Made by a program: the position numbers and the translations under genes. A stretch of DNA of 64,000 bases from Methanotrichaceae archaeon (GTDB lineage Archaea > Halobacteriota > Methanosarcinia > Methanotrichales > Methanotrichaceae): positions 1 through 64,000 of the forward strand of contig CAWEXU010000010.1 of assembly GCA_963813075.1 (NCBI GenBank), written 5' to 3'. Within the stretch, counting starts at the first letter, position 1. The number at the start of each line of letters is the position of its first letter. The notes below the pieces were generated by a model, which was not told the origin of the DNA, searched no databases, and was given only the letters and a program-made list of their open reading frames with translations. This document shows positions 1 through 64,000 of the stretch, piece after piece.

Positions 1-3000
1 CCTGGAAATACTGCCTTTTGCCGCCCTCATCTCTCCAGGCGGCATGCAGGGGTAGAAGCGAGAGCAGACCGGTCGGGATAAGAAAAGCTTGCTCGGGCTT
101 GAGCGGTTTCAGAGCTGAATAGATCGGCTCTGCCACCTCCTGCCAGAGCTGGCCTGTAACCGCCTCAATGGCATCAAACCATCTGTCTTTAGCTCGCAGA
201 TATTCTTCCGCTTCTATCTTGTCCTCGATCAGCTTCTGTCGTGCCTCCTGCCAGCCGCCATAGGCTTCAAACCAGGTCTTGACATGTTCTTGCAGTCGCT
301 CTTCCGAGAAGCCATCCAGAGAGACGGTCTCAAGGAGACATCGCCAGAAGATTGATGGATGATCAGAGCCAACCCGCCCCCTGGAGCGGCAGCGATCTCG
401 AGCCACGGCTGGCCCTCGATCACAGCCGCCTCGATCTCCTCCCATCCCGGCACCGCCAGGAAGCTCTCGTAGCCTGGGATGCTTCGAATACCATCCACCG
501 CCTCGTCCAGACTGGCTCTGGCCTGCGTCATCAAATCGCGCAAGGGTGGCAGGGTCTCAGGTGACTCTTCTTTCCTCTCCTGGGACTCCAGGTTCTGCAA
601 TTCCTGCACCGCCTGGCTGTAGAGTTCATATGCCTCGAGATCCTTCTCCTCAATCCTCTCCAGGTCTGCTCGATCCCGAGCGAGCACATCACCCAGTCCC
701 CGCACCGGCCCCGCTCCATGGCTACTGCTGCTTCCTTCAATTTGTTAGATTTAGCCAGGGCGTATCCCGCCCGCCGGTAGAGGTCACTGGTCTCAGCTAA
801 CTCCGCCTCCCTGCTGGCTTGAAATATGGATGCTCTGTAAAGCTCCTCAGCAGCTTTCATCGCGGTGGAGTAGGTTTTTTCGGCTTCTGAGAAGCGCTGG
901 GAATCCAGGAAGAGATTGCCCAGCGAGTAAGCAGTTCCTCGACATCTGCTCGGAAAATCTCTTGCTGTAAAGACCATCATGGCCTGCTGGCAGTGCTCGA
1001 TCGCCTGCTCGATGTTCTCTGCCCGGTCGCCCCGTATGCGGTTGTTATAGGCAGCGGCCAGGTTTACCTTGGTCTTTGCCCAGTCTGCCGGGAAGGCCTT
1101 CTCCGTCCTAACTTTCAGGGCCTGCCCATAATGCAAGATAGACTGCTCGATGTTGTCCGTCCTGTCGCCTTTTATGCGGTCGTTGTAGGCAGCGGCCAGG
1201 TTGTTCTCTGTCATGGCCCAACTTACTGGAAAATTCTCATATGTGTAAATCATCCGAGCCTGATAGTAGAACTCGATGGACTTCTGATGTTGTCAGCCCT
1301 ATCGCCCAGGAATCCGTTGGCTATAGGCGTTTGCCAGGTTGATCTGGGTCATGGCCCACCGTTTCGGGAAGTTTTCCCGAGTATGAACCTTCAACGCCAG
1401 TTCGCTATGATTGATGGCACGCTCGATGTTATCGGCTCTATCGCCCAGAATGCGGTGGTTATAGACTAAGCTTAGGTTGTTCTGGATTACTGCCCAATCA
1501 TTTGGGAAAGCCTTCTGAGTTATAACCTTTAGGGCCAAATTGAAGTGCTCGATAGCTATCTCAATATTATCGATTCGGTCACCCCTTATGCGGTCTTTGT
1601 AGGCAAGGCCCAGGTTGTTCTGGGTTGCAGCCCAATTATCCGGAAAGTCCTCTTCCTTATGAATTTTAAGAGCCTGACAATAGTGATTGATTGCTGCGTT
1701 CAATGTTGTCTGCTCTATTGCCTTGGATACGATTACTGTAGGCGGCTGCCAATTTATTCTGAGTAAATGCCCAATCATCTGGAAAGTCTCTCTCCGTCCT
1801 CACCTTTATGGACTGATGATAGTGCTCGATCGCCTGCTCGATGTTCTCTGTCCTGTCGCCGCGTATGCGGTCGCTGTAGGCGTTTGCCAGGTTGTTCTGG
1901 GTCATGGCCCACTGTTCCGGGAAGTCGTTCTGGGTGTAGACCTTCCAGGGCCTGCCCACAGTGCCAGATCGCTAGCTCAATGTTTTCCGCCCTATCGCCC
2001 CGTATGCGGTTGTTGTAGGCATTGGCCAGGTTGTTCTCGGTCATGGCCCATTGTTCCGGGAAGGTTGTTCTGGGTGTTAGACCTTCAGGGCCTGCCCACA
2101 GTGCCAGATCGCTAGCTCAATGTTTTCCGCCCTATCGCCCCGTATGCGGTTGTTGTAGGCATTGGCCAGGTTGTTCTGGGTCATGGCCCACTGGTTCTGG
2201 GAAGGTTGTTCTGGGTGTAGACCTTCAGGGCCAGGCTGGTAGTGCTCGATCGCCTGCTCGATGTTCTCTGCCCTGTCGCCGCGTATGCGGTTGTTGCAGG
2301 CGTCGGCCAGGTTGCTCTGGGTCATGGCCCACTGTTCCGGGAAGTCGTTCTGGGTGTTAGACCTTCAGGGCCAGGCTGGTAGTGCTCGATCGCCTGCTCG
2401 ATGTTCTCTGGCCCTGTCGCCCCGTATGCGGTTGTTGTAGGCGCGGACAGGTTGTTCTGGGTCATGGCCCACTGTTCTGGGAAGCGTTCTTGATTGTATG
2501 ACCTTCAGAGCCAGACGGTAGTGCTCGTCGCCTTCTCGATGTTGTCCGCCCTGTCGCCCCGGATGCGGTTGTTGTATGCGTTGGCCAGATTGTTCTGGGT
2601 CGCTGGCCCATTCTCTGGGAAGTCTTTCTTGCGTGTAGATCTTATCGCTTGACGATAGTGCTCGATCGCCTTCTCGATGTTATCAGCTCTGTCGCCCCGT
2701 ATACGGTCGTTGTAAGCGTTTGCCAGGTTGTTCTGGGTCATGGCCCACTGTTCCGGGAAGTCGTTCTGGGTGTGACCTTCAGCGCCATATTGCAGTGCTC
2801 GATTGCCTTCTCGATGTTATTGGCTCTGTCGCCCCGGATGCGGTTGTTGTATGCGATGGCCAGGTTGCTCTGGTTAGATGCCCAAAGAAGTCCTTCTTGT
2901 GTGTAGATCTTCAGCGCCAGATTGTAGTGCTCGATGGCCTTCTCTATGTTATCGGATCTGTTGCCTCGGATACGATTGGTGTAGGTGGCCCAGGTTGTTC

Positions 3001-3480
3001 TGGGTCATGGCCCAACATTTCCAAGAGTTTTTCTCTATGCATACATTTAGAGCCTGATTGCAGTAATCAATGGCTTGTTCGATGTTGTCGGCTTCTGTTG
3101 CCCTTGATTCGGTTGGTAAATGCTAGAGCTAGAATTGCTGCAGTATTGGCCTTCTTGGGAGGTCCTTCTCGCGTACGACCTTTGAAGCCTCAAGATAGTG
3201 TATGATCGCCTGCTCGATGTTGTCGGCTATGTTTCCGAGGGGAGATCGTTGCCAAACCATTTCCAATCCGTTCTGCAGCTCTGCCCAGAGGGTGGATTCT
3301 GCTGGCGAGGGACGAGTTCCAGCGCCTGTAGGCAGAGCTTGATACGTCGAGGTGCATCGCTTGGACGAGCCTGTCGAGAAAGCCTCTTGAAGTACAGTTT
3401 TAAGCTCGGAGACTTACCGAATCGAGACGGATCGGCTTTGTTGCCTTTGAGCCAAACAACCTGTCAGAGATGCCCTTGAT
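1..3480 (-). CDS. TPR-repeat + CHAT (caspase-like) domain protein; multiply frameshifted, runs off the left edge, start uncertain
   Basis: Many ~46-aa repeats WAMTQNNLANAYNxRIRGDRAENIEQAIEHY across ORF fragments 531-2741; positions 1-90 read AFLIPTGLLSLLPLHAAW on the minus strand, typical of CHAT domains. Confidence 0.85.
960..3230 (-). repeat. ~138-nt tandem coding repeats (TPR units)
   Basis: Near-identical units, e.g. ~1941-2060 vs ~2081-2200 and ~2221-2345 vs ~2361-2480. Confidence 0.85.
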
Positions 3481-3641
3481 ACTCCCTCGCCTGATTTTAC
3501 CCAAGAATGTTCACGCCATCTTAGCATCCGTTCATTCTTGATTTGACATAGACTGTGCCTGAACCAGTCCTTACAAGCTACTTCCTCCCCCGAAACCCTA
3601 GGGATCGATTATCCCTTTTCCAACCGGTTAGGGAAGCACTC

Positions 3642-4346
3642 CTATGTCCAGATTTGAATATTGGATAGATTTTGCGAGTGATGCATTCTTATCCTAGGGA
3701 TCACGACCTGAACTGTCTGAGCTCTGTCCATCTGAGCAGGATGAGCCGAGCCCGCCAGCCAGACGATGGATATCGATGTGGCGGCTAGAGCTGCCACGAA
3801 GAGGACCGAGCCGATCTTGAGCCGTCGGCTCTTCTTTCGGCTGACATCCACTAGTGACCTTCTCGATATCGGTGGGACTGTTCTTGTGAAACCTGAGGCG
3901 GTCAGGGAAATAGACGTAGGCAAGACAGCTTATGCAAAGGAGCCAGAGGAGGATGGGTGTGCAGATCACCGCCCAGGAAAGAGGGTCGGAAGCCCTCTCA
4001 TTGAATTTGAAGAGAGCCAGAGCACCAGTGTAGACCGTCAGAAGGGATGAGCCCAATGTCAGAAAAGATTTGGCGGCCTCGTCCAAAACCTTGGGTGACT
4101 CCTGGATCATCACCCGGCCATACTTCAGCCAATCCAGGTCCTCTTCATACGGCTCCTCGCCCTGAATAGGCATATCAGCCCTCTGAAGATGGGACAATAT
4201 TCTGTTGGCATAACTGCAGTGCGGGCATCTCTCGATGATTACCATCTGGCCGGGGGATTTGAAGGCCTCTACCTCCATTTCCATCCGTCTCACAGACAAA
4301 CTCTTCCCGCACTTCTCTTCTTGCAGATAACGGAAATTTTTGCCAC
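3642..4346 (-). CDS. Zn-ribbon + 3-TM membrane protein (frameshifted)
   Basis: GGAGG then GTG at 4346 gives VAKISVICKK..CGK...CPHC; hydrophobic segments in ORFs 3694-4434 and 3642-3923. Confidence 0.55.
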
Positions 4347-4566
4347 TTCTGAGCCTCCCTCCTGCTTGATCATAATGTATAATCCTGAACTGATCAGGGT
4401 TTCGGTGAACAGGGATTTGAGGGCACAATACCATAGATCTCCAAAAGTTGGCGCACTGGGCTTTCAGGGCGAGCTAGAAATCGAGCTGATGGTAGCCGGG
4501 GCGATTCGAGGCTGAATCGATATCGATCTCACAAAGGTCTTTAGCTTTCAAGAGCGATCTAATACC

Positions 4567-4761
4567 ATGAACTTCGAAGTCGTCCTTCAGGAGGCCGAAG
4601 AGGGTGGCTACATAGTGAGCTGCCCGGCGCTTCCTGGATGCCACTCTCAGGGAGATGATGTAGAGGAAGCCAAAAAGAACATCAAAGAGGCAATAGTAGG
4701 CTGTCTGGAATCCCTGGCCATGAGAGAACAAAGCAATAGAGGCATAAAATTTATTCTATAA
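4567..4761 (+). CDS. hicB: HicB-family antitoxin
   Basis: EEGGYIVSCPALPGCHSQGDDVEEAKKNIKEAI motif. Confidence 0.85.
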   Translation: MNFEVVLQEAEEGGYIVSCPALPGCHSQGDDVEEAKKNIKEAIVGCLESLAMREQSNRGIKFIL

Positions 4762-4775
4762 GGCCTGATATACTC

Positions 4776-5102
4776 TTGATGATCGATGATTCGAGCATCG
4801 GAGTATCCGTGGACGACATAAGGACATTTGAGAACCTGAAACTGATCTCCGAGATATCTCCTGTAAAAGACAGGATCCGGTCGTTCGAGAATAAACACGG
4901 CTGCAATATTGCTGCCTTCGAGGCAAGACTCAAGCAGCTTCCAGAGGATTTCGAACTCTGGGACGATTTTATCGAGTGGAAGGCCTATGAAGACCGCCTG
5001 AAGGATCTGGAATCAAAGCTCAAAAAAGATGAAATGATCCTGGAAAATCCCCAGACTACCTGTGCGCAAAGTAAGCCACTATCGGCTCCCCGATCTTGTT
5101 GA
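4776..5102 (+). CDS. hypothetical protein
   Basis: 108-aa ORF 14 nt after hicB; EDFELWDDFIEWKAY segment. Confidence 0.6.
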   Translation: MMIDDSSIGVSVDDIRTFENLKLISEISPVKDRIRSFENKHGCNIAAFEARLKQLPEDFELWDDFIEWKAYEDRLKDLESKLKKDEMILENPQTTCAQSKPLSAPRSC

Positions 5103-6736
5103 CCCGCACAAATCCGTATCTTTCGAACTGCACGACTTTGCCCAGCTCCTCGGCAATTCCCGCTTCTCCCAGGCCCTCGTCCATGCCATCGGGCTTCATC
5201 ACCTGCACTGCAACCCCGTCCGACGGGCGCCCAGTGAATGATCCTGGTCCTCTTGCCCATATCCTTGCCCAGGAACCTGGCCTTCGCCGGCTCCAGGCTC
5301 GTGATCTCCACATTGCACAGATCCTTGAGCCGGATGTTCTCCCCCACCTTGGAGCTTTCTAGATCGCTCCTGCAGATGAAGAGCTTATTCCCCGCAGGAA
5401 TCTCCCGGAATCCCCGCTCGTCAGTGGGATGCAGGGGCGCTTGCGCCATCAGGGGCACATCGCCCTCTATCTCCAGCTCCACCGGCTCCCAGACGAAGAA
5501 GCGGCGGTTGGCCTCCGGGTCGACCAATTTGCGGTTCTCGGCATAAATCGAGTCCATGCTCAGGCTGATGTCCGTCTCGCCGACGCCTAGATCGATCATG
5601 AACTTTCGCAAGGCCTCTGGCCGGATTCCCCGGCAGCGCATCGCCCGCACTGTGGGCACGCGTGGGTCGTCCCAGCCCGAATACTCTCCCGCCTCAATCG
5701 CCTTTCTCAGCTTGCTGGTCGAGAAGGAGCCGAACTGATGAATCTTGACCCTGCCCCAGTGAATCACCCGCGGGTACTCCCACCCCAGGTAAGAGTAAAG
5801 ATACCTCTGTCTGCTTCCGCTGTCGGTCAGATCCTTGCCCCGGATGATGTGGGTGGTGCCCAGCAGGTGGTCCTCCACCGCCGACTCGAAGTCGAGCAGC
5901 GGCCAGACCCGGTACTTGTCCCCCACCAGCGGATGGGGGGCGGTGACGATCCTGAAGGCCGGCCAGTCCCGAATCGCTGGGTCCTTGTGGTGCATATCGG
6001 TCTTCACCCGCAGGACCGCCTCGCCCTCTTTCAGGCTGCCGTCCAGCATCTTTTTCCAGAGATCCAGGTTCTCCTCGATGCTCTGGGCCCGATCAATGCA
6101 CTCTATTCCCTTCTCCTTGTGCTCCTTGAAGGCCGCCTGGGGACAGCGGCAGACATAAGCCCCGCCCCGGCGGATCAGCTCCTCGGCAATGGGATAGTAC
6201 TGCTCAATTCTCTCGCTGGCGACAATCACCTGATCCGGATGGGCGCCCAGCCACTCGCAGTCCTCTAAATACCAGCCATAGGCCTCGGGCATGGGCCTTT
6301 TTTTCACGGGATCGGTATCATCAAAGCGGATGATGAACTTGCCACCATACTTTTTCACATACTCCGAGTTGACGATGATGCCCCGCGCGCTGCCTAAGGT
6401 AGGCGGGCCGTTGGGATTGGGGGCAAAGCGCATCACCACCCCTTTCTCTGCTCCATCCAGATCGGGCAGCCCTTTGTCGGGCTCCTTTTTCTCTGAGAGC
6501 TGCACCAGTAGCTCGGGAGCTATCTCCTCCAGCCTCCTCTTCCACTCCTCGGGGCTGGTCTTCTCCACCTCGGCCAGCACTTCAGCCACCAGAGGCGAGA
6601 CCTCCTTTGCCCGGCTGCGAAGCTCCGGACGCTCGCCCATGAGCTTGCCCATAACCGCCCCGGCATTGGGGGCGGCATTGTACTTCACCGCGTTCTGCAG
6701 CGCATATTTCTCGATGAGCTCTCTTATCTCTTCCAT
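5056..6736 (-). CDS. gltX: glutamyl-tRNA synthetase (frameshift ~5220)
   Basis: RFAPNPNGPPTLGSARG, RFDDTDP, FSTSK; C-terminus VQFERYGFVR lies in the 5056-5313 frame. Confidence 0.95.
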
Positions 6737-6838
6737 TGAATACCTCTCCCAGGGGGCAAACCCAGGGCAGCTTTGGCCCCGGCGAATCGCCTCTGCCATT
6801 TCTCAAGGTCAGAGAGGGCAGATCTTTTTCGCTCTACA

Positions 6839-7267
6839 TTAATTTGATGCACAAATCCCCAGACTCTCCGCCAGGTGAAGGGCATCGCTGATGATCCGGT
6901 CATGGTCGAAGGCAAGCTTTGGCAGCTTTTCTGTGGGGAAGACCTCTGCAGACCGGGCGTCCGAGCCGGATTGGAGCCGGCCACTGCCCCGAGCGAGAAA
7001 GGCGGCTGAGACCACGTGGCCCCTGGGATCGCGGGCGGGATCGGAGTACACGCCCACCAGGCCCAGCAGGTCGATATCCAGCCCCGTCTCCTCCTTCGCC
7101 TCCCTTATCGCCGCCTCTTCGACCGTCTCTCCCCTCTCCACAAATCCACCCGGCAACGCATAGCAGCCCTGATAGGGCGGGTTGTTCCTTCTTATCAGCA
7201 CAATCCCCTCCTGGAATTGTATGACCGCATCCGCAGCCAGAAGTGGGGTTTTAATGTCTCTATTCAT
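6839..7267 (-). CDS. NUDIX hydrolase
   Basis: Nudix box GGFVERGETVEEAAIREAKEETGL. Confidence 0.95.
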   Translation of the reverse strand: MNRDIKTPLLAADAVIQFQEGIVLIRRNNPPYQGCYALPGGFVERGETVEEAAIREAKEETGLDIDLLGLVGVYSDPARDPRGHVVSAAFLARGSGRLQSGSDARSAEVFPTEKLPKLAFDHDRIISDALHLAESLGICASN

Positions 7268-7500
7268 CTCAATTCCTCTGACTATTCTGGTATGCCATTC
7301 TTGCTATCGCTCAGATACACAACTATACCACAACCATACCACAACCAAAAGCCTTATCTACGTCTGAAGCCGGGGTGATATACGGCAAAGGTCGATTATA
7401 ATAAAGATCCCTCCCTACCCTACATCCAATCGGCCTTCGTCCATCTTTTTCTATTCTTCAGCAAGAGTCTGAAATAAGAGGTTTACCTACATTTGTTCCC

Positions 7501-8130
7501 ATGCCATCTTATGTCCTGAAGCTGGGGGGCAGCCTCATCGATACCTCCCGAGATCTGATGCGCGCCCTGATCTCCCTCGCGGATGAGGAGGACTCCAGCT
7601 ATCTGGTGGTGCCTGGGGGAGGGCCGTTTGCCGATCTGATCCGGGAGGTCTCTGCCAAAATGGGCCTCGGCGATGAGGCCGCCCACTGGATGGCGGTTCT
7701 GGCAATGGAGCAGTACGCATATCTCCTGGCCGATGGGACCGGAGCCCGTCTCACCACCCGAGTTCGCATTCCAGAGAAGCGGCAGGTGTCCGTTCTCCTT
7801 CCCTACCAGGCCCTGACCGAAGAGGACTTTTGCCCGGAGCACTCCTGGGACTATACCTCTGACTCCATAGCTCTGCTGGTGGCATCGAGGCTGGGCTTGC
7901 CGCTGATCAAGGCCACGGATGTCGATGGGGTGATAATTGAGGGCGAGGTGGCAGAGGAGCTTTCCGCTCGCCTGCTACTGGGAAGAGAAAGCTGCATCGA
8001 TCAGGGCACCATCAGGCTTCTACTGGGGGATCTTGCGGGAATGAGGGTCTGGGTGACAAACGGCAGCGATCCGGTCGCATTTGCAAAAGCTCTGAGAAGC
8101 GGAAAGGGGGGCACAATCATCAATGGATAA
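7501..8130 (+). CDS. amino-acid-kinase family protein (MfnE-like, methanofuran biosynthesis)
   Basis: VLKLGGSL, VPGGGPFAD, HSWDYTSDSIA, KATDVDG. Confidence 0.8.
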   Translation: MPSYVLKLGGSLIDTSRDLMRALISLADEEDSSYLVVPGGGPFADLIREVSAKMGLGDEAAHWMAVLAMEQYAYLLADGTGARLTTRVRIPEKRQVSVLLPYQALTEEDFCPEHSWDYTSDSIALLVASRLGLPLIKATDVDGVIIEGEVAEELSARLLLGRESCIDQGTIRLLLGDLAGMRVWVTNGSDPVAFAKALRSGKGGTIING

Positions 8131-8201
8131 GTAGTCCTCTTATCCTGTTGACCGATGGGAAGGTTTATACAGTGAAATAGGTCTACCAGGAAGGAGATAA
8201 T

Positions 8202-8372
8202 ATGAAGGAAGAACTGCCAGAGAGATGCATATCATGTGGCATTACGCTGACCGGCGTGGGCGGAGCCAGGTTTCCCTGTCCAAGCTGCGGAACCGTGATT
8301 GCCAGATGCAATCGATGTAAAAAACAGAGCAATGTTTATACCTGCAAGTCCTGTGCCTTTGTAGGGCCGTGA
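8202..8372 (+). CDS. small double Zn-finger protein (DUF1610/HVO_2753-like), 56 aa; absent from the ORF track
   Basis: Translated by hand: MKEELPERCISCG...FPCPSCG..IARCNRCKKQSNVYTCKSCAFVGP; GGAG RBS; this family typically precedes EF-1beta. Confidence 0.9.
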   Translation: MKEELPERCISCGITLTGVGGARFPCPSCGTVIARCNRCKKQSNVYTCKSCAFVGP

Positions 8373-8381
8373 GGTGGAAGA

Positions 8382-8651
8382 ATGGGAGACGCAGCAGTAA
8401 GAATGAAGGTAATGCCTGAGAGCACAGATGTGGACCTGGAAAAGCTGGCTGAGGAGATAAGGAAGGCCGTGCCAAGCTTCGCCAGAATGCATGCCATCGA
8501 GGAGAAACCAATTGCATTTGGCCTCAAGGCTCTGATCGTTGTAACCATCATGGATGACAAGGGCGGACGCAGCCCGGATGAGATCGAGGAATCTGTGAGG
8601 AAACTGCCCGGCGTAGAGTCCGTGGAAGTGGAAGAGGTCGGTCTGATCTAA
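8382..8651 (+). CDS. ef1b: translation elongation factor 1-beta
   Basis: KVMPESTDVDLEKL...PIAFGLKAL...GVESVEV. Confidence 0.95.
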   Translation: MGDAAVRMKVMPESTDVDLEKLAEEIRKAVPSFARMHAIEEKPIAFGLKALIVVTIMDDKGGRSPDEIEESVRKLPGVESVEVEEVGLI

Positions 8652-8682
8652 ACCACCTCTCTCGTTTTAAAAAGGATAGTTG

Positions 8683-8754
8683 GGGCTTGTAGATCAGTGG
8701 TAGATCGCCGCCTTCGCAAGGCGGAGGCCACGGGTTCAAATCCCGTCAAGTCCA
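8683..8754 (+). tRNA. tRNA-Ala(CGC)
   Basis: Acceptor GGGCTTG/CAAGTCC with G3:U70 and A73; anticodon arm CCGCC-TTCGCAA-GGCGG; T-loop GGTTCAAATCC. Confidence 0.97.
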
Positions 8755-8867
8755 TCCAAGAGCAAATTACTTAAATTTTAGTGATCAATCAGTTGCCAAT
8801 GTCACCGGCCATTTTAAGCGCGGAAAAGTCCAGAAAGCATTCCATCCTTGCCAGCCATGGCTCGCGA

Positions 8868-9035
8868 ATGGGTGGCAAAGATATCATAGAGCTGGAGCTA
8901 GTCGCTGCCAAGGAGATCCTGGCCGAGGTCTTTGGAATAACAATAGCCGAGGCCGAGGAGATGATCAAGCAGCGAAGCCGGGATAGAACCCTCTGGCCGG
9001 AGAAGTTTGCAGATAATGATATATCATTGCAGTAA
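8868..9035 (+). CDS. small hypothetical protein
   Basis: MGGKDIIELELVAAKEILAEVFG...; start chosen inside ORF 8781-9035. Confidence 0.55.
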   Translation: MGGKDIIELELVAAKEILAEVFGITIAEAEEMIKQRSRDRTLWPEKFADNDISLQ

Positions 9036-9049
9036 GAGAGTATGGCTCA

Positions 9050-9460
9050 ATGGGAACGCTGACAAGATTTGTTAAATTGGCAATTAGTGCCGCACTGGCA
9101 AATAAGGCGGTCAGAGGAGCACTATCAAGTGGTCTGGCCAGGTCGATGAGATGGTTCATGAAGCCCTCAACCAGGGCAAAGGCGGAGTCCTATGTATCCG
9201 GCGCATCAAAAGCAAGTCCTGGAGCAAGGTCCAGTCCTATTGCTACCCTGTTAGAGGCCGCGATCGGCCTCATGCTCTGGAGATATAAAAAGATCCGCTG
9301 GGTTGCCGAATTGCTGGCATTCTCCGGCCTGGGAGCGCTTCTGCTGGATATGCTCGGGAAAAAAAAGGGCAACAGGGGAGATCAGAGCAGCAGGAAAAGC
9401 AGCCAGGGTGGCCGGGTCATAGATGTGGATGAGTACGATGTGATCGAAGAGGACCGGTAG
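9050..9460 (+). CDS. hypothetical membrane protein
   Basis: 136-aa ORF with two hydrophobic stretches and acidic tail IDVDEYDVIE. Confidence 0.65.
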   Translation: MGTLTRFVKLAISAALANKAVRGALSSGLARSMRWFMKPSTRAKAESYVSGASKASPGARSSPIATLLEAAIGLMLWRYKKIRWVAELLAFSGLGALLLDMLGKKKGNRGDQSSRKSSQGGRVIDVDEYDVIEEDR

Positions 9461-9542
9461 CAGTTAGTAATTAAATCAATTAAGCATAGAATACGCAAAT
9501 AATATGCAAAGAATATGCAAAAATCCGTCCATCCTCGTTTCC

Positions 9543-10094
9543 ATGACCCATAAGGCTGTAGAATTGGTAGCAGAGCTGATGGCCCTCTCTGCCCGCACTG
9601 CCCCCAAAGGCAAAGGCCAGGACTCAATTTTGATCAGAGTGGTAGCGGGCGAAGAGCTGCAGGAGCTTTCGCGAGAGCTTGACCGTCTGGGCCAGGCCCG
9701 GGGCATAAAGTTCTACCTGAGGGACGCCAAAAATCTGGAAGAGAGCGACGCCTGCGTCCTGATTGCTGCCAGATCTAAAGATCACGCCGGCCTGAACTGC
9801 GGTGGGTGCGGTTTTTCCAGCTGCCAGGATATGATCGAGGCACAGAGTCGATTTCAGGAGACCGAGCAGAATCTGCCCTTTCACGGTCCAAACTGCGTCA
9901 TCAAGATGGCGGACCTGGGCATCGCCCTGGGCTCTGCGGCCAAGACCGCCAGCCTGCACAACGTCGACAACCGGATAATGTTCACTGCCGGTGTGGCAGC
10001 TCTTTCCCTGGGCTGGATGGAGGGCTGCCTTGTGGCCTATGGCATTCCCCTGAAAGCCTCGGGAAAGAGTATCTACTTCGACCGGCGGGCATAA
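9543..10094 (+). CDS. DUF2148 ferredoxin-domain protein
   Basis: ARTAPKGKG, LNCGGCGFSSC, DLGIALGSAAK, VDNRIM. Confidence 0.85.
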   Translation: MTHKAVELVAELMALSARTAPKGKGQDSILIRVVAGEELQELSRELDRLGQARGIKFYLRDAKNLEESDACVLIAARSKDHAGLNCGGCGFSSCQDMIEAQSRFQETEQNLPFHGPNCVIKMADLGIALGSAAKTASLHNVDNRIMFTAGVAALSLGWMEGCLVAYGIPLKASGKSIYFDRRA

Positions 10095-10226
10095 GGCCGC
10101 TCGTGTGGACGCTGTCTGGTGCATTGATCTGAAATCCCATACCGCGGGCATTGTGCTGTTTGTCAATGCTCCTTTGACGGTCTTGCAGCGACCTGGTGGG
10201 AAGCCTTCGAGATTAGAGGTGATATC

Positions 10227-11300
10227 TTGGCAAAGATACTGATAAGAGGCGGGGATCTGGACCTGGTTGAGTACGAGTTCCAGCCCTTTGTCCCGGGCCA
10301 GTGCATAAAGACCCTGGGATTGGAAAAAGACTACAAGCTCACGCCGGTTTCAGGAAAAGTCACAGCTACCACTCCTGGTCGAATCCACCTGACTGTGCTG
10401 GACATGAACCGCTTCGCCCCCAACCGGCCGGGTGGGGGAGGAATGGGCTTTGCCCTGCAGATCTACTGCTCTGCTCAGGTGGAGTGCACCCCATCCGGGC
10501 TGGAGATCGACTATTCTCGGGAGCCCATAATCCGCCATTTTGTGGAGGTATTCAGAAAGACGGTCCGCTATGAGGGCGGATTCAGAATTGTAGTCCGGGA
10601 CCACCAGAAAAAGCACGTAGGCCTCGGCTCCACCGGATCGGTCCTATTAGCTCTAGGCCATGCCATGAACACCGCTTTGGGCTCGCCACTCACCAGAAAA
10701 GATATCCGACTGCTCATCGGCCACAACTATGTGGAGGAGACCGAAGATGGCAGGGTAACAAACGGCTTTGAGACCGGCGTGGGTCCGGCAGCAGCAACCT
10801 ACGGAGGCATGGTAATAACCGGCGACGAGCTGGCTCTGGTCTACAAGCACCGGTTTGCTGAGGGCAAGAATGTCTTTGTCACCATCCCCCCCACCATCGT
10901 CTCCTCCGCCGGCCGCTCGGAGTTCGATCTGCTCATGAACCGGGCCAGAAACCTTGATTATCAGGACCGGGAGCTCAAAGCCTATCTGATGCTCATGGAC
11001 CTCATCCCCGCCCTGGAGAGGGGCGACCTGAAGAAGATCGGCGACACCATCTGGGAGATTGAGTTCCGGGGCTCGAAAAGGGCCGAAGTGGAGCACCATG
11101 GCTTTGAGATCTACCGCTACATGAGCATTCTGCGAGAATCTGGCCTGGAGTTCGTGGGCATGAGCTCGGTTGGCCCTTCCATCGCCATTGTCACCGAACG
11201 CAGCCGGGATGAGGTGGCGAAGATAATTGAGCCGGTGGGCCTGGAGATCGCCGTGGAGACCAGGGTGGACAATGAAGGCCTGAAGGTGAGCATAGAATAA
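10227..11300 (+). CDS. GHMP-kinase fold protein, beta-RFAP synthase-like
   Basis: TPGRIHLTVLD, HVGLGSTG, GMSSVGP motifs; GAGGTG RBS before TTG. Confidence 0.75.
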   Translation: MAKILIRGGDLDLVEYEFQPFVPGQCIKTLGLEKDYKLTPVSGKVTATTPGRIHLTVLDMNRFAPNRPGGGGMGFALQIYCSAQVECTPSGLEIDYSREPIIRHFVEVFRKTVRYEGGFRIVVRDHQKKHVGLGSTGSVLLALGHAMNTALGSPLTRKDIRLLIGHNYVEETEDGRVTNGFETGVGPAAATYGGMVITGDELALVYKHRFAEGKNVFVTIPPTIVSSAGRSEFDLLMNRARNLDYQDRELKAYLMLMDLIPALERGDLKKIGDTIWEIEFRGSKRAEVEHHGFEIYRYMSILRESGLEFVGMSSVGPSIAIVTERSRDEVAKIIEPVGLEIAVETRVDNEGLKVSIE

Positions 11301-11326
11301 AGGTGAAGGAGGATAAAAAAGACTTT

Positions 11327-11746
11327 TCAGGGATTCATCCTCTTTCTCTCCCGAACCACCTGGCCAGCCGCCCTCTCCGCCTCAATGCTGCGTCGACATT
11401 GAGGACAGATCCAGATCCATTCCAATCCCGTTGAGTCCTTCTGCAGGCCTCCGGGCAGGGAAGCCTCGATCTTCATCAGGCTGGGGAGGGTGGCATAGGG
11501 CGATTTGCAGACCCTGCATTCCACCAGCTCAAAACAGATCTCGCTCTCCAATATTGACTCATCATAGGGCACCAGAGCAAGCGCTTTGGCCGGGCAGAAC
11601 TCGACGCACAGATCGCACTCCTCTTTGCACCTCTTCCAGTGAATGGTTCTGGAGTCGCTTGTATCCGTCCGGACGATGTTCTGGCTGGGGCAGACATTGG
11701 AGCAGGCCTGGCAGCCCAGACACAGGCTCAAATCTACCTTAATCAT
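11327..11746 (-). CDS. HycF-like 4Fe-4S protein
   Basis: CLGCQACSNVCP, CDLCVEFCP, then CRVC...CPQCRR. Confidence 0.8.
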   Translation of the reverse strand: MIKVDLSLCLGCQACSNVCPSQNIVRTDTSDSRTIHWKRCKEECDLCVEFCPAKALALVPYDESILESEICFELVECRVCKSPYATLPSLMKIEASLPGGLQKDSTGLEWIWICPQCRRSIEAERAAGQVVRERKRMNP

Positions 11747-12180
11747 GCTCTACCTCCCCTGGCGATGAGCATGGCCGCACGATTGCGAGCCCTCATGCTG
11801 GCGAGTTCATAGTCCAGGCTGAGAGCACTGGCGGGACAGGTGGTAACGCAGGCCGGCGCATCCCGGCCGGAGCACAGATCGCATTTATGAGCTATTTTGT
11901 CCGTCCAGACCACTCCAAAGGGACAGGCCAGCTGGCACAGGCCGCAGCCAGTGCATTTCTCTACATCAAACGCCGTCTTCTCACCCTCTTTGTGCAGGGC
12001 ACCGGTAGCGCAAACCATGGTGCAGCAGGCTTCCTCACAGTGATGGCAGAAGACCGGAACTGATGCCAGACTTCCCACAAAATGAACATTGATATGCCCT
12101 TTGCCTCCGTGCACCCGATCGCAGGCCACCTCGCAGGACCGGCATCCTATACATCTGCTGATATCAATATAAACTGGCAT
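11743..12180 (-). CDS. HycB/DmsB-like 4x[4Fe-4S] protein
   Basis: CIGCRSCEVAC, CHHC..C..VC, CTGCGLCQLACP, CDLC...CVTTCP. Confidence 0.9.
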   Translation of the reverse strand: MPVYIDISRCIGCRSCEVACDRVHGGKGHINVHFVGSLASVPVFCHHCEEACCTMVCATGALHKEGEKTAFDVEKCTGCGLCQLACPFGVVWTDKIAHKCDLCSGRDAPACVTTCPASALSLDYELASMRARNRAAMLIARGGRA

Positions 12181-14271
12181 CTAATCCCTCCGGGTGATCT
12201 TGCAGGCCGAGACCTTGTACTCCGGTATCCTGGCCTCAGAATCGGCAAATTCAGAGGTCAGGATGTTGGTTCCAGGGAAATGGAAGGGCATGAATACCAC
12301 CCCTCTTTTCATGCCATCTGTGAGCCTTGCCGCCGCCACTGCTTCTCCTCGGGGCGAGGCCACCGTCACCTCATCTCCATCGGCCACATTCAGCTGTTGG
12401 GCATCCTTTGGATTGAGCTCTAAGAAGAGATCGGGCTCACGCTTTTGAAGGGAAGGACTGCGGCGGGTCATGGACCCGGCGTTATGATGCACTGCCACCC
12501 GTCCGGTGGTGAGGACAAAGGGATACTCAGAGCTGACAGTCTCTGCAGCAGGCCGGTATTGAACAGGCACAATCGCCGCCCGGCCCCCATCGAGCTTGAA
12601 TCCCCCGCCATGAAGTATGGGGGTTCCCGGATGGCTGGAGTCCGGACAGGGCCAGACCAGCCCCTGTGGACCGAGACGATCCCGGCTGATTCCGCCATAC
12701 TGGGGCACCAGGCGGTTGATCTCCGCCAAAACCGATGCCGCGTCCGGATAGCTGAAATCCAGACCCATCCGGCCGGCAACCCGGCATATGATATCCAGGT
12801 CCGAAAGGGCGCTGCCAGGCGGCTCGATAGCTTTGGAACTCCACTGGACCCTTCTTTCGGTGCTGGTGTAGCTGCCCTCCTTCTCCGCCCAGACCGCCGC
12901 AGGCAAAACGACATCCGCGAGCTTTGCGGTTGAGGTCATGAAGATATCCTGCACCACCAGAAAATCAAGAGCTTCCAGGGCTTTTTGCGCATTATGGCTG
13001 CAGGGCTCAGAATTTGCCGGGTCCTCCCCCATGATGTACATCGCCCGAAGCCTGCCCTCTTCTCCCTCTCTTCCTTCTCTTCCCTCTCTTCCCTCTCTTC
13101 CCTCTCTTGCCACTCCTGCCTTTTCGATCATCTCCGTGGCCGTGAGGCCCTTTCCCAAGGGAAGACCCTCTATCCCCCAGCCAGTCTCGAAGAGCCTGAT
13201 CGTCTCCGGGTCGTCTGCCTTCCTGTAGCCGGGATAAAACTCGGCCAGTGCGCCCATATCGCAGGCACCCTGCACATTGTTCTGGCCGCGCAGAGGCATG
13301 ATGCCAGTCCCCTCCCTACCCAACTGGCCGCAGATCAGGGCCAGGTTGGCTATGGCCTGAACATTCTCCGTTCCGGTGGTGTGCTGGGTGATCCCCATGG
13401 AGTAGAGGATGACCGAGGCCGATGAAGTGGCATAAGAGCGTGCCGCCCGGACAATATCGCTGGCAGGAACGCCCGTTACGTCAGCCACCCTCTGCGGGGT
13501 GTACTCGGCCGTTGCCGCCACCAGATCCTCAAAGCCCCGCGTATGCTTTTCTATGTAGGATCGATTGACCAGCCCCTCTTTGATAATCACATGGGCCAGG
13601 CCGTTGAGAAGAGCGACATCCGTCCCCGGTTTTAAAGGGAGGAAGATATCGGCCATCCAGGAGGTATGAGTCCGGCGGGGATCGGCAACTATTACCGTCG
13701 CTCCGGCATCACGAGCCCGGTGGACCCAGCGGGAGAGGACGGCATGGTTTTCGGCGAGGTTCGATCCGATGATGAAAATGCACTTTGAGTTGGCGATATC
13801 AGGAATGGGATTGGTCATTCCCGCCGCCCCAAGGGTGCGGTTCAGCCCCACTACCGAAGGAGCATGGCAGAGCCGGGCGCAGCTGTCCACATTCCTGCAG
13901 CCAATGGATCTGGCCAGCTTCCCGAAGAGGTAGTTCTCCTCGTTGCTGCACTTGGAGGAGGACAAAAAGCCGATGCTGTCCGGCCCGTACCTTTTCAGAG
14001 CACTGCCAAGGCCTTTTGCCACCAGCTCCAGGGCCATATCCCAGGATATCCTCTCCCAGCCGTCTCCTTTTTTCCTCAGGGGGGTTCGGAGCCGTTCTGG
14101 GTGATAGATGATCTCCAAAGCGGCATTTCCCTTGGGACAGAGAGCTCCTTCACTTGCAGGGTGATCGGGCATATATTCGATCCCCGTGGCGTGCTCCTTC
14201 TCGACTGCGATAAAAAATCCGCAGCCTGCACCGCAGTACGGACAGACCGTTGGAACAAGCGCTCTTGCCAT
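12181..14271 (-). CDS. fdhA: formate dehydrogenase alpha subunit (Cys type, FdhF/FdhA-like)
   Basis: CPYCGAGC..CPKG, CARLCHAPS, LRGQNNVQGACDMG, C-terminal molybdopterin-dinucleotide domain; GGAGG RBS before ATG 14271. Confidence 0.92.
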   Translation of the reverse strand: MARALVPTVCPYCGAGCGFFIAVEKEHATGIEYMPDHPASEGALCPKGNAALEIIYHPERLRTPLRKKGDGWERISWDMALELVAKGLGSALKRYGPDSIGFLSSSKCSNEENYLFGKLARSIGCRNVDSCARLCHAPSVVGLNRTLGAAGMTNPIPDIANSKCIFIIGSNLAENHAVLSRWVHRARDAGATVIVADPRRTHTSWMADIFLPLKPGTDVALLNGLAHVIIKEGLVNRSYIEKHTRGFEDLVAATAEYTPQRVADVTGVPASDIVRAARSYATSSASVILYSMGITQHTTGTENVQAIANLALICGQLGREGTGIMPLRGQNNVQGACDMGALAEFYPGYRKADDPETIRLFETGWGIEGLPLGKGLTATEMIEKAGVAREGREGREGREGREGEEGRLRAMYIMGEDPANSEPCSHNAQKALEALDFLVVQDIFMTSTAKLADVVLPAAVWAEKEGSYTSTERRVQWSSKAIEPPGSALSDLDIICRVAGRMGLDFSYPDAASVLAEINRLVPQYGGISRDRLGPQGLVWPCPDSSHPGTPILHGGGFKLDGGRAAIVPVQYRPAAETVSSEYPFVLTTGRVAVHHNAGSMTRRSPSLQKREPDLFLELNPKDAQQLNVADGDEVTVASPRGEAVAAARLTDGMKRGVVFMPFHFPGTNILTSEFADSEARIPEYKVSACKITRRD
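13055..13108 (-). repeat. 9-nt in-frame microrepeat (GRE)n inside fdhA
   Basis: (TCCCTCTCT)n on the + strand; encodes AREGREGREGREGREGEEGR. Confidence 0.9.
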
Positions 14272-14284
14272 TCCTAACCTCCAT

Positions 14285-15040
14285 TTAATATGTATATAGA
14301 CCGCTGTAGGGTCTCTTTGACCTCGGGGTGAGCTTGACGAAATCATCATTCAGGAGCTTTTCCCGGTTCAGTTCAAGCTCAGGGAACTTTTCCATGAACC
14401 CGGTCACATACCTATGCAAAATCTCTCGATCGGCTTGGTCAATGGGCGAAATCTCCACCTGATCTCCCACCTGCGAAGGGTTCACTGAGCCCCGCAGATA
14501 TATGGTCCCGCCGTGCATCCCCGTTCCCATGAAGTTCGCCCGGTGGCCCTGGTCTCTAAGATCCAGGAGGATGACTGTTCCTCCGGCCATGTACTCGCCC
14601 AGGAAGTCCTGGGCAGTGCCGCCTATGACCAGAACCGGCCTTTTGCTCTCGAACTCCTTCATATGCAGGGCGGTTCGGTAGCCGCAGCCGTCCCGCACAT
14701 ATATCGAGCCCCCTCGCATGGAAAAGCCAAGGACATCCCCTGCTCTTCCCTCCACCACGATCTCTCCGTCATCCATGGTGTTTCCCACCCCGTCCTGGGC
14801 ATTGCCATGCACAACCACTTTGTGGCCGAAGAGAAAGGCAGCCAGGTCGTTTCCTGGGGTGCCGAAGATATCGATCTCTATTTGATGCCGCTCTGGCGAG
14901 TACAGTCTGGTGCCGATATAGCGCTGGCCGCATACATTTCTGATGATCACCTTTCTCTCGCCGGAGAGCATCAGATCCCTCAGCCGATCGTTCAACTCTC
15001 TGGTCTTGAGATTCTGGGCATCGATCTCGACCGTTCCCAT
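14285..15040 (-). CDS. gltB3: glutamate synthase GXGXG beta-helix subunit (GltB3)
   Basis: GQRYIG, GTPGNDL, GNAQDGVGNTM, DFLGEYMAGG; GGAGGTG RBS. Confidence 0.9.
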   Translation of the reverse strand: MGTVEIDAQNLKTRELNDRLRDLMLSGERKVIIRNVCGQRYIGTRLYSPERHQIEIDIFGTPGNDLAAFLFGHKVVVHGNAQDGVGNTMDDGEIVVEGRAGDVLGFSMRGGSIYVRDGCGYRTALHMKEFESKRPVLVIGGTAQDFLGEYMAGGTVILLDLRDQGHRANFMGTGMHGGTIYLRGSVNPSQVGDQVEISPIDQADREILHRYVTGFMEKFPELELNREKLLNDDFVKLTPRSKRPYSGLYTY

Positions 15041-15099
15041 ACAGTCACCTCCTGCCAGGCCCTGGCTGATTGGTATGACGCAAATCTCTCCATCTTCGA

Positions 15100-16616
15100 T
15101 CATTCTCCCGCTCCTTTTATTCCCAGGACATCCAGCTCCCACTCATAAAGCCCCACGCCCCGCAGGTGATCGCGGTTGCCGCGCAGGCTCTCTAAGGCAT
15201 TGATTCCCATCCCACCAAGCATCTCTTTGATCTCATGAGACCAGGCAGTGAAATGAGGTTTGTCAGGCGCTGGGAGGCTATTTCCACATTCAGCCGGCCT
15301 GCCAGTCGCGGATCCTGAGTGCAGATGCCCCAGTTGCATTTGCCGGTGTAGCATTTCTGGCAGAGGTTGCATCCCATGGCGATTAGAGCGGCCGAGCCGA
15401 TATAAGTGGCGTCAGCTCCCAGGGCTATGGCCTTGATCACATCGGCGCTGCAACGAATTCCCCCCGCAGCGATGATCGAGCACCGGTTCCTGATGCCGTC
15501 CTGGCGGAGCCGCCGGTCCAGAGAGGATATGGCCAGCTCTATTGGTATTCCCACGTTGTCCCTGATCACCTTGGGAGCAGCGCCAGTTCCTCCCCGAAGG
15601 CCATCGATGGCGATGATATCTGCGCCCGCATGAACTATCCCCGCGGCAATGGCGGCGAAGTTGTGCACGGCAGCGATCTTGACCGACACCGGCTTCTCGT
15701 AGTTTGTGGCCTCCTTGATGGCATGGATGAGCATTGACAGGTCCTCGATGGAGTAGATGTCATGGTGCGGTGCCGGGGAGATGGCGTCGGTCCCCACTGG
15801 AATCATCCGGGTGGCGGAGACGGCATCTGAGACCTTCTCTCCGGGCAGGTGGCCGCCGATTCCCGGTTTGGCTCCCTGGCCCACCTTGATCTCCACCGCA
15901 GCGGCGCAGTTGAGGTACTCGGCGTCTATGCCGAAGCGGCCGGATGCAACCTGGACGATGGCATGCCGGCCGAACTTTTCCCTCATCTCCCTGGGAAGGC
16001 CACCCTCGCCGGTATTGAAGTAAGTGCCGGATTTTGATGCGGCAGTGGCCAGTGAGAGGAAGGCATTGTAGCTGATCGCTCCGTAGGACATGGCGGAGAA
16101 GACGATGGGCGTTTGGACCATCAGATTGGGCGAGATCTCTGTTGCTATCTCTACATCTCCGTCATTCTCCCTGAACTCCATCAGGTCCGGCTTGGCTCCG
16201 AGAAACGTGCGCAGCTCCATCGGCTCTCTCAGGGGGTCGATTGATGGGTTGGTGACCTGAGAGGCATTCAGGACCATATGGTCCCAGTATATCCGGAAGG
16301 ACTTGTCGTTGCCGCATCCGGTCAGTATCACCCCGCCGGTCTCGGCCTGCTTTTTGACGTCCTCCATCTTCTCCCGAGACCAGGAGGCGTTCGATCGGTA
16401 GAATGACGGGTTGGGCCGGACCACTATGGCATCATGGGGGCAGAAGATGGTGCATCTCTGGCAGCCGGCGCATTTGTAATCGTCAGATATCAATCGATCG
16501 CTCACCGGATCGTAGGTGTGGGTGCCAAATGCACACTGCCTCTCGCAGCCCCGGCACTGGCCGCATTTTGCCTCGTCCCTGATGATCTGAAACTCAGGAA
16601 AGACGAATGATTTCAT
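15100..16616 (-). CDS. gltB2: glutamate synthase FMN-binding subunit with N-terminal 2x[4Fe-4S] (frameshift ~15245)
   Basis: SAMSYGA, NTGEGG, QVASGRFG, EIKVGQGAKPGIGGHLPGEKV, CNLCQKCYTGKC; C-terminus in the 15100-15372 frame. Confidence 0.95.
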
Positions 16617-16617
16617 C

Positions 16618-17736
16618 TTATGCCCTCCTGTTGTTAAGTTCGCATATTACCGGTTCTCCTCCGTTGGGGGTCCAGACGGAGTCTAATTCCGGCGAGATAA
16701 GTCTGATCGACGCTTCTTCGCTGGAGAGGTAGAACATCTCTCCTTTTGCAGCTGCTGTTATCGGCCGAAGGCGGATTCTGTCCGTCAGGCCGATCAGCCT
16801 GCCCGTCTGGCCGATGATGATGGCAAAGGGGCCGTTCATGAGCAGGGGACCGTAGACCATTCTCAGTGTGGTGAAGAGCTTCTTCTCCTTCTCGTTCATG
16901 GTATCGATGGCATTCCAGATGGGCGGGGCCAGGATCCTGGCCACGATCTCCATCGGTATTCTCTGCCTTCTGAGGAGTAGGTCTGCGGCATAAGCTATGA
17001 CCTCGGTATCGGTCTGCAGAGTGCAGGCGTAGCCGTACATCTCCAGGTACCAGCGGTTGGTGCCGTAAGAGGAGATCTCGCCGTTGTGCACGATGCTCGT
17101 GTCCAGCAGGCTGAAGGGATGGGCTCCTCCCCACCAGGCCTGGGTATTGGTGGGAAACCGGCCGTGAGCGGTCCAGGCATAAGCGGAGTAAAGCTCGTCG
17201 AGCATGAAGTACTCGCCGATCTCCTCCGGATAGCCCACCCCCTTGAAGCAGCCCATGTTTTTCCCGGAGGAGAATATGTAGGCGTCTTCCGCTCTGCTGT
17301 TGGTCTGCATCACCATTTTCACCACATATTCCTCGTCTGACAGGCTGGCGTCCTCTCCCCTTTTTCTGGGGAGGGCGAAGTAGCGCCAGATGAGGGGTGG
17401 ATCTCGAAGGAGGACCTCGGAGCGGTGAGGGATCTGTTCGTCGTAGACCACATCGAAGTTCTGGTTGAGGTATTGCTCGAATTCCGCCTTGGCCGATCTC
17501 TGCCCCTCGAGGGTTTTGCCGTTGAACATCAGATGGAAGGCATAGTAATCCCGATACTCGGGATATATGCCGTAAGCTGCAAAGCCTCCGCCCAGGCCGT
17601 TGCCCCGCACATGCATGTTGGCTATAGCCTTCATGACCTTGCCCGCGTTAAAGCGTTCACCATCCCGGTTCATTGCCCCGAAGATGGAGCAAGCGCAGAT
17701 CTCCTTATTGTATAGCTCTCTTCTCGTCCTTGGCAT
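16618..17736 (-). CDS. gltB1: glutamate synthase amidotransferase subunit (class II GATase)
   Basis: CSIFG, RGNGLGGGFA, HGRFPTNT, HPF, VHNGEISSY, TDTE. Confidence 0.92.
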   Translation of the reverse strand: MPRTRRELYNKEICACSIFGAMNRDGERFNAGKVMKAIANMHVRGNGLGGGFAAYGIYPEYRDYYAFHLMFNGKTLEGQRSAKAEFEQYLNQNFDVVYDEQIPHRSEVLLRDPPLIWRYFALPRKRGEDASLSDEEYVVKMVMQTNSRAEDAYIFSSGKNMGCFKGVGYPEEIGEYFMLDELYSAYAWTAHGRFPTNTQAWWGGAHPFSLLDTSIVHNGEISSYGTNRWYLEMYGYACTLQTDTEVIAYAADLLLRRQRIPMEIVARILAPPIWNAIDTMNEKEKKLFTTLRMVYGPLLMNGPFAIIIGQTGRLIGLTDRIRLRPITAAAKGEMFYLSSEEASIRLISPELDSVWTPNGGEPVICELNNRRA

Positions 17737-17826
17737 AGCAACCCTGAACTCCAGCCGACCTTGCAGCTTTTCTTTATAGACAATTCTCTGGGTCTAATCC
17801 AGCAGCCAGATTCGTCCCCAGAATGC

Positions 17827-19161
17827 TCACAGGAGTGGCAGGTACCGGTTCAGCTCCCACTGGGTGACGTTCATGCGGTAGGCATCCCACTCTGCCTTCT
17901 TGTTGGCGATGAAGGCCCGGAAGACGTGCTCGCCCAAAGCCTCCCGGACGAGGGTGCTCTTCTCGGTTATGTTGATGGCATCGTTCAGGCTGCCGGGAAG
18001 GGAGGTGATTCCTGCTTTCGCCCTCTGTTCATCGGTCATGTGGTAAATATCCTGCTCCTGGGGCGAGGGGAGGTCGTACTTGTTGGCGATGCCGGCAAGC
18101 CCTGCGGCCAGCATGACTGAGAAGGCCAGGTAGGGATTTGCTGCCGGGTCCGGGCTGCGGTACTCCACTCTTGTGGCCGCCTCCTTTCCGGGCTTGTACA
18201 TGGGGACTCTGACCAGAGAGGACCTGTTCCTCCTCGCCCAGGCGATGTAAACCGGAGCCTCGTAGCCGGGGACCAGCCGCTTGTAGGAGTTGACCCACTG
18301 GTTGGTGACGGCGGTGATCTCGGGGGCGTGCCTGAGAAGGCCGGCGATATAGTATCTGCCCTCATCGGATAGATTGAACTCGTTGCCGGGATCGAACATC
18401 ACATTTCTTTTCCCCTGGAAGAGGGACTGGTGGACGTGCATTCCGCTGCCGTTCTGGCCGAAGATGGGTTTGGGCATGAAGCTGGCATGATAGCCGTATC
18501 TGCGGGCGATCTCCTTGACGGTGATCTTGTAGGTCATCACCGTGTCCGCCATGGAGAGGGCATCCTTGTATCTCAGGTCGATCTCATGCTGGGAGGGTGC
18601 GACCTCGTGGTGGCTATACTCCACATCGATCCCCATGGAGTCCAGGGCGAGGATGGTGTCCCTTCTCAGGTCGGTGGCGTTGTCTGCCGTGGTCAGGTCG
18701 AAGTATCCGCCGTTATCCAGGACCTCGGTGTTGTTCTCTCCTTTGAAGTAGAAGAACTCCAGCTCCGGGCCCACCAGGAAGCTATAGCCGTCGTCTTTAA
18801 GGCGGCTCAGGTTCCTTTTGAGCACATATCTGGGATCGCCCTCGTACGGGCTGCCGTCCGGGTTCTGGATGTCACAGAACATCCTGGCCACGGCGTTCTC
18901 CTGCTGCCTCCAGGGGATGAGCTGGAAGGTGGTGGGATCGGGCTTGGCGACCATGTCCGACTCATGAATCCTGGCAAAACCCTCGATGGATGAGCCGTCA
19001 AAGCCCATGCCCTCGGAGAATGCTCCATCCAGCTCCGTGGGATTTATGGCGAAGCTCTTGGGAACTCCCAGGATATCTGTAAACCAAATTCGGACAAATC
19101 TTACATTATACTTGTCTATTGCCTCAAAGACTTCCTCTTTAGACTTTGTTTGCAGAGCCAT
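17827..19161 (-). CDS. glnA: glutamine synthetase type I-alpha
   Basis: FDGSSIEGF, GPELEFF, HHEVAPSQHE, FMPKP..NGSGMHVHQS, RVEYRSPDP; GGAGG RBS. Confidence 0.97.
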   Translation of the reverse strand: MALQTKSKEEVFEAIDKYNVRFVRIWFTDILGVPKSFAINPTELDGAFSEGMGFDGSSIEGFARIHESDMVAKPDPTTFQLIPWRQQENAVARMFCDIQNPDGSPYEGDPRYVLKRNLSRLKDDGYSFLVGPELEFFYFKGENNTEVLDNGGYFDLTTADNATDLRRDTILALDSMGIDVEYSHHEVAPSQHEIDLRYKDALSMADTVMTYKITVKEIARRYGYHASFMPKPIFGQNGSGMHVHQSLFQGKRNVMFDPGNEFNLSDEGRYYIAGLLRHAPEITAVTNQWVNSYKRLVPGYEAPVYIAWARRNRSSLVRVPMYKPGKEAATRVEYRSPDPAANPYLAFSVMLAAGLAGIANKYDLPSPQEQDIYHMTDEQRAKAGITSLPGSLNDAINITEKSTLVREALGEHVFRAFIANKKAEWDAYRMNVTQWELNRYLPLL

Positions 19162-19199
19162 TTCTCTTACCTCCAAGTAGAAGGTACCTTTGAGCGGAA

Positions 19200-19207
19200 T
19201 TTATAGA
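19200..19207 (-). promoter_or_regulatory. candidate TATA box of the glnA operon
   Basis: TCTATAAA on the minus strand ~40 nt upstream of the glnA ATG. Confidence 0.5.
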
Positions 19208-19720
19208 TATTTGAGAATAAGGCTGAAAAGTTATGAAAAATTATGAGCGCATGTTGTTCATTTCTGAGGCGTGCAATTGTATTGAACAGGGAAATGATAG
19301 TTATGAATAGCTCATAATAGGAAGTGATCGGAAAGAATTTGGTCAGGGATTTAAAACGCGGGGTGATGCAAAAAAGAAGTTAGAAAAACCGACCATATGG
19401 CAAATTGACCTGGGTGATTGAGTGCATGACCATAAGTACGACCATAGCATGTCCTGCGGATCAGGGCGCTGATGAGCCCCCAAAAAGAGTTGTGCGTCCG
19501 GCCCACCTAGCCGCTCTCATTCAAGTTTTTAAAGGGAGGACTGTACATCTATTGTCTCACATTTGCCCTCTCACCCAAAATGCTTAAGTAGTAAATTGGT
19601 ATAACATATATAAAAAATTTATGAAAAGATACAAAGTCTGAGGCAGGTCTATCTGCCAGGAAGGGAAAAGGTCCCCAGGTTCCTGCCCGACTGCTATCAG
19701 ATCATAAATGGGGGGAGAAT

Positions 19721-20227
19721 ATGAGTCCGATTGAGCCGTTTAGCATAATCATATTGAGTGGAGCTGCAGGTGGCATTATCAATGCCATAATAACCGATAA
19801 CGGTTTCATCCTGCCTCGTGAAGAGACCTCTGAGAAGGCGAGCATCATCATACCCGGCATCATTGCCAATCTGCTGATGGGAGCAGCAGCGGGCTTTCTT
19901 TACTGGGGGCTCACCGAGTCCAATAGCATCTCGGTGGTCTGGGGAACTACAACACCCGGGGTGGACGAGATCAAGGTCACAGTCTACGGGATCGCAATGT
20001 CCCTCCTGGCGGGTATGGCAGGAGCAAGGTATCTGACCAACGAGGTGGACAAGAGGCTGCTCAAGGCAGCGGCGGTCACAGCCGCGGCATCTCTTCCTTC
20101 AGACGAGGGCGCGCAGATGATGGCAAAGGCATCTCCTCTGCAAATGCTCCGGATCGCCAGAAGGATGCTGCCGGGGGCGCAGCGAGACGCTAAAATGGAT
20201 TTACTGAAAAATAGGGAAAGCTACTGA
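19721..20227 (+). CDS. hypothetical 3-TM membrane protein
   Basis: GAAGGIINA...GAAAG...LLAGMAGARYL hydrophobic segments; GGGGAG RBS. Confidence 0.75.
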   Translation: MSPIEPFSIIILSGAAGGIINAIITDNGFILPREETSEKASIIIPGIIANLLMGAAAGFLYWGLTESNSISVVWGTTTPGVDEIKVTVYGIAMSLLAGMAGARYLTNEVDKRLLKAAAVTAAASLPSDEGAQMMAKASPLQMLRIARRMLPGAQRDAKMDLLKNRESY

Positions 20228-20231
20228 GAGT

Positions 20232-20783
20232 TCACCTCTCATAGGTGGCCATGGCCTCTCCCTTCTGCAGCACATGACCCTGCATCGCCTCCTCTAGTTC
20301 CTGGCGCGATGCACCCGGCTCCAGATCGAGCACTACATCCAGCCCATATACGCGGAAGTAATACCGGTGTGGTTTTCCGGGCGGTGGGCAGGGGCCAAGG
20401 TATCCTATTTCTCCCGCGCTGTTATTTCCCTGAAGGGCAAAGAAAGGCTCCTCGACGGAAGCATCCCTGGGAAAGTCCCCTGGTATCAGATCTATGGGCG
20501 AAATGTTCCATATGACCCAGTGGGAAAAGGTTCCAACGGGCGCATCCGGGTCATCCATTATCATGGCGATTGACGTGGCATTGACGCCCTCAATCACGAT
20601 TTCCGGCGAGGTGTCATTTCCTTCGCAGGTGTATTCATCCGGGAATTGATCAAAAGCCAGTCTGACATCCAGTTCATTCGTCTCCTCCTCACCCAGGACT
20701 GGCAAGCTGAGCAAAACCGCACAGATAATTGCAATTGCGGCCAGGGCCGCCTGTGCAACCATTCTATCTGTCATATGCCTCAT
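20232..20783 (-). CDS. YbhB/YbcL PEBP-family protein, secreted
   Basis: Signal peptide; DDPDAP..FSHWV, YLGPCPPPGKPHRYYFRVYGLD. Confidence 0.93.
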   Translation of the reverse strand: MRHMTDRMVAQAALAAIAIICAVLLSLPVLGEEETNELDVRLAFDQFPDEYTCEGNDTSPEIVIEGVNATSIAMIMDDPDAPVGTFSHWVIWNISPIDLIPGDFPRDASVEEPFFALQGNNSAGEIGYLGPCPPPGKPHRYYFRVYGLDVVLDLEPGASRQELEEAMQGHVLQKGEAMATYER

Positions 20784-20893
20784 AAAACTATATATTCTGC
20801 ATTAAAACATATAAATTTTATTGATACGGATTGCAGAATCAATCCGGCTGATGACCTTCATATGCCTGGCCAATTCGTAAACGAGTGGCGGGC

Positions 20894-22501
20894 TCAAGCC
20901 CTGCCGAAGACCTTCTTCAAGAGCCCGCCGCCGCTCCCGCTCTTTTTGCTTCGCGCTGGCTTCTCATTCCCAGAGCTGCCAGGCATTTCGGATCTTGACC
21001 TTTTTTCCGGAGATTTTGCCGTCTGCACATTAGTGGCCTTTGCCTTCTCTTTGGAGACGATCTCTGTGCTCACCCCGCCATGCCTGGACTTTCTCGGCCG
21101 GATGTTGACTGTAATCGGCCTTTCTATCTCATTGCTGACCAGCATGGCCACACCAGAGGGCAGCCTTTTGATCTCCTCCTCCAGGTCGGAGGTCATGCCC
21201 TCCAGGCCCTTGCTCAGCGCCTTGAGGTCATTGGGATTGGTCACCCTCATGATGATCTGGGTGTTGCATTGAGATATGACGTTCTTGTCCACCCTGGCCG
21301 GCCTCTGGCTGATGATCATCAGTCCCAGGCCGAACTTGCGCCCTTCCGCGGCAATGGTGCGCACAATACTGGTTGACGCCGCATTTCCCGTGCCCCGCTC
21401 AGGAATGTAGTTGTGCGCCTCTTCCACCACCACCATTCCCGGAGAGATCAGCCTGCGCTTTCGGGCTTCGAAGATGTCCGTCAGCAGGCGGGCGACGATC
21501 ATAGCCTGAAGTTCAGGCAGAATTCCGGTCATATCAATAACCGCAGCCTTTCCAGGCCGGAGCAGCTCCTCGCAGGGCGTCGCCGCACCGGAGAAGAGCC
21601 CCAGCTCCATCAGGGATTCCAGCTGGCCCACCAGATTCCACTTAACCTTGGAGTTGCTCCTCACCACCTGCTCAATGATATCCTCCAGGGTGTAGGCGTC
21701 CGTCTCCGCCCTCAGGGCGCTGATGGCCTCATAAAGCAGTCCGAGCTGGCCGCTGCTGCTGCTCTCATTGGGGATCATCTTCGCCACTTCTCTTGCCGAG
21801 AGGTTCATGGAATTGAAGCGAAAAGGCCTGTCTGCCCTGGGATTCATGGCCATCTCTCCCGGGGTATAGACCGTGACATCATATCCTCTTGGCTTGATCT
21901 TGTACCTGCCGAAATCGCCCACCTTGTTCGCCTCTTTCATGGAGGCATATTCCCCGTGAGGATCTATCACCAGCAGCGCCACCTTTCTGTCCAGGAGCTC
22001 TTCGAGGATCACTGCGGCTGTATAGGATTTTCCCGATCCGGTCTTTGCCAGCACGCTGCAATGCTTCTGCACCAGGGTATTGGCGTCCAGCTCCACCCGG
22101 ATATCGTAGCCTTTCAGCATGCCGATATACATATCACCTTTAGCCAGGCCCAGTGTTGTCTTGATCAGCTTCTCATCGGCGATGAAAACCGGGTCGCCAG
22201 GCCGGGCCGGGCTGGTGGGGAGGTGCAGCTTGCCATTGTTTTCCACCCCGATCACCCTCGCCTCGGCGATCATCGTCTCTTTTGAGTCGTAATTTCTGGC
22301 GGCATCATTGAGCTGGTTTACGCTGTAGGCAGTGTTGGACCTCTTGATATCTTCAACCTGGGCCAGTATCCAATCCCGGCCTTCTCCTTTGGCCTTTATG
22401 TATGTGCCCCGTCCCATCTCTTTATTAATGAGGAACTTGAACGCTGTAGGAGTGGTCTCGCCAACTATTGTGCCCACCGATCCTTTGACTATCGACCTCA
22501 A
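20894..22501 (-). CDS. HerA/FtsK-family ATPase (DUF87, HAS barrel)
   Basis: AKTGSGKS, IDPHGEY, EEAHNY, EGRKFGLGL..SQRP. Confidence 0.92.
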   Translation of the reverse strand: MRSIVKGSVGTIVGETTPTAFKFLINKEMGRGTYIKAKGEGRDWILAQVEDIKRSNTAYSVNQLNDAARNYDSKETMIAEARVIGVENNGKLHLPTSPARPGDPVFIADEKLIKTTLGLAKGDMYIGMLKGYDIRVELDANTLVQKHCSVLAKTGSGKSYTAAVILEELLDRKVALLVIDPHGEYASMKEANKVGDFGRYKIKPRGYDVTVYTPGEMAMNPRADRPFRFNSMNLSAREVAKMIPNESSSSGQLGLLYEAISALRAETDAYTLEDIIEQVVRSNSKVKWNLVGQLESLMELGLFSGAATPCEELLRPGKAAVIDMTGILPELQAMIVARLLTDIFEARKRRLISPGMVVVEEAHNYIPERGTGNAASTSIVRTIAAEGRKFGLGLMIISQRPARVDKNVISQCNTQIIMRVTNPNDLKALSKGLEGMTSDLEEEIKRLPSGVAMLVSNEIERPITVNIRPRKSRHGGVSTEIVSKEKAKATNVQTAKSPEKRSRSEMPGSSGNEKPARSKKSGSGGGLLKKVFGRA

Positions 22502-22692
22502 AGACCATCACCGCATAACCATGCTTTCAGATCCCGTACATTCTATAAAAATTTTTTTTCTCCCCCATTGCTTTTTATCTGGTTTTAATAGAGATCTGGA
22601 AGTATAAAAAGATTGGTCCGGATAGAGGATGCTTATGTCTTAAATACTATATTTTCTGGTTAACAACTTTCCAGGGAAAAAAGGGATTGCCG

Positions 22693-22711
22693 GGGCCAGA
22701 TCTCGGCCCCT
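22693..22711 (-). terminator. hairpin plus U-tract after the Cys-rich protein gene
   Basis: GGGGCC-AGATCTC-GGCCCC followed on the minus strand by CCCTTTTTT. Confidence 0.45.
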
Positions 22712-22731
22712 GGTCTCTATTCAATCTCTAT

Positions 22732-24706
22732 TTATTCATCTTCTGGAGGAACGATTCCCTCCACCATCCCGCTGATCAGGGAGAACCCTATGCCGTTGGA
22801 AGCAGATTGTGTGGGCGTGACCACTACCGTCCAGTATCCTTTGGCAGGATTTCTCAGGAAGTAGTAATCGTAGTTGGAGCCGGTCAGATGCATTGCATCC
22901 ATATCGTCATCCTGCACACTGAGAATGGTTCCGTTGGGCTGGGTCAGGGTGAGGGTGAATGGGAATGCCTTTCTCCGGCCAGGAGACGCCTACCATCTCG
23001 GCACGATCGGACAAATTCTGACCGCTCGATTGCTGGTAGACCTTGCTCGTGCCCATCTGTCTTGAGAAGCGGATGCCTGACCCGCTCGAATAGGCAACCC
23101 CATTCTCTACCTGCAAGGTAGTCAAGGGCAGTGACTGTATCGTTCCAGGGCAGAGTTATAACCGTCCCCGTGTTTATGGTATAGGATTTGGTTGCAGGAG
23201 TGCTGCCGGTCCCGGTGGTGCTTGCTGCTGCAGTTTTGGGCGCAGCAGTTACTGGTGTGGTTTTTGCCGGTGCAGCTACAACTGGTGCAGGGCTATATGG
23301 ATAATAGTACTTGGTTGGATAGGCACCGATGTAGGGATATAGATAGTCTATTGGGAGATAATGGCTATATGGGAAGTAATTGTGGTAGAATGGCCCGCAT
23401 ATTGGCACATGAACGCAACCGCGTGACTTATCGCAGTAATCTCTGGTGCAGGGATTGGCGTCATCGCATATCAGCGGTTTAAATACCGGATTGCCATTTT
23501 CGCATTCGATTGTGCAGTAGTTCTTGTCTGTGTTTATCTCCATATTCTGGCATCCTGCTAGACTATTGCAGGAGTCTTCTGTACATGGATTGCCGTCGTC
23601 GCAGTTCTTTGGTGTATAGACGCATGCTGCGCCATCAAAGGAGTCGACGGTGCATTTATTCCCATCATCGCAGTTCATCGGCGCATGAGTGCAATTGCCC
23701 TGATAGCAGTAGTCGAAGTTGGAAGGGATATTGTCGTTGCAGGTCTTCACAAAGTGCTTGCACTTTCCGTTGACTAAATGATCATCTGTGCATGCATCGC
23801 CATCATCGCAGTCTGATGCATTGTTGACTAAAGCACTGATCCCAGACATTGCAGCATCGGTCAGGTTCTCCTTAGCAGCATCGGTCAGGTTCTCCTTAGC
23901 AGCATCGGTCAGGTTCTCCTCACTTCAGGAGCGGTCAGATTCTCCTTTGCAGCACCGGTCTGGTTCTCCACTGCAGGAGCGGTCAGGTTCTCCTCCTTTC
24001 CGGCGATGGTCGCATTAGTCTCCTGATCGGCATTGTCAACATCATCCTTCTCTGGACTGAGGACCACGCCAAAAGCGATCTCACCTTGTGGCTCAGGAGA
24101 GCTGGCATTCTCTTTAACCTCTGGAGATGAACAGCCGCAATATGAGCGAATATCCTCGCTGGCATCATCACAGCTCACTTGCTCGTAGCTGCAGCCTGCC
24201 AGGCCCAAGTAATCGTTCGTGCATGGATTTCCATCATCGCAGCTAACTGGATCATGTACGCAGCCTGTTGCTGTGCAGTAATCCTTAGTTGCCGGATTGC
24301 CATCATCGCAGTTCACTGGATCGTTTACGCAGCCCGCCGGGCCGTAGTAATCGATGGTGCAGGGGTTGTAGTCCTCGCAGCTTATGGGAGGCTGAACCAC
24401 ATTATAGCCTTGCGGTTGTGCACCTGGTGCCGCTATTGTGATGTTGGAGCTGTTTGCACCCCAGGGCATGCTGGCATTGGAACTTGATTCATTGCTTCTA
24501 TATGTCTGGAAGAATCCGCCCAAGCAGATCTGAGGAATATGTTCGCATTTCGTTCCATTGCAGAAGTCCTTTGTACATGGATTTCTGTCGTCACAGTCTC
24601 CGCACTGGGCTGAGACGCTGATGGGTATCAGCAGCCCGCAGAGAATGAATATTATTAGATATTGGCGAAGCTCGCCTTTTATATCTTTTATACGATCGTT
24701 GATCAC
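22732..24706 (-). CDS. secreted Cys-rich repeat protein (CDDGNPCTxD repeats), frameshifted
   Basis: Signal peptide; ~9 CDDxNxCTxDxC units in ORFs 23909-24706 and 22944-23849; C-terminal beta domain in 22907-23125 and 22732-22917. Confidence 0.8.
23851..23996 (-). repeat. 24-nt tandem repeats encoding ENLTxxxx
   Basis: GCAGCATCGGTCAGGTTCTCCTTA x3 plus three diverged units. Confidence 0.9.
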
Positions 24707-24808
24707 ACTTTACACCCCAAACTATTTCCGTTGTGAATCCTATTTATATCTAATTTTCGCTCTCTTGAAGGTCTATACTTTTTGAGAACCTATATAATTC
24801 ATTCAGCA

Positions 24809-25270
24809 TCATTTCTGGGAGGCGCGCTCCAGGGGCTGCAGAACCTTCCACATTCGCACAGCATGGCATCCCCGGCCGTAGTAGTTCCTGATAAGCTCTC
24901 TTTCCCGGTACCCTGCCTTGCGGTACAGTTCCAGGGCTCCGGTCTTCTTCAGCGCAGCCTCCAAACGGATGGATCTGGCACCCATCCCGAAAAGATTCTT
25001 CTCCAAAGCCAGCAATAGCTCTATGCCGATGCCCTTCCTCCGGTAGCCAGAATGAACATCCAGGGTATAGACCGCTCCTGTATTTCCGCTGGTATATCCG
25101 ATTATGAATCCCAGTATTCTATCCTCAGGGTCGCAGGCGACTAATGCCACAGCATAACGGATCAGATATGAGAACATTCCTGGAGGAAAGGCGGTATCCT
25201 CCGTAAAGCAGAGCGATTCGATCTTTACTATCTGCGGGAGATCCTTTGGCTCTGCTTTGCGAATCCTCAT
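24809..25270 (-). CDS. GNAT acetyltransferase, RimI-like
   Basis: TLDVHSGYRRKGIG, ALELYRKAGY, NYYG. Confidence 0.88.
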   Translation of the reverse strand: MRIRKAEPKDLPQIVKIESLCFTEDTAFPPGMFSYLIRYAVALVACDPEDRILGFIIGYTSGNTGAVYTLDVHSGYRRKGIGIELLLALEKNLFGMGARSIRLEAALKKTGALELYRKAGYRERELIRNYYGRGCHAVRMWKVLQPLERASQK

Positions 25271-25656
25271 TTCTTCTCTGGGGCTTTCCCTGCTACCTGA
25301 GCTACTACATTCGCATAGGCCCCGAAGACTTCAGGGATATCGATCGTTCCAATCACATCCACAATGCCTAAGGCGGCAACAGTCCGTCCTTCTGCCACTA
25401 TGGGTGCAACAGATACTGGAATTCCTGCATAAGCACCGCTTTCAGGGATGGTCCGGATGGCTTTTCCCGTTCTTATGACCTCTTCTAAGATTGGGCCGGT
25501 GTAGTTGTCATCCATAACCATACCGTTCTCCACCCTGACGCCAGGATGCTTTATTCCTCTCATGGTCACTGGAAGCCTGACGATCTCATTGAGGGCAATT
25601 GCGAGACTTGCCAGATCCTCTGATCTGGAGTCTTCAGATATAACGAGTCTGGACAT
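25267..25656 (-). CDS. DUF2111 family protein
   Basis: LPVTMR..PGVRVE.G...YTGPILEEV...GAYAGIPVSVAPI. Confidence 0.8.
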   Translation of the reverse strand: MSRLVISEDSRSEDLASLAIALNEIVRLPVTMRGIKHPGVRVENGMVMDDNYTGPILEEVIRTGKAIRTIPESGAYAGIPVSVAPIVAEGRTVAALGIVDVIGTIDIPEVFGAYANVVAQVAGKAPEKK

Positions 25657-25941
25657 GTCGATATTATCTGGATGGGATATCAAATAAATGCTGCCCTTCC
25701 AGCTGCCTGTATTAAGGGGACAAAGGGACGGGAACGGAATTGAGACTGGATGGGAAGGAAGCATAGATGCTGAGCAGCAGGTGGGCTTTGGGGAAGCAAT
25801 TGGCTTTTTGGCTCTTTTTTTGCCTAAAAATATCGCGAATAATGCCAGATGCCCTATTCATCTGCACCCATTCAGGCACCTGGCAGGATATCTGCAGAAT
25901 CTGGCTTGATAACTGCAGAATATCCAGGTATCTTTCAGCCA

Positions 25942-27129
25942 TTACTCTCCCTTTTGCTGTCCCTTCCTCTTCAATAGCCTGGCCTGGAAGCCGTGATACT
26001 TGGCAAAGCCCTCCGCATCCTTCTGGCTCAGAGTCTGGGAATCAAATGAGACCATATCCTGGGAGTATAGGGCATCTGGAGACTGGCGGCCTGCAGGGAT
26101 GGCACTGCCGCAGAAGAGCTTCATCTTAACCGAGCCGTTCACTCTCTTTTGAGACTGGTCGATGAAGGCATTCAGGTCTGCATAAAGTGGGTCCTCCACC
26201 AGGCCCATATAGGCCAGCTCAGACCAGAATTCGTCCACCATGACCTTGAAGCGAAGCTCATTGCGGGATAAGACCAGTCGCTCCAGATCCTTGTGGGCAG
26301 TCAGGAGGATGGTGGCAGCAGGATGCTCATAGTTCTCCCGTGCTTTCAGCCCCATTACCCGGTCCTCGACCATGTCCGTCCTGCCCACGCCATGCTCGCC
26401 GCCGATCTGATTGAGCTTCTCTATCAGCTCCAGGCCGTTCATCTCCTTTCCATCCAGCGAGACAGGCACGCCCTCTTTGAATCCAATCTCAACTATCTGG
26501 GCGGACCGGTCAGAGCTTGGGGTCTTCGTCCAGCCGTAGATCTCCTCCGGCGGCTCGAAGTAGGGGTCCTCAAGCTTCCCTCCCTCGATCGAGCGGGACC
26601 ATATGTTCTCATCGATAGACCAGGGCTTCTCTTTGGTTACAGGGACATCGATGCCGTGCTCGCGAGCATAGTCTATCTCCCACTCGCGAGCCAGGTCCAG
26701 CTCTCTCATGGGAGCGATAACCCGGCAGTCTGTAGCCCGGAATATGGCCTCGAAGCGGAGCTGGTCATTGCCGCGACCGGTGCATCCGTGGGCCAGATTC
26801 TTTATGCCCAATTTATCGGCAATCTCTGCCGATTTGCTGGCGATGAGAGGGCGGGCGATGGCCGTTCCCAGAACGTATCCCTCATATGAGCCGTTGGCCT
26901 TGATCAGCGGAAAGAGGCATTTCTCCACGAACTCCATCCTGGCGTCTATGGTGTAATGCTCATCTGCCAGCTGCTTTGCCCTGAGGTTCCCTCGTTCTAT
27001 ATCCGACCTCGGCTGGCCGACGTCCACCAGAACGGTAACTATCTTATCAAATCCATAGCGCTCCCGGAGGAGAGGAATGCAAACCGATGTATCCAGGCCA
27101 CCGGAATAGGCCAGTACAACTTCAGACAC
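25942..27129 (-). CDS. argG: argininosuccinate synthase
   Basis: [37 protein letters not shown]. Confidence 0.97.
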
Positions 27130-27242
27130 TTTGTCAACACCATTTTGGTACAGGAGGATGGATCGATTTAATCTTATCCCTTTTATCCGGCCTTTTTATC
27201 TGGGCGATAACTCTATAACTGCACTCGAAAAAGGGTCTTTTA

Positions 27243-28337
27243 ATGACCCCGCTTATCAAGACGGCCGCTCTTTGTGTGGACTTTGATAGGGATGCCCGGG
27301 CCCTGCATGCTCAGGGTGCCCTGGCGCGAATGATCCAGCCGGTTTTGAATATGGTAAACCAGAGGCTGGAAGAGGAGAAGCCTGCTCAGATCAGGCTGAA
27401 GGATCTGGTAGCCAGCACCTGGCTCCCGCCCATTCCCAGCGGACCGTTCAAGAGGCTGCTGGTTAATGAGGCCAGGACTGCAATAGGAAGACCAGTACCT
27501 CAGACCGTCTCCATCGAGGTCACCAGGAGCTGCGGCGCTAAATGCGATCACTGTCTGATAAAAGAGGGCGAGGGAGAGCTGAGCTCTGAGGAGATCAAGA
27601 GGGTTATCGACCAGGCCCTGGATTTGGGGACCTGCATCATAACCTTCACCGAGGGAGATCCCCTCCTCCGAGAGGACATCTTCGAGCTGATAAAGCATGT
27701 GGACCCGGATAAGGCGGTGGTGAATCTGTTCACCCCGGGCCTGGAGATGACGGTGGAAAAGGCGGTCAAGCTCAGAGAAGCGGGGCTGTATAATCTGATA
27801 ATCGGGGTCTATAGCGCTAATCCTGAGGAGCACGATCGAGTGAGGGGCGTTTTTGGCGCTCATGCCAAAGCGCTGGAGGCGATTCGCATTGCTCTGGACA
27901 CCGGCCTCTTGGTCACCATGTCCTGCCACATTCTGTCCGGCCAGGTGGACAGGATAATGGAGCTTTATGAGCTGGCCAAAGAGCTTGGGGTAGCAGAGCT
28001 ATCCGTCTGGGAGGGCATGCCAAAGAGCCCGGAGCAGGCCCTCACCCAGATTGAGAGGGAGAAGATCATAAACCTCTACCACAAGATCAACTCCACTCCT
28101 GGTGGTCCCCGCCTTTTTGCCAATACCTATTTCGAAGGACAGATGCTGGGGTGCATGGCAGGGAGGAGATGGATGCATGTGGCAGTTGACGGCACAATAA
28201 GGGCCTGTCCATATATGCGGGATAGCTATGAGGATATCCACGAGGTATCGCTCAAGGAGGCCTGGAAGAGGTTGCGCAGCACGGGCCAGTTCAATGGCTT
28301 CGTATCCTGCTGTCCGGCTCAGGATATCCCTGCCTAG
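27243..28337 (+). CDS. radical SAM/SPASM protein
   Basis: CGAKCDHC; GCMAGRRW...DG..ACPY. Confidence 0.88.
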   Translation: MTPLIKTAALCVDFDRDARALHAQGALARMIQPVLNMVNQRLEEEKPAQIRLKDLVASTWLPPIPSGPFKRLLVNEARTAIGRPVPQTVSIEVTRSCGAKCDHCLIKEGEGELSSEEIKRVIDQALDLGTCIITFTEGDPLLREDIFELIKHVDPDKAVVNLFTPGLEMTVEKAVKLREAGLYNLIIGVYSANPEEHDRVRGVFGAHAKALEAIRIALDTGLLVTMSCHILSGQVDRIMELYELAKELGVAELSVWEGMPKSPEQALTQIEREKIINLYHKINSTPGGPRLFANTYFEGQMLGCMAGRRWMHVAVDGTIRACPYMRDSYEDIHEVSLKEAWKRLRSTGQFNGFVSCCPAQDIPA

Positions 28338-28624
28338 TTATCTCATCATTCATATCGAAAAAAATCTTCATTTTTTATTGGGTAATAACGAATTCTTCTA
28401 TTGTATATAAAAATTTTAAATAATTTTTTTACCATATTTAAGGGTTTGGGATCTCGGATGGACTTTCCCTGACAAAAATTATTGATTATTGTGGAATAAA
28501 ATATTGCATATTATGATATTCATAAGATGGTGGATATTTCCTCCCTGCCGGGCGGGCGGCAGCTGAATAAAAGACATGGAAAATTATTAGTACAGATATG
28601 TCCTAATCTGATCTGAGGTAATAC

Positions 28625-29263
28625 ATGGGTTTCATGAGAAGCTTCAGGGAGAACCTTGGAGCCTGGATAAATAAGATCTTCAAGAAGAAGAGGGCCAAGA
28701 TCGGGTTGTATGGCCCACCTAATGCCGGAAAGACCACTCTGGCCAATCGCATACTGAAGGATTGGAGCGGAGGAGATTCCATGGGGACGGTCTCTCCAAT
28801 TCCTCACGAGACCCGCAGGGCGATGAGGAGAGAAGGGCTGGTGATCAATGCCAATGGATCGAGCATTGAATTGGATATTGTTGATACGCCGGGGATGGCA
28901 ACAAAGATCGATTTTAAGGAATTCATGGCCTTCGGGCTATCCGAGACTGAATCCAAGAAGAGGGCCAAGGAAGCTACAGAAGGGGTCATAGAGGCCATAA
29001 AATGGCTGGATGACCTGGATGGAGTGCTGCTGGTTATGGACTCGACTGAAGACCCCTACACCCAGGTCAATGTGACAGTGATAGGGAATATGGAGGCAAG
29101 GAAGCTTCCTCTTCTCATTGTGGCCAATAAGATGGACCTGCCCGATGCCTCACCCTCCAGAATCAGCGCTGCCTTTCCCCAGCATTCCATCGTCCCTATA
29201 TCCGCTTTAGAGGGATCGAATTTAGACGACCTTTATAAGGCAATCGCGACTCACTTCGGGTGA
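28625..29263 (+). CDS. Era-like small GTPase (OapA/ArvA family)
   Basis: GPPNAGKT, HETR, DTPG, NKMD, ISAL. Confidence 0.9.
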   Translation: MGFMRSFRENLGAWINKIFKKKRAKIGLYGPPNAGKTTLANRILKDWSGGDSMGTVSPIPHETRRAMRREGLVINANGSSIELDIVDTPGMATKIDFKEFMAFGLSETESKKRAKEATEGVIEAIKWLDDLDGVLLVMDSTEDPYTQVNVTVIGNMEARKLPLLIVANKMDLPDASPSRISAAFPQHSIVPISALEGSNLDDLYKAIATHFG

Positions 29264-29628
29264 TCTTGATGAGAGAAGTGCATATGGACCTAATCTCCGA
29301 GGAGAAGCTGGAGAATATGACATCTATGGAGAAGATCCGGCTCATACTGGACAAGGTCAAAAAGGGAAAGATCGTTGTCCTTGAGAGCGGCCTGACTCCG
29401 GATGAGGAGGTGCGGCTCATCGAGATGACCATGACTGAGATCAGGGTAGATGAGTTTTCGGGAATTGAGATCGAAAGCTATCCCTCCAAAAAGGGTGGGT
29501 CGTTTCTGGACCGGATATTTGGAAAAAGCCTCAAGGGCAGGATGACGGTAATCGGCCCGGCAAATCAGATCCACACCATTAAGAAGGACGAGTTTCAGAT
29601 CAGCACCAAGGTCTCAATGGGGGATTGA
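29260..29628 (+). CDS. DUF2073 protein (OapB/ArvB)
   Basis: MEKIRLILD, LESGLTPDEE..LIEMTM, FSGIEIESYP, TVIGPAN. Confidence 0.88.
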   Translation: MILMREVHMDLISEEKLENMTSMEKIRLILDKVKKGKIVVLESGLTPDEEVRLIEMTMTEIRVDEFSGIEIESYPSKKGGSFLDRIFGKSLKGRMTVIGPANQIHTIKKDEFQISTKVSMGD

Positions 29629-30159
29629 ATGCCCCACATCTGCACCCGATGCAATAGCGTATTTGAATCAGGAGAGGATATCCTCAGAGGCTGTCCATCC
29701 TGCGGCTGGAAGAAGTTCATGTTCGTGCGCAAGGTGCCGCAGGTCGAGGACAGATCCCGAGCCCCTCCGGATCAAATAATAACCCGTGCCATGGGTGTAA
29801 AGATGCCTCCCAAGAGGGGAAAGGTGTCCCTGGGGATGGATAGAAGCGGTCCGTTGAAAAAGGAGTTTGAGCCCGATTTCTCAGCCGACAGGCCTGCCAC
29901 AGCCGAATCAACCCAAAAAAGCCCGGCTGAGATGCCGGATAGCTCCAATAAAATCTCTGAGGCGGACCGCCAGAGCGAATTGCATGGCAGCCCGGCCGGG
30001 GTTGAGAGGGCTTTAGAGAGCGTAAAGATAACTGCTCCCGGAACTTATGAGCTGAATTTGCCATCCCTGTTCGAAAGGGATGAGCTGATCATGGCGGTCA
30101 AAGAAGGGACATATTTTATTGACCTGACATCGGCCTTCAAAAAGAGCAAGAGAGAGTAA
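29629..30159 (+). CDS. Zn-ribbon DUF2072 protein (OapC/ArvC)
   Basis: MPHICTRC...GCPSCGWKKF; ESVKI..PGTYELNL. Confidence 0.88.
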   Translation: MPHICTRCNSVFESGEDILRGCPSCGWKKFMFVRKVPQVEDRSRAPPDQIITRAMGVKMPPKRGKVSLGMDRSGPLKKEFEPDFSADRPATAESTQKSPAEMPDSSNKISEADRQSELHGSPAGVERALESVKITAPGTYELNLPSLFERDELIMAVKEGTYFIDLTSAFKKSKRE

Positions 30160-30194
30160 AAGAGCGAAGAGAGAGTAAAAGAGCGAAGAGAGAT
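30140..30194 (+). repeat. ~19-nt tandem repeat x3 spanning a stop codon
   Basis: AAAAGAGC(G)AAGAGAGAGT units. Confidence 0.85.
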
Positions 30195-30477
30195 AAAAAC
30201 GAGAGAAGAGTAAAAAAGACGGAGAGATGAACTTTTGCATTCAATCCTGTGATATGCGGATTTCGATTACCTTCCAGTTCTCATCTACTCCGCGCAGAGA
30301 CTGGGCCATGGCAACTGCCGCATTGCCTATGATCTCTTGAGGAAATTCGCTCAATGGAATATCTTTGCCGTCCACCTTCAGCTCTACAGTCATCTCAATC
30401 GCATTCCTTTAGCTCTCCATGGCTTTTCATCCTTTTTTCATTCTCAATTCAATTTATTAGATTCTAATATATATCCT

Positions 30478-30885
30478 TCAGGCTCCGCCGAATATAGCTA
30501 TTGGAAGGGTGTAGACGGAAGCTCCGGAGGAGACTGCCTGGGGCAGGGTGAACACACTGCCTCCTATATTGCTTGTGTTGGCATTCTTAACGGCGAACAT
30601 GGGCGTGATTGTGACAGGTGTTGCGCCCTTCAATGCAGTTGCGGCTACAGTGCTCTCCGCCTTATTCCCGAGGGTGCTGAGCTCCATCACATTGCCCTTT
30701 ACGTTGCCTCCGAGAGTTGTAGGAGCAATCGTGGGCATGCTTGGAGTGAGCTGGGGCAGGGTGATGGCATCTGCCTGGGATTTCTTACCTAATGTGCTCA
30801 GATCGATGACATCCGCAGCGCTGGCTGCGGTCAATATGCCTGATAAGAAAACGGTAGCGACGAAAACTGCGAGAATCGACTTCAT
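30478..30885 (-). CDS. secreted hypothetical protein with internal repeats
   Basis: Signal peptide; LSTLG x2, SV(F/Y)TLP x2; GGAGG RBS. Confidence 0.8.
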   Translation of the reverse strand: MKSILAVFVATVFLSGILTAASAADVIDLSTLGKKSQADAITLPQLTPSMPTIAPTTLGGNVKGNVMELSTLGNKAESTVAATALKGATPVTITPMFAVKNANTSNIGGSVFTLPQAVSSGASVYTLPIAIFGGA

Positions 30886-31104
30886 TCATGAACCTCCTTT
30901 ATAGAAAGGGTATAACCCATCGCTTCTCGTACTGGAGCTTTAACCATTTATTCTTTTTGCCTATTGAATAAGAGCTGCACTCCGAAAAATTATATTGGTA
31001 TATTGCAATTAAGTGGTATTAATATAAATAATATAAAACTTCCATGAAAACCATCGAATTAAAAATGAGCTATAAAAAATAAAAAATTAGACTGCCGGGA
31101 CTTC

Positions 31105-31905
31105 CTAGCAGTCTATGCCTTCGCAGGGCGGCTGTCTGTCCTTTTCGGGCACGGGATTCTCATGGAACTTGATGAGCTTCTCAGCCTCGAATGTTCCTGT
31201 GAACATCTCGTGGGCCTTTATGTCCTTGTAGAATATCTTGTGCCATGTAGCATCCGTTCCCCAGGTGCCGTTGAAGCTGTTCTTGGTCTCCAGGCCGATC
31301 AGATGAGCAGGATCATAGATGCCGCTTTCAGAGGTCATGAGGTCTTCTACCAATTCAGTGTCTCTGGCAGCATCCTTGAGCTTGCCGATCAGGTCCTCAG
31401 GGCTGACATTGTTCTTGGGCTGATAAGGCGTCGTGGAGACGAAGAATGCAGTCTCATCCTTCTCCATCTCATTCACCGAGAACATCTCCTGCACATCAGC
31501 TCCAATGCCTCCATAGAAGGCCTTGGAGTTCATGTACTTGCCACCGGTCAATGGGGTGGCGCCCTGATAAGTCATCTTCGTGGTCTCATAGAGATTGAAG
31601 GCCGACTTGTCGCCGCCGTTGACCGAGGAGACATTTCTCTTCAGCTTCTCTGCATTTTGTGAGTAGGCGTGTTCGGAGTCAAGCTCCAGATCGCCGTCTC
31701 CGGCCATGGTGTTATAGTACTCAAGGGCTATCTTCTTGTCAATTATGGATGTACTGACATCGATTATGCCCGATCCGGATACCTTTTGACTCTCACAGAA
31801 CTGTTCATATTGCACTGGCGGAACCAGTGGCGGATTAGCGAGCACCGTGCTGCAGCCCATAAGGGCAACTGCCAGCACCATTGCTACTATTACTACTCCC
31901 TTCAT
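31105..31905 (-). CDS. secreted hypothetical protein
   Basis: Signal peptide MKGVVIVAMVLAVALMGC..; 266-aa ORF. Confidence 0.8.
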   Translation of the reverse strand: MKGVVIVAMVLAVALMGCSTVLANPPLVPPVQYEQFCESQKVSGSGIIDVSTSIIDKKIALEYYNTMAGDGDLELDSEHAYSQNAEKLKRNVSSVNGGDKSAFNLYETTKMTYQGATPLTGGKYMNSKAFYGGIGADVQEMFSVNEMEKDETAFFVSTTPYQPKNNVSPEDLIGKLKDAARDTELVEDLMTSESGIYDPAHLIGLETKNSFNGTWGTDATWHKIFYKDIKAHEMFTGTFEAEKLIKFHENPVPEKDRQPPCEGIDC

Positions 31906-32139
31906 ATCTTTTTTCGCCCCCTATTCTTAAAGCTTTTAATTTGAGCTTATTTCGCCAAATAAGTTAGTTTGGCTTAAATAAGATATCTAACTTTTATATT
32001 ATATAAATTTAACCTTCAAACTTTAAGGCTGTCCCAGCAAGCACTTGATTCTGGATGGGGTTCATCTCCATAAGATCTGATCGATATAATCATATCAAAT
32101 ACATAATATCTAATACAATGAACTTTAAAGAGATCGATC

Positions 32140-34491
32140 ATGCCCTCGTATCTGGAGCATCCGTTTTTGAAGCCAGAGACCGTAGAAAAGAGGTTCTTCC
32201 AGCTGGACTTAGCCGCCAATGCCCTCAAGTCCTCCAGCTTGATTGTGGTTCCTACGGGTCTCGGCAAGACGGTCATAGCTCTCATGGTTCTTCTCGCCCG
32301 GCTGGACAGGGGACGGATTTTGTTCCTCGCTCCCACCAAGCCACTGGTCGAGCAGCATGCTGTCTTCCTGCGCCGGGTGCTCAAAGATAAAGATGTGGTG
32401 GTCATGATGACCGGAGAGATGATGCCCGAAAAGAGGACAGCCACCTGGGAAGGTGCGCGAATAGTGGTATCCACACCCCAGGTGATAGAAAACGATCTTC
32501 TCTCCCGCAGGATAGACCTTCAGGATGTATCGCTGATAATATTCGACGAGGCCCACAGAGCGGTGGGAAACTATGCTTACGTCTACATAGCCGAGCGTTA
32601 TGCCCGGGAGGCAGCCAATCCTCTGGTCCTGGGAATCACCGCCAGCCCGGGAAGCGAAAAGGAGAAGATCGCCGAGATCTGCACCAATCTCTCCATAGAG
32701 AATATTCAGACCCGGACGGAGAGGGACTCTGATGTAGCGCCTTTTGTTCACCAAAGAGATATCGAGTGGGTGAAGCTGACCGTTCCCAAGGAGCTTCTCG
32801 ATATCAGGACGGCGATCGAAGAGGTGTTGCGAGAGAGAATAGATGATCTCAACCGCCTGGGGATCGTCCCAATGGGGATCGACCCCAGAGCCTCGAAAAA
32901 AGAGCTCCTCGGCCTTCAGGCCATGCTCATGTCCTCTGCCAAGAGACAGGCCAATCCGGCCAGCTTCAAGGGCATCTCCATTCTGGCCGAGGTTCTGAAG
33001 CTCCATCATGCCGTAGATCTGGCGGAGACCCAGGGCACAGAGGCCCTTCTCAAGTACTTCCAGCGGCTGCAGGGTGAGGCCCTCTCCAAGAGCGGCTCGA
33101 AGGCCTCCAGACGGATAATGGAGGACCCGAAGTTCCGCCAGGCCATGCAGGCCCTGGAGGAGCTGAAGGTGGAGCATCCCAAGCCCGCTATGGTCAGGAA
33201 GATACTGACCGAGCAGATCGAGGCCAGGCCCGAGTCCAGGATCATGGTCTTCACCAACTACAGGGATACTGCCTCTGCTCTCCTCCGATTTCTGAAGGAC
33301 GATCCAGAGATCAAAGCGGTCCGCTTTGTGGGCCAGTCCAGCCGGGCGGATGACGAGGGCCTGAGCCAGAAAAAGCAGGCAGAGATCTTGCAGAGCTTCA
33401 GGGACGGGGAGTATAACGTCCTGATCGCCACCTCTGTGGGGGAGGAGGGAATCGATATTCCGGCCACGGATATGGTCTTATTCTACGAGCCGGTTCCCTC
33501 TGAGATTCGCAGCATTCAGCGCAAAGGCAGGACGGGCAGGGCGCGGAGCGGGAGGGTGGTGGTCCTGATGGCCAAGGGCACCCGTGATGAGGCCTATTAC
33601 TGGATATCTGACCGCAAAGAAAAGACGATGAACAGGCAAATGCGAGATCTGAGCGGCCAGGCTTCTGAGTCATTGTCCCGGGAGTTCTCCCCCCGCCAGC
33701 GGCAGATCACAGAGGAGCATCCTGGGGGCCAGAGCGCTGAACCATTCATTGCTGATGAATTTATTGCCGGGACATCCGTCGAGATAGAGGGTGGTGCTCA
33801 GGCAGAAAAGCAGGACCGGAAAGGTCCGGTGAGCCTGGCGAATTGGGCGACGGAAAGGGGCAAGATCTATGTGGACCCCAGAGAGCGGGGAATGGCCAGG
33901 CTTCTGGAGGCGAGAGGGCTTGAGATCACCCTCCGCAATCTGGAGGTGGGCGACTATGTGGTCAGCGACAGAGTGGCGATCGAGCGGAAGACCGCCCAGG
34001 ATTTCGTGGCCTCGATAATCGATCCGGAGAGAAACCTCTTCCGACAGTTAAAGGATCTATCCCGGAGCTACGAGCGGCCGGTTCTAATTTTGGAGGGAAG
34101 AGACCTGTACTCCAGGCAGGTGAGCGCGAACTCCATTCAGGGTGCTCTGGCAACAGTCGCAGTTGATTTGGGCGTGCCCATCATCCCCACAGAGGACCAG
34201 GAGGATACAGCATCGGTCATCAGCATGCTCGCCTCCCGGGAGCAGAAGGAGGGGCACGAGCCGAAGCTTCACGGCCACAAGACCGCCCGAACGCTAAAAG
34301 AGCAGCAGGAGTATTTGATTTCCGCTATTCCCAGCGTGGGGCCGTCGGTGGCAAGAAACCTCCTCCGGCACTTCGGATCGATTGAAAAGGTGATGACCGC
34401 CAGGAAGGATGAGCTGCAAGAGGTGGACATGGTGGGGCCCAAGATCGCAGAGCGCATCCGGGAGCTGGTTGAAGGAGAATATAAGGGCTAG
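32140..34491 (+). CDS. hef: Hef helicase-nuclease (DEAH + ERCC4 + HhH)
   Basis: PTGLGKT, DEAH, TASPG, QRKGRTGR, VGDY..ERKT. Confidence 0.95.
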   Translation: MPSYLEHPFLKPETVEKRFFQLDLAANALKSSSLIVVPTGLGKTVIALMVLLARLDRGRILFLAPTKPLVEQHAVFLRRVLKDKDVVVMMTGEMMPEKRTATWEGARIVVSTPQVIENDLLSRRIDLQDVSLIIFDEAHRAVGNYAYVYIAERYAREAANPLVLGITASPGSEKEKIAEICTNLSIENIQTRTERDSDVAPFVHQRDIEWVKLTVPKELLDIRTAIEEVLRERIDDLNRLGIVPMGIDPRASKKELLGLQAMLMSSAKRQANPASFKGISILAEVLKLHHAVDLAETQGTEALLKYFQRLQGEALSKSGSKASRRIMEDPKFRQAMQALEELKVEHPKPAMVRKILTEQIEARPESRIMVFTNYRDTASALLRFLKDDPEIKAVRFVGQSSRADDEGLSQKKQAEILQSFRDGEYNVLIATSVGEEGIDIPATDMVLFYEPVPSEIRSIQRKGRTGRARSGRVVVLMAKGTRDEAYYWISDRKEKTMNRQMRDLSGQASESLSREFSPRQRQITEEHPGGQSAEPFIADEFIAGTSVEIEGGAQAEKQDRKGPVSLANWATERGKIYVDPRERGMARLLEARGLEITLRNLEVGDYVVSDRVAIERKTAQDFVASIIDPERNLFRQLKDLSRSYERPVLILEGRDLYSRQVSANSIQGALATVAVDLGVPIIPTEDQEDTASVISMLASREQKEGHEPKLHGHKTARTLKEQQEYLISAIPSVGPSVARNLLRHFGSIEKVMTARKDELQEVDMVGPKIAERIRELVEGEYKG

Positions 34492-34666
34492 GTGGGCTAG
34501 ATAACTGATGAAAAGGCGGGTATTTCTGGAATTTAACCAACAAGTATATAAGGCAATTAGACCACCCTGAAGGTGCTGCACAAGCGTCGCTTCAATTGAG
34601 TTTGATGGGATGTTTTGTAGTATAGGATCGGTTCATGGAATCGATGCCAAAGGTAAGTGAGTTTAA

Positions 34667-34852
34667 ATGGAAAGATATGGAAGCGGAAGCAGAGGCGGCT
34701 ACAGCAGCGGCCCGAGAGAGATGCACGATGCCACTTGCGCTGAGTGCGGAAAGACGTGTCAGGTTCCTTTCAAGCCCGATGGCTCCAGGCCAGTTTATTG
34801 CAGCGACTGCTACCAGAAGCATAAGCCAGCCAGACCACCCAGAAGATACTGA
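34667..34852 (+). CDS. CxxC-x17-CxxC Zn-finger protein
   Basis: REMHDATCAECGKTCQVPFKPDGSRPVYCSDC. Confidence 0.92.
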   Translation: MERYGSGSRGGYSSGPREMHDATCAECGKTCQVPFKPDGSRPVYCSDCYQKHKPARPPRRY

Positions 34853-34927
34853 ACTGGAAAATCATCCCTTTTTTGGGATTGTATAGGAAGCGGGGTCGAT
34901 TTTTTTAAGCCCTGCATGAACTCATTT

Positions 34928-35176
34928 TTAATCATCCTTCTCCCAGAGAGTCGATCCCTGGTAAGATATTCGCCGGATGCGGTGGACGGGTATGAGCTTC
35001 GTTTTCAGATCCGAATTTATCACCATAATCCCCCGCTCTATACGGATGATCTCATCTCCACCGGCTGCAGATATGTCGCCCGGAGCCCCCCGGTCAACGT
35101 ACTCTACCCTTACTCTGCCCAGATCATACTGAGGATCGTGGATGAGACGCAGCAGAAGGGCGTGACTGGTCCTCAT
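34928..35176 (-). CDS. DUF504 / RNA-repair-associated domain protein
   Basis: HDP..YVDRGAP...IPVHRIRRI. Confidence 0.85.
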   Translation of the reverse strand: MRTSHALLLRLIHDPQYDLGRVRVEYVDRGAPGDISAAGGDEIIRIERGIMVINSDLKTKLIPVHRIRRISYQGSTLWEKDD

Positions 35177-35208
35177 TCTTATCCGCTACCCAACTCTTGC
35201 TAATTCTT

Positions 35209-35370
35209 CTATCCTACTCGCCAGGCACCATCCTTCAGGTCAGGATTGGGGATCCTCCCCTGATAGCCGCACATCTTGCAGCAAATCCTCATATTCAGTC
35301 CATCAAAGGCCCTGGCTTCTGCCACATATCCGCATCTAGGGCAGTTGGTCAGGAAATGGGTTCCTGGCAT
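35209..35370 (-). CDS. 53-aa CPxCG Zn-finger microprotein; absent from the ORF track
   Basis: MPGTHFLTNCPRCGYVAEARAFDGLNMRICCKMCGYQGRIPNPDLKDGAWRVG; GGAGGAG RBS. Confidence 0.7.
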   Translation of the reverse strand: MPGTHFLTNCPRCGYVAEARAFDGLNMRICCKMCGYQGRIPNPDLKDGAWRVG

Positions 35371-35478
35371 TGCTCCTCCCTGGCCCAAACAGTGGCATTG
35401 TCATCGATCTATTCCTCGCAAGCGTTATGTGAGTATGATCTATCAAAGAGAATCACTCTCCATCGGCAACTATTAGCA

Positions 35479-35545
35479 GCTATCCGCACTCTATCATTCG
35501 CTATCGCACTCTATCATCCGCTATCAGCACTCTATCATCCGCTCT
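35479..35545. repeat. ~21-nt tandem repeat x3
   Basis: GCTATC(N)GCACTCTATCATYC units just past the stop codon at 35550. Confidence 0.85.
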
Positions 35546-35549
35546 CTAT

Positions 35550-35880
35550 TCAGCGGTCCAGGCTCTCGGCACTGATGCCTGCTGCGGCAAGCTCTGCTCC
35601 AATCAGCTCATTTAAGAGGCCGGCCCGGATCTGCTGGGCATAGTTCCATAAATCAGGCCCGCATTTGCCGCAGTCCTTGCTTGATTCCTCCAGGATCCTG
35701 ACCAGATCGAGCAGGGAGCGGTACATCAGTGGAGCCGCATCCTGGAGCTTCTGCTTCAAAAGGGCTAGGGCCACCAGGTCCCTGGATCAGTCTGCAGTCT
35801 CCCTCCCTCCAGGCCATGCAGCGCTCATCGATGCATTCTCTGGCCACAAAGGGGCAGGCTTTATGCAGTTTGGACAGTTG
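35550..35880 (-). CDS. Cys-rich hypothetical protein (probably frameshifted ~35780)
   Basis: KACPFVARECIDERCMAWREGDC in one frame, APLMYRSLLD..CGKC in the next. Confidence 0.5.
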
Positions 35881-36061
35881 CAGGTCACCTTACCGGAAGC
35901 TGAATTGAGATTACTTAGTGACTATATATTGTGCTTTTGAGGTGTTATTTCTTTCCCTGGATTTTGCCCTGATTACCCTTGGGATGTGTTCTCTGAATCC
36001 CTGGCGATCAACCTTTGCGGGAAAGCTTAATAGCTCAGAAGCGGCGACTACCTCTCTGGAT

Positions 36062-36150
36062 GGGCTCGTAGGGTAGTGGACATCCTAGCGGGCTTCGGTG
36101 ACATTTGTCGGAGATACCCGCTGACCTGGGTTCGAGTCCCAGCGAGTCCG
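36062..36150 (+). tRNA. tRNA-Arg(TCG) with 17-nt intron (36099-36115)
   Basis: Acceptor GGGCTCG/CGAGTCC; GCGGG-CTTCGG[intron]A-CCCGC; bulge-helix-bulge CTTC/GGAG; A20; T-loop GGTTCGAGTCC. Confidence 0.95.
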
Positions 36151-36178
36151 TTCCATTTTTTCCCTGAGAAGGAGCGAG

Positions 36179-36505
36179 ATGAAAATGGGAAAATTCAAAG
36201 CAGCATTTATGTTTGTATCGCCGGATTGCGATCCAAAAGAGCATATTGTGAGGCTATCCACGCCGGAAAGGCTGAACGGGACGGCGGTGGGCGTCAAGGA
36301 CTACGATCAGGCGGTCTTTGTGGCAAAGGAATTGGCAGACCAGGGTTTTGAGGCTATTGAGCTGTGTGGCGGCTTCGGCCATATTGGAGTGGCCAGGGTG
36401 GCAGAGGCAGTTGAAGGCAGGGCGGTTGTAGGAGTGGTTCGCTTTGACCACCATCCTGGGATGGGGCATAAGAGCGGCGACGAGTTCTTCCTTAAAGGGG
36501 ATTAA
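36179..36505 (+). CDS. DUF6506-like protein
   Basis: KAAFMF, IELCGGFG, VGVVRFDHHPG. Confidence 0.75.
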   Translation: MKMGKFKAAFMFVSPDCDPKEHIVRLSTPERLNGTAVGVKDYDQAVFVAKELADQGFEAIELCGGFGHIGVARVAEAVEGRAVVGVVRFDHHPGMGHKSGDEFFLKGD

Positions 36506-36508
36506 TAA

Positions 36509-37454
36509 TTGGTGGACTTTTTCGGCAAAAAAAGGCTGGAAGAGCGCATAATCGAGCTGGAGGAAGCAATAGCAGTACAGGAGCGCGAGAGAGAAGAGCT
36601 GGTTCGCACTCTGGAAAAAAGGGATGAGAAGATCAAAAGGCTTACCAGCGCCAATCAGGAGGCCAATATAGCCCTGAAGGCGTTGGAGCGAAAGGCTGCC
36701 GCGCAGATTGCCTCCACCGCTCAGATTACGGAACAGGTGGGGGAAAAGCCGGGGTTGCCTGATGCCATGGAAGCCGTACACGAGAGAGCTGAATATCCTC
36801 ATTCAGAGGCTCAAAGGATTCCGTTCACCCAGGGAGGATCTGCTGGTTGCATGCTTTCCCTCATCCGTACCCGAAAGCTCAGGCCTCCCGGAGAAAATCA
36901 GAAATGCGGCGAATATGGTTAAATCCCCGCGGGGAAAGATAGTCATATACTGTCCCCAGCTTTTTGCCCTGCTGTTCATTCCACCCTTTCCCATCAAGGA
37001 GGGTGTATCCAGAGAGGGCGGCACCTTTTTCCTCGAGCCCATCTCTGAGATGATGGACTGTCCTGTTTTAGTGGTATCAGCTCACGCGGGAAGCACATTC
37101 CTGGGAGTGGCATTGAGCCGGGAAGGCTTCGAGGTGAAGGAGCTGGTGGAAAGCCAGGTGAAAGAGAAGCACTCCAAAGGGGGATGGAGCCAGAAGAGGT
37201 TTGAGAGGCTGCGCGAGGAGGATATCAAAAATCATTTCGATCTCGTCACAGAGAAGCTCGCCCAGCTTGAGAGCAAATACGGGAGCATTGTGAAATATGC
37301 TGTCCTTGGTGGTGAGGAAAGCCTCGTCCGGCAGATCGCACCTAACATCCGCCTGCCCCTGGTGGAGAAAAGGCTGGAGCAGCATGATGAAAAGGATCTG
37401 GACTCGCTCTTAGAAGAGGTCTATCTTTTCACATGCTACAGGATAGAGATATAG
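36509..37454 (+). CDS. VLRF1/Vms1-like release-factor family protein with coiled coil (frameshift ~36760)
   Basis: VKEKHSKGGWSQKRFERLREE; N-terminal coiled coil in 36509-36922. Confidence 0.8.
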
Positions 37455-37462
37455 GAAAAGAA

Positions 37463-38305
37463 ATGACACCAGAATCAGCAGAATCGGCAGAAGAAAAAGA
37501 AGATCCCGAAGAGCTCATGCGCTCTCGGGACTGGCATGTGAGACGAAAGCTGGCCTGGAATCCTGATACTTCTGAGGAAATCCTGAGCTTTCTCGGCCGG
37601 GATACAGTGCAATGGGTAAGAGAGGCGGTGGCGGGCAATCCTCGCACCCCTGCATCGACATTGGCCCGGCTGGCCGAGGACAGCTCGGGATTTGTGAGAG
37701 CAGCCGTGGCCCTGAACCCTCAGGCTACGAGCGAGATTCTGGAGGCTCTGGCAGGAGACGAGATGACGGACTACGACTCCACCCTGCAAGTGAATCGATA
37801 TCTCGTGAAGGAAGCGGCGGCAAAAAGCGCTAATATAAGCCTCCCGGCCCTGGAATTTCTCGCCCGCGATCCAGATGAGCACGTGCGGGCATCTGCCGCC
37901 ACCAATCCCAGGCTTTCGGCCGAGCTGATGAAAAAGATGGTCCGGGATGTGAGCTGGCTGGTGAGAAACAATTTAGCCCAAAATCCGTCCACTCCCGAGG
38001 AGCTGCTGGTATACCTTTCTCTAGACCGGATCATGGACGTGAGAGCGACGGCTGCTCTTAATCCCCGCACTCCGGCAGAGGCGCTGGCTGCTCTTGCTGC
38101 GGACAGGAGCTGGGAGATAAGAGAGGCGGTGGCCCGCAATCCAGCGGTTGATGGAAAGATCCTTGACGAGCTCGCAGGTTACTGGTCCTGGGCGGTGAGG
38201 GAGGCGGTGGCCAAAAATCCTCGCACCTCCGTCCAGACGCTGAAAAGACTGGCTCAGGATCCCGACCAGAGCGTGCAGAAGGCGGCCAGCAGTCGGCTGA
38301 ATTGA
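37463..38305 (+). CDS. HEAT/LRV-repeat protein
   Basis: Repeated VRxAVAxNPxTP..L..LA.D. Confidence 0.88.
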   Translation: MTPESAESAEEKEDPEELMRSRDWHVRRKLAWNPDTSEEILSFLGRDTVQWVREAVAGNPRTPASTLARLAEDSSGFVRAAVALNPQATSEILEALAGDEMTDYDSTLQVNRYLVKEAAAKSANISLPALEFLARDPDEHVRASAATNPRLSAELMKKMVRDVSWLVRNNLAQNPSTPEELLVYLSLDRIMDVRATAALNPRTPAEALAALAADRSWEIREAVARNPAVDGKILDELAGYWSWAVREAVAKNPRTSVQTLKRLAQDPDQSVQKAASSRLN

Positions 38306-38443
38306 TTCGCCGCTTTTTTAATGCGACTGCTTATTTTGCCTCTTCACCGAAATAGTAATCAACCAGATCATATAACGAAAATTTCATGAATTTGAGCCCA
38401 TGGAAATCTCAGCCGCAATATAGCTCTCGGTGGAGGCATTGAG

Positions 38444-41195
38444 TTGGATGCGGTAATAGATGCCCATTCAATTCCTGCAGATGAAGTAATATTGGCATTA
38501 AAAGCAAACCCCGACGGCCTGGGAAAAGATGAGGTTTCCGAGAGGCTGAAGATTTATGGGCCTAACAGCCTTCCCAAACCGAAGACGACAAGCGTTGCCG
38601 TCTTCTTTCTCCGCCAATTTTACAGTCCATTGATTTACATTCTACTCGCAGCAGCGGCCATCTCCCTCTTCCTGGGGGACTGGCAGGAGAGCATATTCAT
38701 CATGATTGTGCTCCTGCTCAACTCGGTCATCGGCACCATCCAGGAGTATTCGGCGGAGAAGAGCGCTGAAGCATTGAAGGATATGGTCCGAACCAGGACC
38801 CGGGTGATCAGGGATGGAGAGGAGTTCGAGATAGACTCCGAGGAGCTTGTCCCTGGCGACATAGTCCTCCTGGAGTCAGGGGGCAGGGTCCCGGCAGACG
38901 TCAGACTGATATCCGTCCAGGATCTGGTGATCGACGAGTCTCTGCTCACCGGAGAGTCCATACCGGACAGCAAGGACTCCGAGCTGATCCTTGACCCGAG
39001 GACCCCTCTGGGCGACAGGGAGAACATGGCCTTTGCCGGCACCATTGTAGTCTCTGGTAGGGGCAAAGGTGTGGTGGTCAGCACAGGATCGCAAACCGCA
39101 GTGGGCGGACTGGCCGCTTCATTGGCCGGCAAGCCCGAGACCAAGCCCCCTCTGATCCTGCGTATGGAGAAGTTCAACTCCAAGATCGCTCTGGGCGTTG
39201 CGGTGGCGGTGGCGGTGATCTTCGCGGTGGAGATCTACCGGGGCGAGCCCATCTATGATATCTTCATGCAGTCAGTGGCCCTGGCGGTGGCTGCAGTCCC
39301 CGAGGGCCTGCCTGTGGCCATGACTGTAGCTTTGTCCATAGGCATGTCCCGCATGGCGAAAAGGAATGTCATCGTCCGCCGGCTGGTGGCGGTGGAGGCC
39401 CTGGGTTCATGCAACTTCATCGCTTCGGATAAGACGGGAACCCTGACCGTCAACCAGCTTACCGTTACCAGGGCTATCATTCCCGGCCGGGATGGCTGGA
39501 ATTTGATCGAGCTGGCGAAAGGCCCGATAACCGCAGAGGTGGCAGAGGAGGAAGGGGGATCTGCAGGGAGTGATGCCGAAGGAGGTCCGTCCGCTCCGTC
39601 CGCTGTCCAGGCTGGCCAGGCTGTCCAGCTATCTATTCTGAAGCCCCTGGCCAGAGCCTCGGTCCTGGCAAATGAGGCATTTTCCGGTTTCAGGGACGGC
39701 AAATGGGAGTACCACGGAGATGCAGTGGACGTAGCCCTGCTCATGATGGCCCTGGAAGGAGGGATAACCCAGCAGGAGGAAGAGAACAACTATCCCAAGG
39801 ATCGCCCAGATACCCTTTGAATCCAAGCGCCAGTTCTCAGCCACCCTCCATCAGGGTCCGGATGGAAAAATCGCCTTCGTTAAGGGCTCACCAGAGAAGA
39901 TCCTCAAGATGAGCAGCAAGATGGCGACCTCCGAGGGCGAGATTCCCCTGGATTCGGCGGGGGCGAATAAAGAGGGCGAGTCTCTGGCCACTGCGGGCTT
40001 CAGACTCCTGGCCCTGGCCAGTGGAAAGTTTCCGGATAATGAGGAGTTCACCGAGGACCGGCTGGAGGGCCTCACATTTCTGGGATTGGTGGGGATGATC
40101 GATCCCCTCCGGCCTGAGGCAAAAGCAGCAGTGGAAGCATGCAAGCGCTCCGGGGTCCAGGTGGCCATGGTCACCGGAGACCACCCGGCAACCGCTTTCG
40201 CCATCTCTCGCGAGCTGGGGCTGGCAGATAGCCCCGATCAGGTGGTCACCGGAATCGAGCTGAAGGATGCCGAGGCCAAAGGCCCGGAGGCAGTCGATGC
40301 CCTGACCCGTAAAGGCAGGGTCTACGCCCGGGTTGAGCCCCAGCAGAAGGTTCTGATCACCAACTCTCTGGTGAGAAATGGCAAGCTGGTGGCAGTTACC
40401 GGCGACGGAGCCAACGATGCCCCAGCGCTGCATGCTGCCCATGTGGGGGTGGCCATGGGCAAGGGCGGGACCGATGTGGCCAAGGAGAGCGCTGACCTGA
40501 TCATCACCGATGACAACTTCGCCTCCATAGTCTCGGGAATCGAGGAAGGGAGGATAGTCTACAACAACCTGAGAAAGGTGATCTTCTTCTCCATATCCAC
40601 CGGAGTGGCAGAGATCTTCCTGTTCATCCTGGCATTGATATTCAATATGCCCCTTCCCCTGATCGCCGTGCAGCTGCTCTGGCTGAACCTGGTCACCAAC
40701 GGCATTCAGGATGTGGCCCTGGCCTTTGAGCCTGCTGAGGGCGGGGAGATGAACCGGGACCCGAGGCCGGCCAACGAGCCGATATTCAACCGCTTGATGG
40801 TGGAAAGAGTGGCTCTGGTGGCGCTTGTCGTCGGCGGTCTGACCTATGCCGTCTTCCACTGGCAGGTAGCTATAGGAAAGAGCATTGAGGAGGCGAGAAA
40901 CATCGCTATGATCATGATGGTCCTCTTTGAGAATGCAGTGGTCTTCGCCAGCCGGTCTGAGCTCAAGAGCGCCTTTGCCACCAGTCCCCTTAGAAATCCC
41001 CTGCTGGTCTTCGGCACCATAGCCGCCATTCTGATCCAGGTGGCTGCCATGTACCTGCCCGGTCTCTCGGACGTGCTGCAGATTCATCCCGTTTCCATTT
41101 ATCAGTGGGTGGAGCTGGTGGGAATAGCCCTGCTGGCCTTCGCCGCCATAGAGCTGTATAAATTCATGCGCCGGAGGTATCCGCTGAGTGGGTGA
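38444..41195 (+). CDS. P-type cation-transporting ATPase, type II (frameshift ~39800)
   Basis: TGES, PEGLP, DKTGT, TGD, GDGANDAPAL. Confidence 0.95.
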
Positions 41196-41303
41196 TGATC
41201 AGGAAATCGATCGGGACGATAAATCGATCTAGATGATAAAAGGCAGATGATCGAGATTCTAAAAGGCAGATTATAGAAGTAGAAGGCAGAGCGAGAGGGG
41301 CGG

Positions 41304-42367
41304 TCAGACTCTCTGGTATAGAGTCGTCCTCTGCACCGCTTTTCTTCCGCAGCTCTCGATCAGCTCTTTCATCTCCTCCGCGGATATGCCCGGCTCCTCG
41401 CGGGAGTTGCGGGCGATTCTCTCGTCCATCAGGGTTCCACCCAGGTCGTTTGCCCCCCACATGATGGCTGCTCTTGCCGCCTCCCGTCCCAGCTTGGTCC
41501 AGCTCGCCTGGATGTTGGTGATGGCGGGATAGAGGGCCACCCTGGCCAGGGCATGCATCTTCAGCCGGTCGAGGAGATCCGCTCCGGGAACGGTTTTCCC
41601 CAGCAGATTGTTCTCCGGGATGAAGGGGAGGAGGACCAGCTCGGTGAAGCCACCGGTCTCATTTTGAATTCCCTTCAGGATCTCCAGGTGCTCGCAGCCG
41701 GTCTTCCATGCTCTCCACATGGCCGAAGAGAATGGTGGAGGTGGTGGGAATGCCAAGCTGATGTGCATTGGTGATGATCTCCTTCCACTCCGCGGTCTTG
41801 AGCTTCTCCGGGCAGATCATCTGGCGGACGGAATCGACCAGGATTTCCGCGGCGGTGCCGGGCATGGACCCAAGACCGCTCCTCTTCAGCTCCTTCAGGC
41901 AGTCTTTCACCGGCAGATTGGAGTTGCGGGACATATGGAGAACCTCCATTGGGGAGTAGGCATGAAGATGCAGCCGGGGATGGCTGCAGCGGATGGTCTC
42001 AAGGATATTGCAGTAGTCCTCCAGGTGCATACTGGGTGAGAGGCCTCCCTGCAGGCAGATCTCTGTTGCTCCCCGCTTCCTCTGCCTGGTCCGCCCGGCT
42101 GAGGATCTCCTCGGTTGAAAGGCGGTATCTCTCACCATGCTTAAATGAGCAGAACAGGCAGCTTGCTGTGCACTGGTTGGTGAAGTTGATGTTCCGGTTT
42201 ATGACAAAAGAGACCTCATCCTTGCCGCTCTTCTGGCGCAGCAGATTGGCCAGGCGGTATAGCTTCACTGGCTCCGACCAGAGACTTTTCAGCAGATCAT
42301 GATCAATGCTGGGGCTGTTGGGTGAGGGGCAGGCTCTTTTTATCTCCGAGAGATCTGAAGCGATCAA
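41304..42367 (-). CDS. cofH: FO synthase subunit CofH (two frameshifts)
   Basis: NRNINFTNQCTASCLFCSF, SMPGTAAEIL, TGGFTE, NIQASW, GANDLGGT. Confidence 0.88.
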
Positions 42368-42456
42368 AGATTCTCACACTTCCATGGGGCAAATTGGGCA
42401 ATCAGTACAAAACTGCATGGCGATCTATTTGGGATTATCGCATATCGACCGGCATT

Positions 42457-42974
42457 TCAATGGCTTTCTTCATCTTTTGCGCTCTGATCAGCGCTTTCTT
42501 CTGCTCTTTCTTCCGCTCTCTCTTCGACTCGCTCTTCTGCGCTCTCCTCAGCGCTTGCCATCCTCCGCTCTTTGGGAATCTGACTTACCAGCAATCCGCG
42601 CGAGTACAGACCGCATCCGAGCACCTCCCCTCTATAAAATACCACCACATATCCGGATTCCGAGTCTGATTCAATGGCCAGGGTCCTGCCCTCCATGAAG
42701 CTCCTGGCATCTGCTGAATCCAGGTGGATGAGGTTCTTTGTGGCATGCCGGCCGAAGACCTGCAGGGCGCTGGTGGTCGGCTTCCAGGGGCGGTCCTTCA
42801 GGTTCATGATGCGCATCCCGATGGCCTCGTAGCTGAGCCTGGGAATGATAGCTTCGTTGGCCGCCCAGACGCTGTGCGCCTTCTGAAAGAAGACATAACC
42901 AGAGAAGGCAGACTGGGGGATGCCAAACCGCTCGCCCCAAAGCTCCGCTACGAAAGACCTTTCCAGGGGCTCAA
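42457..42974 (-). CDS. NIP7/RsmF C-terminal-like PUA protein (start uncertain)
   Basis: WGERFGIP...GMRI..WKPTTSALQ...LGCG; follows the m5C methyltransferase. Confidence 0.75.
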
Positions 42975-43878
42975 AGATGTTCCTCTTTTCCGGACGAGTT
43001 TGGCGACAAAGAATCCTCCTGTATCATTGAGATGGGGATAGTAACGGGCAGTCTTCTCAAGCTCATGGTTCAAGTTATTGCCGGCCCATTCAGTTATTCC
43101 CGGACAGGCCACTAAACCCGGAATCGATATCCTCTCCAGACTGGCCAGGTCGAGAACGCTTTCTACTACCAGCTCGTTCTCCTCTGGAGCATAGGTGCAG
43201 GTGGAGTAGACCACTGTGCCTCCTGGTTTTGTCAGCCGGATGGCATTCCGGAGCAGGTCGGCCTGCAGCCTGTGCAGATCCATCGACCTCTTGCTGCTGC
43301 TTTTGCACAGGACTCCCGGACCCCTCCTCTCCCGGCCCTCGCTGGAGCAGGGGGCATCCACCAGCACCCGGTCAAACTGGACCGGCCGGGAGGGAAATCT
43401 CCGGCCATCATAACGGGTGATGGCGACGTTCATCACCCCCAGCCGTTCGCAGTTCGAGCGCAAGGGAGCGATCCTGGCCAGCGATGGCTCGTTGGCGATC
43501 ACTCTACCGAGGTTATTCATCATCTGAGCGATCTGGCAGGTCTTGCTGCCGGGGGAGGCGCACATGTCCAGTACCAGCTCTCCTGGCTGGGGATCTGCCA
43601 CCAGGGGCGGGACCATGGACAGCTCCTCCTGGATGTGGATGTAGCCTAAGAGGTTCTCGGCCAGCTTTCCCGGGCTTTCCAGGTTCAGCTTCAGGCCCAG
43701 GGGATACCAGGAAAAGCTCTGATAATTGATCCCATTCTCAGCAAATCGTTCCAAGAGGGCGCTTCTTTTAGTCTTTCAGGGTGTTTATCCGGCAGGAGCT
43801 GGGAAGCGCCTGGCTCTGCACCGCCCGGAAACCATCGAAGTCCGGTATCAAATCCCTGTATCTCTCCAGCCATTCCAT
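42948..43878 (-). CDS. RsmB/NOP2 RNA m5C methyltransferase (frameshift ~43770)
   Basis: DMCASPGSKT, DAPCS, YSTCT..PEENE; N-terminus MEWLERY..RINTLK. Confidence 0.93.
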
Positions 43879-43997
43879 ATTTTTGCAAGAATGCATTATA
43901 GCAGAAATAGATTGGCCCAATTGAGCAAAAGAATTTAATAGTCGGGTGTCGAGGCCAAGACCAGCGCAAAACTATTTTCTGGTTTTCGCGAAGGACA

Positions 43998-44228
43998 GTG
44001 ATGCAATTGGCAGATTATGATACAGATAGGTCCTCTATGAGCACTCCAGCTCCTGTAGAGGCTGGGGGAGAGTACGATGTCAATATTGAGGACATTGCAC
44101 GCGAGGGCGATGGCATTGCCAGAGTCGAGGGATTTGTGATCTTCGTGGCTGATACCAGTGTCGGCGACGCTGTCAAAATCCAGATCGACAAGGTGATGAG
44201 GCGCTTTGCCATAGGCCACAAGATTTAG
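43998..44228 (+). CDS. single TRAM domain RNA-binding protein
   Basis: APVEAGGEYDVNIEDIAREGDGIARVEGFVIFV. Confidence 0.93.
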   Translation: MMQLADYDTDRSSMSTPAPVEAGGEYDVNIEDIAREGDGIARVEGFVIFVADTSVGDAVKIQIDKVMRRFAIGHKI

Positions 44229-44362
44229 GCGATAAATAACAAAGTATGATGGCAGGATTTTTTCCTGCCAAAGCAAACTCAATTTTGCCCGGTTGAGGTT
44301 CATCATGTACGAGCCCCTGATAAACCGGAGAGAGCTTAAATACAATCCAGGTTAATTGATCC

Positions 44363-45247
44363 ATGATACCGATGGACCCGACTTTAGCTCAGACGGGCAC
44401 GGATGCTTTCAGCAGCCTGCTCAGTAACGCCTGGATCATAATATTCGTACTGCTTTTTCTGGTGCCGATGCTCCAGAGAAACTATCTTCAGGCGGAAAGA
44501 AAGCGTGTCTTAGCCCGGCTGGGCAAAGCCAGAGGCACCCAGGTTATAACCCTGATCCACCGCCAGGAGACGATCAGCTTTCTTGGCATTCCTCTCGCCC
44601 GGTACATCGATATCGAGGACAGCGAGAAGGTCTTAAGGGCCATTCGCCGGGCGCAGAAGGATGTCCCCATAGACATCATCCTCCATACCCCGGGAGGCCT
44701 GGCCCTGGCTGCCACCCAGATCGCCATGGCTCTGAAGTCCCATCCCGCCAAAAAGACGGTGATTGTGCCCCATTATGCCATGAGCGGCGGGACGCTGATC
44801 GCCTTTGCCGCCGACAAGATAGTCATGGACCCCCATGCCGCCCTCGGTCCGGTCGATCCTCAATTGGGCGATGCCCAGGGAGCTTACCCCGCCACATCCC
44901 TCCTGGCGGTGGCCGAGAAGAAGAAGATCGATGAGATGGATGATAAGACTCTGGTCTATGTGGAGGAGGCGAGAAAGGCTCTGGCCCAGATTAGAGAACT
45001 ATTGGGGAAGATCCTGGAGGGCAAATGCGATGATGCCGCCAGGCTGGAGACTATCATAGAGGAGTTCGTATCCGGAAAATACACTCACGACCATCCCTTC
45101 ATGGCGGAGGATGCAAGAGCCTTGCTGGGCGACTGCGTGCAGACAGATGTGCCGGAGGAGGTCTATTCCTTGATGGAGCTTTACCGCATGGAAATGGGCA
45201 GGAGCCGGCCGGGTGTGGAGTACGTGCCGCTGGTGAGAGAGCGGTAG
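44363..45247 (+). CDS. ClpP-like serine protease (SDH_sah/DUF114)
   Basis: IHRQE, LHTPGG, PHYAMSGGTLIA, LGPVDPQ, THDHP. Confidence 0.9.
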   Translation: MIPMDPTLAQTGTDAFSSLLSNAWIIIFVLLFLVPMLQRNYLQAERKRVLARLGKARGTQVITLIHRQETISFLGIPLARYIDIEDSEKVLRAIRRAQKDVPIDIILHTPGGLALAATQIAMALKSHPAKKTVIVPHYAMSGGTLIAFAADKIVMDPHAALGPVDPQLGDAQGAYPATSLLAVAEKKKIDEMDDKTLVYVEEARKALAQIRELLGKILEGKCDDAARLETIIEEFVSGKYTHDHPFMAEDARALLGDCVQTDVPEEVYSLMELYRMEMGRSRPGVEYVPLVRER

Positions 45248-45274
45248 TGAGAGAGCGGTAGTGAGAGAGCGGTA
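45233..45274 (+). repeat. 14-nt perfect tandem repeat x3 spanning a stop codon
   Basis: GTGAGAGAGCGGTA x3. Confidence 0.95.
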
Positions 45275-45551
45275 AATTGTATAAGGCAAAGCATTGGGGA
45301 AGGAGCGAGATCAGGCCTCGCTCATTTGCCTATTCTTTCAATCATAAATTGAAATTTCTTTAGTCGATATGACTCACTTTAATCGTGGTTGTATGCTGGT
45401 TGCAGGAATCCCGCTTTCTCTGCGAGTCCTTTGTGAGCTTTGTGTTCTTTGTGGTTAAATTAATGAACATGTTATAAAATGAGCGATGATGGGCGGGTAA
45501 AGGCCCATCCTTTTCGTAACAGTCTTTTCTGACTCCTAGCTTTTCAGGATT

Positions 45552-45956
45552 TCAAGCTATCTGCTTTCCTGCGGCCGGTCCCCACATGGCGTTGTAGATC
45601 TCAGTGACCTTGACCATGACGCAGGCCTTGGCCGGGAGCTTGTTGTTGACCCCGTGCACCCAGGTCTTCATGGCCTCGTAGTCCACACCTTCCTTGCAAA
45701 CGGTAGCATCGCCCTTGATCTGGAAGGACTTCTTGGTCTCGCCATTGTAGCACAGGATGGAGATCTTGGGGTTCTCTCCCAGGTTTTGGGCGGTCTTGTA
45801 GAAGAAGTTGTCCGCAATCATCAGCGTCTCATCATCCACGACCTTGAGCAGTCCAACAAACACCACATTCGGGACACCCGATTTGCTGGCAGTGGCAATG
45901 GGGACGGGCTTTTGCTTCTCCAGGGTCTCTTTCACTTCGGCTGGCATTTTCACCAT
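45552..45956 (-). CDS. pyridoxamine 5'-phosphate oxidase-family FMN-binding protein
   Basis: ATASKSGVPNVV, ADNFFYKT..NL.ENPK, FQIKG. Confidence 0.88.
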   Translation of the reverse strand: MVKMPAEVKETLEKQKPVPIATASKSGVPNVVFVGLLKVVDDETLMIADNFFYKTAQNLGENPKISILCYNGETKKSFQIKGDATVCKEGVDYEAMKTWVHGVNNKLPAKACVMVKVTEIYNAMWGPAAGKQIA

Positions 45957-46049
45957 ATAATTCACCTTAGCGCTAATAGAAGTCCGCATTCAATAAATAC
46001 CTGAGCGTCAAATATTCTATCTTATTTAATTTTTTAAACCAATTCGGTA

Positions 46050-47448
46050 TTATTGCCGCCTATCCCGGCAGGCAGTGAGGAAGTTGGCCGGGAAGCCTCG
46101 AAAGGATGCGCTGTGAATATGCGAATAGCTGGCCACCAGGTTTCCTATGTGGATTCCATCCCGGCCGTCCGCAATTCCCGTGCCCCGATCCAGCCGGATG
46201 GCATAATCCACCTTCGCCTCCTGGTCCATCACCATCTCTGAATGGTGGAACTCGTGGCCCATGATATACTCTCCCGCTTTTCCCAGAGGGGAGTCCTTCG
46301 CCAGGTGGCCGTGCACATAGCTGACTATGCGTCTCGTACCCCGTCGGGCCTTGCCCGGAACCAGTCCCGCCATCTCCTGCGGCCCTCCGTCCCAGTCGAT
46401 CTCCTGTCCCAGGTACATCAGCCCTCCGCACTCTCCAAAAATGGGGATATCCCTCTCATGCGCCCTCTGGATCGAGCTGATGAAGCTGTGGTTTTCGGAT
46501 AGCTCGCGAGAATAAATCTCCGGATACCCGCCGCCTATGTAGATCCCGTCCACCTTCGGCAGAGAGGCGTCATGCACCGGGCTGAAGGGGACGATCCTCG
46601 CTCCCGCCAGCTCCATCATCTCCAGATTGTCTTTGTAGTAGAAGTTGAAGGCCTCGTCCTGGGCGACGCCTATGGATAAATCCCTTCCTGAATCGTTTTT
46701 CAGATAGAGGTCCGGCTCGATCTCGGGCAACGGCTCCGCCTCGCGGGCGATCTCGGCAATTCTATCCAGGTCCAGGCCCTCCTCCACTATCTGCCGGATC
46801 CGGTCCACTCTCTCCTGAAAGCCCTCATGGCGGGTCTTGCCCTCCAGCACCGGCACCAGGCCCAGATGGCGCATGGCAAGGTGCATATCCTCATTGCGCC
46901 GGATAGTGCCCACCACCTCCACCTTGGCGTAGCGTTCGATCTCCTTTATCGCCTTTTCCGCATGCCTGGCCGAGCCCACCTTGTTTAATATCACTCCCCG
47001 GAACTGAACGGCAGGATCGTAGTCCATGTACCCCTTGACCAGAGCCGCACAGCTGCGGGTGATGCTGCGCGCGTCCACCACGAAGATGACCGGCACTCGG
47101 AGCATCTTGGCGATCTGGGCGGTCGAGCCCAGGTCCCCGTCGTATCCCTCGTAAAGGCCCCGTACCCCCTCGATCACCGCCGATGTCTGCTCCCTGGGCG
47201 GCATGGGCATAGATCTCGCGGACAGCAGCCTCTTTCATCAGATAGCCATCCAGGTTGCGGCAGCTCCTGCCGGTGATCCAGGTATGATAGCTGGGATCGA
47301 TGTAGTCCATGGCCACCTTGAAAGGCTGAACCTCCTGGCTGCGACGTCGCAAGGCGGAGAGAAGGCCGGCTACTATGGTCGTCTTGCCGCTGGAGCTTCT
47401 GTCCCCTGCCAGGAGGATGCGGGGACAGTCTGCCTTCATCCTTTTCAC
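46050..47448 (-). CDS. cfbB: Ni-sirohydrochlorin a,c-diamide synthase (frameshift ~47185)
   Basis: [44 protein letters not shown]; adjacent to cfbC. Confidence 0.9.
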
Positions 47449-48261
47449 TCCTCCGAGCCCAGATCGCGAGAGAGCTCCATCAGCCTCTCATCGCTCAGGG
47501 GCTCGGGGACCCGGGGCTCAGCGCCGGACATGACCTCTCTGGCCAGGGCCCGGTAGACATCTGCGATCTTCGAGTCGGGCGCGCCCTCGATAACAGTCAC
47601 TGTCCTCCTCTCACACTGCTGAACTATTGGCTCCTTGGGAATGAAGGCTACCATCCGGCTGTTCAGCTCCTGGGCGAACTGGTTGACTATTTCGCGTTCC
47701 CTCTCCCCCGCTGACTCCCGAGAGTTGCAGATCACTCCGGCAAGTGGGGTGTTCAGTCGCCTGAGGCCTTTGCTGATATTGTTCGCCGCGTAAAGGGGCA
47801 TGTACTCGCCCGAGGTTATGATGTAGGCCTGGCTGACCAGCCCTTTCCGGATGGGGGCGGAGAATCCCCCGCAGACGATGTCCCCTGGCACATCATAGAG
47901 CACCAGGTCCACCTCCTCCATCGCCTTTGATACCTTGCGCAGAAAATCAATGGCAACGATTATCCCCCTTCCCGCGCATCCCACGCCCGGCTCTGGGCCT
48001 CCCACTTCAATGCATCTGACCCCCCGGTATCCCTGATGGACCACATCCTCCTCTTTGATCTCTCCGCCCTTGGAGGATGAGGTCCATCATAGTGGGAATT
48101 CTCTTTCCCACGAGAGTGATGCTTGAGTCGCTCTTCGGATCGCAGCCCACCACTAAAACCCTGTGGCCTTCCTCGGCACAGGCGGCGGCGATGTTCGAGG
48201 CAGTGCACGACTTGCCGATCCCGCCTTTGCCGTATATCGCAACGTGTTTAATAGATGACAT
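47445..48261 (-). CDS. cfbC: NifH-like reductase of F430 synthesis (frameshift ~48065)
   Basis: [37 protein letters not shown]. Confidence 0.9.
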
Positions 48262-48426
48262 CTAACTCCGCTATGCTCGTGGTTAGCCATAGGATATACA
48301 GCTTATCCAGGCATAGCTATTATCCGGGCACAGCCCTATCGAGCATAGCCAATTAGGGCATGTCTTATCCATCATGGATCTACAAAGAGGTGACTTAAGA
48401 TAAGCAAAATCCGCTTTGCGATCGCA

Positions 48427-51321
48427 TTGGCCATCATGGTCATGCATCTAGGGCTCCTTTCTGGAGCAATTGCACAGGACGCAGCTGAGGCTGCCAGCGT
48501 TCGAGGTCATCTCGCGGATGGCGAAGCTGTCTGGAGGGCAGATGACTTCGGCTGGTTCTACTACGATCTGGACGATGACACGGGTGGGGAAGAGCTCAGG
48601 GTAAAGGATCTGGAGGGAAGAACGGCAAAGAAGAGCAGTATAGTCTACTCCTCTCGCACCTGGTCAAAGCAGTTTGAGTATGCACCCTGGGGAAGCTATG
48701 AGGTGGTGGCCCTCATGGGAAAGCCCTATCTGGCCAGCTATCCGGAGAGCTCTTTTACCGAAGAGGTCAGCTCTCTGGCCAAAGGAGAGCTGCGGGAGAT
48801 CCTGAGAGATGAGGATAAAGAGTACACACTGACCTCCAATGACACCCTCCCCCTCGATCAGGGATACTCTCTGGTCGCAGCCGGGGCCTCAGAGAAGAAT
48901 GGGGTGGTGAACTTCATCCTCCTGAAAGATGGAAAGGCCATCTATGGATCTGTGGTGAGCATCGGCGACACCTTTGTCTATAAGGTAAACGACGTCCCGG
49001 TGATTCTCGTTCACCTGTCCAACTCCATGGGCAGCAATGAGGGGGGATTCGCCTCGGTGGACGGGATCTTCCAGATCAGCGACAGCCCGATCGCCAGGCT
49101 AGTCGAGGGTGGAATCCTGGGCAATATGAAGCTGGATGAGCTATCTGAGGAAGGGATCGAGTTCAGAAATGCCATCGACCTGAATCTCAAGAGAGACAAT
49201 CAGCTCTACCTTACCCCAAATCTTGCTGCTATTCGTCCTGGATCAGCCGGATCTGGTTTACTATCCTCTGGGCATAATCACCGACTACGGGATCCACGAG
49301 ATAAGAGGTCCGACATTCAGTGAGAGCACCAGAATCCCGGTGAAGATGGGACAGTGAAATGATTCAACGCCATAGCCAAATGGAATGCTACGAACTACAG
49401 CGGATTTTACTTTGATCCGGAGGATATGCTGGGAGATGAGACCCTGGTTCTGTATTCTCGTCCAGAGCAGAGGAAGGTATCTCCTCCGTCCAATCCACAG
49501 TACTTCAGGAAAAAATACCGTATTCCAGAAAGGTTTCCAATATACAACATTCTTGCAGCCTAAGGAATTTGAGTTCAAGCCCTGGGAGAACTATTACGTA
49601 ATAAATTTCATGGGCATGCAATGGTTTGCCGGATACGATAGCAGCACAACTGGCACAAAAGCAAAAAAGAGCCTGCTGGAGCATGAGTATCTGGGCAGAG
49701 TGCTCTGGGACGCAGAGCTGCAGGGAAAAACATTTGCCGGAAACTATACTCTCCAGGAAGGATACGAGATTCGCATTCATGATGTGGGCAATGACAGCAT
49801 ATTTCTGGAGCTATCAAGGGACGGAACGTCCATAGAGAGCTCTGTGGTCAAGCCCAACTCCACATATGTCTATGAGAAGGATCTGGGCGATGTCGATGAC
49901 CTGCCAATTATAATGGTGCATGTCGATAATGTTTTCACCAACGGCACAGAGGGTTTTGCCACCATCGATGCCATCTTCCAAATATCCGATCAGAATCTAA
50001 TTCAGATTGAGAGAGGGGATGGAATTGGCGAGATGCAAATTGTGGGCCTCTTTCCCGATGCGATAATGATGGTCAACGATGAAAACATCAATCTCAACCG
50101 AGACTCCAGGGTCTACATAGCCCCGATGATGAGCATCCGGGTGGCGGACAATGATACCCTGCGATACTATCTCTATACAGAGCAGAATGTCGTTCCGGCT
50201 CCAAGTGCTCCAATAACAAATATTCCCGATAATATAACCTCAGGGACACCAGCGAACTTCTCCATATTTGAGCAGGCAGCGGAGATCAAACAGGTCACTG
50301 TGGATATAGTTGACTCCTCCAACCGGACGGTCTTCTCCAGAGACATCACCGAGCTTGGCCGGGGGTCGGGCGAGTTCTGGATGTTTAACTGGATCTGGAA
50401 TGCTACAATCCTTCAGCTCAGCGATGATAGGAGCCGGATAATGGATGTTGGGGAAAATCTGGTGCCGGCATTGCTGCGGCTGAATCAGTCCTCACCGGAA
50501 GAGCAGGTGGGTGTATACTTCAACTCCTCGGGGAGGATCGGCAGGATACTGAACAGCAATTCGATCTACTATGTATCCCGAAGCGAGTACGAGAAGCTGA
50601 AGGTCACCTCTGATTATGATACAATGCTCGCCAATGAGACCCTCAGGAAGCAGTACATAAAAATTGAGCCAGAAAAGAGCGTTTTGCGCTTTCAGGATAT
50701 CGTAAACGGCAGACTAGACCCCAGCTGGCCAGAATCATACCCTGCATGGGACGATTGAATCTTTAGAACCTCATGCAAGAGAGGTAGGAGCCCCACCAGG
50801 CCGGTATGAGCTGAGGGCGAGGGTAGAGAATGCTAGTCGATGCCATCCAGGTAACGGGTGAGTATTTCAATGTCACTGCAGCCCCCATGCGCGGCATATA
50901 TCTGGGCTCGGCTCAGGCTCTTGCCGGAGAAGAGGTCTCCATTCCGATCGAGGTGCCATCATCAGAAATGGAAAGAAGGGTCAATTTAACATATAATACC
51001 TCTCTCGCAGATGCACTGAGCATTTCCGGGAATTGCAGCTCCTCCTGGCAGTTGGAGGAGGATGAGGGATGGATAAGCATTCTCTTTCCCGCCAACTGCA
51101 GCCAGGCAAGCTTGAGCTTTGATGCAAAAGAGGAAAACGCTACCATAGATCTCAATGTGACTGGATGGAGTGGATTTGAGCCGGAAGATATCACCAACGG
51201 CACAATTACCGTCCTCGCAGGAGAGAGTGCGGCAGATAAAACGAAGAAGAGCAATGGTCCTGGCTATGCCGCATCTCTTCTCGCTCTTGCCATAGCTCTT
51301 TATCTGAGGCGCAAGGGCTAA
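48427..51321 (+). CDS. S-layer DUF1608-domain protein with PGF-CTERM-like anchor (several frameshifts)
   Basis: W..DDFGWFYYDLDD..GGEEL and WNATNYSGFYFD..GDETL; C-terminus GPGYAASLLALAIALYLRRKG. Confidence 0.8.
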
Positions 51322-51397
51322 AGTGAGGCGCAAGGGGCTGGGACCGGCCCAGGCCTCACTGGCTTTATTCTCTTTTCTTTTTCTTTGAATTTCATCT

Positions 51398-51925
51398 TTA
51401 TTTTCCGGAATCTTTCAAGGCTCTCCTGATTGCCCTGCCCAGAGCGATGCTCATCGCCTCGATCTTGCTCATGTCATCTCCGTCCTCTGCCCTGATGACC
51501 AGGGTGAACCCTCCGTTATAGGCCAGGGCGCGCAGTAAGTGGCCGAAGTTCTCGAGAGTCATACCTCCCAAGCTCTCGCTCTTGAAGCTGAACTCTCCCC
51601 GGTATCCGGGCTCGCCGAACCGCAAGGCGGCCATGGCCAGGGCTCTCCTCGATGGCACAGTTGAGCTTCCAATGCCGCTTTTTATCGCCTGGGCAATCGT
51701 TTTTCCCAGGGTGATTCCCGTATCCTCAATGGTGTGGTGGTCCCCTGTCTTTAAATCCCCAACAGCTTTGATCTTCAGATCGAAAAGGGCCGCTCTTCCC
51801 AGATTGGTCAGGATTATGTCCAAAAGCTCAATTCCCGTGTCTACATCGGTCCTGCCTGTGCCTTCCGTCTCAAGGACCACATCGATGCATGTTTCTTTTG
51901 TCTCTCTCCTGCTCGATTGCAGCAT
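51398..51925 (-). CDS. HisB (IGPD)-like protein with degenerate active site
   Basis: RETKET, TGI, GDL..DHHTIEDTGITLG, IEA...ALGRA; other His ligands absent. Confidence 0.8.
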   Translation of the reverse strand: MLQSSRRETKETCIDVVLETEGTGRTDVDTGIELLDIILTNLGRAALFDLKIKAVGDLKTGDHHTIEDTGITLGKTIAQAIKSGIGSSTVPSRRALAMAALRFGEPGYRGEFSFKSESLGGMTLENFGHLLRALAYNGGFTLVIRAEDGDDMSKIEAMSIALGRAIRRALKDSGK

Positions 51926-52206
51926 GATATGCCACTACCTTCTGGAAACTATTAAGCTCATCGATCCGGGAATGATGCTCTTGTCAGCTTAAGCAAAAAG
52001 AGTCCATCTCATGATAACTCTTGAATCCCTTCTCTGTCCTTTTCTCTGTCCTTTTCTCGGTGCTCTTCTCTGGTATCCATTCCATCCTGGTCATCATTCC
52101 GTCCTGTTAATCCAATCCATCTGCGCGCCTCAATCTCTCCGAAGGGCTTATCTACCTTTGAGCGAACCCTAATATTTCAAAGGTCATAATTCAAAGGGAT
52201 ATCACC

Positions 52207-53277
52207 ATGATTTCTAAAGAGGAGATTTCGGAGATTTTGAAGGGGTACGATAAGAAAAATATCACTATAGCCACCATCTGCTCGCACAGCAGCCTGCAAA
52301 TCTTTCATGGCGCTCGTAAGGAGGGATTCAAGACACTTGGCCTTTGCATCGGCCAGCCGCCCCGATTCTATGATGCCTTCCCCTTAGCCAGGCCAGATAA
52401 ATTCGTCTGCGTCGAGAGCTATAAGGCTCTCCTGGATTATGCCGATGATCTGACCGCAGAGAATGTCATCGTAATTCCCCATGGATCGCTGGTCGAGTAT
52501 CTGGGGATTGACCGGTTCGAGTCCCTGGCAGTGCCCACCTTCGGCAACCGTCGCGTTCTGGCCTGGGAGAGCGATAGAGAGATGGAGAGGGAATGGATGC
52601 TCAAGGCCGGGGTCAATGTCCCCATGCGGTTTGAAAAAGCGGAGGATATCGACCGCCCGGTCATCGTCAAGTATCATGGCGCCAAAGGGGGGCGGGGCTT
52701 TTTCATCGCCAAGACCAAAGAAGAGCTTCAGAGCAAGATGAGCAGCCAGGAAAAGTACACCATCCAGGAGTTCATCCTGGGCACCAGATACTACATCCAT
52801 TTCTTCTACTCACCCATAAAGCCGGACGGATACCGACTGAGCAAGGGGTCGCTGGAGATGCTGGGCATAGACCGGCGGGTGGAGTCGAATGCCGACGAAA
52901 TATTCCGCATCGGCAGCATGAAGGAGCTGGCTGAGGCGGGCATCTATCCCAGCTTTGTGGTCACCGGCAACCTCCCCCTGGTCCTGCGCGAGTCCCTCCT
53001 GCCCCGGGCCTTCGAGCTGGGGGAGAGGGTGGTGGAGACCAGCCTCGACCTCTTCGGAGGGATGATCGGCGCCTTCAGCTTGGAGACCATAGTTACTGAC
53101 GAGCTGGAGTTCAAGGTCTTTGAGATATCGGCCAGAATCGTCGCCGGAACCAACCTCTATACCAGCGGCTCGCCTTACTCCGACTTCGTCGAGCCGGGAT
53201 TGTCCAACGGCAGGCGCATTGCTCAGGAGATCAAGCGGGCAAATGAGCTTGATCTGCTGGACGAGATTGTCACCTGA
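52207..53277 (+). CDS. purP: PurP family ATP-grasp (formate-dependent AICAR formyltransferase)
   Basis: CSHSSLQI, PHGS, GAKGGRGFF, FEISARIVAGTN, GRRIAQEI. Confidence 0.92.
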   Translation: MISKEEISEILKGYDKKNITIATICSHSSLQIFHGARKEGFKTLGLCIGQPPRFYDAFPLARPDKFVCVESYKALLDYADDLTAENVIVIPHGSLVEYLGIDRFESLAVPTFGNRRVLAWESDREMEREWMLKAGVNVPMRFEKAEDIDRPVIVKYHGAKGGRGFFIAKTKEELQSKMSSQEKYTIQEFILGTRYYIHFFYSPIKPDGYRLSKGSLEMLGIDRRVESNADEIFRIGSMKELAEAGIYPSFVVTGNLPLVLRESLLPRAFELGERVVETSLDLFGGMIGAFSLETIVTDELEFKVFEISARIVAGTNLYTSGSPYSDFVEPGLSNGRRIAQEIKRANELDLLDEIVT

Positions 53278-53332
53278 TTGGCATTGGCTGGCCCAGAAGA
53301 CTTATCTCTGCCGGGCTTTACATTGAGCCACT

Positions 53333-54523
53333 ATGTCAGGCCTGATAGAAACCTTCCGCGAATCCACGAATCTGCAATGCAGCTTCCTGGAGAAGCTGCT
53401 GGATCTGGATATGCCAAGCGTCGCCGCATTCTCCGAGTCCATGGTGGACTTTCTCCAGCCCACCCCGGAGAACAAATTCGTCTATGGCCTTGCAGCGGGA
53501 CGGTCCGCTCTTGCCCTCTACAGCTTCATGCAGCTCATCCAGAACCATTTCGAGAACGTTTTTCCTTTTACTCTGGAGGACCCGGTTCAGAGGCACTACC
53601 GCAAAGGGATGAACCTGGGCATTGCCATATCAGGCTCTGGAGAGACACAGTCCGTCAATAAATATATAAGCGACTTCATTACTCGCGGCGGGGATTTAAA
53701 GCTCATTACCGCCAATGAAGAGAGTACTGCCTACAAGATGGTAAGCGAGTATGAGAAGGGCTCCGTTCTGGTGATCAAGGCCCGGACGAAGCATGCCACA
53801 GACAAGGATATGCGCTCCAGGCTCTCCCCTCTGGGCACGGAGTTCGAGCTGGAGGTCCTGGCCTTTTTGAATGCCCTCTTCGCGGACATTCAGTGCCGGC
53901 TCAGGGGAGTCTGCGATCCTACCTGCCCGGAGTATCGATCCATAATCATGGACCTGATGGAGAACGCCCGCCTCATCTCCGGCATGGATCCCGAGCACCT
54001 GGAAAACTGGCTGGTCAGGCTCCTTCCCCGCAGCGGACGATACATCATCGGCGGAGTGGGCAGATCCGGTCTGGTGGCCAGGGCTTTTGAGATGAGGTTC
54101 ACCCATCTGAACAAGATCAGCTATTGGGAGAGGGATTTCAATACCCCGAGCTTTCAGATAGGCGATGTCTACATACCAATAACCGGGACAGGCAACACCT
54201 ATGAGACCCTGGAGGGGACGACGATGGCCTTGAAGAAGGGGGCGGATGTGATGCCCATAACCGCCAATCCCTCGTCCCGGCAGGTCTCCATTCTGAGAAA
54301 ATGCGGGAGGACCAGGGATATTGCTGTGGTGCCGGTGAAAGAGGAGTACCAGAGTCTCTTCAGCGGCGATTCATCCTCTACCACCTGGCTGATGTCCGAC
54401 TACACCAAGTTCAGGTATCCCATCTTCGAGATCAACGCCTCCATATTCACCAACAGCGCGGTAGCAGTGGGCGCGGAGTTCCTGGGTATAGCAGAAGCAG
54501 GGATGAGGCGGATGCACGTATGA
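53333..54523 (+). CDS. tandem SIS-domain (Phi/HxlB-like) protein
   Basis: AAGRS..ISGSGET and GVGRSGLVARAFEMR..TGTGNT. Confidence 0.8.
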   Translation: MSGLIETFRESTNLQCSFLEKLLDLDMPSVAAFSESMVDFLQPTPENKFVYGLAAGRSALALYSFMQLIQNHFENVFPFTLEDPVQRHYRKGMNLGIAISGSGETQSVNKYISDFITRGGDLKLITANEESTAYKMVSEYEKGSVLVIKARTKHATDKDMRSRLSPLGTEFELEVLAFLNALFADIQCRLRGVCDPTCPEYRSIIMDLMENARLISGMDPEHLENWLVRLLPRSGRYIIGGVGRSGLVARAFEMRFTHLNKISYWERDFNTPSFQIGDVYIPITGTGNTYETLEGTTMALKKGADVMPITANPSSRQVSILRKCGRTRDIAVVPVKEEYQSLFSGDSSSTTWLMSDYTKFRYPIFEINASIFTNSAVAVGAEFLGIAEAGMRRMHV

Positions 54524-54553
54524 GGCGGATGCACGTATGAGGCGGATGCACTT
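54503..54553 (+). repeat. 17-nt tandem repeat x3 spanning a stop codon and abutting the next ATG
   Basis: ATGAGGCGGATGCACGT x2 plus ATGAGGCGGATGCACTT. Confidence 0.95.
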
Positions 54554-55108
54554 ATGAGCGGGAAGACCAGGATACTTGCACTCTCCGATACTCATCTGGG
54601 GGACGATGACCGGCTCCCTGGTGCGGTGGTCGAGCTGGCAAGCGAGGCGGATATAATCCTTCATGCCGGGGACTTCGTCTCCGTTGGGGCCTATTCCGCC
54701 CTGAAGGATCTGGGAAGGCTGGTGGCGGTGAGGGGAAACTCCGACTCTCCTCCACTCAAAAAACTCCTGCCGGAAAGAGAAGTGATCGATGTCGATGGAG
54801 TGAAAATAGGCATCGTTCATATGGCCTCGCATGGCGCAGATCTGGTGGGCGCGGAGATGATGGCCAGGGAGATGGACTGTGAGGTCCTGGTCTTCGGCCA
54901 TATCCACCGTCCTCTTATTGAGAAGTCGAGGAGGCTTCTAATCTGTCCCGGGAGCACGACCCTGCCCCGGATGTCAGCGCCTTCGGTGGCGGAACTCGTG
55001 GTTATTGAGGGCACTGTACAGGGGAGAATCATCCCCATCGGAAGCCCAGCCTGCAATTATCTGAAGTATGCGGAGACGCTGGGAAAAAAGAAGTCAGAAG
55101 AGGGATGA
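54554..55108 (+). CDS. YfcE-family metallophosphoesterase
   Basis: SDTH, HAGD, GNSD, GHIH, PGS. Confidence 0.93.
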   Translation: MSGKTRILALSDTHLGDDDRLPGAVVELASEADIILHAGDFVSVGAYSALKDLGRLVAVRGNSDSPPLKKLLPEREVIDVDGVKIGIVHMASHGADLVGAEMMAREMDCEVLVFGHIHRPLIEKSRRLLICPGSTTLPRMSAPSVAELVVIEGTVQGRIIPIGSPACNYLKYAETLGKKKSEEG

Positions 55109-55111
55109 TCT

Positions 55112-55582
55112 TCAGGACTCAATTATGATAAAATCCTCGGGACTGGCCACAAGCCAGACCTCTTTTGCTCCATGTCCCTTAAAGTCTCCTGGCGCGGTAT
55201 CCTCAATGTAGGTGTATAAAGGCCATCCCTTATAGGCGGTCTGTTTCACGTCGTCTGCCCTTATGGCATCAGCGAAGTCGGAGGCGTTCAGGCCTTCTGG
55301 GACAGTGATATTTTCCGCATAGAAAGCAGGCCAGGCGTCAAGACAATCCCCTGAGCAAGTACTGTTGCCGTCTCCTGGATCACTTAAGAAGTAATAGAGG
55401 GTAAAACCCGTCTCGTTGACCATAAATGTCCCGATAGAATCGTTACTGGCCAGGTTCACTGCATACTCATCTGTCTCTTCTGCCGCAACAGTTAGACCGG
55501 ACAGCATTGAAATGGCCAGCAACAGGATGCTCGTTCTTAGTCTGATTGACAATAAAATCACCTTCAAGGTGTCCTCCTGCAA
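55112..55582 (-). CDS. secreted repeat protein (COG4315-like)
   Basis: G.TLYYF..D..STC.GDC...WP; QTAYKGWPLY.Y..D..PGD..G. Confidence 0.85.
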   Translation of the reverse strand: MQEDTLKVILLSIRLRTSILLLAISMLSGLTVAAEETDEYAVNLASNDSIGTFMVNETGFTLYYFLSDPGDGNSTCSGDCLDAWPAFYAENITVPEGLNASDFADAIRADDVKQTAYKGWPLYTYIEDTAPGDFKGHGAKEVWLVASPEDFIIIES

Positions 55583-55699
55583 AAGCCTTAAAGCTTTCGA
55601 TAGTGCGAAATAAAATATTTGTAAAAATATGACCTTTTCAAGTCAAAAAGTTCTTAAAGCATATAGTTCCTTATCATAAATTGAAGGAAGTAGATTTAG

Positions 55700-56059
55700 A
55701 TGTCCGCCTGTGAACACAATCTATCCGGCAGCCGAGAAAAAATATGGTTGCCGTACTACTTTGAAGGCAGAGAGCGAGGTCTGAAACCCCATCCCTATTG
55801 CACCGAATGCGGCCTGATCAAAAACCTTTCTTCTGAACGGCTCAGAAGTATAGGCTTTTTCATGAACCTGATTGCCGATCTTGGGCAGCGCCATAAGATT
55901 GCCAAGACCCAGGTCAGGCTAATTGCTCTGGAGATGGAACGGCTCCGTCTAGATGACAATTTTGGAATGGATCGGCAGCAACAAGAGGATCTGTTTGTGG
56001 ATATCGCAGTTAAGATCCTCAATGTGCCGCCAAGATCGGTATTAGAACTATTAATATAA
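55700..56059 (+). CDS. hypothetical protein, possible metal site
   Basis: C-E-H..HPYCTECG; 119-aa ORF. Confidence 0.7.
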   Translation: MSACEHNLSGSREKIWLPYYFEGRERGLKPHPYCTECGLIKNLSSERLRSIGFFMNLIADLGQRHKIAKTQVRLIALEMERLRLDDNFGMDRQQQEDLFVDIAVKILNVPPRSVLELLI

Positions 56060-56273
56060 ATTAATTTGATCTTTGGTATACCACGTAGAAAAAAACATAA
56101 TGTATAATTCTGACCGACATCCTTATAGCTTGAGCAATGCCACGTGCTACCACTTACCACAATAGTCCTTCCTGCGAACCGAGGAAGTATTGTGGCTGTG
56201 CGGGCTAGAGCCTCAGGCTATGGCCAGCAATAGGATTCAGAATTAAGCTACAGCAACATGGTTGGTGTTATGC

Positions 56274-56462
56274 ATGCTCGGCATTGAGGATCCTTGGATC
56301 TGGGGGGTCTATCTTCTCAGCATTCTAAGCACGCTCTTGTGCGTGATCTATGGAATCATTTATTGGAATAGAGGCGGTGAGAGGGAGGCAGAGGAGATCG
56401 TAGAGGAAGCCGCCTGGGAATCGAATGAGGAAGAGATGGAAGAGAAAGAGCTTGGGTTGTGA
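56274..56462 (+). CDS. symporter small accessory protein
   Basis: MLGIEDPWIWGVYLL..LCVIYG..WN directly before the SSS transporter. Confidence 0.85.
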   Translation: MLGIEDPWIWGVYLLSILSTLLCVIYGIIYWNRGGEREAEEIVEEAAWESNEEEMEEKELGL

Positions 56463-58054
56463 CGGGAATGAATCTGCTTTTATTCAATGTTATCATATTG
56501 ATTTATCTTCTGGTCACTCTCTATTTAGGCTATCGCGGCTGGAAAGGCACCAAAGACACAGAGGGCTATCTGGTAGCAGGAAGGAAGGCCCATCCTTATA
56601 TCATGGCCATGAGCTATGGTGCCACATTCATCAGCACCTCGGCCATAGTCGGGTTTGGCGGTAACGCAGGACTTTTCGGCATGGGCCTGCTCTGGCTTAC
56701 GTTCTTCAATATCTTTGTCGGCATTTTCATAGCCTTTGTCATCTATGGCAAGAGGACCAGAAGAATGGGCCACAACCTCGGTGCCATGACCTTCCCGGAG
56801 CTATTGGGAAAGAGATTCGACAGCCGGTTTATCCAGTATTTCAGCGGGCTGGTCATCTTCCTTGGAATGCCCCTTTATGCATCAGTGGTCCTGATAGGAG
56901 CAGCACGCTTCATGGAGACCACTTTAGCCATAGACTTCCATGTGGCCCTGTTCATATATTCTATTATAATCGCGGCTTATGTTATCTGGGGAGGGCTTCG
57001 GGGGGTTATGTATACTGATGCCTTCCAGGGTACCATCATGTTCGTTGGCATGGCATTTCTGCTGTTTATGACCTACACCCATCTGGGAGGGATAACCGCT
57101 GCCCACCAGGCTCTCACCAATATGGCCCATCTGGTTCCTGAAAATCTCGCTCAGATGGGGCATGTGGGCTGGACGGAAATGCCAACCTTAGGCAGCAGCT
57201 GGTGGTGGACACTGGTCTCCACCATTGTGCTCGGGGTGGGAATAGGGGTTTTAGCCATGCCCCAGCTCGCTGTCCGGTTCATGACCGTCAAGTCCAGCAA
57301 GGAGCTGCACCGGGGAACGCTGATCGGAGGCATATTCATTCTTTTCATGACCGGGGTGGCCTTCACTGTCGGTGCCCTCTCCAATGTCTTCTTTTTCCAA
57401 AGACAGGGCGATATTGCCATAAATGTAGCAAAGGGCAATGCCGACAGCATCATACCCATTTACATCAATGCGGCAATGCCTGAATGGTTTGTATACCTTT
57501 TCATGCTCACCCTCCTGGCGGCAGCGATGTCCACATCCAGTTCCCAGTTTCATACCCAGGGAAGCGCCATTGGCAGGGATATTTATGAGACGATCAGCCA
57601 TAAGAAGGGTGGGGGCTCAATAATGGTCACCAGAGCAGGAATAATTGTGGCCATGATAATCGCCGTCACCCTGGGCTACATTCTCCCCGATAATATCATC
57701 GCTCGCGGCACCGCGATCTTCTTTGGGCTGTGCGCATCCGCATTCCTTCCCATGTACACCACTGCTCTTTACTGGAAGGGAGCTACCAGGGCAGGAGCAA
57801 TTGCCGGCCTGTTGACGGGGACATTTGTTACCGTTTTCTGGTATCTATTTGTTCATAAGGCAGAGGCAGTGCCGCTGGGAATAAGCAAGATGCTCCTGGG
57901 CAGGGATCTGCTGGTGGCCCAGATGCCCTGGCCGGTGGTGGACCCGATCCTGGTCGCTTTGCCCCTGGCAATGATCGCCACCATTGTGGTGAGCCTCTTC
58001 ACAAAGAGGATCGACAAAGGGCACCTGGAGGAATGCTTCAAGGGAATGAAATGA
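56459..58054 (+). CDS. sodium:solute symporter (SSS family)
   Basis: YLVAGR, ATFISTSAIVG, GGLRGVMYTD, PQLAVRF, AAAMST. Confidence 0.95.
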   Translation: MTGMNLLLFNVIILIYLLVTLYLGYRGWKGTKDTEGYLVAGRKAHPYIMAMSYGATFISTSAIVGFGGNAGLFGMGLLWLTFFNIFVGIFIAFVIYGKRTRRMGHNLGAMTFPELLGKRFDSRFIQYFSGLVIFLGMPLYASVVLIGAARFMETTLAIDFHVALFIYSIIIAAYVIWGGLRGVMYTDAFQGTIMFVGMAFLLFMTYTHLGGITAAHQALTNMAHLVPENLAQMGHVGWTEMPTLGSSWWWTLVSTIVLGVGIGVLAMPQLAVRFMTVKSSKELHRGTLIGGIFILFMTGVAFTVGALSNVFFFQRQGDIAINVAKGNADSIIPIYINAAMPEWFVYLFMLTLLAAAMSTSSSQFHTQGSAIGRDIYETISHKKGGGSIMVTRAGIIVAMIIAVTLGYILPDNIIARGTAIFFGLCASAFLPMYTTALYWKGATRAGAIAGLLTGTFVTVFWYLFVHKAEAVPLGISKMLLGRDLLVAQMPWPVVDPILVALPLAMIATIVVSLFTKRIDKGHLEECFKGMK

Positions 58055-58140
58055 AGTCCAGGCAATTACTATTTTTTTATTCATTTTATCCAGGAGAAAG
58101 CTATAAACCTAATTCAAGAGTCTCTGGCCGCGAGGATACT

Positions 58141-58563
58141 ATGATAATTAAGATCAGGACAGCAGCATTCTTGATTGTGCTATTTTTGGCCTTCTTGGTG
58201 CCGGTTTTTGCGGAGATGAGCGAGTATCAGAGAGGGGTGGCCAATGGATTGAAGATCGGGCTATTCATGGGAGAATACTATGGAAGAGGGCAGTATGTGA
58301 CAGACTATTCCGGGCAGTATAATACCTATCTGGATAGCTATAACCAGTTCCTCTGGGCCTCGTTTGGCGATAACAGGACGCTGATAAACGAGTTTACCCG
58401 CTATCCTATCCCTGCCCCGGTAAGATCATCCAGCACCGGGGTATTGAAGCCCGATGCCAGCGGAAGAATCCTTGGCTATCCAGCCGATTCGTATTATACC
58501 TGGATTGGAGCGGTGCCGGGGACAGCACCAGAGAACCCAGGAAATGCCCTGCCGGGAGTATAG
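58141..58563 (+). CDS. secreted hypothetical protein
   Basis: Signal peptide ending VFA; Tyr-rich. Confidence 0.7.
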   Translation: MIIKIRTAAFLIVLFLAFLVPVFAEMSEYQRGVANGLKIGLFMGEYYGRGQYVTDYSGQYNTYLDSYNQFLWASFGDNRTLINEFTRYPIPAPVRSSSTGVLKPDASGRILGYPADSYYTWIGAVPGTAPENPGNALPGV

Positions 58564-58570
58564 AGCACCT

Positions 58571-59715
58571 TTAGACTAATACCTCTTCCATCGGCCTTCT
58601 GGGAGTGAGCTCATTGGCGGGCCCAACATCATCCAGGCAGAAGATCTGCTGAACAAATGAGTCATTTAAAAGTCCTTTTGCCTCGGATTCCGTCTCCACA
58701 GCCTGCAGCGCCCGGTTCATGGGCTGAAGGCTCAACCCAGCAGATATGGCTGAGAGCCTGAAGCGCTCGTACACCCGCCCGGCCCTGAGCTGAGACTGAA
58801 GATCATTTTTCTCGCTGGTGACAAATCCCAGATATAGAGAGCTATTGATGGTCTCTTTATCCTTTTTTATCTGGCCGGGGACGCTGTCCATGAATGCCAC
58901 CTTTATCTGCTCGACCTTGGCCTGGACTCCTGTCGGCCCCATGGCTCCTCGGGAGAGCCAGTGGCCCAGCTCGCTCTTAAAGGTGACATTAGAGTATAGT
59001 GATCGGTCTGCCTCCTCTGTCAGATCGAGAAGTCTCTTTTTGGTCAGAGGATCGTCGGAGAGAAAGATGCCGATATCCTGATCCGTGTTGAGGGCCATGA
59101 GGTCCACGAGGTCCATGATGGCTTCGATATCCCTCAGCTCGGCTTTTTGCACAATCTGGCCATCAGATGCCTCAAGGCTCGCGGTTACTGCTATTTGTCG
59201 AGGTGATGGCAGAAAAGAGGCGTGGGTCCATTGAGCTTATAGCACCGGGCTGCAATGAGACTCTGGCCACGGGATGATACGATTCCGGAAGGTCCGATTT
59301 TAGGAAATCTGATTCGGACAGGTCCGATTCCGTAAGGTAGCTGACTGTGCTATTGTAGCCGAAATGGTCTGCTGCTACGATCAGGTTTTCAAGCGCTCCG
59401 CCAATGCTGATATACATATCTCTCTTATTGCTGTCCGCGATCTTCGAGCCATCGGGATTCATCAGCAAAGATCAGGATCTTGTCTCCGGAGACATTGAAA
59501 CTCCAGGGCTGGGTGTTGTAGATGGAAGGGGCCAGTATGGCATAATTGAGCAGGAAGGTTCCCTTCTCCTCTGAGCTGCCATTATCAGGAAAGTCGTTCT
59601 CCTCGACGCTCCATACCTCAAAGGATCCTTTGGGCTGCCAGATAATTCCTGGCAGCAGCATTCCCACCATCAAAAACAGGCTTATTAATACTACTCTGGT
59701 TGCAGACATCCCCAT
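58571..59715 (-). pseudogene. Acg-family nitroreductase, split into three frames
   Basis: ILAPSIYNTQPW, ISIGGALENL, AGRVYER, TPRRP. Confidence 0.7.
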
Positions 59716-59838
59716 TTTTCAAGCCTCATAACTGAATTCTCTATTCAGGCCATTGTGAAGCCAGAGAAATATAGCCTGCGGTAGGATAGGCTGCGGCGGG
59801 ATCGGCTGAGGTGGGATGTAGCCTGCTATCGGGAGGCC

Positions 59839-60045
59839 CTAAAAGGCTCTTATTCTACTGTGATCTGCTGGCATCATTTCTATGTTCCTGTGCAGGTCGT
59901 ATTCAAGCTCACAGCTCTCTATCACTGAGATCTCATGATCTATCTGTTCAGTTTCGGCCATGCATCGCTCTAATTGCTTAAGCAGTGCCGATCTGCGTTT
60001 GAGCAAAGCGGTCTTTTGGAGTGAGAGGTCATCTAACATAGACAT
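59839..60045 (-). CDS. small coiled-coil hypothetical protein
   Basis: 68-aa ORF with GGAGG RBS. Confidence 0.55.
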   Translation of the reverse strand: MSMLDDLSLQKTALLKRRSALLKQLERCMAETEQIDHEISVIESCELEYDLHRNIEMMPADHSRIRAF

Positions 60046-60305
60046 TTTCGTCTTCCTCCATTTGAATACATTTCAGCTAATATCTATCACTATTAATTGT
60101 TATGTATAAGCATAAAAGCATTTCGGTCTCAGAACGAATTCCCCCGGATCGCTGGGGAAGACTATATCCGGTTACAGGATCATATTCTTTCTAAACGCAT
60201 CTATATCGGAAGAAATTCGGATATAGTATCAAGCCTTTTGCCCCTGAAGCAAGTCTGCAATTTGGCTTTCTGCATAATGGCCCGGGCATTTGATGATATG
60301 AGGAG

Positions 60306-60983
60306 ATGAAGATGGTACACCCAAGCAAATTCAGCGCAATTAACCTATTGCCCAAGCTAAATCTGGATACGGAGAAATGGAACCGAATACCTGAGGAGCA
60401 GGTCATTGCATCAACCGTAAAAGCCATCGAAGAGAGGGGCATTCAGGTGGAGCGACTGGCAGATGGAAACCAGGCTCTGGCCAGGATCAGGGAGTTGATT
60501 CCTCCCGGATCGGAGGTTATGAATGGCTCATCGACCACCCTCATCGAGATTGGCTTTCAGGAGCTAATGGACAGCGGCAAGCACGAATGGAAGGATCTGA
60601 AGCTGGCGGTGACAGGAGAGGACGATGCTCAGAAGAGAGCCAGGATCAGGCGAAAGACCGTCACCTCCGATTACTTCCTCTCCGGAGTGAATGCCATTGC
60701 CCAGACCGGGGAGCTGGTGGCCTGTGATGCTACCGGGAGCAGAGTAGGCGCCTGGCCTTATGGCGCCGGGAAGCTGCTGCTGGTGGCAGGAGCGAATAAG
60801 ATCGTACCCACCCTGGATGATGCTCTGCGCCGCATATGGGAGTACACCTTTCCCCTGGAGGATGTTCGATCCCAGAATGTTTATGGGGTCCCGAGCAAGA
60901 TTGGAAAATGCGTCATCCTCGCCAATGAGTCCCAGCCTGGCCGGGTCACGCTGCTTTTGATAGATGAAAGCTATGGGTATTAA
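60306..60983 (+). CDS. LUD-domain (LutC/YkgG-like) protein
   Basis: GSSTTL, SGVNAI..GELV..D.TGSRV, GANKIV. Confidence 0.85.
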   Translation: MKMVHPSKFSAINLLPKLNLDTEKWNRIPEEQVIASTVKAIEERGIQVERLADGNQALARIRELIPPGSEVMNGSSTTLIEIGFQELMDSGKHEWKDLKLAVTGEDDAQKRARIRRKTVTSDYFLSGVNAIAQTGELVACDATGSRVGAWPYGAGKLLLVAGANKIVPTLDDALRRIWEYTFPLEDVRSQNVYGVPSKIGKCVILANESQPGRVTLLLIDESYGY

Positions 60984-61048
60984 TCTTTAATATATAGTAA
61001 TTGAATAAAGTTAATCTAAAAAAAGCGATTATGATAGTCTTGCCCCTC

Positions 61049-62224
61049 TCACTTCGTCGAGACTATCTTTATCACGTCCCCGTCCTTCAGCTCGTGCTTC
61101 TCCCCCAGCCTCATCTTGGTCCTGGCATCGATGGCAAAGAGGAAGCTCTCGCCGATATCCGAGTGCACCCGGAAGGCCAGGTCCCGGGCGGTGCTCCCCC
61201 GCTTCATCAGGAAGGCGTCGGGCAAAATGACTCCCTTGCGGTCGGTGAACTTGCTCTCATCCTCCACCGGATAGAGGACGATGTAGTCCAACAGCTCGAA
61301 TATCGCCCGGTTGATGCACTCCTGCACCCCGGTCCCGCCGTACTCCTTCATCAAGGCCCTGATCTTCTCCAGGCCCGCCTTCTGGGCGGGGCTGAGTTCG
61401 CCCTTGATCTGGAAATCCGGGTCCCCAGGCCGGTAGCTGATCAGGCCCGCCTTCTCCGCCATCCGCAGAGCGATCTCCGCTGCTCCGCTGACCGGTATCA
61501 CCATCTCGTCCTTGAGGGCAAGGAGCTTTTTCACGTTCTCCGGCGGAGCGACATCCATCTTATTGGCCGCCAGGATCATGGGCTTGCTGTACCTGCGCAA
61601 AAGAATGGCGAAATTCTTCACGTCCTCCTCATTCCAGGCTCCCAGGTCCTTTTTCATCTCGGTCAGGGCGCGACGGATGTGGCTGTCAGAGACCCCCGCC
61701 CCCGCCATCTGCTCGATTAAGACCTGGTCCGGCTTGCCCCCCAATGCCCGGAAGTTCCTCATCAACTTTTCCCAGTTGCGGTTGATGATGCCATTGAGCC
61801 ACATGCTGATCTCGTACTCCAGGAATTTTACATCCGATACGGGATCGTAGTTGCCCGTGCCCACCGGGTTTCCTTCGGCGTCTGTGCCGCCGGAGGCGTC
61901 CAGCACATGAATGACTGCCTCCGCCACCCGCAGGGCATCCAAAAACTCATTGCCCAGGCCCTTGCCGAGGTGTGCATCCGGCACCAGGCCGGCAACGTCG
62001 ATCAGCTCGATGGCGATGAAGCGCACCCCATCCTTGCATCTCCCGCAGCCCTTCTCAATGCCCAGCTCCTTGCATGGGCAGGGGACGCGCACATAGGAGA
62101 CGCCGTGGTTGGCGTCAATGGTGGTGAATGGATAGTTGGCTATATCCACCTCTACCAGGGTCGCAGCCTTGAAAAAGGTGGATTTGCCAGAGTTCGGCTT
62201 TCCAGCCAGCCCGACTGAGAGCAT
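61049..62224 (-). CDS. ychF: YchF/Obg-family ATPase with TGS domain
   Basis: GKPNSGKST, NYPFTTI, DVAGLV, NKMD, TGS C-terminus. Confidence 0.93.
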   Translation of the reverse strand: MLSVGLAGKPNSGKSTFFKAATLVEVDIANYPFTTIDANHGVSYVRVPCPCKELGIEKGCGRCKDGVRFIAIELIDVAGLVPDAHLGKGLGNEFLDALRVAEAVIHVLDASGGTDAEGNPVGTGNYDPVSDVKFLEYEISMWLNGIINRNWEKLMRNFRALGGKPDQVLIEQMAGAGVSDSHIRRALTEMKKDLGAWNEEDVKNFAILLRRYSKPMILAANKMDVAPPENVKKLLALKDEMVIPVSGAAEIALRMAEKAGLISYRPGDPDFQIKGELSPAQKAGLEKIRALMKEYGGTGVQECINRAIFELLDYIVLYPVEDESKFTDRKGVILPDAFLMKRGSTARDLAFRVHSDIGESFLFAIDARTKMRLGEKHELKDGDVIKIVSTK

Positions 62225-62242
62225 GTAAGTCAGAGTTCCCGC

Positions 62243-63334
62243 TCAGCGAGAGATGTTCTTGACATTCATCTCGACTGACTTGGCCTCAAACCGGGCTTCT
62301 TTATTCCCGGCGAGCTTGCCCGCCAGGGCCAGCCCCTTCTCCGAGACTGCTTTCTCCTGCAGGGCACCTGCAGCCAGGGCACCGGAGTAAAGCTTCTCCC
62401 CCTTGTCCGTCCGGGTGAGAACAGTCGACCAGCCGTCACCCGATCCCACGCTGCCCACGGATATGTCTGCCAGCTCGCTGGCAAAGTCAAAGCACGGCCC
62501 GCATCCCTTGAAGTTGTACTGGTCCGTCTCCTCCAGCTTCACCTCATTGACCTTGCCCTGCTTATCGATCACCCGGAACATGCCCTTCTTGATCTCAAAG
62601 CGTGCTACATCTTTGGGATCCAGGCCGAACCTGCCCTTCACCAGGCCGTTCATGAGCAGCTCGTAGTCGAAGTTCTCCATGCAGAACAGGCCAACGAGAA
62701 GAGCGATCTTATCCTGGCCGAACTGGTAGGGCTCCTCGATCAGCTGAACCTTTCTCAGCCCCTGAATCTGGCAGGGCGTCCCCACAAAGCCGATCTTCTC
62801 GAATCCCATATTCATGGCCTCGGCCAGGGCGTTGACGCTGTTGTTTATGGTGTACTTGGTGCCGGCAGCGGACTTGATCTCCTCCGCGCTGGTAACAACC
62901 CGGGATACCGTCCTCCACTCCTCATCCTTGTCGGTGATGATGGCGCAGTCGATCATCCCCGACTCCAGGGCATAAACGAGCAGAGCAGTGGCCACACCGC
63001 CATCCTGAGCAATACCTTCGCGGGATACGGCCTGAGCGGAGACCGCTTTTTTGTATATGCCCAGCTTCTCCTCCGGTTTCCGGGTTCTTCCGAAGAGCTT
63101 TGACTCCATCTGGCCCATATCCAGGAAGTTTCTGGGGCAGTAGGTGAAGCACAGGCCGCAGTGGGGGTCGTACATCACCAGCTCTGGCCTGTCCTCCACA
63201 TGCTCAATCCTGGGGCAGAGGGCCTCGCAGGTGCCACAGCGGCAGCATATATCTGATTTTATGACCTTGTATTCCAGCTCTCCGAAACCACATTCCAGGT
63301 AAGTGGGCTCTGCAATCTTCTCCTTAGCGGCCAT
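62243..63334 (-). CDS. FrhB/FpoF-family F420-binding subunit with N-terminal ferredoxin
   Basis: CCRCGTCEALCP, QDGGVAT, GTKY, VGTPCQ, GLFCMENF, ADISVGSVG. Confidence 0.9.
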   Translation of the reverse strand: MAAKEKIAEPTYLECGFGELEYKVIKSDICCRCGTCEALCPRIEHVEDRPELVMYDPHCGLCFTYCPRNFLDMGQMESKLFGRTRKPEEKLGIYKKAVSAQAVSREGIAQDGGVATALLVYALESGMIDCAIITDKDEEWRTVSRVVTSAEEIKSAAGTKYTINNSVNALAEAMNMGFEKIGFVGTPCQIQGLRKVQLIEEPYQFGQDKIALLVGLFCMENFDYELLMNGLVKGRFGLDPKDVARFEIKKGMFRVIDKQGKVNEVKLEETDQYNFKGCGPCFDFASELADISVGSVGSGDGWSTVLTRTDKGEKLYSGALAAGALQEKAVSEKGLALAGKLAGNKEARFEAKSVEMNVKNISR

Positions 63335-63414
63335 GATCATAATCTCCAAAAGTTAGTGGCCTAAATCACCTCCCGACCTAAAGCTTTTATGGTTCGAATG
63401 AGGTTTGCTCGTTG

Positions 63415-64000
63415 ATGATCCTGGGTCTGGATATCGGCGGGGCGAACACCAAGGCGGCTAGTGTTGACGGCAAATATGCCAGGAGCGTCTATCTTCCCCT
63501 CTGGAAGAACTCGCCCCTGGAGAAGGTGCTGAAGAGAATCAATGCAGAGCAGAAGCCGGAGGCGGTGGCGGTGGTCATCACCGGAGAGCTTGCCGACTGC
63601 TTTTCCTCTAAAAAAGAGGGATTAGAGAGCATCATGAATGCGGCCTGCCGGGCCTTCTCCTGTCCGGTCTATTTCTGGGGACATGCCGGGTTTGCGAGAA
63701 AGGATGTGACAGATATCATGGCGGCAGATAACATGGATCTCGCTGTCATGGATCTCGCTGCAGCCAACTGGTCCGCATCGGCTGAGCTTCTGGCTCGCGA
63801 GCTAGGCACCTCTCTTTTTGTGGACATGGGCAGCACCACCACCGACCTGATTCCCATTAAGTCAAAGCCCCTGGCAGCGAAGACCGACTTCCTCCGCCTG
63901 GCCTCCGGAGAGCTGGTCTACATGGGCCTATTGCGAACACGTCTCGATTCCATTCTGCCCGTGGCCAGAATCAGAGGACATCATGTGCCGCTTGCCCCGG
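63415..64000 (+). CDS. hydantoinase/oxoprolinase-like protein (MfnF-like), truncated at the window edge
   Basis: GLDIGGANTK, TGELADCF, AAANW, DMGSTTTDLIP. Confidence 0.85.
   Translation, partial: MILGLDIGGANTKAASVDGKYARSVYLPLWKNSPLEKVLKRINAEQKPEAVAVVITGELADCFSSKKEGLESIMNAACRAFSCPVYFWGHAGFARKDVTDIMAADNMDLAVMDLAAANWSASAELLARELGTSLFVDMGSTTTDLIPIKSKPLAAKTDFLRLASGELVYMGLLRTRLDSILPVARIRGHHVPLAP

What the first reader, a model, noticed from the sequence alone, without database searches (positions are those of the whole stretch)
11327..19161. Candidate formate-driven GS/GOGAT: glnA-gltB1-gltB2-gltB3 in one operon with a formate dehydrogenase
Seen: seven co-oriented genes with gaps of about 90, 1, 59, 13, 0 and -4 nt, so fdhA starts 13 nt after the gltB3 stop. 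FdhA keeps the Fe-S motif, the Cys-His pair (CARLCH) and the conserved Arg (RGQNN). Known: split archaeal glutamate synthases need an electron-input partner, usually a GltD-like NAD(P)H flavoprotein, ferredoxin or an FrhB-like F420 subunit. None of these is in this operon. Methanothrix is described as an acetoclast that does not grow on formate. Inference: this FDH is anabolic and feeds formate electrons to glutamate synthase under nitrogen control.
Basis: partly seen in the sequence, partly recalled or inferred. Interest (0 to 1): 0.88.

Follow-up and report, generated by a model that had tools for sequence, protein, structure and literature searches.

The report
Formate-enzyme arm inside glutamate synthase operon
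In many acetate-eating methane producers, the genes for making glutamate from ammonia share an operon with a formate-oxidising enzyme and two iron-sulfur wire proteins, which suggests formate can supply the electrons, although the formate enzyme is often lost while the wire is kept.

Summary
The seven-gene string and its six gaps are real. The last three genes form an FdhF-HycB-HycF-type arm (FeS2 model vs HycF: TM 0.72). Of 65 Methanotrichaceae genomes with gltB2, 35 have the full operon, 11 keep the two Fe-S genes with fdhA deleted or truncated, 14 have gltB alone and 5 are unresolved. Outside the family, 0 of 60 gltB loci hold fdhA; 27 carry an F420 subunit and 14 a HydN-like protein, 12 of them with a flavoprotein-sized gene beside it. 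The arm came from a cooS-cooF-fdhA-FeS1-FeS2 operon. Against a dedicated enzyme: the Fe-S pair survives intact under purifying selection in 8 genomes that lack both gltB and an intact linked fdhA, so it has a second job. Best reading (0.5): a shared Fe-S wire feeds GOGAT, with formate as an optional donor. No binding, activity or nitrogen control was shown. The scan found this operon before on other DNA (e1-3017803). Ten paper searches found no description.

The parts
19301..19317 (-). Palindromic element TATGA-N5-TCATA upstream of glnA (putative regulator site, regulator unknown)
   Evidence: Commonest dyad in 13 of 28 glnA upstream regions; 3 sites in the genome; coordinates
19226..19246 (-). 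Conserved TCATAA direct repeat (11-bp period) just upstream of the promoter core; position suggests an activator site (inference)
   Evidence: A matrix built from 27 relatives scores this site 40.5 bits; the next best site in the genome scores 21.3; coordinates
19199..19215 (-). Conserved BRE/TATA-like promoter core of the operon
   Evidence: Conserved across the family's glnA upstream regions; coordinates
17827..19161 (-). glnA, type I glutamine synthetase (444 aa)
   Evidence: TIGR00653, 546.5 bits vs cut-off 429.15
16618..17736 (-). gltB1, glutamine amidotransferase subunit of split GOGAT (372 aa)
   Evidence: Pfam GATase_2; the Cys at position 16 is kept in 42 of 42 aligned locus copies
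15100..16616 (-). gltB2, FMN/[3Fe-4S] synthase subunit with an N-terminal 2x[4Fe-4S] domain; 2-nt frameshift near 15247-15260 in this assembly
   Evidence: Pfam Glu_synthase on the intact relative; invariant Cys; reads
14285..15040 (-). gltB3, GXGXG subunit (251 aa)
   Evidence: Pfam GXGXG
12181..14271 (-). fdhA, Cys-type Mo/W-bisPGD formate dehydrogenase catalytic subunit, FdhF-like (696 aa)
   Evidence: TIGR01591; best PDB hits are an F420-FDH alpha chain and HDCR FdhF; active-site residues
13055..13108 (-). Six copies of a 9-nt repeat giving a private in-frame 18-aa insertion in FdhA
   Evidence: TRF; absent from the 32 other gltB3-linked FdhA
11743..12180 (-). FeS1, HycB/HydN-like 4x[4Fe-4S] protein (145 aa)
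   Evidence: Profile hits to HDCR HycB4/HycB3 and FHL HycB; 16 Cys invariant in 70 of 70 copies
11327..11746 (-). FeS2, HycF-like 2x[4Fe-4S] protein with an extra 4-Cys site, lacking the N-terminal ~30 residues of HycF (139 aa)
   Evidence: Model pLDDT 90.8; Foldseek top hit 7z0t_F, TM 0.72; alignment starts at HycF residue 38-39

Best explanation
An FdhF-HycB-HycF-type arm was recruited from a cooS-cooF-fdhA-FeS1-FeS2 operon into the electron-input position of the split glutamate synthase, replacing the F420 or NAD(P)H input subunits used by other Halobacteriota. Inferred path: formate is oxidised at the Mo/W-bisPGD site of FdhA; electrons pass through the FdhA cluster, FeS1 (4 clusters), FeS2 (2 clusters), the N-terminal clusters of GltB2, the [3Fe-4S] cluster and FMN, and reduce the 2-iminoglutarate made from 2-oxoglutarate and the GltB1-released ammonia. 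The indispensable part is the soluble FeS1-FeS2 wire, which also has a second role. The linked FdhA is an optional, co-expressed charger that other donors (the stand-alone FdhA paralogue, CooS-CooF, ferredoxin from acetate oxidation) can replace. Shown: gene order, conservation, families, fold, intact catalytic residues, purifying selection, descent from the cooS operon. Inferred: co-transcription, nitrogen control, direction of the FDH, contact between the wire and GltB2.
For: Slot swap: FrhB-family subunit at 27 of 60 outside-family gltB loci, HydN-like 4x[4Fe-4S] protein at 14 of 60 (12 with a ~430-460-aa gene beside it; 3 of 3 checked are pyridine-nucleotide flavoproteins), fdhA or FeS2 at 0 of 60. 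A HydN-like protein is therefore an established GOGAT neighbour. In the family, 46 of 60 resolved gltB loci keep the Fe-S pair in cis, 35 with fdhA. Linked FdhA has dN/dS 0.07-0.22 in 10 of 10 pairs and intact catalytic residues in 33 of 33. After gltB loss the linked fdhA survived in 1 of 9 genus-g1 genomes. An FNT transporter is in 64 of 81 genomes and FdhD in 79 of 81. No [NiFe] hydrogenase was found in the own genome beyond one 68-column fragment. With recalled potentials the reaction is about -75 kJ/mol, and about -53 at 10 uM formate. The second cluster of FeS2 is intact in all gltB-linked copies but lost in old cooS-linked copies of g6 and g8.
Against: FeS2 is present in 34 of 34 g1 relatives, including 8 with neither gltB2 nor an intact linked fdhA; its Cys are all kept and dN/dS is 0.20-0.34. 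In G051 the nfnA-like gene that precedes glnA in G057 (92% identical) abuts FeS1, so the deletion spared only the pair. A second Fe-S pair sits alone behind a transposase in this genome. fdhA changes state 6 times on a 24-genome gltB tree, and run X1 holds a contig skipping 12190-14287. 14 gltB loci have no arm in cis. FrhB-family paralogues (up to 40% identity to FGltS-alpha) occur in 80 of 81 genomes and an NfnB/GltD-like gene occurs in this genome, so donors in trans are not excluded. Several relatives have AT-rich gaps of up to 72 nt before fdhA that could hold an internal promoter.
Confidence: 0.5

Rival explanations
1. Indirect coupling. GOGAT is an ordinary ferredoxin-dependent enzyme. 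The arm is a general formate:ferredoxin oxidoreductase placed under the glnA promoter to top up reduced ferredoxin. There is no direct contact.
For: 14 gltB loci work without an arm in cis. T. onnurineus Fdh3A alone reduces ferredoxin (PMC8965080, passages). The Fe-S pair travels and survives without gltB.
Against: Acetoclasts already make reduced ferredoxin from the acetate carbonyl (established knowledge), so extra supply is not an obvious need. PMC8965080 notes that CO2 reduction is the favoured direction with low-potential ferredoxin. It does not explain the position directly behind gltB3.
Confidence: 0.22
2. The arm runs as a CO2 reductase, as its cooS-linked ancestor probably did (CO or ferredoxin to formate). 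It makes formate for purine and deoxynucleotide synthesis and is co-regulated with glutamine supply.
For: It descends from cooS-cooF-fdhA-FeS1-FeS2. Its closest solved relatives include HDCR FdhF and HycB3/HycB4. The genome has two DUF1297 (PurP-family) genes and an NrdD gene; their formate use is recalled, not tested.
Against: Formate need does not end when gltB is lost, yet the linked fdhA is gone in 8 of 9 such g1 genomes. The genome has at least six other FdhA-like genes. Most genomes have an FNT transporter.
Confidence: 0.13
3. Passenger operon. The Fe-S pair serves another complex (for example the stand-alone FdhA paralogue, which lacks its own Fe-S genes, or Fwd or Fpo) and merely uses a strong promoter. 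The linked fdhA is redundant and is being lost.
For: The pair is retained in every g1 genome whatever is deleted upstream. The stand-alone FdhA is the sister group of the arm's FdhA and has no Fe-S gene behind it in the loci fetched. fdhA was lost repeatedly.
Against: The linked fdhA is under purifying selection as strong as gltB3. The linkage spans six genus codes with FdhA down to 62% identity. FeS2 lacks the N-terminal segment of HycF, which makes docking on a complex-I-like base less likely (inference).
Confidence: 0.15

Closest known systems
[quoted passage not shown]
   Same: Split GltB1-B2-B3 core with a dedicated electron-input gene directly after gltB3 (27 of 60 outside loci).
   Different: The input position holds FdhA plus two Fe-S proteins. 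There is no FrhB-family gene in the operon.
Split GOGAT with a HydN-like Fe-S protein and NAD(P)H flavoprotein (seen here in families f7, f11, f14, f30, f32, which hold the closest GltB2 relatives)
   Same: A 4x[4Fe-4S] HydN/CooF-type protein accompanies gltB1-3 (14 of 60 loci).
   Different: The donor enzyme is an FDH, not a flavoprotein. FeS1 groups with the cooS-operon copies, not with these adapters. The flavoprotein was not found in 81 family genomes at E 1e-40, with no positive control.
E. coli formate hydrogenlyase arm FdhF-HycB-HycF (PDB 7z0s/7z0t) and HDCR FdhF-HycB3-HycB4 (7qv7)
   Same: Same three protein types in the same order of electron flow; FeS2 matches HycF over its whole length (TM 0.72); FeS1 matches HycB.
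   Different: No hydrogenase or membrane subunits in the operon. FeS2 lacks the N-terminal ~30 residues of HycF. The proposed sink is biosynthetic.
Thermococcus Fdh3 (PMC8965080, passages; TK2074-2078 in PMC12016516, passages)
   Same: Soluble FDH with two Fe-S subunits, able to reduce ferredoxin; a neighbouring gene is annotated 'glutamate synthase'.
   Different: That neighbour is the NAD(P)-binding Fdh3B-type subunit, not the catalytic GltB core. There is no NAD(P) subunit in this operon.
Methanothrix FdhA-HdrABC cluster (MCON_3277-83 in PMC7382037, passages)
   Same: An FDH expressed in Methanothrix, with formate use proposed.
   Different: A separate, catabolic cluster tied to Hdr. It does not cover the gltB-linked copy.

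Membership tests
Split archaeal glutamate synthase | GATase, FMN synthase and GXGXG subunits as separate adjacent genes | tested here: met
Split archaeal glutamate synthase | Intact GltB2 with N-terminal 2x[4Fe-4S] and [3Fe-4S] Cys | tested here: inconclusive
   Cys invariant in 33 homologues; the window copy is frameshifted, probably by assembly error
Split archaeal glutamate synthase | Glutamate formation from glutamine and 2-oxoglutarate | not testable with these tools
   Needs an enzyme assay
F420-dependent glutamate synthase (FGltS) | FrhB/Fsr-N-type subunit encoded with gltB | tested here: not met
   None in the operon; family paralogues reach at most 40% identity to the query and lie elsewhere
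NAD(P)H-dependent GOGAT | GltD or pyridine-nucleotide flavoprotein in the operon | tested here: not met
   an NfnB/GltD-like gene lies on contig C13 in an FDH-Nfn cluster
Mo/W-bisPGD formate dehydrogenase (FdhF type) | Fe-S motif, conserved Lys, Cys/Sec-His, Arg; equivalog score | tested here: met
Mo/W-bisPGD formate dehydrogenase (FdhF type) | Maturation factor FdhD available | tested here: met
   79 of 81 genomes; the own copy is split in two
Mo/W-bisPGD formate dehydrogenase (FdhF type) | Metal identity, activity and direction | not testable with these tools
   Needs purified enzyme
Formate hydrogenlyase | FdhF-, HycB- and HycF-type subunits | tested here: met
Formate hydrogenlyase | [NiFe] hydrogenase and membrane subunits in the complex; full-length HycF N-terminus | tested here: not met
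   None in the operon; only a 68-column PF00374 fragment in an 83% complete genome; FeS2 aligns from HycF residue 38-39
NrpR nitrogen regulon | GGAA-N6-TTCC operator (recalled) upstream of glnA | tested here: not met
   0 of 28 upstream regions, although two NrpR-domain genes exist; a different conserved element is present

The most novel reading that the evidence does not exclude
A six-subunit formate-dependent glutamate synthase (FdhA-FeS1-FeS2-GltB1-B2-B3): a new donor class beside the NADH, NADPH, ferredoxin and F420 types. It would let acetoclastic Methanotrichaceae scavenge syntrophic formate for ammonia assimilation, explaining why organisms that do not grow on formate keep FDHs and a formate-family transporter. 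The arm may have been recruited to gltB twice.
Probability: 0.3. Interest if true: 0.82.

Novelty: new variant of a known kind. Interest (0 to 1): 0.62.

Why it matters
The electron donor of glutamate synthase in Methanothrix-type acetoclasts is not established in the papers I saw, and the role of their formate dehydrogenases is stated to be unclear (PMC6687939, passages). This operon offers one testable answer to both. Natural variants already exist as controls: full operon, fdhA-deleted, gltB-deleted and cooS-linked. If right, the main acetate consumers of digesters and wetlands would be a small anabolic formate sink, and glutamate synthase would gain a new electron donor. The always-retained FeS1-FeS2 pair also points to an unidentified essential electron carrier in this family.

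Tried and rejected
Complex prediction of GltB2 (33-row alignment) with FeS2 (34 rows): no verdict, score 0.00 in two runs, controls not folded; it is no evidence either way, and FeS1 as partner was not tried. RNA runs: only contigs with small shares. One contig of run X17 spans 13947-14432 across the gltB3-fdhA junction, but with 17 differences and 13 gaps, and it shows no single transcript; neither RNA run's cover can rank genes. Sigma-70 promoter and terminator scan: at chance level and not suited to archaea. Recalled operator patterns: GGAA-N6-TTCC 0 of 28, ACC-N7-GGT 3 of 28 at scattered positions. The glnA element was not found upstream of amt genes among the top 22 genome hits, so it cannot be called a nitrogen-regulon site. 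Net charge of FeS1, FeS2 and the GltB2 N-domain: near neutral, uninformative. 'Relaxed selection after gltB loss': dN/dS is higher (0.20-0.34), but full-operon pairs at similar dS reach 0.24-0.30, so it is not claimed. 'Two independent recruitments': monophyly of gltB-linked FdhA is rejected (p-AU 0.009, 20 of 77 rows, LG+G4, group named after I had seen a FastTree tree), but one recruitment followed by a swap back to cooS in g3/g11/g10/g14 fits equally. The full IQ-TREE run timed out. The FdhA family search missed at least one known copy (G031), so absences are 'not found'. Paper searches that found no description of a gltB-fdhA operon: (open-licence library only; supplements not read, and genome-paper tables may list the genes).
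Full report
Observation. The window holds seven co-oriented minus-strand genes, glnA, gltB1, gltB2, gltB3, fdhA, FeS1 and FeS2, with gaps of 90, 1, 59, 13, 0 and -4 nt. GlnA and FdhA pass their equivalog cut-offs. GltB1, GltB2 (intact relative) and GltB3 carry the GATase_2, Glu_synthase and GXGXG domains. Relatives are intact, contigs of runs X1 and X2 lack the two bases, and the assembly splits several other conserved genes. I read it as an assembly error but could not see the source reads. Record titles of close FeS1 relatives name Methanothrix, Methanocrinis, Methanosaeta or Methanotrichaceae in most cases. The full gltB-fdhA-FeS string is in L204 (titled Methanothrix harundinacea) and L199 (titled Ca. 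Methanocrinis natronophilus).

The arm. FdhA is a Cys-type FdhF-like enzyme whose nearest solved relatives are an F420-FDH alpha chain and HDCR FdhF. Its catalytic residues are invariant in 33 of 33 gltB3-linked copies. FeS1 is HycB/HydN-like, with 16 Cys invariant in 70 of 70 copies. FeS2 folds confidently (pLDDT 90.8) and matches formate hydrogenlyase HycF over its whole length (TM 0.72), but starts at about HycF residue 38. The three genes are thus the FdhF-HycB-HycF arm with a free end, without hydrogenase or membrane genes.

Conservation in the family. In 81 family genomes, gltB2 was found in 65. Of these, 35 have fdhA directly behind gltB3 (in three the contig ends inside fdhA), 9 have FeS1-FeS2 directly behind gltB3 with fdhA absent, 2 have a truncated fdhA, 14 have gltB1-3 with no arm, and 5 end at a contig edge or were not fetched (tally). 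Kin are not independent; on a 24-genome gltB tree the fdhA state changes 6 times. A contig in run X1 skips 12190-14287, the whole fdhA. Where present, linked fdhA has dN/dS 0.07-0.22, like gltB3.

What fills the slot elsewhere. I fetched 20 of 69 gltB loci of the class outside the family and 40 loci from 39 of 81 matching genomes of the phylum outside the class. None of the 60 holds fdhA or FeS2. 27 hold an FrhB-family subunit, the putative FGltS-alpha of PMC3448663 (passages). 14 hold a HydN-like 4x[4Fe-4S] gene, 12 of them beside a 425-467-aa gene; three of these were scanned and are pyridine-nucleotide flavoproteins. The family lacks that flavoprotein at E 1e-40 (0 of 81, no positive control). 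Its FrhB-family paralogues reach at most 40% identity and lie elsewhere, which does not exclude an F420 donor in trans, since true neighbours in family f9 also score 40-43%.

Origin. The same three genes follow cooS-cooF in genera g3, g5, g6, g7, g10, g11 and g14, and as a second copy in g8 and g13. The gltB-linked FdhA nest inside this cooS-linked group, and the sister group is a stand-alone FdhA without Fe-S genes, often near fwd, modABC-like genes or fdhD. FeS1 groups with the cooS-operon copies, not with the HydN-like GOGAT neighbours of other families. Monophyly of the gltB-linked FdhA is rejected (p-AU 0.009, 20 of 77 rows). This means two recruitments, or one followed by a swap back to cooS; the gltB tree allows both.

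Evidence against a dedicated enzyme. FeS2 was found in 34 of 34 g1 relatives and 71 of 80 family genomes. Nine g1 genomes lack gltB2. One keeps fdhA and the pair behind glnA (G017). The other eight keep the pair without an intact linked fdhA, with all Cys intact and dN/dS 0.20-0.34 in the four pairs measured. In G051 the nfnA-like gene that precedes glnA in G057 abuts FeS1. Five such genomes checked have lost the operon's glnA and hold glutamate dehydrogenase. The pair therefore has a job outside GS/GOGAT. This genome carries a second pair alone behind a transposase and at least six more FdhA-like genes, with FdhB-, AsrAB-like and NfnAB-like partners.

Formate supply and regulation. An FNT-family transporter is in 64 of 81 genomes, 32 of 34 in g1 and 0 of 7 in g6, a genus whose gltB stands alone in the 6 resolved loci; its substrate is not tested. 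FdhD is in 79 of 81. With recalled potentials, formate-driven glutamate synthesis is strongly downhill. Upstream of glnA lie a conserved promoter core and a TCATAA direct repeat that is unique in the genome by matrix score. The recalled NrpR operator is absent from 28 of 28 regions although NrpR-domain genes exist. Nitrogen control is therefore plausible from co-location with glnA but not shown. Co-transcription is likely from the 12-15-nt gaps seen in several genomes, but others have AT-rich gaps of up to 72 nt.

Literature. I saw passages only of PMC3448663 (FGltS), PMC9012536 (FrhB10 with glutamate synthase; ferredoxin-oxidising Fpo in Methanosaeta), PMC7382037 (an expressed fdhA-hdrABC cluster; formate use 'controversial'), PMC6687939 (roles of Methanothrix FDH 'not clear'), PMC8965080 and PMC12016516 (Thermococcus Fdh3). 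Ten searches returned no paper whose listing or passages describe a gltB-fdhA operon; the library is limited and supplements were not read.

Verdict. The operon is real and, among the loci examined, found only in this family. It works like a split GOGAT with a swapped electron-input module, but it is not an FGltS, an NAD(P)H-GOGAT or a formate hydrogenlyase by their defining parts. Most likely (0.5) a shared FeS1-FeS2 wire delivers electrons to GltB2, with the linked FDH as an optional formate input. Rivals: ferredoxin-mediated coupling (0.22), passenger operon (0.15), CO2-reducing formate supply (0.13). A stable formate-dependent GOGAT complex has probability about 0.3. New variant of a known kind; interest 0.62.

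Noticed in passing
L076, L077, L078, L080, L081, L122, L123, L124, L130, L146-L148: A conserved cooS-cooF-fdhA-FeS1-FeS2 operon in many Methanotrichaceae, resembling a CO-driven CO2 reductase (HDCR-like with CooS in place of hydrogenase). fdhA is truncated in some copies (L119-L121), and the second FeS2 cluster is lost in g6 and g8 copies.
   Followed up: partly
L111-L118, L127, L128; G000:C31:63263-64116 (L071:8264-9216): The FeS1-FeS2 pair persists or travels alone, without FDH or GOGAT, with all Cys intact; its essential partner is unknown.
   Followed up: partly
window 19199-19317: Family-wide conserved glnA promoter element (TCATAA direct repeat plus TATGA-N5-TCATA palindrome) that does not match the recalled NrpR operator; regulator unknown.
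   Followed up: partly
window 13055-13108: Expanded 9-nt repeat giving a private 18-aa charged insertion in FdhA.
   Followed up: yes
L094:2241-3578, L095:2246-3580: In family f4 a 445-aa CCG-domain/4Fe-4S (HdrB/D-like) gene overlaps the start of gltB1: a possible further type of GOGAT electron input. HdrBC-like genes also lie near glnA-gltB in several f3 loci (judged from sequence starts only).
   Followed up: no
L082, L083 (also L010, L013, L024, L025): In several g8 genomes a second FdhA (56-64% identity) follows FeS2 directly; in L082 an NfnAB-FDH-FNT cluster converges on it.
   Followed up: partly
L125, L126: Cluster modABC-like, FrhB-family, fmdE, stand-alone fdhA, fdhD in genus g4: a possible F420-linked FDH.
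   Followed up: no
G000 contigs C13, C16, C30: Many conserved genes are split by frameshifts in this assembly (cooS in four pieces, fdhC, fdhD, amt, one fdhA), which suggests indel errors.
   Followed up: partly
window 10227-11300: Convergent beta-RFAP synthase-like gene below the NCBIfam cut-offs (84.6 vs 328 bits), kept next to the operon end in the closest relatives.
   Followed up: no
L152: A 3.9-kb contig titled Methanoregula carries gltB3-fdhA-FeS at 76-90% identity to the window; probably mis-binned.
   Followed up: no
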